Part shown: positions 1 through 49,112 of the stretch, one piece after another
Numbering within the stretch: position 1 is the stretch's first letter
Layout: each line of letters starts with the position of its first letter
NCBI GenBank assembly: GCA_051453625.1
Contig: JBOZIK010000001.1
Coordinates: 13,797,803 to 13,846,914, forward strand
DNA from: Welwitschia mirabilis
Lineage: Eukaryota
Length of the DNA: 49,112 nucleotides
Reading direction: 5' to 3'
The notes under the pieces: model-generated
The model's database searches: none
What the model was told of the DNA's origin: nothing
Seen by the model: the letters and a program-made list of their open reading frames with translations, nothing else
Made by a program: the position numbers and the translations under genes

Positions 1-1640
1 AAAAAACTGAAACCAAAAGAGAACATGAACCAACTAGCATCATTAAGGACTTCACATCTACTTTAGAGAAATACACTTAGATGATCCTAGATGCTAAAGT
101 GGTAACTGAGAGAAGTCAATTTATTAGTCCAACTTGTGATCTATGTAAAGATAGTTATCACATCATAAAAGATTGTCCTTTACTTCCCACTTGTAAAGAA
201 AGAATTTATGAAGAAGTACGTGCATTGAACCAAGGACCGTTCAACTACAATAAAAAATACAATCAAAGATAAGTCCCAAATCACAACTTCCAAAATAGGA
301 TGAATGAATAAACTAGCAATTTTCAATCACATTATTCTAACTCCCAACCCTATCGAAACAGATATGAACATCAAAATTTCCAATCTAACTACTCTTCCAA
401 CTCCTAGAACCATAATGATCCTCTTAGGAATTCTATCGAGGAGTTGAGAAAAAGTCAAGAAAGGACCAATGAAAACATAGAGAATATCATGAACATTTTA
501 TAACAAGCTATGCTTTCAAATCAAAGACCACAAGGGACCCTTGTCACTCAACCTTTACTGAATCATAACGAAATACGAAAAGATCATAAGGTAGTGACAA
601 GAAGTGGAACCAATACAACTCCACCTACTTGTGAGGCTTCAACTTCCCACAATAATAAAAATGATGATCAAGAGGACATAGAAATTTTAGAAAATCATTC
701 TTTTCTTCCTCCACTTAGCAATAAAAAGAAAAATTCATAATAAAAGAAACCTGTTACTCCATGGCTTAATAGGCTTAATGAAAACACTGTCTTTGACAAT
801 CACTTGAAATACTTGATGAAAGATGTAATTATTAATTTATCCTTCTAGAAAGTTTTGCAAGAAAACCCAAAATACTTTAAGCTATGAAAAGACTTAATCA
901 GAAGGAAGCAAAAATGAGTCATTCCTAGTAAAGTCTTCCTAGCTCAATCTATTAGCAACTTAGTTTCCCATAAGTGTTCAAAATTTAAAGATCCAGGGGT
1001 AGCAACAGTTAGTGTCACATTAGAAGGGAACTAAAGAATTAAGAAAGCCTTGATTGACATAGGAGCTAGTGTTAACATCATGCCCTTACACATTTGTAAA
1101 CATTTAGAATTGGAAGAGATAATAGAACCTACAAACATTATCTTGGAGTTAGCTGATTCATCTGTTAAGAAACCCTTAGGAGTGATAAAGGACTTGATCA
1201 TTCAGATAGAGAAAGCTTTCTACCCCATAGATGTAGTTGTTTTAAAAGTTGAGAATCAAAATACATATCCCCTACTTCTAGGTAGAGCTNNNNNNNNNNN
1301 NNNNNNNNNNNNNNNNNNNNNNNNNNNNNNNNNNNNNNNNNNNNNNNNNNNNNNNNNNNNNNNNNNNNNNNNNNNNNNNNNNNNNNNNNTTATTTTAGAA
1401 GTTGAGAATCAAAATACATATCCCCTACTTCTAGGTAGATTTTTCTGCGTAACCATCCATTGCATCATAGATACTAAAACTAGATTGATGAAATTTCAGT
1501 TTGGAAACAAACAATTTTTAATACGAGTCTTTGATACAGTAGAAAAATATTTAGTCAAAACTTTAGATTTGGAGGAAGATCTAAAACCTAGCCTATCTTT
1601 ACAAACCACTTCAAACCTAAAGAAAATCATAAAAGAATAA
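1..1640 (+). mobile_element. Athila-type Ty3/gypsy gag-aspartic protease pseudogene (stops and frameshifts; 5' end lies outside the window)
   Basis: Zinc knuckle C-x2-C-x4-H-x4-C (CDLCKDSYHIIKDC) in ORF 81-272. Linker motifs QGTLVTQP and VVTRSG in ORF 510-740. KFKDPG..TVSV and ALIDIGASVNIMP...LELADSSVKKPLGVIKDLIIQI...YPIDVVVL...PLLLGR match the Athila protease pattern (ALxDLGASVNL/LADRS/PIILGRPFL). No RT is seen after the protease. Confidence 0.88.
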
Positions 1641-2672
1641 GTTATGCAAATAATGAGTGGAAAATGGTATGTACACATAGAAAACAATTGAAATGACATG
1701 AGGAATTTTAGACATAANNNNNNNNNNNNNNNNNNNNNNNNNNNNNNNNNNNNNNNNNNNNNNNNNNNNNNNNNNNNNNNNNNNNNNNNNNNNNNNNNNN
1801 NNNNNNNNNNNNNNNNNNNNNNNNNNNNNNNNNNNNNNNNNNNNNNNNNNNNNNNNNNNNNNNNNNNNNNNNNNNNNNNNNNNNNNNNNNNNNNNNNNNN
1901 NNNNNNNNNNNNNNNNNNNNNNNNNNNNNNNNNNNNNNNNNNNNNNNNNNNNNNNNNNNNNNNNNNNNNNNNNNNNNNNNNNNNNNNNNNNNNNNNNNTT
2001 TTATTTTACTTATTCACTTTAGTCTTCTTAAGTGTGTGATCCTATGGTAATTATTCTTTTTGTTAAAAAAGAAAGAAAGAAAAATGAAAAGCATGATGTC
2101 CTACCGCAAGTACACCAGGGCAAATATTTCTGTGAGGAGCCTTTGGCAGTGTAATATGGTAGCTGTGGGAACTTTACTAGGGGGTCAGTTGGCCATGCTT
2201 CGTGGGTTCTTACTCTTCTAATAGTGGTTGCACTCCCCTCATCATGACAAAAGAAATAAAATATATTCCCACTTGATCATTTCACTTTTGGAGATTTTAG
2301 TAAGTTAGTAGGTAAAAATAGATGAGTTCATTTCTAAGTATCTTTTGATTTAACCTCCATTGTTCTACACACTTAAAACCTTAAATATCACCATAACCAC
2401 TGCCCTTTCGAATGAACTTTATTGAGTTAATACATTTTGTCATACATCTTTACTCGGGTAATGTTATGATGTCTTGTTTTGGAGTTTGCTACGTTAGTAC
2501 TTAGACTAGGTAAACACTCTTCTTCTTATTCTTTACGTCTATCTCTAATCTGCTTTTTCTTCTGTTTTCATGTCTACCATTTTCTAGTGATTTTTCCATT
2601 CTTTTCTTTTCTAATTTAGTAGTTTAGAAGTTTTTCATTCCATTACTTTTTGCATTTTTTTTCATTAGTTTA

Positions 2673-2714
2673 GGCAATTCGGGACGTATTGCACATTTTA
2701 AGTGGGGGGTAGGA
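2673..2714 (+). promoter_or_regulatory. Athila-type internal polypurine-tract signature
   Basis: gcaattcgggacgtattgcacattttaagtggggggtagga resembles the Athila (c)attgaggacaatg...ttaagtttgggg motif; a second copy lies at about 3551-3592 across the gap. Confidence 0.6.
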
Positions 2715-2982
2715 TACATATATATTGCATATTTCTGATCCAATTTTTTTGATCATGATAAATCATTATTGCAAAACCTCCTTAAGTTTTACATGATTAT
2801 ATTGAACTATCTATCTAAGGTAGTGGACCCAATTTTTTTCTCAAATCCAACTTGATTATCCCCCTTTATAAAATATTATGGAGTCCTCCCTTCCTTATTC
2901 CCATCTGTCTACTTATCTCTCTTAGCTCTGGTTGTTTTCTTTTATTTTCTCTATCTTTAGAAAGTTCAATACTCTATTAAAA

Positions 2983-5092
2983 TGATAGAGGATCCCTCCA
3001 GAAGAGCTCATTAGAAGAAACTAGTAAGTAAAAATCTAGGATATTTTTACTTTAGGATGTTAGATAAAGTCATGGACAAGTTTAAAAAGAAGTTTAAAAA
3101 TAAGCCTCTTTGTCAAAAGAGGCTAGTATCTTTAGGGGAACTTAGAGAGTCTAGGGATGTGTTAATACTTCTAAATGATCTAGATCTTTCTTACTTTTTT
3201 GAGAGTTATGTGTTACCCTACTTCGTTTTTATCCAAATGGTCTATTATNNNNNNNNNNNNNNNNNNNNNNNNNNNNNNNNNNNNNNNNNNNNNNNNNNNN
3301 NNNNNNNNNNNNNNNNNNNNNNNNNNNNNNNNNNNNNNNNNNNNNNNNNNNNNNNNNNNNNNNNNNNNNNNNNNNNNNNNNNNNNNNNNNNNNNNNNNNN
3401 NNNNNNNNNNNNNNNNNNNNNNNNNNNNNNNNNNNNNNNNNNNNNNNNNNNNNNNNNNNNNNNNNNNNNNNNNNNNNNNNNNNNNNNNNNNNNNNNNNNN
3501 NNNNNNNNNNNNNNNNNNTACTTTTTGCATTTTTTGTTTTCGTTAGTTTAGGCAATTCAGGACGTATTGCACATTGTAAATGGGGGGTAGGATACATATA
3601 TATTGCATATTTCTGATCCAATTTTTTTGATCATGATAAATCATTATTGTAAAACCTCCTTAATTGACCCATTTTTTTCCTCAAATCCAACTTGATTATC
3701 CCCCTTTATAAAATATTATGGAGTCCTCCCTTCCTTATTCCCATATGTCTACTTATCTCTCTTAGCTCTAGTTGTTTTCTTTTATTTTCTCTATCTTTAT
3801 AAAATTCAATACTCTATCAAAATGATAGAGGATCCCTCCATTAGAGCTCATTAGAAGAAACCAATAAGTAAAAATCTAGGATATTTTTACTTTAGGATGT
3901 TAGATAAAGCCATGAACAAGTTCAAAAAGAAGTTTAAAAAGAATCCTCTTTGTCAAAAGAGGCTAGTATCTTTAGGGGAACTTAGAGAGTTTAGGGATGT
4001 GTTAAGACTTCTAAATGATTTAGATCTTTCTTACTTTTTTGAGATTTATGTGTTAGCCTACTTCATTTTTATCTAAATGTTCTATTATAATGCTTTATTT
4101 GATGCATATTTCTCTACCCTTATGAATCTTATTTTGGAGAGGAGAATTCAAGTTACTATAGATCTGATATCCTCCCTCATAAATATTTCTATAGAAGACT
4201 ATAAGGAGTTTTTTTCCTTTATGCCACTCCATGGAGGATAAGGTGGAGGTCATCAGGGAACTCTGTGAAAAGGTCCTTCAATGGAATACCCTCAAATATT
4301 ATTGTCTTCATTTAGTTTTTTACTTACAATTTTTTACCTTTTACTGGTTATTGTGATGAGACCCAAAANNNNNNNNNNNNNNNNNNNNNNNNNNNNNNNN
4401 NNNNNNNNNNNNNNNNNNNNNNNNNNNNNNNNNNNNNNNNNNNNNNNNNNNNNNNNNNNNNNNNNNNNNNNNNNNNNNNNNNNNNNNCTATCCTGATTGC
4501 TAATATCTATTGTTATTTTAGAGTCCAAATACATTTCAAACTTGAAAAGTTAACTCTTATGTCTTCCATTGGGCATGCTATTCTATCCCACATGCATATT
4601 TTCTCTAAATTCAATAAATCTTTTAAGTCTTTTTCTTCAAAGTAGACCTCCCCTAAAGAAACTCTATCATACCTCAAGACACTAGATTATCATAATCAAC
4701 ATATGAAAAAGGTACTTATTACAGTAAGGTATAAGATTATAGACACTTTTAAGAAAGTCAGTAGCTCTATTTAAAAGGAATAAAAGAAGAAGAAGAAGAA
4801 GATGACTTAGATTTTGAAGAAGAATCTGAGAAGAAGGAACAANNNNNNNNNNNNNNNNNNNNNNNNNNNNNNNNNNNNNNNNNNNNNNNNNNNNNNNNNN
4901 NNNNNNNNNNNNNNNNNNNNNNNNNNNNNNNNNNNNNNNNNNAAGGTACTTATTACAGTAAGGTATAGGATAATAGATACTTTTAAGGAAGTCGGTAGCT
5001 CTATTTAAAAGGCAATAAAAGAAGAAGAAGAAGAAGATGACTTAGATTTTGAAGAAGAATCTGAGAATAATGAAGAAGAAGAATCAAATTAA
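2983..5092 (+). pseudogene. Degenerate env-like/extra ORF of a SIRE-type copia element (partly duplicated across assembly gaps)
   Basis: Translation RLVSLGELRE.RDVL.LLNDLDLSYFFE.YVL.YF.FI.MFYYN resembles plant retrotransposon extra-ORF proteins. The acidic C-terminus EEEEEDDLDFEEESE is followed by SIRE-type multiple PPTs. Confidence 0.55.
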
Positions 5093-5166
5093 TTGTTACT
5101 ATCTCTATTGTCTTTTTATTATTCTAGTTTTCTCTTATTACTTTCCTTTTTCTCTCCTTTATTATT

Positions 5167-5962
5167 AATATCAAAAGAGGGAGAAATAGTTACTATAAAA
5201 TTAGTTATTATTAGTTATTTAGTTATTATTAGTTATTTTCTCATGAGTATCTTTTAGTTGTACTATTCAAGATTGATTAATAAAAATGCATTCTATATTA
5301 TTTGTCTTATCTATTAATGTGTATTATATTTCTCATGAACTATGCTTTTAATTTTTTATATATATAGCTCTATTTGAAAAACCTTTATGAATGCTTAATT
5401 TGGATAAATATGGTCAACAATTTTTCATAAATCTAAATGACCATTTTCTAAGGGAGAGCTTTCANNNNNNNNNNNNNNNNNNNNNNNNNNNNNNNNNNNN
5501 NNNNNNNNNNNNNNNNNNNNNNNNNNNNNNNNNNNNNNNNNNNNNNNNNNNNNNNNNNNNNNNNTAGTTTTCTCTTATTACTTTCCTTTTTCTCTTCTTT
5601 ATTATTGATATCAAAAAAGGGAGAAATATTTACTATAATATTAGTTATTATCAGTTATTTAGTTATTATTAGTTGTTATTGTTAGTTGTTTTATCATGAG
5701 TATCTTTTAGTTGTACTATTCAAGATTGATTAATAAAAATGCATTCTGTATCATTTATCTATTAATGTGTATTATATTCTCATGAATTGTGCTTTCAATT
5801 TTTTATATATATAGATCTATTTGGAAAACCTTTATGAATGCTTAATTTGGATAATATGGTCAACAATTTTTCATAAATCTAAATGATCATTTTCTAAGGG
5901 AGAGCTTTCAGATTAATATTTTCAAATAAGTATAGTTTTCCATCAATGTTAAAGAGAATGAT
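5167..5962 (+). mobile_element. SIRE-type pre-LTR region with multiple PPT signatures
   Basis: atatcaaaagagggagaaat, ttttctaagggagagc and catcaatgttaaagagaatgat|TGTT are decayed versions of the SIRE multi-PPT pattern (aaaaagggggagaa ... agggggag ... aaagggggagat|TGTT). Confidence 0.65.
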
Positions 5963-7219
5963 TGTTAAGTTATAATTTTGTGAAGTTGATGTCAAACTAA
6001 CATTTTTTAATATAGTAAAATATGTTGTATTTATTTTAGAAAATATTAGTCCTTATATATTAAAAACCNNNNNNNNNNNNNNNNNNNNNNNNNNNNNNNN
6101 NNNNNNNNNNNNNNNNNNNNNNNNNNNNNNNNNNNNNNNNNNNNNNNNNNNNNNNNNNNNNNNNNNNNTTCCATCAATGTTAAAGGGAATGATTATTAAG
6201 TTATAATTTTGTGAAGTTGATGTCAAACTAACTTTTTTTAATATAGTAAAATATGTTTTATTTCTTGTAGAACATGTTAATCCTTATATATTAGAAGTAA
6301 CAAGCATTTCTTACTAGCTATCTTAAACTTGACAAGTTATAAAACCTTAAAGGGGTCAACCACATTCCTAATGCATCGATTGCACCTAGGCTAAAATGTT
6401 TCAACTATTTTTCATATGGATTTGGCTAAACTAAAATATTATTAGCCGAACCTAGACATATGCAGTTGACTAGACTCCTAATTGGGTTAATTAGAGTTGA
6501 AGACATGAAAAAATTAGGTTGATCAAAACAAGATGGGATCGACTAACTTTAGTAACAACACTCAATGGGGTTAATTAAATATTTTAAGTGGTTAACTGAT
6601 CATCATGGAAATGGAATTTTATAGACTATTTTCTAGTCATTACCTTCCTATTTTTATCCATTGGAATATTAGATCTACTTGTAAAACCCTAAAATCTATC
6701 TCCTATATAAACCTTAGTCATCAAAATTATGAGAATCTTTTTACCTAACCAAAAAAATTAAAAAGTCATTATTAATACTCTGGTTAATTAGTTTGCATAA
6801 TATATGCTTGGATTTGTGACAATATTTTCAAATAGTGTAGTACTATCTTTGCTATACTTTAGATCTATTGAATCCTGTGCATTATGGTACATTCTAAAGG
6901 TTGAGATTGAGCCTTTAAAAGTCTGATTGTAAAAGGTTATAGGTAAACTTGAAAAATCTAAAAAGTAAGAAACAAGGATCTAGATCAGTCTTATGTATAA
7001 GCTGATTTCTAAGAGTGGAGTAGGAAATTTCCTAAACCACTATAAACTATGTTTTTGATAAATCTCCATTGGTATTTTTTGGTTTTAGTTAGTTTTATTT
7101 TATATCTTTTAATTATTTTATATGCACAAATATTTTTTAGTATTTAATACTTTATGAAGATATATATTTTTTTTTTTAAAAAAATCCTATTCACCTCCTC
7201 CAGGGTTCTATATCTAACA
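5963..7219 (+). mobile_element. 3' LTR of a SIRE/Maximus-type Ty1/copia element
   Basis: Starts TGTTAAG after the PPT and ends cctattcacctcctccagggttctatatctaaCA (SIRE-type cctattcaccccc end). TATA-like ctatataaa at about 6703; gagtggagtagg...aaccactataaa block at about 7013-7045. The first ~100 bp are duplicated across the gap at 6069-6168. Confidence 0.72.
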
Positions 7220-7229
7220 AATTTGATTT

Positions 7230-8640
7230 TAAGATTCTATAAATATTCTAAGAGTATTTTTTAAAGAATGTGATGAAGAGTGTTAAATATTGAAAGATGA
7301 GGGTTAATGATTAGAAGATGATAATAAGAGATATTGATTGTAAGATTAACTTGTAAAGGCTAGATTAGGATTGTTTTATTTTCATAAAAACATTTAATTG
7401 ATTTCTTCATCTAGAATTACATGTATTAGAGTAAGAGATTTTTAATCCTAGGTTTTTCATTGTTGTCCTATGATCTTTACTTGCTTCTTCACTATATCTT
7501 AGAACATGAGAATCAATGAGTATTCCAAGCTTTCATGGGTATCTACATAAAAGATGAAATAATTAATTTAATGAATGATATTCTTAAAAGGGGTTTCAAG
7601 AAATTTAATCTTCTTTAAAAGTTCATATAATTAGTTACTAACCTTAGAGTTGTTAGAAAGGAAAAATATGCTAATATACTTAATAGAATAATGTGATCTA
7701 TATGGTTCAGTTAGCTTCTTCTAATTTTTAAAACTCTTAGAGATGGTCTCTAAGAAATTTCATGCTCTATCTATTTCTATGTCTAAGAAAATTCCTTATA
7801 CATCATTTTTATACATTATCTATGGTTCAAGAAAAAGTCATCATAAAAGAAATTCATAACTTTGTCCTACTCAAAATCATATTAGAAATACTTAAGTAGT
7901 AAATATTTAAAACATTCTAGGCCTTGAAAAAAATTTCATTATCTTTTTATTGAAAATTCATGACTTCTCTTTTAAGAATTATTTTTAATTATTAAAAAAT
8001 AAAAAATAAAAAGAGGATTTATAAAATAGGATTAATATGAGGACATCTGATATGATTGGATTTTGAGGGATAGTGGACAAGACACATTCAAACTTTTTAA
8101 GATGTGAATAGAAATGTTTAGACTCTAAACCATGAAAATGTGGTAATAGTTAAATGATAACTAGTTTGAAATAAATTCTATGAGCATTTAAAGGTTAAAC
8201 TATATAGGATGGGATTTCCTAGAATTAAGGCTAAAGGTAATCTTTAGGATCTACCTTAGTATTTAAATGTTAGAGTGCTTTTTAAGAAACTTAGATTGAA
8301 AGTGTGACTATTTGTTTTGGTATATATGAAAGTTTTGGTCAAATATTTCTAATCAATAGCATCTAGAAAACAACCTACCTTCATGATCTAATTTTACGTT
8401 CATGTTATTATTTGAGTGGATATAATGAAATTATTTATCAAGTCTATGCTGCTAGTTCACCAAACATTTTCATAAAGTAGGGCTTACCAACATCAACAAA
8501 TGTTTTAAAAGGATCTAAGATAAAATTCTATGTAGTTTGAAGGTTAGACTTAAAGAAAGAATAATAGCATTAGTGAGGAAAGGTAGTGGCATTAGTAGTT
8601 TTATGAAAAATAGATTGCAAAAAGGGTGAAAGATCTATTT
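7230..8640 (+). mobile_element. Highly degenerate retrotransposon internal relic, possibly a copia gag/protease region
   Basis: Only weak motif traces, e.g. gatagtggacaagacacatt resembling DSG.S.H at about 8069-8090; no continuous frame. Confidence 0.25.
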
Positions 8641-8670
8641 CAACTAGGGAGAGAAATTAGAATTATTAGT

Positions 8671-9170
8671 AAAAATTTTTGGACTTAAAAAATTTTTAGA
8701 CTTAAAAAATTCTGGACTTAGAAAATTTTTAAACTTAAAAAATTTCTTGACTTAAAAAATTTTTAGGGCTTAAAAAATTTTTTGGACTTAAAAATTTTTA
8801 GAACTTAAAAAATTTTAGAAATTATAAATTCTATGGACTTAAAAATTTTTAGGACTTAAAAAATTTGAAAACTTAAAAGTTTAAAAAGTTTTAGGACTTA
8901 AAAAAATTTAGGACTCAAAAAAATTTTGGACTTAACAAAATTTTAGGACTTAAAAAATTCTAAGACTTAAAAAATTTTTAGACTTAAAAAGTTATTAGAC
9001 TTAAAAAATTTTTTGACTTAAGAAATTTAAAATAATTTTGAACTTAAAAAAAATTTTGGACTCAAAAACTTTTAACTTAAAAAATTAAATTTTTTTAACT
9101 TAAACAAATTTTGGACTTAAAAAATATATAAAACTTTTGGACTTAAAAATTTTTTAGGAATTAAAAACTT
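8671..9170. repeat. Minisatellite of ~19-20 bp (consensus about TTTTTAGGACTTAAAAAA), roughly 25 copies, at the 3' end of the PLE
   Basis: Directly visible repeats of ggacttaaaaaa(a)tttt(t)a; one monomer also starts the other pLTR copy at about 13467. Confidence 0.95.
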
Positions 9171-9500
9171 TACAAGGGTCTCACACTATAGTGAAGACAT
9201 AATGAAAAACATAATACTAAAGAGAAAAAAAGAAATCCAAGAAAAGAAACAAAAGATAGCACAAAGCACTTTCAAGGAGTTACACCCCTCATTAGTGTAC
9301 TTTTGAATTTCTAATTTTTAAATCTTTGAATACATGAAGAAGATCACTTCTTTAAATAGGAGAGGTTACCCTAACTATGTGTGGACAAAGGGACTCAAAG
9401 AAAGAGTAGGAAAAAATTACATTTTAAATTTTAAATTCACATCTTAGGAAATAATAAATGAAAAGAAAAGAAAATAAGTAACACCCTATGGAACAGATAG
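9152..9500 (-). repeat. 3' pseudo-LTR of the PLE
   Basis: Aligns by eye with 13467-14107 (tttacaag..ctatagtgaag..aaacataatact..agatagcacaaagca.tttcaaggagttacacccctcattag..ttttgaatttctaattt..tttaaatag..aaataagtaa..ccc.atg). Confidence 0.85.
9258..9301 (-). ncRNA. Decayed minimal type I hammerhead ribozyme (copy in the 3' pLTR)
   Basis: Minus strand reads AGTACA-CTAATGA-GGGGTGTAACTCCTT-GAAA-GTGC-T-T-TGTGCT. Stem I is AGTACA/TGTGCT (6 bp with one GU). The core CUGAUGA carries a G>A change, followed by stem II, GAAA and a near-palindromic minimal stem III A-G(C>T)GC-T. Confidence 0.75.
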
Positions 9501-9565
9501 AAAGCATGGGGATGGGAAAAATAGAATCTTCTAACTACTCTGATTAATCTAGAATCTTTATGGAA

Positions 9566-12500
9566 TTAGTTACATGTAAAAAGTTTTCCAAGTTTAGGAG
9601 GATTACACTAGTAAATTATTGGATTTGAAATAACTGGGCTCAGCATGAGATCTTTTTGATGAAGTCTGGAGAGTATAGGATCTAGGATTGCCTTCATGTT
9701 ACAAGATTTTGTTAAAGGATTAAAATCCATTTTGAAAATAAAGGTATCTCTTTCTTCTTCTCAATGCTTTCACATATGCTATGGAGAAGAGCTATTTTAT
9801 TAAATACATAAACTTTACTAAAGTAATGTAAAAGAAACTTGAAAGGATAGCCATGGGTGCAAAGGTAAAGATACACATTACACTTAAGTTTGGAGTAGTC
9901 TTGAAAGTTGGACTCCTACATCATGTATCTGCAAAGATATAAAATAATAAAAGCCTTTTTCTAATGGGCTGAATGCCAAGAGGAGAAGGGGATGTATTGA
10001 TAGGCATTCAAAGGTTTTTAATAGCACTTGATGGACAAAATTCCTATAGAATCAAATGTAAGATCTTTGAATAAAACAACATAAAACATATTAATAGATT
10101 CTTGGGACATTGTAGAAGTAATGTAAATGATGGGGTACATAGAATTATAGTTCTCCAGAAATATTAGTAAGGAACATAAAAGACCAGTTCAAATACCAAA
10201 GCTATTATCAATATAACACTTGTAGTAGAAACGAAAATTTCTGTTCATACTAGAGAAAAGATGTTTTTCTAGATGAAAGAGGAATAAAAGAACATGCATT
10301 ACTATAAAATCACTACCTAGAGCAGTACCATGAACTTATTTGAACAAATTGCCATCAAAATCTAGATAATATTCTCTAAGGATAAGAGAAGATAAAGAAA
10401 TAATGGCATCTAATAAAACTCCTAATTAGAATAATGATGCAACATAAAATACTCTTCAACCATAGATTTAAGAGTAGAAAGATCTACTTTAGTGGAAATA
10501 CTAGGATACAAGGATTTCACATTGAAGGTAAAGAAGAATCCATCTTGTGGAATGGATAAAAACTTAGATTCCTAATGAGAGAAACTAAGTCTATGATATG
10601 GATGAGCTGGCAAAATAGGATGGGGGAGAGTAAGTAGTAAAGAAGAAAAGATGTTAGTTTTAAAATATACACAAAGTAGTTACAGATGGGATGACCAATA
10701 AAACTAGGTTTGTTTATTTTGAGTATAAGGCACATGCATGAGCCTTATTAACTAATACCTAAAGGAGAGCATCTCTAAACTACTAAAGAATAGGAACAAA
10801 TGGTCAAGAAGATGAAGAAGATTAGAATGTAAAATATTTCAAGGGATTTCATCAAATAGATAATAAACATGGGTATTTAAAAGTTGTTTATGAGCTTTTG
10901 TGATATACCATAACATGTCTAGTATAATAATCCAAAGGTTTTTATCTGCTAGTTTAATGATAATAGAGTTATCTCTTTAAATNNNNNNNNNNNNNNNNNN
11001 NNNNNNNNNNNNNNNNNNNNNNNNNNNNNNNNNNNNNNNNNNNNNNNNNNNNNNNNNNNNNNNNNNNNNNNNNNNNNNNNNNCTAGTTTAATGATAATAG
11101 AGTTATCTCTTTAAATTCGTTTTAGGAATTCTAAAAGATAACAAGATAGACAAGGATAATTAATTTCTATAAAAGAACTCAAAGCAGACAAAGTGTATCA
11201 TAACATTGACTAATGTCCTTTCAAGATAAGGGTTGACCTTGCTAGCTGGGGGATTCCAAGAATTAGGAGGTTAAAGCTTCATTGGGGCAATGTCAATAGC
11301 ATGAAGGAATGGATTGAATTTTTTACCTGATCTGGTCTAATGCCAAAGAATGTATGAAGGTAAAGACATATAACAAATGCTTTGAATTCATCCATCATTA
11401 GTTAAGGACTCATAGGAGGGAATCTAGGATGTATTTGAGATCATATCTAAAAATATTTTTCTCTTCATAGTTTAAAGAATGGAAAGAAAGATTATGAATA
11501 TCTAGGTTAAAAATTCTATTTTCCTCTTAAGGGATCTATTTTCTTTCAAAAATGATCATAGAGAAGAGGGAAACAGATGTGGCAAGAATCCAAAAATTTA
11601 TGCTCAGTCAGAGGAAGGATTTATCCATCTAAATAGAGTAGCATTTCCATTGAAGGTATTTGGCTATAAATCATATTAAGTAGTTTGCCATATCTGTTGG
11701 TAAGTTTACCACTTGTCTAAACTACTCATAAGCATTGTAGATGAATGGTTTGAAGGGAGTTCCATTTTGTTTGTAGGAGTTATTCTGGAATGGCCCTTAA
11801 TCATTTAAATCAAAATAGATTTGCTATTTTCATCCATAAGGATTACGACTTTGATTTACTTATGGCTGGTGGTAAGCTTGTGGCTAGAAGCTAGACTAAG
11901 AGGTAGATTTAGAGCATTGATCTTTTTGTATAAATTGAATCCTTCACTAATGTTGTTGTTATTACTACTTTTAGTTGAAGAAATAGGTCTTTGTGACTGA
12001 GGAGATTGAATTTTTTGAAGAACGTTTTGGGTAATTTTGTTAGTTTGAGATTCTATGACCTACTTAATAATTTTTGTAATCGAAGGTTCAACTTTAATCT
12101 AGTTAACTCCTTATTCTGCAGCATTTCTGGCATTACATTAACTGATTTTGCATTTTTTTGGCTTCTTGTTCAAGCTAAAGCTATAAAAAATAATTGCAAC
12201 AATATTCAAAAATCTTAGATTCAAAAGCATTTAGAAGTGATTTTAGATTGACTATAGCTCTAGATAGTTTAGAGTAATTAATTTTGGAAATAGCTTCTTT
12301 GAGTTTCTTAAAATAAGAAACTTTGAAACCATCAAGTTTTGCTTTTAGAGAATCTTCATAAGATGAAGCAATGGTGAAGTAAGCCTACTAAATTTCTAAT
12401 TAGATTTAAACTAAATTTGGGCAAACTCAACATGCATGGCTTTATTAATTTAAGGATACTCAATAGAAAGCTATGGGGATATAACCTATAGGCTATGAAT

Positions 12501-13420
12501 AACAAGATCTTCTGNNNNNNNNNNNNNNNNNNNNNNNNNNNNNNNNNNNNNNNNNNNNNNNNNNNNNNNNNNNNNNNNNNNNNNNNNNNNNNNNNNNNNN
12601 NNNNNNNNNNNNNNACTGATTTTGCATTTTTTTGGCTTCTTGTTTAAGCTAAAGCTATAAAAAACAATTGTAACAATATTCAAAAATCTTAGATTCAAAA
12701 GCATTTAGAAGTAATTTTAGATTGACTACAGCTCTAAAGAGTTTAGAGCAATTAATTTTGGAAACAGCTTCTTTGAGTTTCTCAAAATAAGAAACTTTAA
12801 AACCATCAAGGTTTACTTTTAGAAAATCTTCATAAGATGAAGCAATGGTGAAGCAAGCCTACTGAATTTCTAATTATATTTGAATCAAATTTGGGCAAAC
12901 TCAACATGCATGACCTTATTAATTTGAGGATACTCAATAGAAAGCTATGGGGATCTAACCTATAGGCTATGAATAACAAGATCTTCTGAGAGAAGGAAAT
13001 GAAGTTTTTCCTTTAGATGAGTGGCTTAAGCAGTAATGTGAAGATTATCAAAGTAATCTTTAGAAGAGATAATTATAAGATCTTCCAGTGGAGAAGGAAT
13101 CTTGACATGAGATACAAGAGAAAAGTTTGCATTCTTTACTTTTTGGAGCTCTGCTTCTAGATGTTAAAATTAACCCTGTAATTAACTGCATTTCTATAAA
13201 ATATTACAAGCAAGATCCTTTCAATTGGTCTTTTGATGACTGAACATAGCCTTATTATCCTTGAGACATTTATATGGGTATATTTATACTAGGGCCTATG
13301 CTAAAGAAGAAGATACAACTTGCAAGAAATGCTCAGCTATGAATCTTGAGCTTAAGGTTGAGTAGCAGGATCTTGTGGTGAAGAAGGGAAACCAAATTCA
13401 TCCTAAAAGATATAAGACAT
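9566..13420 (-). pseudogene. PLE polyprotein: N-terminal helical/low-complexity region plus Penelope-type reverse transcriptase, no GIY-YIG detected
   Basis: Manual translation across stops and frameshifts, in PLE order: IHNLSFHSLNYEEKNI (~11.5 kb); IIIKLADKNLWIIILDMLWY...KQLLNTHVY (~10.9 kb); LKINKPSFIGHPICN (~10.7 kb); FTFNVKSLYPSI (~10.5 kb); FDGNLFK*VHGTALGS; YKCYIDNSFGI*TG (YIDD box at 10204-10215); CY*KPLNAYQYIPFSSWH; HGYP; NPPKLGKLF then stop. Candidate ATG at 13420. Confidence 0.9.
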
Positions 13421-13574
13421 GATAGTCTACAATATTCTTCAAAGGTGTAGTAAAGAGAAAAAGAAATCTTTGGACTTAAAAAATTTACAAGTATCACATG
13501 CTATAGTGAAGTTAAGAACAAAAAACATAATACTGAATAGCAAAAAAAGAAATCGAAAAAAAGAAATAAAAGAT

Positions 13575-13618
13575 AGCACAAAGCATTTTCAAGGAGTTAC
13601 ACCCCTCATTAGCCTACT
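13575..13618 (-). ncRNA. Decayed minimal hammerhead ribozyme (copy in the 5' pLTR)
   Basis: Minus strand reads AGTAGG-CTAATGA-GGGGTGTAACTCCTT-GAAA-ATGC-T-T-TGTGCT: same core as 9258-9301 with a weaker stem I. Confidence 0.65.
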
Positions 13619-13740
13619 TTTGAATTTCTAATTTCTAAATCTTGGAATACATGGAGGAGATTCCTCCTTTAAATAGAAGAAGCTAGGGGCCCAAAGAAAG
13701 GATAGGAAAAAATTTCACTTCAAATTTCAAATTCCCTTCT

Positions 13741-14090
13741 TAATAAATAAGAAACAAAAAGAAATAAAATAAGTAATAGAAAAAAATAAAATAAGAAATA
13801 AAAAGAAAATAAAATAAGAAACAAAAAATAAAATAAGAAACAAAAAGAAAATAAAATAAGTAATGGAAAGAAACTAAAATAAGTAATAGAAAGAAAATAA
13901 AATTAGAAATGGAAAGAAAATAAAAGACAGAAAGAAAATAAAATAAGAAATGGAACGAAAATAAAATAAGTAATGGACAGAAAATAAAATAAGTAACGGA
14001 AAGAAAATAAAATAAGAAATGGAAAGAAAATAAGATAACTAATAGAAAGAAAATAAAATAAGAAATAAAAATAAAATAAAATAAGTAATG
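13741..14090. repeat. A-rich ~22-bp minisatellite (about AAGAAAATAAAATAAG(T/A)AAT(G/A)GA)
   Basis: Visible repeats of aaataaaataagtaat/aaataaaataagaaat; the matching position in the 3' pLTR has only about one unit. Confidence 0.9.
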
Positions 14091-14107
14091 CCCCATGAAA
14101 TACATAG

Positions 14108-15245
14108 TTGTCAGGCCTAGGCCTCCACCATAGTTATCAGGCCCATGGACAATTTCATCATGCTACTTACAAACCCCCTTCTATATATTAACTATAAAAA
14201 TATTATCTCTGGGTGAAAAAAACAAGGTGTACTAACCTCAGATTAAGTTGTATATAATGGTTTCCCTTGCCTTATCTTTTAACTCATGGGACATGTTCTT
14301 CGTCATATCCTAAAGTTCAAAAATTCTATTGTTAAGCATGCCTAGCGTGGAGCACAACTGGAACGGATGACCTTTTGAAAAGTGCCACCTACAAGTATAG
14401 GCTTGGGGCCTGTAAGCGATTTCATCATGCTACTTATAGCCCCCCTCTATATATTAACTCTAAAAATATTATTTTTAGATAAAAAATAAGGCATAATAAT
14501 CTTAAGATAAGTGGTATATAACTATTTTCTATTCCTTGTCTTTTAACTTGTGGGACATGTCTTTTACTGTATCATGAAACCCAAAAATTCCATGGTTAAG
14601 CATGCCTAGTATGAAGTACAACTAGGATGGATGACCTCCCAGGAACTGCCACCTACAACTANNNNNNNNNNNNNNNNNNNNNNNNNNNNNNNNNNNNNNN
14701 NNNNNNNNNNNNNNNNNNNNNNNNNNNNNNNNNNNNNNNNNNNNNNNNNNNNNNNNNNNNNACTCATGGGACATGTTCTTCATCATATCATGGAGTTCAA
14801 AAATTTTATTGCTAAGCATGCCTAGCGTGGAGCACAACTGGGATGGATGACCTTTTGAAAAGTGCCACCTACAAGTATAGGCTTGGGGGAACACATCATT
14901 ATTAGGCCTGTAAGCAATTTCGTCATGCTACTTATAGCCTCCCTCTATATATTAACTATAAAAATATTATTTTTAGATAAAAATAAGGCATAATAACCTC
15001 AAGATAAGTGGTATATAACTATTTTCTATTCCTTGTCCTTTAACTCATGGGACATGTCTTTTGTCGTATCATGAAACCCAAAAATTCCATGGTTAAGCAT
15101 GCCTAGTATGAAGGACAACTGGGATGGATGACCTCCTAGGAACTGTCACCTACAAATATAGGTCTGACCCCTCATCATAGTTATTAGATCCATGGATGAT
15201 TTCATCATGCTACTTATAGTCCCCCCTCTATATATTAACTATAAG
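14108..15245 (+). repeat. Tandem array of ~270-280 bp units, each containing a 5S rRNA-derived internal control region (Cassandra-like or 5S-derived)
   Basis: Four blocks (~14318-14383, 14582-14647, 14798-14863, 15080-15144) such as aattccatggttaagcatgcctagtatgaagtacaactaggatggatgacctcccaggaact align ungapped at roughly 70% to plant 5S rRNA as recalled (aactccgcagttaagcgtgcttgggcgagagtagtactaggatgggtgacctcctgggaagt). The unit marker atttcatcatgctactt recurs at ~14152, 14419, 14917 and 15199. Confidence 0.8.
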
Positions 15246-16030
15246 AATATGTATGACTAAAAAAATAAAAACTACAAAATATAAAGAAATATGTGAAATA
15301 ATAAAAAATGAAAACTTTAGTAGTTCTAAATGTATAAATGAAGTAATAATAATGCAAAAGAATAAGTACAAAAATAAAAATGCTAAAATGAAAAGACATT
15401 CCTATAAGAAAAAATTGTGGAATTTTTTCTTTAATGTTTTTAGGACCTATGAAAGGGGAAGAAAGAAGAAGCGAAAAATAAATAATGGGAAAATAAAATT
15501 CTTATCTTCAAAAATATTTTAAAAACTTAACTAACCTTGCTAAAAAATTTGCTATAGAGCTAAAACTTTTATGGTAAAGAAAATAAAACTATAGTAACAT
15601 AAGATAAAATGAAGAAATAAAAGGAAAAAAAAAAGAGAACGAGTTCAGGTTCTACTAGAAGAGGACTAGTATAATATAATGGGAAGAAGAAAAATAGAAA
15701 GAGTATTGAACATGAATCAATATAAAAGAAAAAATTATAGTAAAAATTTAAAAAATTCCTTAGAAATAGATTAGTATAATTTAAAAAATTATAGTAAAAA
15801 AATAAAAAAGCACTAAAAAAAGACTAATGTAACTAAAAAATTGTAGTAAACTAAGGAAAATAGTTTAGAAGGGGATTAGCATAAATAAAAGTTCAAAAAA
15901 GGAGGAGAAAAAGCAAAAAACAAAATAGAGTAGAAATGAAAATTATGTGCATGCTTTACTATAGCTAATATGCCATTATCCCTAGTTAATGATGTTAAAA
16001 ACCTATGGTAATTAGTTCTTGTTATGACTA

Positions 16031-16036
<6 letters not shown>

Positions 16037-16087
<51 letters not shown>

Positions 16088-16090
16088 NNN

Positions 16091-16144
<54 letters not shown>

Positions 16145-16172
16145 TGTGTGTCTGTGTGTGTGTGTGTGTGTG
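16037..16172. repeat. (TG)n microsatellite
   Basis: Directly visible dinucleotide run interrupted by 3 Ns. Confidence 0.98.
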
Positions 16173-17949
16173 TTTTATGACTTCAAGAAGAATTACCTTA
16201 GTGATATAAATCTCATGGAGGTAAATTCGAAATTTTCCAAAATTACTAGGACTTCCATTTGAAGTAGAATTTCAATGTCATTTTTCTAAAGGATAATATG
16301 TAGTAGAGAAACTAGTAAAGCTTTCATAAAACCAACTTCAATAATTATTATAGAGTGATTGTATGTTACAAAAGAGACAAGAATAGTATGTGCAGTAAAT
16401 TAATAAATAAAACTAGAAATGAGGCATAGTCTTAAACATATAGCACGATAATAATAACAATGACTAGAATCTTGATAAAAAAACACTTACTATATTGTTA
16501 TTTTAAATAAATTATGTTAAGCATCCATCAAAGCTCAAGCATTATGACATAATGTCATTCACCATATAAGTGTTGGTAAAGATACTAGATCATCTTAGGC
16601 CTTATATCCCACTTCATAAGCATTAAAAAAGGAGCTTATCCTAAATAACATAAGATAATTGTAACTATGGACTGATAATAATAAATAGAGGATTACTCAG
16701 AAATGTAGAAAAGCTTAAGTATTAAAAACATGCATGTTTGAAATTAGAAAACCAGATTGAAGAAATTTTTATCACCTTATTGTAGTGATAGAGCAAGGAC
16801 TACATGAATGAAAGATTTAGTTTAATGCTTGAAATGTCATGCTAGCCTTAAGACCTAGCTAATTTCTAAATAAAAAGTACTTAAAAACTAGACATATCTA
16901 CAATTTATTTCAAATTTTAAAATTGATTGCACATAACATGTGTTAAAACATACCTTAAAATGAGGTTTAACTATCCTTTTGTAACTCAAAAAATAGGGTT
17001 AAAATTATGGTTTTACAAATTTACATTATTTTTTTGACCTCTTTGTATCAGATCATTAATAGTCTCAACAAACTTAACATCTACTAATACTTCTAGAATA
17101 CAAGAATGAGCATCATAATCCTAGGATGACTGGTGCCACCTATGGTTCCTATTAACATCATTGACATTCTAGAAAATATTCCTCTTCTCTTTTAATCCAT
17201 GATTTGTGGGCTTATTATAATCTTAAAAAATTAAATGGTAGAGGCCAAATGTCAGATTGATATGTATTAAAATAAATTCATAAGATCATGAAAATCAAAG
17301 TTTAACTAATGCTAAAATGGCCTTACTCTCTTGAAATAGATGTCAATTTTTACATGTTATCATACATCAATGACATTGGACCATAATTAAAAACTTTAAT
17401 GATGAAGGAAAATGATTTGATATTATTGTTATAGGACTACTAATTTTATTTCATAAGATGTGATTGATAGATTGAATTTAAGGACATTTTTACAGCTAAA
17501 TATTAATAATGTGTTATAAGTATGAGAACATTAACATGCTAGAATTGAAAGAAAATATAGAGTTAATTTGGGAATTGGTGACCATTTTGATTTTATTGGT
17601 TATAATTTTCTTCAAATGCATGTAGTACACATCTTATTAATAAGACTCTTTCTTTCTCTCTTTTTCACTTTTTCTCCCATTCCTTTAGATCTCTCTCCTT
17701 GTATTTCTTTTTTTTCTTTTCTTTTCATTTCTTCTTTTTTTTTTAAAATAAGAATAAAATCTCGGATTCTAGTATGGCTCCTCATGAAAAGAAGAATTAC
17801 AAAAAATGTTATAATACATAATGTCATTATCTAATTTTTAGGTAATAAAAATTTAATAAAATAAAATAAGTTTCATTTACATTATGTTGCTTAAAGTATT
17901 TATGCTAGAATCTACAATTTCCTATTGCCTTTCTTGAGGTTACAATTAC

Positions 17950-18880
17950 TAGAACTTTATAGTGTTTAAATATTAGCTAGTTTCTATAAAGTAAAAGAAT
18001 ATATAGTAGATTCTAGTATTTGTTGAAGTGCATTTAATATTATAATTTATTACTATGATTTTTGAGCCTATAAAGAAGTGTAAGATTAAGACTACCAAGT
18101 CACATAAATATTTCCTAGATCTCAGGACTTGTGTGATAATGAAATCAAATGTGATTCATGCCTTTAATTTCTCTATAGTAGAGGTAATAGGCCATGATGT
18201 TAACCATGTGATCATTCAAGTATTTACTAGTTAGGATTTTTCATAATAGTTCTTTTATTAAAATAGTTTTGATCTTTTATTTTATGAGGGTTTTTAATTC
18301 TTAACTCTTCTAAATTCATATTTCGTAAAAGGCCTTTTGTTAAAAAACATTTTGATCTTTAATGAGTATTTTTCATTATTTAGTTTAAATTCATCTTTGA
18401 TTGTGTTAACTTTTATGATCTTGTAAAAAGTTTTTGATTTAAAGCCATTCTAGATGCTTAAGGATAAATATCATTCTTTAATTTCTTCTAAGCTCCTTAA
18501 AGAAGGAAAATCACAAACTATTAACATGTAGTCCTTAAAGTAAATGATATTATAAAGATAACTTTTCCTTCATCACTCAGATGCATTATTTATCATAATT
18601 TTATATCTATCAAATGAGTTTTAATAGTTATAGTTTTTCTAAGACTTAATCATAATTCCCATCATTTGCTTATCTTATCTAAACAAGTAGCTAAAAAGTT
18701 TATAATGTAAATATTTCTTTGTTAAGGATCATGGCTTTAAATAAAGCATTGTTTTATCCTTTTAATGTTATTTAAACTAACTTAGAATATTTAGAACCTA
18801 ACATTAAATAAAGTAGGAGGAATTAAAGAAATGCATTTGTAAGATAAATGTTTCCTACTTATTATGAGAACTTGGATTTC
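17950..18880 (-). mobile_element. Very degenerate Ty1/copia pol relic (protease to integrase region)
   Basis: Minus-strand IMHLSDEGKVIF (~18555-18590) resembles the copia NLLSISQLCD.G..V.F motif; other motifs are faint. Confidence 0.3.
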
Positions 18881-19369
18881 TANNNNNNNNNNNNNNNNNN
18901 NNNNNNNNNNNNNNNNNNNNNNNNNNNNNNNTCATTTATAAGATCATATTTTTAATGAGTCTTATCTTGAGTAAGTCCTAAGATATTTCAAAAGGATATG
19001 AGATAAGTTTTTAATATATTAAATCCATTAAGATTACTTTTCTTAGAGTTAACAAGTATTTCTAAGGCTTGGTAAAATTTACCAATCATTTTCTAGGTTT
19101 TTGGAATGTTTTAATTATAATAATTATGACCTTTGAAGAAGATAATTATGTCAAATATTAGTTTAATATGAGTATAAATGTTACACTCATGTATTGGTAT
19201 AATCCCCCTCATCTTACCTTCATTGGGTGCCTTTAGAAGGAAGTGGTTGAGCCATCTCATAAGTTTAAGGAAAAGGAAGAAAGATATGACACATCCTTTT
19301 TTAACTTAATTCGTTAGAATTTAAAGAAAAAAATGTATTTTTACTATAAATTGGTAATTTTAAGGGGAT

Positions 19370-22030
19370 AATAATAAAATCACTCCTATTTCATATTATA
19401 ACAATAAATTAAAACATAGATCAGTTTATCTTTGGTATAAGAAAGGAAATGTCAATAAGAAATTAAATACAAAGAATTTGGTTTAGCTATTATTATCTAA
19501 CTTTATAAAATAAATATTAAAATGTTTAAAATTTATATTAAGGTATGAAATATTTAAAATTATTTTATAAATAGTATTATTAATAAATTATCTTTGGATT
19601 TGCTAACGAAGGATAGTGTTACATATCCAACAGATTTTATATTAAATCTACCTATCACTTATGCTTGTAAAAATATAAGAGATGGTAAGAGAGGAATAAT
19701 CATGGAGAGTTTATCATTATCTATTACGTTAATTATTTTGATGTTTTGGAAAAATAGTACTTAGTAAATAATGTACGTGGATCCAACAGAAGTGATTAGA
19801 ATACTACTATGTATAAATTTATATGCCTTGTATGGATGACATTTTGGGTAGTTTGTCTCTTTATTTTTAGATTAATAAAATTAATTTGAAGAATCGACAT
19901 TATCGAAGTAAAATTTAATAAGACAGTGAAAGATTACTCTTTAAAATACTAGATGATTTCTATAAATGGAGAGTAATGCCTTTTGTTTTATTCAATACAA
20001 CTTGTTCTTTTAGATGTATTATGAATGAAGTTTTAAAAGCTTATTGGAAATTTGCTTTATTTATTTATATTCATGATAGTTTAGTACTAAATAAAAACAT
20101 AAAGTATTATATTATTAATTAGAAAACATTCTAATCAAAAATTGAGAAGAAAAATTATATTTATTTGAGAAGAAATGGAGGCTTCTTAGTTAGGAATTAA
20201 TATTTTTTGATATTCTTATATCAAAATATGAGTATGCATGAACTTATATAAAATAAATTAATAAAGAAATGATCAGTATTAAACAACCAAGAAATTCTAA
20301 TTTTTCTGGAATAATTTTTTTTTAAAGATTTATTTATGGGTTTTGTAAAATTTCATTATTTAAGTCAAAGACTACAACGAAAGATAAGTACTTAAGATGA
20401 ATAAAAAAGTACAAATGAATCATTAAAGAATTTAAAATTAGTTATTTTATTGTAGCTAGTTCTTAAGTTTCTACATTTTGTTAAACCATTTTAGGTAAAG
20501 AATGCAATTGATAATTATATTAAAGAAATAATTAACTAAGAAGGTATACTAATTACTTTCTTTAGTGAAACTTCAAATGATTTAAAAATAAAATTATATG
20601 CAATCTTACAAGCACAAAAGAAGTGAAAGCATTACTATGTAATTCATACATTTAATATTTATACCCATCATAATGTATTATAAGATTTGAATTCATTAGG
20701 TTGAAATATTTGTTAAATAAATGAATTACAGCTTAAATTTATATGATTTTAATTGTGTACTAAATTATAATTAGAGTGATTTTAACGAGGTGGTTGATGA
20801 ATGACAATGTAAATTATACTATTAGAAGTTTGACCTTTATTACTAATTTTTTTTTTTAAATTACAAGATGAATATGAAGATGGTGCTAATTTTAAGTTGA
20901 TTTGGTATGATGTTAAAAATCCTTTTTTTATAATTATAAGATACATATAATTGTTTTCTTTATTTTAAATTATTAAGTTAACATAAGAGGTTATACATTT
21001 AATAGGTCTAATGCATTTGACTTTTTTATGGTAAAAACATCATGAAGATTTAATAAGGCATTATGATTTTAAGAAAAATTATGAATTACTATAAAGATAT
21101 TATTATTGACTAAATGTATATAGGGATGTGTAGAAATTTATTAAAAATGTAATGCTTATCAAAATAAAGATGATGATTATTCAAAAACAAGATTCTATAT
21201 GATGCTAACAAGGCTATGAAAGAGTGTTGATATAGATTATATATTTGATGTTTTAAAAGATTTTCATAATAAGTATTCTATTTTAGTCACTATTGATAAT
21301 TTTATTAGGATGATGTATTTCATTCCTTATTCAAAATTATAGGATGCATTATATGTTACTCATTTATTCTTTAAAGTAATTATGTATTTCAATAGTTTAC
21401 CTACTTCTTATTATCTCTACTAAGAATGTGAAATTTATTTCTTAGTTTCTACATAATTTATGAAATATTCTCTACATTAAAGTATATATCTAAATTACAT
21501 ATTAAATATTTTGAAAAATAAAATTTTTAAATTATAAATTGGAAATCTTTTTTAGTTGTGTATGTGATGAATATCTTAAGTAGAAAAATAAGAAATTAGT
21601 GTACATAGAGTTTTTTAAATAATAATGTGTTTAATAGAAGTTCATTTGAGGTATGTTAGGGTATTATATCACATACACTTGATATTGTTAGTATAGTTAA
21701 GAGGCCTTCATAGTTGGTTAATGATTATGCATAATGAATAGTATAAATTATAATATGAAAATGAATAATGTAAAGAAATGTTAGCTAATAAGAAAAAATA
21801 TAATAAATTTCATGTAGGTAGCTTTGTTTTGAGTAATATTTGTAAGATAGTTATAAAAAATTCATTTGAAATCAAATAATTCAAAGTTTGATCCATTAAA
21901 TAGCATTGAAAAAATTTTAGTCAATGCATATTTCATATTACATGGAATTTCCCAAAGTTATAAGGATTTCAAATTATTTTTGTATTGCAAATTTATCATT
22001 ATATTATGAAAATGTATGTTACATATGTTA
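19370..22030 (+). mobile_element. Degenerate chromovirus/CRM-like Ty3/gypsy pol (RT-RNase H-integrase)
   Basis: Correct domain order with decayed motifs: MYVD..., CMDDIL, WRVMPF.L.N (19967 onward), IMNEVLK, YIHD (20066-20077), FFSE...LYAILQA.KK*KHY, SILVTIDNF.RMMYFIPYSK..DA.YVTHLFFK....LPTS. PPT-like aacatgggagagga at ~22063. Confidence 0.8.
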
Positions 22031-24616
22031 TAGCTATAATAAATGATTTAGAGGAATTATTTAACATGGGAGAGGATCTTTCAATTAATTATTTGGTGTT
22101 AATGTAAGAAAGCCTTGAGAATGTAACTATCATAAAATATTTATTACTTGTTTTAATTAAGATAATTGACTAAATGTTATGAATTAATAGTTACTTGCCA
22201 TGGGATAAAGATCTTAAATTCTAATGTAGTAATAAAATTTCATTTAATATTAAAAAGATTAATAAAAAGCATCCTATCATTATCATGTAAGCTTTTATTA
22301 AAAGATGTGTTTATAATAATAATGAAGATATTTCACATGATTTTGGTAAAATATTATTAATTTATTACTAATTTAAAGTTATTTCATGTATTATTTCATC
22401 TTTATTAGCATTTATCAATAAAGTAATCTCTAGAATTTACTAGTATTTATTAGTGGAGGAATCCTTGGCATCAAATTACATTTTAATTTTATTAACAAAT
22501 CATAAATGCATAAAAAGCAAGAAGACCTTTGGTTAAAAAGATGTGTATAAAGGAAAGCATTAAGGAGTTAAAATTAATAGTTGAATAGATCTTAAGAGGA
22601 TAGTGATGAGGATTTTAATTGATATTTTAATTAATGATTAACATGCTATCATACCAATTTTGGTTTTAATGCCTTTCAAATATTGGGAATACCTAGCTTA
22701 TACGAAGGCTAGAAAGGAACTAGATCACTTTAGAAATTTTGTTGTATTTTTGTTTCTTCTTATGTCCTTTTCTACATATCTTTTCTTCTTTGTGTTATTT
22801 TGTAAATATCATATTTACATGTTTTCATCATTCATATCTTCTTTATTTAATAATTAATCCAAAAAGATAAATCTAAAACATTATTAGTATCTAAAAGAGT
22901 AATTTGGAAGGGTAGCTAGGAAGAAATTGAAATTATCTCAAACTGAATACTATTTTTCAATCCATACTGATTGGATAAATTATTTTTTATAGAAAAATTA
23001 AAAACATGATTGAATAATTATAGATAAAGAATATTATTGTATAAAATAATAAGAGTCCTATATAGATACTACTTTTTAACTATTCATGGACAAGAAAAGT
23101 TTTAGATTCTACTTTATAAATGATGAGGAAGTGTAGTACTATGATACATGATTTTGAATACTTGACTTGAATAATGAAATTAGCTTATACATGAACATAA
23201 CATATGTATTTATTTTGTTATTTACTTCCCTGTGTTTCATGATATCCTTAACTAAAAAACATTAATTTAGAGATCTAGATGAAAGAATGTCATATTTGAT
23301 CCATTGGAAATAAAAAATTAGCATAGTGCTTTTAAAATCATATTAAAACTTACTTAAATAAGGGAATTATTAATTTCATTTTTTAATTCATGTATAATGA
23401 AAAATTTTTAAAAGAGGATAATTTAAAACTATCCAAAGAATAATAATCTCATATTTTACATACTTATGATTTAATTTTATTTTTAAGGAAAATAGCAATA
23501 TGTAACTTCTATTTTGGTCCACTATTTAGTGAGAATTTAAAAACATAAAATAATGTATGTGACGGTAAATGACCATCTAGTATTTCCTCAAGAATAAGAT
23601 CTAGTGCTAAGAAATGTTTAGCAACATTAACTTTTAATGAAAATGTATTTGTTTTGAATGAGATAGAGCAAATAGAANNNNNNNNNNNNNNNNNNNNNNN
23701 NNNNNNNNNNNNNNNNNNNNNNNNNNNNNNNNNNNNNNNNNNNNNNNNNNNNNNNNNNNNNNGATGCGGTTTTTAGACCTTAATAAAGCAATACCATAAT
23801 CTATGTACCTATGTAATACCCATGTTTTTCACCCAAAAAAATTTATTGTTACTATGATATTAAAATGTAACATCTTAATTTTTAACCTAAAAACTACAAA
23901 TGTTACTATGATACCAAAATGTAATGTCCTCAACATATACTACTAAGACTATGTATTAATTATTAATTATCATGATACAATAAAAATTTTGCTTTGATAC
24001 AGAAATGCAAAACCACACTTTTTAGCTAAAAGCTTCAAATAGGATGGTAAATACCTAAAGGTTAAGTCCAATAAGAAAGAACATTTTACAATAGAAAATA
24101 TTACATACTAGATAAGATTATTAAAATAAAGTTTTAAGTAAAGATTAAACTATGAGCCTATTTTACTTGAAATTAAAACTACAAGTTTAAGATTTCGATC
24201 AATTTGATATTTTAAAGATATAATGTTTATAAGTCTATTTTAGATAAATGGACATCTATTTTTGGAGAAAAAAGTCAATCACAAGATATAATAATATCAA
24301 AAGTTACAATAAAGAATAAATCACTCTAATTAAAACTTTTTAAGCAGAAGTTGAATAATAAATATTTCATTTTCATATCCCTTCTTGATAAGATAAATCA
24401 GCCTTTTTTATACTCTAGTTTATCATCTATTTAATACAAAATATTATGGAGTGAGAATCATGAATCATCATAGTCCCTAGTATGGCCCAGGCAAAGTAAA
24501 GGTAGGAAGAACACCAAAATACAAGATAAGAAAAGAATAAGATCTCTAAACTACCAAGTATTAGATTTTCATAAAAATGGAATTGAGATAAACTAGTTAT
24601 CTTTTATTTTCATTAT

Positions 24617-24750
24617 TCCACTACCTCACTCAGTGATCTATGGATTTATTAATTTCACTACCTCACTTAAGGATCTATCAGCTTCTCATATTCCACTGCC
24701 TCACATGGTGATTGTGGATTTATTAATCCTACTACCTCACTTGGTAATTT
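24617..24750. repeat. ~38-bp tandem subrepeat inside the LTR (ttccactacctcact...gatctatggattt), about 4 copies; also at 31025-31160
   Basis: Directly visible in both LTRs. Confidence 0.85.
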
Positions 24751-27700
24751 CTTGTTTTATTTACTAAGCTAATTATATTTTATTTCTCCACTTCATGAGA
24801 ATTAAGATCACATAAGAATAATTTGAATATACAACTAAGATTCATATAAAAATTTCAAATCAATAGGGATAAACAAGACATTTTAGAAATTTACAAGAAT
24901 TCAAAGAAAATAATATATTTATTAAGAAAACAAGAATTTCCTTGGATCACACAAAAGAATTGGATCATATATAAGAAATAATCATGACCATACAAGAAAT
25001 TCAAAATGTATTTGGAATGATAGTAGTAAATTAACAAGTATTATAGGCTATGAAAATAAAGAGAAAACATAGATATTATTTAGAAGAAATAATGNNNNNN
25101 NNNNNNNNNNNNNNNNNNNNNNNNNNNNNNNNNNNNNNNNNNNNNNNNNNNNNNNNNNNNNNNNNNNNNNNNNNNNNNNNNNNNNNNNNNNNNNACCATA
25201 GATATTATTTAGAAGAAATAATGGGTTATTGAATAAGAGAGTAAGAATTTAATAAATACAAATATAAAACCATGTAAGATATGCAAGAATTATAATTTTA
25301 GGTCATGAAAGATTCAATAAGTATATTATACCATACTAGAAATAAAGATAAACCTAAAATAATATCTATGATGTAATATGAAGTTATTAAGATTTTAAGA
25401 ATGCTATGCTAAAGCTCTAAAGAATCCAAGATTCTAAAAACTTTAAAGTTTTCAAAGCTATAAGGTAGAAGTTCTTTAATAATTAAAGACTAAAGGATCT
25501 TTAAAATAATAATACTAAGGAAAAAATAGATCCTCTTTATAATGAGATAAAGGAATTCAAAAGATATTGCAAATTTTAAGGAATATATATAAGTCATTGC
25601 TAGTCTTTAAAAAATGGTTATGATTTCCTAACCCCTAATCATTACTTTTCCTAACCACTAAGTACATTTAATGTTTTATCATAATAATAGTAAATGGTCA
25701 TGATACCAAAAATTAATTTACCAATAAATTATTAATAGAAATGAAAAAGATGCCAATGAGCTACATAATCCAAGAAGTTCTTGATATTTTCCCAAAATTA
25801 GTATAAATAAGATAAGTCTTAGTTACATGACAAATTTCTATTTGTAAAAAAGACAAAGAATCATTAGTATTTAATCTAATAAGCCCTTCAAACAAAAATG
25901 CTAAAATTATAAAAACATATCACTACTTGTAATGTTTAGTAAGCAATTTTAGCAGAAACTTCAAGATAAGATTTTGTCACATATAAATATTTATCATAAT
26001 AAATACATGTTAATCACTAATAAAGAAAATGTGACATCATAATTATGGGTGTTACTTAGGAGCCATTACTAAAATAAATTATTAAAATAAGCTAACATAA
26101 TGCATCTTAATAATTATAACCATTACAAGAATCTTTAGTATGCACTAAAATGAGAAAAGAATAAAATAAAGGAATATGCTAATCATTGTACATTAAATGC
26201 AATAGTTACAAAGGAAAATAAAATAATATTCATATAGCCCCTAATTTAACTACTAAAAATATATGTTAAATAAATAAGAAAAGTACAAAAATAATATTAT
26301 TAATGATAGTGGTTAGAAAAATAAAAAGCATTTAAAATAATAATTATAACAAAACAAGTTTTCACAAAGTAAATGATTACATCTTAAATAATAATAATAT
26401 GATAATATATAAAGAATAAATAAATAATCTAGTAATTAAATTATCTTAGTAATTCCTACTAAGTAAAAATTATTTTTATTTAGTTTTTATTAAATTATTT
26501 AGGTCAGATCCTTAGACCTTAGAAATATGAATGTGACATTTCTAACCTCTTAAAACATTTCGTCATTAAAAATTGAAAAAGAATGCTAAGGTTTTCACTA
26601 TAATACATTTATTTCATACTTGCAATAACTTCTACTTCTGTCTCTCTCAAGTATTACACTTTATAATGTTGGATTTATCTTTCTTTTAGTATAGCTTTCT
26701 TTTAACCAAAATTTTAATTCATTAAACTTTAGATGTATAGGTTGGTTGAGTGTCCACTTGTTAATTTTCTAACTATGGATAACTTAGTTCTATTCTTGGA
26801 ATTTAAACATAAATTCATGTCAAAATAATTTATAAATTATTTAAAATACTTAATATGATAAATAATATTTTATTAGACAAATCCTCCTTCAATTCCATGT
26901 AAATGATTAAATAAGTTGAAATGTTATCCAAAAACTTATTAATCAATGATATGTATTATCTTAATAAGTATAATACTAGTTACCTCTTGCATATAAAATG
27001 ATTAAGACTCTACGATGTCTCTTTCTCCTTCATATTACTCTCTTTGCTGTCAATTGTCTTTTCTATTTCTTATGGTTGTAATAGAAGGTAATCCTCTTAG
27101 GGATACATGGCTTCCATAGTAAATATATTGTACATACTTCTATTAAAGTTGCCTCATGTTTATGTGTTGATAACTAAAGCCAAATATTATTTTATCTCTT
27201 TTTTACTATGGTATCTAATTTTCCTAATAGATCCAAGAATTCAAAAGGGTAAAATATTTAATCTTTAAATATATATTAATTACAATATTCAAAAGTAGTT
27301 TAAAATCCAAAGCATTTCATTAATGGCAATATAAGAAGTCCATACAAGGTTGGACTTGAAAGATATTCTTCACAAGAAATATCAATCATTCATTCATTTT
27401 TCTTTATTTATTTTCCTTATTGTTTAAATTGGTTGAAACCATTTTGTTTCCTTTATTGCTCACATTAGTTGAAATCATGTAATATAATATATCTACAATG
27501 GTTTCTATCAATTTATAAATTTTTCCAATGAAACAATAACCTAAAAGTTATTAATATATTTTTTTTTGTTACATAAGTTAGATATCATGATTTATAACAA
27601 TTCTTAGCAGTAATTGAATACTATATATTTAATTACATAAGTGGGTGAGTGTGATGATTTAAAGGAAGTATTAATAGTAACTATATACTTATTTCTTTTC

Positions 27701-29619
27701 AAGCCTATAACATTTCATTTATGTCCTTTTCATTATCAAAAGCATTAAATAATCACTGGCTTCATTTAATTAAACCAAGGATCCACCACTACCATACTCT
27801 ACCTCATAAGTTTGACACCATAAAAGGATAGAAAAGACCTTTGCTTTACCCTCCTTTGCTAATCTGAGAAATAAAAAATGTAACTTTTAAGTTTATAGGG
27901 GAAAGTAAGGGAAATATGTTACATTACTTCACACTAATAATGATGCAAATGTGATTCTACTAGTCATGTATTTACACATAATTGTATCATGCAAAATCAT
28001 ACAATAGAGGTATAATCTTAAAACCATTCATAATATTATTTATAATACTAGTTATTCAAGGTTAACTTCAATGGAAGATTAAAGACATAATGGATTAATA
28101 AGTGAGTATATTAATGAAAGAAAAAATCTGATTTACCTCTCTTATGTTCCAATCACTTTCTTATCATATCAATCTCAACCATGGTTTCTTTGTATTTCTT
28201 ATCATCTCTTATAATTTTTATAGCTATATAATTATTATGATTATAATACAAGTATTAAAAGACTTAACTAAAGGTACCTACAAAATTACTAAAAACTCTA
28301 GTAATATACATGTTGAATTTTATAACACAGATCACTAATGAAAAATAAATTCCTAATATTACCTTCACTCATTTTTCTCATAATTCCAACTATTGGGTAA
28401 ATAAAAAGAAGAAATTAATAATAAATATTATCATAATTAAGGACTAGAAAGATAGTTAAAAAAGGAGTAATTNNNNNNNNNNNNNNNNNNNNNNNNNNNN
28501 NNNNNNNNNNNNNNNNNNNNNNNNNNNNNNNNNNNNNNNNNNNNNNNNNNNNNNNNNNNNNNNNNNNNNTTTAAATCAATTCTATAGTTCATCTTCCCTA
28601 ATAAATAAAAAACAACATCATCTTCTATTGTACACTTGTTATAACTATTACAATAAACATTTAGAAACAAAGCATTTTGCATTTAAATTTCCAAGACTGA
28701 TTGGATTTGCAATTAAAAATAAAAATTGTAATATGTATCAAAAATTTTCTATTACCTCTTAATTTAGATATTTGGCCATAACTTTACTCTATTATCACTA
28801 ATTAAAAAGAAAAACTTAAGAAAACTAATCATATAACCCATACATATGCATAAAACATTAACATTATCTAAAGTAAAACAAAATAAAGGAAAACGTATTT
28901 AAATGATAAATAGGTATTAATTTAAAAAAGAAAAAAATGTCAAGAAAGAAGCTAAATCAAAGAGTGAATTGCTAGTGGAACAATAAGAAAAATGATAATT
29001 AACTATTAAAACCCCATCTTAAGTGTATACAAAATAAAATCCTAGGATGAGGTATGTTTTTGATGCCTTTTAGGATTTTTAGTACCAAGATTTTAACATT
29101 GCAATTATTATAAATCCAAAAATACTAAACACAATACAAAAATATAAAATACCATCCAAAATACCTAGGAATAATTTCTCCTAGAAACTTTACATCATGA
29201 CATAAAATAAAGAGTTAATACAATAACATAATAAGAAGGAGTAATATTTATAGTGGCTTGAAAAGGAAGAAAAATCCATCTATGATGTATGCCATTGAAA
29301 AGTTAGATTAAAAAGTTCTAAAGATAGGCTGAAAAATGATGTTAACTAAGACCTATTCATAAATATAAAGTTTTATCACAAATGTGCATGTTTTTGAAAA
29401 ATAAATATTTGGGTTACCAACATGAGATAAATTTGAAGTGATGATTCTCTTTTTCTTAATGGTCTTTTTGTAGTGATGGTTCTTTCTCTTAGCAATAGTG
29501 GAACTTTAATAAAAATAAACTTCCATGCTATTAAGTAACATATCTAGAGTTAACACAAGCCTTAACTAACCCCCTAAAATAAGATCATTTAGATAAATTA
29601 TTCAGCTACAAATTCAAAT

Positions 29620-29685
29620 TCTTCCCCTATCTTTCTCCCTTCGCCCTCTTTCTCTCCCTCTCTCCCTCCCCCCTGGCTCCTCCTC
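29620..29685. repeat. CT-rich low-complexity tract running into a gap
   Basis: ctttctcccttcgccctctttctctccctctctccctccccc. Confidence 0.8.
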
Positions 29686-32600
29686 NNNNNNNNNNNNNNN
29701 NNNNNNNNNNNNNNNNNNNNNNNNNNNNNNNNNNNNNNNNNNNNNNNNNNNNNNNNNNNNNNNNNNNNNNNNNNNNNNNNNNNNNNNNNNNNNNNNNNNN
29801 NNNNNNNNNNNNNNNNNNNNNNNNNNNNNNNNNNNNNNNNNNNNNNNNNNNNNNNNCATCTATATTTTTCACCTAAAAACTTTGAATGTTGCTCTGATAT
29901 CAAAATGTAACATCCTAATTTTTAATCCAAAAACTACAAATTTCATAGTGATACTAAAACATGATATTCATAATATATAATATCATGATTATGCATTAAT
30001 TATAAATTAGCATGATAAAAAAAACTTTGATCTAATACCAAAATGTAAAGTTTAAAATTTTTACCTAAAAGCTTTAATAGAATTATGAAAACCTAAAGGC
30101 TAAGTCCTAGAAGAAAAGAACATTTTACAATAGGAAATATTATGTGCTAGATAAATCTATTAAAATAAAGCTTTAGTAAACCTTTAAATATAAGCCTATT
30201 ATAATTATAATNNNNNNNNNNNNNNNNNNNNNNNNNNNNNNNNNNNNNNNNNNNNNNNNNNNNNNNNNNNNNNNNNNNNNNNNNNNNNNNNNNNNNNNNN
30301 NNNNNNNNNNNNNNNNNNNNNNNNNNNNNNNNNNNNNNNNNNNNNNNNNNNNNNNNNNNNNNNNNNNNNNNNNNNNNNNNNNNNNNNNNNNNNNNNNNNN
30401 NNNNNNNNNNNNNNNNNNNNNNNNNNNNNNNNNNNNNNNNNNNNNNNNNNNNNNNNNNNNNNNNNNNNNNNNNNNNNNNNNNNNNNNNNNNNNNNNNNNN
30501 NNNNNNNNNNNNNNNNNNNNNNNNNNNNNNNNNNNNNNNNNNNNNNNNNNNNNNNNNNNNNNNNNNNNNNNNNNNNNNNNNNNNNNNNNNNNNNNNNNNN
30601 NNNNNNNNNNNNNNNNNNNNNNNNNNNNNNNNNNNNNNNNNNNNNNNNNNNNNNNNNNNNNNNNNNNNNNNNNNNNNNNNNNNNNNNNNNNNNNNNNNNN
30701 NNNNNNNNNNNNNNNNNNNNNNNNNNNNNNNNNNNNNNNNNNNNNNNNNNNNNNNNNNNNNNNNNNNNNNNNNNNNNNNNNNNNNNNNNNNNNNNNNNNN
30801 NNNNNNNNNNNNNNNNNNNNNNNNNNNNNNNNNNNNNNNNNNNNNNNNNNNNNNNNNNNNNNNNNNNNNNNNNNNNNNNNNNNNNNNNNNNNNNNNNNNN
30901 GCAAGACAAAGAAAAAGGTAGGAAAAACCCTAATAGTATAAGATAAGATAAGAATAAGGTCTCCAAATTACTAAGTATAAGATTTATGAAAATGAAATGA
31001 GAATAAATAGTTTATAATTTTTCTTCCACTACCTCACTCAACTATCTATGGATTTATTTTTTTGTTCCACTACCTCATTTAGTAATCTATGGATTTATCA
31101 ATTTCACTACTTAACTTGGTGATTTGTGGTTTTCTTATATTCCAATACCTCACTTGACAANNNNNNNNNNNNNNNNNNNNNNNNNNNNNNNNNNNNNNNN
31201 NNNNNAGTTCTTATTTTTATAAATATTTAAAGGAAGAGGACAAGATTTACCATCATACGTTATTATGCCTAATATTAAGATACTCCATAAGTTTTCTAAC
31301 AAGGCATCATTTTTCTACTTTATAAGAAAGAAAGTTATGCAATAATGAATTTTAAAAATACCATCATGTAGATTTTTAAAAAAATAAATAATCAAAATAC
31401 TTTAATATTTTACAAGAATTCCAAGAAATAATAGATTTAAGAAACCAAAACTATTTTAGACCATGAAGGAATGCAATAACATAAAATCATACAAGAAATA
31501 AAGATGACATCCTAGAACCATACAAGAAATAAGAGAATATTATAGGACATTCATGAGATATAGATAAGTCTAAGACCATTAAAAAGATGTATAAAAAACT
31601 AGTACCATACAAGTAATTTAATAAGCATTACAGACTATGCAAATGAAAAGAAAATATAGAGATTATTTTAAAGAAATAATGGATCATAGAATAAGGGAGT
31701 AAGAATTCAATAAATACATATATAAAAGCATGTAATCCAAGAATTGCAAGTATAAGTTTTAGGCCATAACAAATTCAAGACATTCATTAGACCATATCAG
31801 AAATAAAGAGAATATTAAAACAATATCCATGATTTAACATAAAGTTTTTCACACTTTTAAGATTGCTATGTTCAATCTTCAAAAGCTCCAAGATTCTAAA
31901 CACTTTTAAAGGTTCTAAAGCTCCAAGGTAGAAGGTTTCTAGTAATTAAGGATTAAAGGATCTCCAAAAGAATAAGAATAAGGAGAAAAGAGATCCTATT
32001 TATAATGAGATAAAGAACTTCAAAAGATATTGGGAATTTCAAGACACACATACAAGAAATTACTATTTACTGAAAAATGGTTGTCATTTCCTAACCCTCA
32101 ATCATTACTTTGCTGGGTTACCAGGTACATTTAATATTTCATCAAAATAATAGTAAATGCTTATCATGTCAAAAACTAATTTAACAATAAATAAATAATA
32201 TCCATGAAAAAGATTCCTTCATCATCAATGCATGGGTTACATAACCTAATAGGTTCTTGACATTTTTCTAAAACAAATATAAATAAGATAAATCTTAATT
32301 ACATGATATCTTTTTATTTGTAGAAAAAATAAAGAATAATTTATATTAACTCTAATAATCCTTCAAAGAAAAATCCCAAAGCTATAAAAACATGCCACTA
32401 CTTGTAATTATTAAGAAAGAATCAAGATGAAATGTGTAGTAAGTACTTTTAATAAAAATATCAAGGTAAAATTTTGCCATATGTAAATATTTATCATAAT
32501 GAATACATGTTAACAACTAATAAAAGAAAATGCAACATCATAATTATGGGTGTTACTTAAGGTGCACTACTAAAATAAAATATTATAATAAGCCAACATA

Positions 32601-35600
32601 ATGCATTTTGATAATTATAACTATTACAAAAATCTTTTGTATGCCCTAAAATGAAAAAATAATAAAACAATGAAATATACTAATTGTTATACATTAAATG
32701 CAATAATTACAGAAGGAAATAAAATAATATTTATATAACCACTAATTTAGCTACTAAAAGTACATCATTAAATAAACGAGAAAAGACTACAAGAATAATA
32801 TTAATCATAGTAGTCACAAAAAAGAAAGCATTTAAGAAAATAATTATAGTAAAATGAGTTTTTGAAAAGTAAAGAGTTACATCTTAAATAATAATAATAT
32901 CCTAATAAATAAAAAGCAAATAAATAATCTAGAAATTAAATCAGCGTAGTACATCATAATAAATAAAAAATATTTTTATTTAAGTATTTAGGTTAAATCC
33001 TTGAACTTTTAAAAATTGTGATAACCTAGGTGTAAGTAAAAATGAGGTTATTAATGTTTTACTCATCCTCAAATTCATAAGTTTATATATTACTTATATG
33101 AAAGATTTCTAAAAGATATGACATGGTGCAAAGTCTACCGTTGATGATTCTTAAAGAGTAAAAATGATACATGGTGGAAGTTTAACCATGAAGACTTAAG
33201 TAATCATGTCATTATGGTTTGAAGAAGATCTAGTAAGTTTATCATACAAGTATTTGATTTGAATTTAATTATTGTTTTTCACATAAATGTGATAGATCGA
33301 CAACTTTAATGTTATAGAAGAAAATGAAGGAATTAATGATGGTGAAGTAGCCTTAAATTGTAATAGTGTTATAGAGATATTTTACTTTGATTACTTTGAT
33401 CATTCCCTATCTCTATTTTGCATAACTTTTATTACAACATTTTCTAGTATTATCATATTAAATTAATCAAACCTCTAGATGCATAATCTCCTTAACTAAT
33501 CCTAGTATGATCCCTTTTTTCCATTAGAAAATATCATCTAGTTTAATATTTATTAATTATTATTATTATATTTGTTAAAAATATGTAAATAATCATTTAA
33601 AGGATGTGATGCTTAAGAAAATAATTGTATGTAATAATGAAGAGCCATGAATCTTATGAAAAATTATGATAACATATCACCATCATTAAAACAAGGGGAA
33701 TGAAAGAGTAAAGGGCATGCATATGAGTTATGTAGGTATACTAAATTCTTGAAAAATGGGCCTAATCCCCCTACTGGTCCTACAAACTTGACCTTGAAGG
33801 CAATATGACTTGGCTAGTCCATTGTACTAAAGCCTTGTATTTAACATGGGAAGGTATTAATAAACTATCATGAATAAGCTAATGTTATATTTAGAACTAG
33901 ATTACTAAAGTTTTTCAGTCTTTTAGATTCCCATGTTATACTTAATAATTTTATGTTAAAGATAATAATAAAATATATTTAAATGAATTTGAGACACCAT
34001 AATTGGTACTAGTTAAAAAAAAATCTATAAAATGAAAAGTAAAATTCTTGAAAAAAGAACATCATTTTTATTAACTATATAGAAAGACAGTATAAGAACA
34101 AGAACCAAAGTAGTACAAAGAAATAAAAGATCTCTATGAACTAAAAGATTAATAACATTAGCAATGGAGGTTTCAGTTCACATTAAGACTATTCTTTATC
34201 TAGAGTAGAGTAGGAGTAAAAAATATTTAGTAATGGGTCAACGAGATTAGGAAGTATCTTACCTTTATAGTAGCTAGAAATAGATAATCTAAAGTAATAG
34301 ATTTACTATAATAATTTTAAGAATACTGGTAATGCACTTTTAAGAGTTCACTAGATGCTCCTTTAAAATACTACATCAATGATAGCATGTGCATAAGTAT
34401 TTCTTTTCTATAATAATCCTATTCAAGAAATGATTCATTACTCATTATAGATGGGCTATGTAAGCATGTTTTTACATAAGCATGATAGTGTAACAAGTGT
34501 ATGCTTAATTTGTATCTATTTGTTATTAAAAAAATAGTTTTCAAGATGGAGTAAATTCATCCCAATTTATAAAAAATAAAGAAAATAGTTAATACTCTAT
34601 CAATATGAGTACAAGCCATTGAAAAGGAATAAAAAGTAATAAATTACCTCTAACATATAAAGAAAAAGGCTAAAAGTTTTAAGCTAGTACGTCTTGTGAT
34701 GGGATATCTACTAAACCACCTTAGGTTCACTAATTCTAAGCTCAAAATCTCTATGAATAAGATTCTTANNNNNNNNNNNNNNNNNNNNNNNNNNNNNNNN
34801 NNNNNNNNNNNNNNNNNNNNNNNNNNNNNNNNNNNNNNNNNNNNNNNNNNNNNNNNNNNNNNNNNNNNGATTCTTAAAATCATCCATAAGATAATGAAAA
34901 TAAAATATCCCTAGCCTATTGGATATCCTCCTCAAATTTGCAACCCTATTGATCATGAATATGAAATCATCCTTCTAATAATATTACTCAGTGTCTTGCT
35001 TTACAATTAAGCCTTTTAATTATTTGGCTTGATTAAGCCTTACAAGAAGGACCTGAATGTTTGACATCAAATGAATATTACCCATTCTAAAAAAATTATA
35101 TAATCATGAAATGAAAAAGAAGTATAATTATAAATATAAATACATCATAACCTGGTGCTTGTTTCTTTGAATAATTAAAGAAGAGATTCACTCCTCCTCC
35201 TCATGAACTAGTGGAGGTGGAATAGTTGAAGGAATTTTTAGAGGAAGAACTTTTCCTATCCTTTATCATTGTGAAGTTCTTAATGATAATTCCTTATAAG
35301 TATCCATATACAATAATTTAACATGTTAAGAACTAACTCCAAACTTCAAAGACATGAAATTATAAAAAATAAATAGATATGTTATTTGAGTAAAATATAC
35401 TCATGAAAGAATACACAAAATATCCTTTCTCATTAAAGGAAGGAGCAGTTCTATAAGGATCAAATTTAAGTAGAAAAAATAAAGGAATGATAATATTGAA
35501 AGGAATACTAATTTATCTAATATTTACAAAGGTTTCTTTCACATCAAAAGCAAAATACAATAAGAAAAGAACATTTTCACAAGTTAAGAATTCATAATCT

Positions 35601-36102
35601 AAATCTTGTTTAGTCTTTATTTAGTTATGAAACAAATTTTGAATAAATACTATAACTCTAATCAAATGAGACTTCTCTATTTTAAGAAACAAATAGCAAT
35701 TAAATGGTGTATTCAAAAGTTGGAAAGACCAAGAATGCAAGAATCCTTAATAAGCAATCAAAATCTCTAAATATATGTAATAAGGAACTAACATGATTTT
35801 CATAGATATATAATGATATTTATAATGATAAATATTTATATTTTCATAAAGTTAAAGAATGTGATTTTGAAGAAATATAAGGATTATAACTCATAGATGA
35901 AAAATACTATAGATTTAAGGATTTCTTTATGTAAACTAAAGGTATGCTTAATAGATTAAGAGATTATATTTACTAAATCAAGTTGAGGGTAACAATAGGT
36001 ATCAACCTCACCATCATAAGAGGTATAAATCAAATCTAAAATAAAACAATTTCTAGGAAGATGAAAGTAAAACTAAAGGAAGAAAATAAGATCTAAGATA
36101 TT

Positions 36103-39100
36103 TATTAACATGTAAAAATTGACATTCTAGTTAAATTAATTAATTAATTTATCTTATGGACTTATCATCTTTTCATAACATTTTTAGGATATTTATTACA
36201 CTTTTACGAACATGTTTTAAAATGATGATTATCCAAGCTAAAATGGTGGCACTACAGTCTAGGTTACCTAACATCATTGGTCCTATATAGAATACTCCCA
36301 AACTCATGTTCCTAACTTATCATGCAAAATTAAGTCAAATGTAGTTATGAAATTAATCATATTCTACATTAAAAATGACTTGCATCTTTGATGATCCATG
36401 GTCGTGATGATGATGACATGTAGTAATGACATGTAGTATTGCTAAGTAGGATGATTATAAAAACACATGACAACATTAGTAATTAGCAAAAGAAGTAGCA
36501 TCTAGAAGTTAAGTGTTACACTCATCATAATGATTTCTACCTAATGCAAGATGACAAATGTTCATCTAATGCTACATGCCATATTTTATAACCCCTCATC
36601 TAATACTATAAGTCAAGGGATTATAAGCATCATTCACCTTCCATCCTTGTTTATAAAAGAGCCTTAAGCCCTTAGTTATAACATTCTTTATTTTGAAAAT
36701 CGAAAGAATCCTTGGAGTGTCAAGTTAACATGGCCTTATGAGTCCTTTATTTAGGAAGAAAGCTTGCTATAAGGATATCTTGACGAGTCTCATCTAGCTT
36801 CCTTCTTTTTTTGTTATTAATGTATCTTTTCTTTAATATAAAGTAGATGTCATTTTGATTTTGAGTTATAAATAACTTCATACTTTTAATGCTTAGTGAA
36901 TCTACTCTATTAAGTTCTTTTATCACTTGATTCAATTCATTAGTTAATTGATCTAAGTTATTTTTAATTTGATGGATCTTGAGTACACTAAGTCCTTAAC
37001 TTCCATGCTTATTTTAAGGCTATGAAGGATAAAGTAACTTTTGAATTTACCAAATATCATATGATAAATGTGATTATATCACTATAATCTCATTAGAGTC
37101 AAGAATAGATGGTGGATAAATTAGATGAGCTTGCTTACTTTCTTGCTTCTCCAATCAAAATTTTAAAACATTTCTTAATTCTCTATCTTTTTTTTATTTG
37201 TAACTTATAAGTTAAGCAAGATTGTGTAATTTCTANNNNNNNNNNNNNNNNNNNNNNNNNNNNNNNNNNNNNNNNNNNNNNNNNNNNNNNNNNNNNNNNN
37301 NNNNNNNNNNNNNNNNNNNNNNNNNNNNNNNNNNNTGTAGTATTGCTAAGTAGGATGATTATAAAAACACATGATAACATTAGTAATTAGCAAAAGGAGT
37401 AGCATCTAGAAGTCAAGTGTTACACTCATCATAATGATTTCTATCTAATACAAGATGACAAATGTCCATCTAATGCCATATGCCATATTTTATAACCCCT
37501 CATCTAATACTATAAGTCAAGGGATGATAACCATCATTAACCTTCCATCCTTGTTTATAAAAGGGCCTTGAGCCCTTCATTATAACATTCTTTATTTTGG
37601 AAATCAAAAGAATCCTTGGAGTGTCAAGTTGACATGGCCTTATGAGTCCTTATTTAGGAATTAAGCTTGCTATAATGTTATCTTGACAAGTCTCATCTAG
37701 CTTCCTTCTTTTTTTGTCATTTTGATTTTGAGTTATAAATAACTTCATACTTTTAATGCTTAGTGAATCTATTCTATTAAGTTCTTTTATCACTTGATTC
37801 AATTCATTAGATAATTGGTCTAAGTTATTTTTAATTTGATGAATCTTGAATACACTAAGTCCTTAACTTCCATGCTTATTTTAAGGCTATGAAGGATCAA
37901 GTAACTTTTGAATTTACCAAATCTCATATGATAAAAATGATTATATCACTATAATCTCATTGGAATTAAGAATAGATGGTGGATAAATTAGATGAGCTTG
38001 CTTACTTTCTTGCTTCTCCAATCGAAATTTTGAAACATTTCTTAATTCTCTGTCTTTTTTTTTATTTGTAACTTATAAGTTAAGCAAGATGCTGTAATTT
38101 CTAAAATTCAATCCAAATTATCTCTATCAAATAATGATATTGATTTTTAAACTATTTTTAAATCCAGTTATATATCAAAATGAATAAAATAGTGGTTTCT
38201 TTATTAGGGATAAAAGCATGGTAGCTACTCAGAAAGAGCACAAATTTTACTTTTTGTTAGTTTTTTAGTTAGTTTTTATTTTTTAAGTGATAGATACTAG
38301 TCCACTTCAGTGATATGCAAGATGATCCTCATGTTCTTTCTTTTGTATATTATTTCCTTTTTCTTTTTTTTTTTTTAGTAGTTTGTATTGATTACTTCCA
38401 GTAATACCTAAACTAGTGTTGCTTTTAGCTTTTTTAAGTTTTTGGTCTAACTTAATTTGTATGAAAGTCTGATAAGTTTTATAGGTTATAATCATAAAGA
38501 TAAAAAATTAAAATTTTTCTTAACTCTCATTACATGGTTTCTTTTTCTTATACCTTTTTAATTCAGGTTTCAAAATTCTATTCAATGAAGTTTGCAAGTT
38601 TGCTATTATAAGGATTACAAATATAAAAAAATTTAGGATTTAATTTTTATTATGATAGGTTTGTGTGCATTATCACATTTCATTTTTGTGATTATAATAT
38701 GTTTAACAATCTATAATAATTTTGTGAATCCCTAAAACATCTATGAAATTAAAAATTTCATCTAAACTAGTGATGACACATTTCTTAAGTGATGCTACTA
38801 GATTTTTTACTCAAAAGTCTCTCATACTTTATAGAAAGCCTTTTGTGTTACTCATTTAAACCCTTTTTGGTATTGGACCTTCTTTGAATGTTCAAAGATT
38901 CATGAATACATAATCTTTTAATAATCTTCATACACTATTCTTTAAATCCTAATATGGGTTAAAAATCTATTTTCTTTGTGAGATAATATAAAGTACCTTC
39001 TAAACTCTCATCTACCTATGAAAACTGTGAAAACCTTTATGAATTGCTTAATCACATTTAACCTAAGAAAACTTATTGGACTACCTCTAATTTAATTATC

Positions 39101-42100
39101 ATTATTCTTCATCCTTTTTTCCATATTCATTTAACTAATACCCTTTACATAAAGATTAGCCTCTTATCTTGAATTTGAAGAGCCTTATTTTCCATAAGAG
39201 CATTTTGATCTTATGGTTCCCACTACTCCTTATGACCGTTATGCCTCATTATTTTTTCCTTCATCTTCCTACATGTAATAACAATATTCATCCATCCTCT
39301 TTCTTAGTTAATAAATATCATGAAAGGAATTTAAAATAACACTCCTCTTTTCTAAGAATCCTTGAGTAAATTTTCAAATCCATAGCCAAAATTTCTAATA
39401 TATAACCTATACTAGTGCTTAAATCATTGAAATTCTCAACCAAGAAAAATAAGACCTTTCTACATTTCACAAGTCTAAACCTAAGAATTTTGAGAACTTT
39501 GAAAGAAATGATAGTAAATAAATCAATGATACCTAAGCCATATTCTTTAGAAATGAGGAAGAAATCAATGAGGAAATCCATAAGAACCTCGACTTTAAAA
39601 AATCACTAGAAAATGATCAAATTATAAGTATGAAAACTATATTCTTAAGGAACATTAAGCATATCAAAGGATAAGTTATCATTAGAAGATGAGAAACCAT
39701 TTGAGAAAGGTCATACCTTAGAGAGTTATATAATAAAGGATGAGCCATTAAGTGATATTAACAAAGAGAATATTGAATTACAACCATTATTACTTAAGCA
39801 ACCACATGAGAAGAAATATAGTAACCTTAACAAAGGAAAAAACATTAACAACCCTTTTACATAGGAGTATTTATACTTGTGCTTTCTTTAAAGCACATTA
39901 AAAACATTAAGTTATACAAACATGAAAAACATTTGTGCTTGATGCTCTCTTTTATCTTAAACTTCCTAATAATTATCATCCATATAATTAGTACCTTTAA
40001 TCCTTTTACTTATGAAATTCTAAATGTTGTCCCCTTAAGCTTCTCCATTTCTCCTTCCATTTTCTAATGATCTTTAAACTAATAAATCATTCACCTTAGC
40101 CTTTCATCTATGAATTTATAAGACCTATAGATCTAGGTTAATGAATTTTAATAAAAAATTAATAACAAGTAATCTTTTTATTACCTAAGTTTTAGTGTTA
40201 AAGGCACAATCATCTAAGATCTCCAGTTTTAGTAAAACTTGACTAAAAAAGTGAAATATACCTTCATAATATTTTTCTCATGTTTAAACTTTTGATGAAG
40301 CCAAGAATTTTCTTGATTAGGCTAATGAGAATTAAAATAGTATATCTTCTTTAAACTCACATCTTATTACTCACTTAATTAGATTTAGTTAACTATAATG
40401 GACTATGAAAACTCACTAATAATGTAGTTCTAATGATCTAATTACAACATAATCAACTTTTGGCAATGAAACACTAATTTGTTCACAAAACAATATACTT
40501 AACTCTATTGAAATAAAACATTATAACACTAGATGTTCAATGTGATTTAAAGGCGTAAAACTAAAGAATATATGTTGGTAAAAAATAAAAATAATAATGA
40601 TCTAATTACACCATAATTAACTTTTGGCAATTAAACACTGACTTCTTCACAAAATAATATACTTAACTCTATTAAAAAAAATATTATAACACTAGATGTT
40701 CAATGTTATTTAAAGGCATAAAACTAAAAAATATATGTTGGTAGAAAAAGAAAAATAATGGAAATAAAAGGATGGTAATTTGAGGCCTTCTATGTTTTAT
40801 TGTCTTTTAACATTTAGACTTAAAATTTACTATGAGTTCTTAAATTCTTATAAGTTACTCAGTCACTACTACACTTACTTGATACCAAGATCCATAGAAA
40901 AAATACAAAAACATAATAAATATTATTAACTTAGGTAGGTTTACTCATTTATTCATTAGTTTTATGGTCAAGTACTTTACCATATTTTCATCTCCATCAT
41001 CCATTCCACGTTATCTTCATTTCATAAGAAATAATTATAAGGCATAAATCATTTTTTAAGAGTTGAGTTTTTACTTAAAATTTCTCAAATAAATTAGTTG
41101 CATTATTTTACATTAGTTAGTTTTTTTTCCCTTTCATAGCTTAGTTACAGTGCTTTATATTATTTTCAATAAACAGAGTTATTGAAATATTTCTAAGATT
41201 TATATTCTTAAAAATATTTTAATACTTTCCATCATACAACTTTGAGGAAAAGGTTTAATTTTGGTTATGAGGTATGGCATCCAGTTTTCACATCAATTTT
41301 TAGAAAATTTTTAAAATCTTGATGCCTTAGTTTCAGAAAATTAGTCATAAAGTTTTCAAAGATATAGCATTTTCACACTTGAGTGTTTTAAATTAGATAA
41401 TTTCTACATATCTAAACATTTATTTATGAATGCTTTACTAAGAGTTTAGTGAAAGTCTAATTAGGAAGTGAATTAAAAAATAAAAATTAACATTCTAATC
41501 AAATTTATTAACTAATTTATATTAATTAAGTATATTAATATAATTAATTTATCATAAAAACATGTCTTTTCTATTAATTATAGGCTTATCATCTTTTCAT
41601 GAAATGTTCAAGATATTTATTACACTTTTAAGTACATGCTTTAAAGTGATGATTATCCAAGCTAAGACACCGGTGCCACCATTTAGATCATCTAGTATCA
41701 CTTGTTCATTTATGCAAGATACTCTCAAACTAACACTCTTGACTTATTATGCAAAATTAATTCAAATGTAGTTATGAGCTTAATCATATTCCACACCAAA
41801 AATAACTTACATATTTGATAACACATGGTAGTGATGACAATGACATGCAATAGTGATACGTGATAATGTTGAGTAGNNNNNNNNNNNNNNNNNNNNNNNN
41901 NNNNNNNNNNNNNNNNNNNNNNNNNNNNNNNNNNNNNNNNNNNNNNNNNNNNNNNNNNNNNNNNNNNNNNNNNNNNNNNNNNNNNNNNNNNNNNNNNNNN
42001 NNNNNNNNNNNNNNNNNNNNNNNNNNNNNNNNNNNNNNNNNNNNNNNNNNNNNNNNNNNNNNNNNNNNNNNNNNNNNNNNNNNNNNNNNNNNNNNNNNNN

Positions 42101-43394
42101 NNNNNNNNNNNNNNNNNNNNNNNNNNNNNNNNNNNNNNNNNNNNNNNNNNNNNNNNNNNNNNNNNNNNNNNNNNNNNNNNNNNNNNNNNNNNNNNNNNNN
42201 NNNNNNNNNNNNNNNNNNNNNNNNNNNNNNNNNNNNNNNNNNNNNNNNNNNNNNNNNNNNNNNNNNNNNNNNNNNNNNNNNNNNNNNNNNNNNNNNNNNN
42301 NNNNNNNNNNNNNNNNNNNNNNNNNNNNNNNNNNNNNNNNNNNNNNNNNNNNNNNNNNNNNNNNNNNNNNNNNNNNNNNNNNNNNNNNNNNNNNNNNNNN
42401 NNNNNNNNNNNNNNNNNNNNNNNNNNNNNNNNNNNNNNNNNNNNNNNNNNNNNNNNNNNNNNNNNNNNNNNNNNNNNNNNNNNNNNNNNNNNNNNNNNNN
42501 NNNNNNNNNNNNNNNNNNNNNNNNNNNNNNNNNNNNNNNNNNNNNNNNNNNNNNNNNNNNNNNNNNNNNNNNNNNNNNNNNNNNNNNNNNNNNNNNNNNN
42601 NNNNNNNNNNNNNNNNNNNNNNNNNNNNNNNNNNNNNNNNNNNNNNNNNNNNNNNNNNNNNNNNNNNNNNNNNNNNNNNNNNNNNNNNNNNNNNNNNNNN
42701 NNNNNNNNNNNNNNNNNNNNNNNNNNNNNNNNNNNNNNNNNNNNNNNNNNNNNNNTTAAGTAGTAAGCTTATTGCAAGAATAGCTTGAGGAGTTTCTTCT
42801 AGCTTCCTTATTCTTTTAGTTATGTAATGTATCTCTTTTAATTAATATAAAGAATATGTAATTTTAATTTTGAGTTACAAATAACTTCATACTTTTATTT
42901 CTTAGTGAATCCACTATATAAAGTTCTTTTATCAACCATGTAAATTCATTAGTTAATTGGTCTAAGTTATTTTTAATTTAATGAATCTTAACTATACTAA
43001 GTCCTTACTTTCATGCCTATTTAAGGCTATGAAGGATTAAGTTACTTCAAATTCATCAAACCTCATATGGTGCATGAGATTATGTCACCATGATTTAAGA
43101 TGTTATTAATTGATAGTTTAAAGCGTGTTTTAAAAAGGTGAAAGACCTCATCAGAGTAGAGAAGAGCTAGTGGATGAATCAAGTGAATCCTTAGAGGTCA
43201 CTTACTTTCCTACTTCTCCCATATAAGTTTTAAAACATTTCTCAAGCCTTTTTCTTTTCCCTTTTTTTTTACTTTTTAACTTTCAAGTTAAACAAGATTG
43301 CATAATTTTTGAAACAAAATTACAATTATCCATATGAAAGAATGATATCAAGCTTTAACTAAATTTTAAATCTAGATCATTACTCAAATGAATA
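36103..43394 (+). mobile_element. Athila-like non-autonomous LTR element (5' LTR ~36103-38187 including a gap duplication, 3' LTR ~41469-43394)
   Basis: Two diverged direct repeats about 5.4 kb apart. Decayed tRNA-Asp-type PBS tggtttctttattaggga (38193-38210) resembling tggcgccgttgccgggga. Internal PPT-like tttgaggaaaaggtttaattttgg (~41241); terminal tttactaagagtttagtgaaagtctaattaggaagtg before the 3' LTR. Possible TSD ATATT (low complexity). No pol motifs inside. Confidence 0.55.
40431..40760. repeat. Tandem duplication of ~164 bp
   Basis: taatgatctaattaca...tatatgttggta..aaaataa occurs twice, contiguously, with scattered substitutions and no gap between. Confidence 0.92.
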
Positions 43395-43547
43395 ATATTA
43401 GAAATTAAAACCTAGTCAAATTTAGACTGGATTAATAAATCACAAACTTCTTCATTTGAAAATATAAAATTTTAACTTAATTAATGAATATTTAAAAACA
43501 TTTTGTAAAACATACCTTATAAGGAAATGTATCATATATCATATATG

Positions 43548-43739
43548 ACGATGATATATCATATATGGTAACTCAAAAATCATTTGCTTTTCAAGGATGC
43601 TAAACCAGATATTCCTCAACTCATTAATAATATCAGATTTAACTTGAGGATTAATCTTTCTCAGATTTCTAAACTTAAGAACACTCCCACTAATAGAAGA
43701 TGGAGCTTTTAGATGGGTCTTACTCCACATTGGTTTTAA
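43548..43739 (+). mobile_element. 3' end of an L1-type LINE ORF2 (5'-truncated), probably followed by a 3' UTR to an A-tract at ~44650
   Basis: Translation TMIYHIW*LKNHLLFKDAKPDIPQLINNIRFNLR...WF* matches the plant L1 ORF2 C-terminal A.IYHIW.ERN.R.F motif. Confidence 0.55.
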
Positions 43740-45039
43740 ATTCTTTTTCTTTACTATAATCTAATGGTTGATACAAAGTTTTTTAGCTAAAAGATATTTT
43801 ACTGCTTCTTATTCAAAAAATTTTCTTGGATGCTTTAAACTAAAAACACATAGAGCCTTTAATGTTTTACTTTGTTGTGCCTTATTTTTTAAAGCTGGAA
43901 ATTATAGAAGAAGTCTATCACAGATTTCTAATAATATCTGCAATTATCTAACATAGTTTGTAGCTTACTTGATGCTTTTCTAGTTGCAAATTCTGTTAAA
44001 TGTAGTGTGTAGGCAACGTCTTATTGCTGACCTATGTTTTTCCAGGTGATTAGGAATTCACACAGCTAGAAATAAAGTAGCTCTAACATAGCACTTACTA
44101 GTTAAGTATACAAAGCTGGAATAATTATCTACTGCAGTCTCTATAGCTAATAATTTACACAACTAAAAGTATAATCATGTATCCCTCAAAGCTTTTGCCA
44201 GCTAGCTTATTCAACTAGAATAATTACCTACTGTAGTCTCATTGCTATCAGATTTTCATTAGACATATATGCTATGGTATTTCTTTATTAAAATATGTAA
44301 ACATAGTTCTTGGATTTTTTTGTTTTACCTGGACTTTTTTGCAATTACAAATCCTATTGAATGCAGTGTGCAGGCTATGTTTTACTGCTCCCCTTCTCTA
44401 GATAATTAAATTCTCTACACAACTAGAAACAAAATAGCTCTACACTTATCATACAGCTAGAAAATACCTGCTACAGTCTCCATTGATAATAAGTAGTAAT
44501 TGTACTCCCTAATGATGCGTAGCGTCCTGATGTAGATTTTGCTAGACACATTTACTATGCTGTTTTTAAAGAAATTTTGATCTCTCACCTGATTCTGTAA
44601 GATTTTGATTCACTTTGGACATATAGTAATGAAATTTTTACAATTTCATTTAAAAAAAATGTAGAACACTTGAAAAGAATGTAGTTGATAAGAAAAAAAT
44701 CAATAAAAAACTATTAAAAAATAGAGAATAATAAATGGGATAAAATGACAAAGAAAGAGGGAATAAATACAAATCAATGAGAGGGAAAAAATCACTAGTG
44801 GTATGATAGTAAAATAATGTTGACATAACCTTGATATTAGGTCCATAAGTTATTATATAATTAATGTGAGTCCATAGAGTTCATAACNNNNNNNNNNNNN
44901 NNNNNNNNNNNNNNNNNNNNNNNNNNNNNNNNNNNNNNNNNNNNNNNNNNNNNNNNNNNNNNNNNNNNNNNNNNNNNNNNNNNNNNNTAACCTTGATATT
45001 AGGTCCACAAGTTATGATATAATTAATTTGAGTCCATAG

Positions 45040-47245
45040 AGTTCATAACATCAGGTTATGAAATAAATGAGGTAGATTCCAACATAAGGAGGTATTCTTA
45101 TTTTAACTAGGCAACCCCCATGGATTTTAAGAATCCATAGAATTCACATCATTAGTCTATTAAGTAAATGATGTAGTTTGCAACATTAGGAATTGCTATT
45201 ATTTTATCTAAATAGCTTATATGACCCATAAGAATCTAAGGAATTTACATCATTAGTCTAAGGAGCATGAGATATTTTTCAATGTAAGGANNNNNNNNNN
45301 NNNNNNNNNNNNNNNNNNNNNNNNNNNNNNNNNNNNNNNNNNNNNNNNNNNNNNNNNNNNNNNNNNNNNNNNNNNNNNNNNNNNNNNNNNACCCATAAGA
45401 TTCCAAGGAATTCACATCATTAGTCTGAGGAGCATGAGATATTTTCCAATGTAAGGAAGTCTTACTGTTCTAAGTAAGTAGCACCTATGGCTTACAAGGA
45501 TCCATAGAATCTATATTATTAGTTTATGGAGTAAATAAGGTAGTCTCCAACATAAGGGAAAACCACTATTCTTAATACATAGTGCATATAGCTTATAAGG
45601 ATTTATAGAGTCTACATCATTAGTCAATAAAGTAAATGATATATTTTCCAACATAATGCAATGTTACTATTCTAACTAGGTAGCACATATAGTGCACAAA
45701 GATTTATAAAGTCTACATCATTAGTTTATGAAGTAAATGAGGTACTTCCAACATAAGAAGATGACACTTTTTTACTAGGTAATCCACATGACATACAAAA
45801 TCCCACAGAGTTTACATCATTAGTCTATGAGTAAATTAAATAGTTTCTAATAGATAACATTACTATTTTGAATAGAAAGTCCATATAGCTCACAAAAACT
45901 TATAGAATTAACATCATTATTCTATGGATCAAATGAGGTAGTTTCCAATATAAGAAGACACTACTATTCTAATTAGGTAGCACATATGACACATAAGAAC
46001 TTATAAAATTTATATTATTAGGCTATAGAATAAATGAGATAGTTTCTAGTATAAAGGACACTATTATTTTTACTAGGAAATCTATATGAAAAACAAGAAA
46101 TCATAGAGTTTACACCATTAGTTTAAAAAGAAAATGAGACAATTTCCAACATAAGGAGATGCTTTTGTTCTAACTACATAGCTCATATGATCTAGAAAAA
46201 CCTAGAGAGTTTATGTCATCAGTTTACAAGTAAAATGTGTTAGTTGCAAACATAATGGAGTGAACTATTCTCACTAGTAGTTCATATGGATTATATGAAT
46301 CCATAGAGTCTATATCATTATTCTACAAAGTAAATGAGGTAGTTTCTATCATAAGGAACTCCATTAATCTAACTAGGTAATTCCTATGACTTATAAGGAT
46401 CAAATCTACAAAATTAGGCTATAAAAAATATGAGGTAGTTTCCAACATAAGGGATGTTATTATTTTGACTAGGTGAATTATATACCCTATAAGAACTCAT
46501 ACAATTCACATCATTAATCTACAAAGAAATTAAGCTATTTTCAACATAAAACAACACTATTATTCTAACTAGGTAATCCATGTCGCTCATAAGAACTTGC
46601 AAATTTCACATCATTATTCGATGGAGAAAATGTGATAGTTTCCAACATAAGAGGGTGTCAATATTTTGATTAGATACTACATATGGCTTACAAGAACTTA
46701 CAGAGTATACATCATTAGTATATAAAGTAAATGAGGTAATTTTAAATATAAGGAAATGCTATTATCATAATTAGGTAGTTCATATAGCCCAAAAGAACCC
46801 ATAGAGCCACATCATTAGTCTATGAGGAAAATGAGGTAGTTTCCAACATAAGAAAACATCATTGTTCTAACTAGGTAGACCATATAGTTTAATAGTCTGT
46901 CCAACAAATGAAGTAGTTTCCAACATTAGTGGTGTCATACTTCTAACTCAATGGTCCATATGGTCCATAAGAAAACAGTTTACATCATTAGTCTATGAAG
47001 TAAATGGGATAGTTTTTAATATAAAGGGGTGTCACTATTTTTACTAATGGCTCATATAATTCAAAACAATTTTCAAAGTCCACATCATCAGTTTATAAAG
47101 AAAATGAAGTAGTTTCTAAGATAAGAGAATATTATTATTCTAACTAGATAGTCCATATGACCCATAAGAACTTATAAAGTTCACATCATTATTTTGAAGG
47201 AAATGAAGTAGTTTCTAACATAGGGAAATAATAATTATTCTAACC
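45040..47245. repeat. Diverged ~100-bp satellite array, about 21 monomers
   Basis: Recurring catcattagtctat.gagtaaatgaggtagtttccaacataagg...ttctaactagg...catatg..cataaga at ~100-bp spacing, with one truncated unit near 46890. Confidence 0.95.
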
Positions 47246-47889
47246 TAATTATCTAAGTTGATAAAATCATTAAATTAAGATCATAAAAGAAAACCATAAC
47301 CAAAAGAGTAACTATATTTTTTATAAAAGAAAAATTCCTTTTTTAATAAACTAGATGATTAAATAAAAAATTTTATTAGTTAATGATTATAATTATTATG
47401 ATTAATAAATCGACAAAATTTTCAATTATAAAAAGCTAAGCAGTAGATAGGGAAGGGAGGATAATCCATGGAAAATGCATACATTGGTAGGTTATGGATG
47501 ATAATGTAAATACTTTCATTACTTCTTTAAAGCAATAAATTGACAAGTCTTACCTCCAATTTGAAGTTAATCATGCTAATGTAAAGGCCTCCTAGAAAGT
47601 AGTAAATAAAAAATTAGACTCAATTCTATAGTTTTTAGAAGAACAACCATGGAAAAAAACTTGCAACAATTACAATATTAAGTCTAACTCTTTTTCTAGG
47701 TTGAAATTAAACAAATAAAAAGATAGTTTTGTAATTCTTGGATCCACTAACATTAGATGATTAATACAAAAGAATAACCTAATGCAAAGACAAAATCCAT
47801 AACTCACATTAAATTACTAAATCCCATGGACTAGAATATTGTGATCTACTAGAGTACATTAAAAAAGTATAAATCTAAATGCATACTAC

Positions 47890-48320
47890 TACTTTGGGAT
47901 TTTGTGAAGAAGCTTTAGACTAGTTACATGGTACTAAAAACCATTTTAAACTTAATAATATATTTAAAAAAAATCTATGGACTTAGTATGCAATAATATT
48001 CTTAAGTGAAGATGTATCAACATGATGAAGCCATCTTAGTGCCAAAAAGAATGATCAAATGAACTAGTTAAACTTCATAAAAGAGTTTAAGAAACCCTTT
48101 ATTTAAGATTATTTCATCAAAGATAAGAGAATGCAATTAAAATATTTAAGATTGAAGAGAAGAAATATTGATGAATACTAGGATGAATTTTAGAAATTAG
48201 TCAAATATTAGATATACCATGGCTTAGAGGATCTTATAAATGATTTCATAGGAATCCTTCCATCAAGGCTGTACAATCTTATAATGAAGACTAAATTTTT
48301 GATGATAAAAGATATTAATA
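47890..48320 (+). mobile_element. Degenerate Ty3/gypsy gag (retrotransposon gag domain) relic
   Basis: EEALD*LHG and YLRLKRRNIDEY*DEF*KLVKY resemble the gag A..W ... F..L.Q....V.EY...F..L pattern. Confidence 0.45.
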
Positions 48321-48514
48321 ATCATATATTTACATTATGTTCTAAATTATAATATAACACTTAGACATATTTTTGTACTTTTTAGGTAATAGCAAGATCA
48401 AAAACTATATGAGATCCAAATTATGCATTATGTTCTAGTTAGATGCTATTTGTAATGATTTTGATTAGAAGGCCAAGATTAAGTGTGAAAATGTAGAGCA
48501 TGAAGGATTACTTT

Positions 48515-49050
48515 AAGATATTACCTCTATACATGATTGATAGTTGCTTTTCCCATTATCATACCTCATCTAGTTAGTGATATGATAATTTTAGTTCATT
48601 CTAACATTATATGCATAATACTAGATGATATCAAAGTCTTTTAGGGCATTATTAACTTGGAAATTTGCATTCAAAGAGCTATAATTTGTACATTTTTAGT
48701 TATTTTTGAGTTGAATTTAATGTTTTCATATAATTTAAGTTATAAGAGATACAATTATATTATTTTCTTCTTTAGAAGCTTGCATAGTTATCTTTTAAAC
48801 TATCTGTGATGCAATAGTGCTAATGCCATTATTAAAATGATTCTATAGCATCATTGGGTAATTTTTACATGAATCAAATGTAAAAAATAAATGGTTATGA
48901 TAACTCCTCACCTTCAGATCAACTCTAATTTACCTATAAAGACCTTCCTAAATGTCCAAATGCATATCATAACATTAATCTATCAAATTTATGGCATTTT
49001 CATACTATCAAGTTGAATTTAAGCCATTCTCAAGCATTGGAAGGATATCT
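48515..49050 (-). mobile_element. Degenerate L1-type RNase H domain relic
   Basis: Minus-strand EWLKFN (resembling W.KLN.DG) near 49020 and aatcatgtatagaggtaat (resembling HV.REGN with a frameshift) near 48525. Confidence 0.35.
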
Positions 49051-49112
49051 TTTTTACTCTATTTATCTCATATTTATTCACTTCCAAGTGGTTCCTATCT
49101 CTATATTGGCTT

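Follow-up and report, generated by a model that had tools for sequence, protein, structure and literature searches.

A 44-nt string on the minus strand at 9301-9258 of the window (the whole stretch of 49,112 nt of Welwitschia mirabilis DNA analyzed here) is very probably a defunct minimal type-I hammerhead ribozyme, of the kind that Penelope-like retroelements (PLEs) carry in each of their pseudo-LTRs. As it stands the motif is almost certainly inactive. An earlier note, written from the letters alone, had read it in just this way, as a fossil minimal type-I hammerhead that no longer works, and the repeat context, the related loci and the letters of other family copies all speak for that reading. 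The motif is nothing out of the ordinary for a dead mobile element: it belongs to a known ribozyme class and lies where that class is known to occur. For this single locus the significance is little, one more decayed copy of a known class of PLE ribozyme; an inherited change in the core of the motif, common in the family, bears more widely on whether PLEs require their hammerheads in order to transpose at all.

The motif and its host element

Direct reading reproduced exactly the 44-nt string that had been quoted from positions 9258-9301 of the minus strand, and the same positions match the relaxed descriptor described below. In sense order, this copy (copy A) consists of the 5' strand of stem I (9301-9296), a CTAATGA box (9295-9289), a 15-nt helix II region (9288-9274), GAAA (9273-9270), a GTGC loop (9269-9266), T at position 16.1 (9265), T at H17 (9264) and the 3' strand of stem I (9263-9258). 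The stem I of 6 bp that was said to close the motif is there, with all six pairs formed (five Watson-Crick and one G-U). A second copy (copy B), absent from the earlier note, lies on the same strand at 13618-13575, so that the two copies are spaced 4317 nt. Copy B has the same CTAATGA box, an ATGC loop and five of the six stem I pairs; it differs from copy A at three positions, two in stem I and one in the GTGC loop.

Some hallmarks of the hammerhead are intact. Helix I is closed with U16.1 and a non-G residue at H17 (T at 16.1 and T at 17), and the run G12-A13-A14 followed by A15.1 is present as GAAA at 9273-9270 and again in copy B. Others have been lost. Position 5 of the core box C3-U4-G5-A6-N7-G8-A9 is A in both copies, and substitutions of G5 are strongly inactivating in classical mutagenesis. 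The closing pair G10.1-C11.1 is replaced by a G9288-U9274 wobble, and helix II of copy A, in the register first proposed for it, has four pairs of which two are G-U. The segment from A15.1 to U16.1 reads AGTGCT in copy A and AATGCT in copy B, neither of them strictly palindromic; the AGUGCU of copy A still self-pairs through two G-U wobbles, at -3.8 kcal/mol. The lowest-energy fold adopts another helix II register that absorbs G8 and A9; the hammerhead fold of copy A, at -5.6 kcal/mol, lies above the minimum free energy, which is -10.7 kcal/mol. The predicted cleavage site of the ancestor falls between 9264 and 9263.

A TATA-like element had been placed about 50 nt from the motif, and CTATTTAAA is found at 9359-9351 (minus strand) with its last base 50 nt upstream of 9301. 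The same CTATTTAAA stands at 13676-13668 (minus strand), 50 nt upstream of motif B. It is conserved across both repeats in the alignment of copy A and copy B, and in copy A it is a probable pLTR promoter element.

The pseudo-LTR setting that had been proposed for the motif was borne out, in that the motif occurs in both arms of a direct repeat flanking a decayed reverse-transcriptase (RT) gene of the same strand. The downstream pseudo-LTR, containing copy A, spans 9465-9140 (minus strand; blastn and MAFFT alignment) and is matched by hundreds of contigs. The upstream pseudo-LTR, containing copy B, spans 13761-13464 (minus strand) and was found by blastn of copy A against the window. These repeats of about 320 nt have the same orientation and are 78% identical including gaps (blastn), or 84% over aligned columns (MAFFT, columns 55-385); the 48 mismatches at 307 aligned positions, 30 of which are transitions, amount to 16% divergence.

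The RT gene lies between the two repeats on the motif's strand, at 11586-9590, and is interrupted by stops, frameshifts and a 100-N gap. Its homology emerged only via phmmer and tblastn; Pfam gave no relevant hits, either on the short gene pieces or on a 106-aa read-through piece (P0001). A phmmer search of that piece against 1.84 billion representatives returned 61 hits at E<=1e-3 (best 8.7e-15), and RVT_1 was present in six of the ten hits scanned with Pfam. In tblastn, residues 1-86, 166-209, 249-304 and 351-577 of the best relative (P0002, 604 aa) are collinear over 11586-9739, the last of these blocks at 45% identity (E 4.8e-53). The window piece at 10839-10976 reads KLADKN where the relatives' consensus is IKPADKNLG, which is the N-terminal DK(G) motif. 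Weak homology of the gene tail reaches 9590, which is only about 125 nt from the repeat at 9465.

No endonuclease domain is detectable in the element. In the 11 closest relatives whose ends were read, the protein stops right after the RT thumb, and among 16 long relatives scanned with Pfam there was no GIY-YIG domain except in the distant P0035. The element thus has the PLE layout (repeat, RT, repeat) and fits the endonuclease-deficient kind, an assignment founded on RT homology and layout. With a shattered RT gene and repeats that have diverged by 16%, the element is itself dead. The stretch at 9.1-13.8 kb can accordingly be annotated as a dead, endonuclease-less PLE.

The window as a whole has 26% G+C and 23 runs of N totaling 3888 bases. 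CpG is extremely depleted, the ratio of observed to expected being 0.11 for the window and 0.06 for the element, and since TpG, CpA and TpA are near expectation this depletion reflects CpG-specific decay rather than a RIP-like process. At 9201 the loose-end consensus has CpG where the window has CA or TG.

Three further repeats touch the element. At 8636-9160 a 17-nt sequence, with AAGTCC in it when read on the minus strand, is iterated in tandem about 30 times, and this array adjoins the 3' end of the downstream repeat. A single 17-nt unit also closes each of the two repeats, which gives the array the look of expanded element sequence. At least 11 tandem units of a T-rich 23-nt repeat occupy 13727-14113, directly upstream of the upstream repeat. 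Inside the element, 12141-12440 and 12615-12914 are 93% identical at a spacing of 474 nt, straddling the 100-N gap; this internal duplication may be genuine or may stem from misassembly.

Family copies and the age of the core change

We compared 9165-9600 with the contigs of two DNA runs (X1 and X4) and with the raw reads of two RNA runs (X13 and X16), at a likeness of at least 80%. The DNA runs yielded 368 and 376 matching contigs, from which it follows that the repeat is a member of a large family. Of the public runs listed as containing the stretch, none was an RNA run. Few RNA reads matched the stretch (12 of 12.5 million records in X13 and 2 of 11.1 million in X16); none of these was at least 99% alike to copy A, and their starts and ends formed no pile-up.

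Six differences from copy A are listed within the motif, given here on the sense strand with their shares of depth in X1 and X4, which the likeness filter biases towards copy A's own sub-lineage. U>C at 9299 (93% in each run) converts the G-U pair of stem I to G-C. A>G at 9296 (47% and 51%), at position 2.1, creates a CpG. A>G at 9293 (46% and 60%) restores G5, U>C at 9275 (51% and 50%) strengthens helix II, and U>C at 9268 (34% in each) restores the palindromic AGCGCU. G>A at 9273 (41% and 53%) destroys G12. Four of the six therefore lead towards the canonical hammerhead, one is neutral and one, at 9273, leads away from it. The last is presumed to be a CpG site, and G12>A would be the product expected when a C11.1-G12 CpG decays on the other strand. 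With G12 replaced by A in about half of the family depth, many other copies are broken too, and no fully intact hammerhead copy was seen among the matching family contigs.

These letters bear on the three reversions that the earlier note had proposed as a way back to a canonical motif. Two of them, to CTGATGA and to GCGC, do occur in the family depth, at the shares just given for 9293 and 9268. The third, T>C at 9274, does not figure in the 40 differences listed, beyond which there are 173 more; it may draw support indirectly, via the G>A change at the adjacent 9273. The description of the changes as methylation-type transitions does not suit G5>A, which stands in a TpG and not in a CpG context. 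It had also been held that a family consensus keeping CTAATGA would tell against the hammerhead; with A and G about equally common at position 5 in the family depth, the consensus neither clearly keeps that box nor clearly discards it.

G5>A and the TT before GAAA are common to both repeats and were therefore brought along by the source copy. As A5 is present in either repeat and in about half of the depth of the family, G5>A was inherited and is not the product of decay after insertion; judged by these letters, G5>A predates the insertion. The main alternative is that all of the defects, G5>A included, arose after insertion, from a source copy that was canonical and active, a course of events that the earlier note implies. 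Decay of the kind it calls for has been rampant, the CpG ratio of 0.11 pointing to widespread C>T and G>A change, and it could further appeal to the differences between the repeats (mismatches at 48 of the 307 aligned positions, including 30 transitions) and to the presence of G5 in about half of the family depth. We nevertheless regard this alternative as improbable. With A5 and TT before GAAA in both repeats, identical independent changes would have been needed at several sites; G5 does not stand in a CpG; and A5 makes up 40-54% of the family depth, compared with 7% for the near-private letter of copy A at 9299.

Our preferred reading, that of a hammerhead already defective in its source copy, supposes the following history. 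In a live ancestor, as the PLE literature would have it, transcription would start at the TATA-like promoter of the upstream repeat, giving an RNA with one hammerhead near its 5' end and another in the downstream repeat. The short palindrome from A15.1 to U16.1 would let the two hammerheads pair into a shared helix III, and cleavage after H17, at the equivalent of 9264|9263, would trim the transcript to unit length. Copy A would have lost this ability through A at position 5, through the change of G10.1-C11.1 to G-U and through the breaking of the palindrome to AGTGCT (AATGCT in copy B). The source copy would have belonged to a sub-lineage with a dead core, and later decay, largely at CpG sites, would account for the letters at 9296 and 9268 and for the differences between copies A and B.

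A further and much more tentative proposal is that a PLE sub-lineage with a dead hammerhead core (A5) and no endonuclease kept copying itself to tens of loci. The evidence is the presence of A5 in both repeats and its share of 40-54% of the family depth at a non-CpG site. The A5 copies may instead have been multiplied by segmental or tandem duplication, without retrotransposition. If the proposal is true, the spread of the dead core would show, in a natural genome, that PLE retrotransposition can do without hammerhead cleavage.

Related loci, chance level and model searches

The earlier note had assigned the motif to the minimal hammerheads of PLEs, with their palindromic helix III, and related loci agree with this. 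With an alignment of ten relatives we fetched 80 related RT loci from metagenome contigs. A minimal type-I hammerhead descriptor found 49 sense-strand motifs in 41 of the 80 loci, and none on the antisense strand. The A15.1 to U16.1 segment is palindromic in all 49, a property that the descriptor does not demand. When position 5 was left free in the descriptor, it was G in 49 of 50 relatives, and the closing pair 10.1-11.1 is G-C in 16 of 18.

The placement of these motifs is also like that in the window. Eight of the ten closest loci contain a hammerhead, six by descriptor (L001, L002, L004, L005, L006 and L008) and two by the covariance model R1 described below (L007 and L009). In six of these eight it lies 207-1290 nt past the RT match; in the window there are 438 nt from the last strong RT homology (9739) to 9301. 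The two motifs that the descriptor missed, at 5494-5536 of L007 (42 bits) and 97-139 of L009 (39 bits), make 41 of 80 a lower bound. Seven loci have two or three motifs each; the spacing is 3.0-4.3 kb in six of them and 11.3 kb in L026, the window's own spacing being 4.3 kb. The loci L022, L024, L031, L035, L048 and L060 are made of head-to-tail units of 3.0-4.3 kb with one minimal hammerhead each, L024 having three successive units (motifs at 2089, 6396 and 10705).

A TATA-like heptamer occurs 20-90 nt upstream of 20 of 47 relatives' hammerheads, at 35-57 nt in 19 of these, and in 410 of 5000 random 70-nt windows (8.2%); the TATA-like box in the window is 63 nt from C3. When the window's repeats were aligned with those of the closest relatives (MAFFT), the TATA-like boxes were brought into register and the hammerheads were not; the homology of the repeats is too weak to be of use.

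We estimated the chance level with a relaxed descriptor (CTRATGA, helix II of at least 4 bp, GAAA, 0-6 nt, T, H, and stem I with at least 5 of 6 pairs). In the real window it has two matches, which are the sites of copy A and copy B. In windows simulated by a first-order Markov model the mean was 0.012 matches per window, with a match in 12 of 1000 simulations; these figures are to be read knowing that the descriptors were composed post hoc, with the motif already known. A chance match is rare per window yet expected across a large genome, so the evidential weight rests on context.

A search with hammerhead models, which had been suggested as a check, failed to recognize the motif. Rfam at the gathering threshold had no match in the whole window, and at E<=10 its three matches in 8800-9800 included no hammerhead family. 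Rfam was equally silent on the relatives L001-L020, although minimal hammerheads are present there, which makes Rfam alone a weak test for the minimal form. An exact degenerate pattern of the motif had no match in the metagenome contigs.

The model R1 was built from 18 relatives' hammerheads with a 4-nt loop III and no bulge, 6 of 24 rows being excluded as bulged. In its training alignment 90% of cells are paired, with changes on both sides in ten of ten pairs, a pattern partly built in by the descriptor. On 30 held-out relative loci R1 gave 26 matches at E<=1, scoring 12.8-42 bits, 25 of them on the sense strand and 11 at E<0.01, and it recovered the two motifs that the descriptor had missed. 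Applied to the whole window at E<=10, R1 gave 12 hits, the hammerhead-like motif not among them. Applied to the 81 nt around copy A, it scored 6.1 bits over exactly 9301-9258, skipping helix II; on the 81 nt around copy B it had no match at the motif. Set against the scores of the relatives, those of copies A and B place the motif, as it stands, well outside the relatives' natural variation.

These results leave very little room for the view that the 44 nt are a chance look-alike with no link to a ribozyme, an AT-rich repeat in which CTAATGA and GAAA happen to be flanked by complementary letters. Such a view would make sense of the silence of Rfam and of R1 in its whole-window search, of the 31 occurrences of CTAATGA in the window (both strands together), of the unremarkable fold z-scores (copy A, -1.67; copy B, -0.90), and of the hundreds of chance matches to which 0.012 per 45 kb extrapolates in a gigabase-sized genome. 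It offers no account of a sense-strand site in the repeat of an RT element when hammerheads occupy the equivalent place in the relatives (41 of 80 loci, always on the sense strand and never on the antisense strand), nor of family letters that lead towards the canonical form at four of the six listed sites. Less credible still is a live non-canonical ribozyme whose A5 variant continues to cleave, helped for example by the element's protein: A5 is abundant in the family, AGUGCU can self-pair, and PMC11167929 describes one PLE hammerhead that cleaved in vitro only upon addition of protein, whereas G5 is kept in 49 of 50 relatives and the locus combines its A5 with a G-U pair at 10.1-11.1 and a dead RT, so that nothing there selects for hammerhead activity.

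Two other parts of the window drew attention during these searches. A satellite at 45042-47226, with at least 13 copies of units of about 100 nt bearing CTAATGATG or CTGATGATG on the minus strand, was considered as a ribozyme array and rejected; Rfam found no hammerhead in it, and the best R1 hit (47059-47097, 13.9 bits, E 0.08) has no helix II. The satellite is unlikely to be an array of ribozymes. At 36432-38014 and 42834-43012 direct repeats follow one another at intervals of about 870-900 nt. Within them, at 36729-36771 on the plus strand, there is a weak hammerhead-like string with a CTTATGA box and an AGCT palindrome (R1 13.1 bits, E 0.14), a second copy of which is without GAAA; it may represent another decayed ribozyme-bearing repeat, or chance.

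Comparison with known systems

The minimal hammerheads of PLE pLTRs are described as having a palindromic helix III and acting as dimers (PMC4209133; PMC6765202). The two copies in the window resemble those described by Cervera & De la Pena 2014 (PMC4209133) in their type-I topology, in the presence of one sense-strand copy per flanking repeat, in a helix I of 4-6 bp, in having, in place of a real helix III, only a short palindromic segment that implies dimer action, and in belonging to a large and heterogeneous family within a genome. They differ from the hammerheads of that account in having A5, a G-U pair at 10.1-11.1 and a broken palindrome, which mark a relic rather than a working member, and also in lacking, in the helix II register first proposed, any unpaired base between A9 and 10.1.

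As surveyed in PMC8557442, hammerheads occur in all PLE clades except Naiad and most Chlamys, whether or not there is an endonuclease. The endonuclease-deficient PLEs of that survey (Athena and Coprina) are like the element in the window in having an RT-only gene that ends just past the thumb and a hammerhead near the 3' end. By their description there, Athena and Coprina are attached to telomeres and have reverse-complement telomeric repeats beside the hammerhead; the family in the window, in contrast, comprises hundreds of fragments, and no telomere-like repeat was seen beside motif copies A and B when the sequence was read directly.

Animal non-LTR retrozymes (PMC7229834; bioRxiv 10.64898/2026.07.22.740005), as characterized in these reports, likewise have type-I hammerheads with a short helix III and are evolutionarily linked to PLE pLTRs. 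Retrozymes are short, tandem, non-coding repeats, whereas the motif in the window sits in repeats 4.3 kb apart that flank an RT gene.

Poseidon of Anolis carolinensis, as presented in PMC11167929, is a further case of a PLE hammerhead in a pLTR. According to that account Poseidon possesses an endonuclease, and the start of its gene falls within the hammerhead; in the window, the ATG of the box is followed by a stop after six codons. Catalytic mutants of the Poseidon hammerhead are reported there to insert in vitro without impairment, in keeping with a lineage that spread despite its dead core. Naiad PLEs, in the description of PMC8557442, thrive without hammerheads. Multiplication of a dead core, should it have happened in this family, would agree both with those in vitro mutants and with the hammerhead-less Naiads.

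Follow-up and report, generated by a model that had tools for sequence, protein, structure and literature searches.

Structure of the element

A degenerate Penelope-like element (PLE) lies on the minus strand of the window, the whole stretch of 49 112 nucleotides that was analysed. The full-length unit consists of a 5′ region, the remnants of an ORF1 and of a reverse transcriptase (RT) ORF2, and a 3′ UTR; counted in its length are two N gaps and an internal duplication of 374 bp. Ahead of it, from 13464 to ~14135, stands part of a second copy, made up of the element's 3′ end, and no further copies were found within the window by tblastx. The features, in window coordinates, are as follows.

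8670–9171, no strand assigned: 17-bp tandem array that adjoins and overlaps the 3′ end of the element (TRF)
~9147–13463, minus strand: full-length unit, bounded at 13464 by the junction with the upstream copy and at 9147 by the repeat's end
9147–9481, minus strand: 3′ pseudo-LTR, formed by the full unit's 3′ UTR (direct-repeat alignment)
9250–9303, minus strand: candidate decayed hammerhead motif, ACA CTAATGA GGGG..CCTT GAAA GTGC TT TGT (transition-relaxed pattern)
9564–11586, minus strand: decayed RT ORF2 with the N-terminal PLE motifs (IHNLS.., ADKNLW), RT motifs, thumb and terminal motif IIY*CNPPKLGKLFTCN* (tblastn, phmmer and C-terminal alignment)
9566–9568, minus strand: TAA codon at a conserved Arg position, made by decay and read earlier as the end of the ORF
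10983–11082, no strand assigned: N gap inside the RT (flank comparison)
11815–13178, minus strand: decayed ORF1 remnant, a helical part followed by a Q/N/S-rich part (HMM of 27 ORF1s)
12141–12988, minus strand: two 374-bp copies (12141–12514 and 12615–12988) on either side of the N gap at 12515–12614, inside ORF1
13464–13776, minus strand: 5′ pseudo-LTR, the 3′ UTR of the 5′-truncated upstream copy (direct-repeat alignment)
13567–13620, minus strand: second candidate decayed hammerhead motif (transition-relaxed pattern)
13745–14090, no strand assigned: 23-bp minisatellite (110-bp higher-order repeat) of the upstream partial copy (TRF)

The pseudo-LTRs, a 335-bp segment at 9147–9481 and its counterpart at 13464–13776, share 78 % identity over 337 columns, and a global alignment gave 268 matches, 40 mismatches and 32 gap columns. 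The upstream repeat runs on through the expanded minisatellite to ~14135, as judged by eye and with TRF. This minisatellite is an expansion of ~1.5 units found at ~9440–9510, and one unit of the 17-bp array also closes the upstream partial copy. The reading made earlier from the sequence alone had placed the downstream repeat within ~70 bp of the TAA codon; the repeat is present, at a distance of 85 bp.

The N gap inside the RT has the same 33 bases on either side and the peptide IQRDNSIIIKL can be read on each side of it, which points to an overlap that the assembly probably left unmerged. The 374-bp copies that surround the other gap are 93.6 % identical, with 24 mismatches, of which 20 are transitions, and no indels. 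The true size of the gap at 12515–12614 may differ from the N count shown.

When the invariant positions of the hammerhead motifs of related loci were used as a pattern with transitions allowed, the window matched only at 9250–9303 and 13612, once in each pseudo-LTR. A covariance model (R1) built from the relatives' hammerheads did not recover these candidates, and its best matches in the window, 47048–47099 and 46183–46230, are at chance level (E 0.26–0.33). Rfam returned nothing in the window at the gathering score and only chance-level matches in 8900–14400 at E≤10. The relatives themselves contain 33 hammerhead-type motifs, all on the sense strand, compared with 0.55 in shuffled sequences; this motif is defined by our own pattern, as Rfam at the gathering score found no hammerhead in 20 of the related loci. 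Telomere repeats were seen at some of the relatives (L056, L018, L004 and L005), L056 being flanked on both sides by (CCCTAA)n and L018 ending in nine CCCTAAA units. A link to telomeres had also been suggested for the element in the window, but a search for arrays of YYYTAAA units, with decay and one mismatch allowed for, gave 0 matches in the window, and the copy is interstitial. The telomere repeats may have been lost with the age of the copy.

The two ORFs and the absence of an endonuclease

The motifs IHNLS.., ADKNLW, ..KINKP..GHPIC.., FNVKSLYPSI, GTALGS, YIDN and QKPLNAYQYIPFSSWH align with those of the relatives and, together with the phmmer matches of the RT, agree with the earlier identification of a PLE. 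A phmmer search of 1.84 billion representatives with the RT piece at 9697–10398 produced 2979 matches at E≤1e-3, the best being P0003 (5.6e-54, 47 % identity), and in tblastn residues 1–580 of this 604 aa protein map to 11586–9730, spread over three frames with stops between. Pfam RVT_1 did not detect the RT of the window copy on the decayed frames. What might be called the RT "frame" of the window is not an ORF, the homology shifting among three frames.

Named relatives of the RT come from Cryptomeria japonica, Ginkgo biloba, Selaginella moellendorffii and Closterium, and the matching proteins of Cryptomeria and Selaginella are intact and 580–626 aa long. In a tree of 48 rows, the window RT groups with Cryptomeria and Ginkgo in a well-supported clade of seven rows (95/93), a clade of 21 rows (100/97) has Selaginella at its base, and P0241, the sole relative with an endonuclease (EN), is placed elsewhere. 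This grouping with EN-less proteins of land plants and the lack of any detectable EN bear out the earlier proposal of a plant PLE distinct from the Dryad type with its C-terminal EN.

The minus-strand frame that follows ...NPPKLGKLFTCN stops at the TAA at 9568–9566, as had been reported, but this codon aligns with a conserved Arg of the relatives' terminal motif (..CWRNPRKLGSFLLRSRF..) and is not the natural end of the ORF. The relatives' proteins end 2 to 9 residues past this motif. The motif, which is also present in the window, is where eleven EN-less relatives end; the other two EN-less rows end earlier, P0003 before the motif and the Ginkgo model because it is cut. P0241 runs ~170 aa beyond it, with a Cys linker and a GIY-YIG domain.

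The absence of a GIY-YIG EN, proposed on the basis of the sequence alone, was upheld in the element and in its relatives. No GIY-YIG domain was found with Pfam in the three minus frames at E≤1, in the minus frames of 9100–14200 at E≤10, or in all six frames (plus 9100–14300, minus 9100–14200) at E≤10. With the EN part of P0241 as a phmmer query, none of the window's six frames scored above zero; P0241 itself, the positive control for the GIY-YIG search, scored 26 bits. By itself the local Pfam result is weak, since Pfam missed the RT here too. Among the relatives, GIY-YIG was found in none of the 32 best RT matches, none of 26 stop-to-stop RT ORFs and none of 42 ORF1s (7 and 35), and PF01541 is among the precomputed domains of only one of the 120 relatives listed. 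Because the relatives stop at the same C-terminal motif and their ORFs are negative for GIY-YIG, the missing EN is a trait of the family and not the truncation of a single copy. It had been argued that the pseudo-LTR leaves no room for an EN; the lack of an EN stands, but the proximity of the pseudo-LTR is not proof of it, as the pseudo-LTR is the element's own 3′ end, and the relatives provide the stronger argument. A GIY-YIG domain is also unlikely to be hidden in either N gap, a possibility raised at the outset, given that the first (10983–11082) is flanked by the same 33 bases and the second (12515–12614) lies between the 374-bp copies.

The long N-terminal extension of the RT described previously is instead the decayed remnant of a separate upstream ORF1, which relatives preserve in a frame other than that of the RT. 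Of 76 related loci, 45 were examined, and in all but two of these (43/45) the RT ORF is adjoined or overlapped on its upstream side by an ORF of 150 aa or more, nearly always in a different frame. A profile of 27 of these ORF1s matches 13178–12864 at 21.5 bits, and when the same HMM was run against the six frames of the whole window this segment scored 18.0 bits (i-E 3.2e-7), with nothing above −1.4 bits outside the element. The duplicated ORF1 copy at 12515–12393 scores 1.5 bits, and 12267–11815, at −3.4 bits, is not supported as ORF1 when taken alone. The peptides on which the extension had been based, HLEAELQKVKN and KITQNVLQKIQSPQSQRP, can both be read in a single minus frame. When the N-terminal parts of the relatives' proteins were compared with the upstream region, the sole match was a weak one to P0032 (E 3e-4).

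Decay of the copy and competing interpretations

Taken together, we regard it as highly probable that 13463–9147 is a dead, interstitial, EN-deficient PLE copy of the Coprina type in a plant genome that is heavily methylated at cytosine and probably gymnosperm-like. The Coprina label is best considered provisional. It is based on how the element is built, on its DKN motif and on the relative from Selaginella, the plant from which Coprina Sm1 and Sm2 come, with a tree made up without named Coprina, Athena, Dryad or PLE-X references. The DKN motif also occurs in the EN-containing P0241 and is thus not limited to Coprina.

The stop codons found in frame (TAA, TAG and TGA) are products of C>T/G>A decay and not recoded codons. 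CpG has an observed/expected ratio of 0.11, with values of 0.38 for CAG and 0.42 for CTG. Of 162 conserved columns, 106 are unchanged, and 30 differ by a single C>T or G>A, compared with 4 reverse transitions and 11 transversions. Six in-frame stops fall at conserved positions, three at Gln, one at Trp and two at Arg. The alignment of TAA and TAG with conserved Gln and of TGA with conserved Trp, in a window of 26 % G+C with long table-6 ORFs throughout, is what would be seen if this were a near-intact element read with a ciliate-type nuclear code, in which TAA/TAG specify Gln and TGA perhaps Trp, rather than a plant pseudogene. We consider this extremely improbable. The RT homology needs several frame changes whatever code is used, the stops on conserved Arg do not fit, the non-stop codons share the same bias, the strong depletion of CpG and CWG is that expected from methylation at CG and CHG sites, and the nearest named relatives are land plants. 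A ciliate or karyorelictid code was dropped in view of the dinucleotide composition, the pattern of substitutions and the relatives from plants.

Given that EN-containing PLEs, the Dryads, are known in conifers (PMC8557442) and that the copy is so badly decayed that Pfam is blind even to its RT, it could also be asked whether a Dryad-like or Neptune-like element has here simply lost its C-terminal EN by deletion or truncation. There is hardly any likelihood of this either, as the window keeps the terminal motif where intact EN-less relatives stop, the 3′ UTR follows directly after the motif and is duplicated as the pseudo-LTR, and the tree groups the RT with the EN-less proteins of Cryptomeria and Ginkgo, far from the sole EN-containing relative. 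PLE-X, a lineage within Naiad/Chlamys that is reported to be EN-less, to have an N-terminal extension and to occur in early-diverging plants including Selaginella and Chara (PMC8557442), would account for a true extension, but on the features compared assignment to it is very unlikely. There is no CxC motif upstream of IHNLS in the window or the relatives, the spacing of RT motifs A and B is that of the canonical EN-containing relative, so that there is no IFD, and the coding region upstream forms an ORF of its own as described above. The element shows neither the C-terminal GIY-YIG EN with CCHH motif of Dryad and Penelope/Poseidon nor the CxC motif and IFD looked for as marks of Naiad/Chlamys/PLE-X, nor the N-terminal EN expected in Naiad and Chlamys.

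For the EN-deficient Coprina-type element, the intact relatives suggest a live form with the order 5′ region, ORF1, ORF2, 3′ UTR. ORF1 would encode a helical protein with a low-complexity tail and ORF2, in another frame, a protein with the N-terminal PLE motifs, DKN, RT motifs 1–7, the thumb and a short conserved tail but no EN; the 3′ UTR of ~400 bp would carry a minimal hammerhead ribozyme. Because they are without a nuclease, such elements are thought, from the mechanism described in the literature, to prime reverse transcription on free DNA 3′ ends, typically telomeric G-overhangs that would anneal to C-strand telomere repeats close to the 3′ terminus of the RNA. Here such priming would be a likely mode of insertion, supported only by the telomere context of the relatives and not by that of the window copy. 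The window copy has, on its upstream side, a partial duplicate of its 3′ UTR, the pseudo-LTR, and was later ruined by C>T/G>A deamination, frameshifts and the internal duplication.

Relationship to known Penelope-like elements

The novelty implied by the sequence-only reading does not hold, as a review from 2022 (PMC9033089) already includes EN-minus PLEs of Selaginella, Pinus taeda and Picea abies in its Table 1. Literature searches on PLEs in ciliates or gymnosperms gave nothing further. The element is an ordinary member of this known group of EN-minus plant PLEs. The EN(−) PLEs found in Pinus taeda and in Picea abies (Lin et al. 2016, as given in PMC9033089) are EN-minus, like the window copy, and come from gymnosperms, as it probably does. 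The nearest named relatives of the window copy are those of Cryptomeria and Ginkgo, and it is likened to the Pinus and Picea families by description only.

Coprina, of which Sm1 and Sm2 (Repbase) are from Selaginella (PMC13159263), shares with the window lineage the N-terminal PLE motifs, DKN, the thumb, the lack of GIY-YIG and terminal direct repeats, and the likeness extends in the window's relatives to hammerhead motifs and C-strand telomere repeats. The model given for Coprina-1_Alen of Ascochyta lentis has an ORF1 coil, DKN, RT and thumb (PMC13159263), and its upstream ORF1, which has a coil and regions of disorder, resembles that of the window lineage. However, Coprina is described there as usually having one ORF, whereas the window lineage has two, and the window copy differs in being interstitial, free of telomere repeats and dead. 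Athena elements and Terminons are likewise EN-minus with two ORFs, they share a hammerhead and telomere-complement repeats with the window's relatives, and the coiled-coil ORF1 of Athena can be separated by a frameshift (PMC8557442, legend to Fig. 1), but Athena belongs to bdelloid rotifers, which are animals, and forms much larger multi-gene units, while the window's relatives are plant or algal and ~600 aa. Dryads resemble the window element in being gymnosperm PLEs with pseudo-LTRs. They differ in that they carry a C-terminal GIY-YIG and are themselves ascribed in PMC8557442 to horizontal transfer from arthropods, whereas the window clade is EN-less and, unlike Dryad, reaches back to Selaginella.

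In itself, the finding adds little, being one more dead copy of an EN-minus PLE from a group already recorded in Selaginella and conifers, and an interstitial EN-minus copy would matter only if the genome holds many such copies. The live element is seen clearly at related metagenome loci, which display ORF1, the RT, telomere repeats and a hammerhead whose loop is palindromic. For annotators, the upstream "extension" is an ORF1, so the lineage is a two-ORF one, and in deaminated genomes in-frame stops (TAA, TAG and TGA) on Gln, Trp and Arg sites can mimic a ciliate code. A broader reading, which is speculative and on balance rather unlikely, is that a Coprina-like lineage has been inherited vertically since before the split of lycophytes and seed plants, is perhaps still intact in conifers such as Cryptomeria, and can insert away from telomeres without a nuclease, for example at breaks in satellites such as the 17-bp array. 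Were this true, gymnosperm genomes would be a place to study nuclease-independent interstitial retrotransposition.

Identity and layout of the element

When the frame piece at 9697-10398, with stops read through, was used to query 1.84 billion protein representatives, 2979 matches were obtained at E<=1e-3, 736 at E<=1e-10 and six at E<=1e-30. The best match, protein P0003 (604 aa; 5.6e-54, 47% identity), aligns by tblastn over residues 1-580 to positions 11586-9730, the match being split over three frames, and an extra frame excursion at ~10744-10560 was found by eye, where LILKINKPSFIGHPICNY matches YLLPKLHKPVLVGRPICSY. The hallmarks of Penelope-like elements (PLEs) are readable in the window (IHNLS..L.YEEK, ADKNLW, FNVKSLYPSI, GTALGS, YIDN, QKPLNAYQYIPFSSWH and GYP.KFLL), and the element is a PLE on the minus strand. 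Named relatives are from Cryptomeria japonica, Ginkgo biloba, Selaginella moellendorffii and Closterium. In a maximum-likelihood tree of 48 rows, built without curated PLE references, the window reverse transcriptase (RT) has a long branch (1.47) and groups with Cryptomeria and Ginkgo in a starred clade of seven rows (95/93), nested in a clade of 21 rows (100/97) in which Selaginella is basal.

The element region is A+T-rich and, with the standard code, contains no long ORF on either strand. Self-comparison of the window revealed a single pair of direct repeats, the pseudo-LTRs (pLTRs), and no further copy of the element was found in the window. The features are as follows.

8670-9171: tandem array of ~25 units of 17 bp, adjoining the 3' end of the element
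9147-9481 and 13464-13776: pLTR direct repeat pair, 78% identity
~13463-9147, minus strand: full PLE unit
12141-12514 and 12615-12988: 374-bp internal copies, 93.6% identical by self-comparison, either side of an N gap
13464 to ~14135: upstream partial copy, a piece of the element's own 3' end

Differences are mostly transitions, both between the pLTRs (25/40) and between the 374-bp copies (20/24). One unit of the 17-bp array also terminates the upstream partial copy, and this satellite may represent either tail or target of the element. The gap at 10983-11082 has an identical 33 bases on both flanks, with the peptide IQRDNSIIIKL readable on each side, and the RT alignment continues across it without loss; it looks like an unmerged overlap.

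Outside the element, a 264-bp tandem repeat family (14152-14658 and 14899-15057) lies directly upstream of the partial copy, and a long (CA)n/(TG)n microsatellite at ~16020-16170 translates as HTHTHT. Two collinear frame pieces at 3-1691 (plus strand) resemble, by eye, gag zinc-knuckle (CKDSYHIIKDCP) and aspartic-protease (ALIDIGASVNIMP) segments from an LTR retrotransposon. Within them are in-frame TAA and TAG, plus two TGA, and the pair is probably another deaminated element.

The endonuclease and the upstream ORF

The sequence-only reading that the element carries no GIY-YIG endonuclease (EN) is in keeping with a six-frame Pfam scan (plus 9100-14300, minus 9100-14200), which found none at E<=10. 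Translated in all six frames, the whole window also gave no positive score with the EN part of P0241, the sole GIY-YIG relative in the set. Such local negatives are weak alone, given that the decayed RT of this copy likewise escapes Pfam, and the argument rests on the relatives. No GIY-YIG was detected by local Pfam in the best matches (0/32), nor in stop-to-stop RT ORFs from related-locus DNA (0/26) or the ORFs upstream of the RT (ORF1s; 0/7), a scan in which the positive control P0241 scored 26 bits, nor in further ORF1s (0/35). Precomputed Pfam assignments include it for 1/120 relatives of P0003 among the matches listed. Eleven EN-less relatives terminate at a common tail, ..P.ICWRNPRKLGSFLLRSRF.. 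followed by 2 to 9 residues, the exceptions being P0003, which stops ahead of the tail, and the Ginkgo model, which is cut. P0241 (811 aa) extends ~170 aa further, with a Cys-rich linker and the nuclease. At the tail position the window reads IIY*CNPPKLGKLFTCN*F, the same tail as in the EN-less relatives, with Cys, Trp and Arg codons changed by transitions to TAC, TAG, TGT and TAA. Hence, the TAA at 9568-9566, previously taken as the end of the ORF, is a stop made by mutation within the terminal motif, the natural end lying a few codons further on, though nothing coding follows, as had been said. Judged from the sequences of the relatives, absence of the EN is a family trait. The gap at 12515-12614, of nominal length, lies between the two diverged copies of the 374-bp ORF1 stretch, where relatives have ORF1 alone; strictly, it could still hide a domain.

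The supposed long N-terminal extension of the RT proved to be the remnant of a separate ORF1, as indicated by a profile match and by the presence of an ORF in another frame in relatives. A scan of metagenome contigs for relatives (604 stretches matching the pattern, 211 confirmed, 80 kept) returned 76 loci, 45 of which were examined for ORF1. Directly ahead of the RT ORF, or overlapping it, 43 of the 45 have an ORF of 150-934 aa, nearly always in another frame, and the upstream ORFs of the remaining two (149 and 136 aa) fall under the cut. A profile of the 27 ORF1s (of 43) that form one similarity cluster matches the window at 13178-12864 with 21.5 bits in the three minus frames and 18.0 bits (i-E 3.2e-7) when the whole window is searched in six frames, no match outside the element being above -1.4 bits. 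The core of this match aligns DLtPsSLRvkPPkl with DLVIHSLQVRSPQL. The duplicated copy (12515-12393) reaches 1.5 bits, and the stretch at 12267-11815, at -3.4 bits (six frames, whole window) or 0.8 bits (three minus frames), is assigned to ORF1 solely by position and composition. No Pfam family was found in the ORF1s. Fig. 1 of PMC8557442 depicts PLEs with a coiled-coil ORF1 that a frameshift sometimes sets apart, and the ORF1 of Coprina-1_Alen consists of coil and disorder (PMC13159263).

In locus L004 (844-1413), and also in L005 and L018, ORF1 has a PNPNPK-type low-complexity domain coded by repeats resembling C-strand telomere units (AACCCTAACCCTAAA..), placing telomere-complement sequence inside the coding region. 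The upstream ORF of L023 (445-3171) contains part of an RVT_2 domain of copia type, at 61.6 bits, an insertion that is probably nested or chimeric.

With the two-ORF, EN-less architecture of its family and its DKN motif, the element matches Coprina-type EN-minus PLEs, though DKN is also found in the EN-containing P0241 and the tree holds no curated references. It differs from the Dryads, an identity rejected on the missing EN and the different clade, and lacks both the CxC motif and the IFD seen in Naiad, Chlamys and PLE-X. The implied novelty of an EN-minus plant PLE does not stand, as such elements are on record in Selaginella (PMC12477314) and in Pinus taeda and Picea abies (Table 1, PMC9033089); the window element is a further EN-minus PLE of this already recorded group.

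Stop codons and decay of the window copy

In-frame TAA and TAG occur at conserved Gln positions, and TGA at a conserved Trp. A ciliate-type code, the first reading of these stops, was rejected on the CpG/CHG-type depletion, the C>T/G>A bias and the land-plant relatives. The window (26% G+C) contains 87 CpG in 45,224 bases (o/e 0.11), and the trinucleotide o/e is 0.38 for CAG, 0.42 for CTG, 0.06 for CCG and 0.08 for CGG, the pattern expected from CG and CHG methylation followed by deamination. Of 162 codons with agreement of 75% or more among four or more relatives, 106 are unchanged, and the 45 differences attributable to one base change comprise 16 G>A, 14 C>T, four reverse transitions and 11 transversions. 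The six in-frame stops are at Gln (three), Trp (one) and Arg (two) positions. Deamination at CG and CHG sites creates stops at just these residues and can mimic a ciliate code. Taken with the named relatives and the tree, this points to a plant host, probably a gymnosperm.

Hammerhead motifs, telomeric context and mode of insertion

A simple hammerhead core pattern with a paired helix II gave 33 matches in 32 of the 76 loci, all on the RT sense strand (mean of 20 shuffles, 0.55). The motifs are placed either 126 to ~520 bases past the RT ORF or ahead of ORF1; both sites are occupied in L034 (1739 and 6878, 5139 bases apart), and the L001 motif is at 3586. In helix III, one base pair is capped by a 4-base palindrome (CTAG, CATG, TGCA or CCGG), as in the dimer-forming PLE hammerhead type. 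Rfam at the gathering score reported no hammerheads in the 20 loci scanned. Both window pLTRs contain ACA-CTAATGA-GGGG-TGTAACT-CCTT-GAAA-G(or A)TGC-TT-TGT, ~250 bases past the RT end, an unproven candidate for a decayed hammerhead that would be canonical if a few transitions were undone, which is after-the-fact reasoning. A relaxed invariant pattern matches the window solely at these two sites (mean of 300 simulations, 0.12), and a covariance model from 19 relatives did not recover the candidate motifs in the window.

Several relatives show the telomere repeats that are a hallmark of EN-minus elements. L056 has (CCCTAA)n in sense orientation on both flanks (2-109 and 4382-4477), L018 terminates in nine plant-type CCCTAAA units (6239-6301), and L004, L005 and L018 have CCCTAAA pairs ~290 bases past the hammerhead. 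The window copy, however, departs from Coprina and other EN-minus elements in this respect: no telomere-repeat array was found in the window, C>T decay being allowed for, and the 3' end is adjoined by the 17-bp array in its place.

From the literature and the relatives, the element would be transcribed through the pLTR and the transcript processed by the hammerhead. The primer for reverse transcription would then be an exposed DNA 3' terminus, in most cases that of a telomeric overhang, and not a nick cut by the element itself, as described for EN-minus PLEs (PMC8557442; PMC13159263). The interstitial window copy may mark a former chromosome end, or may have been inserted at a break.
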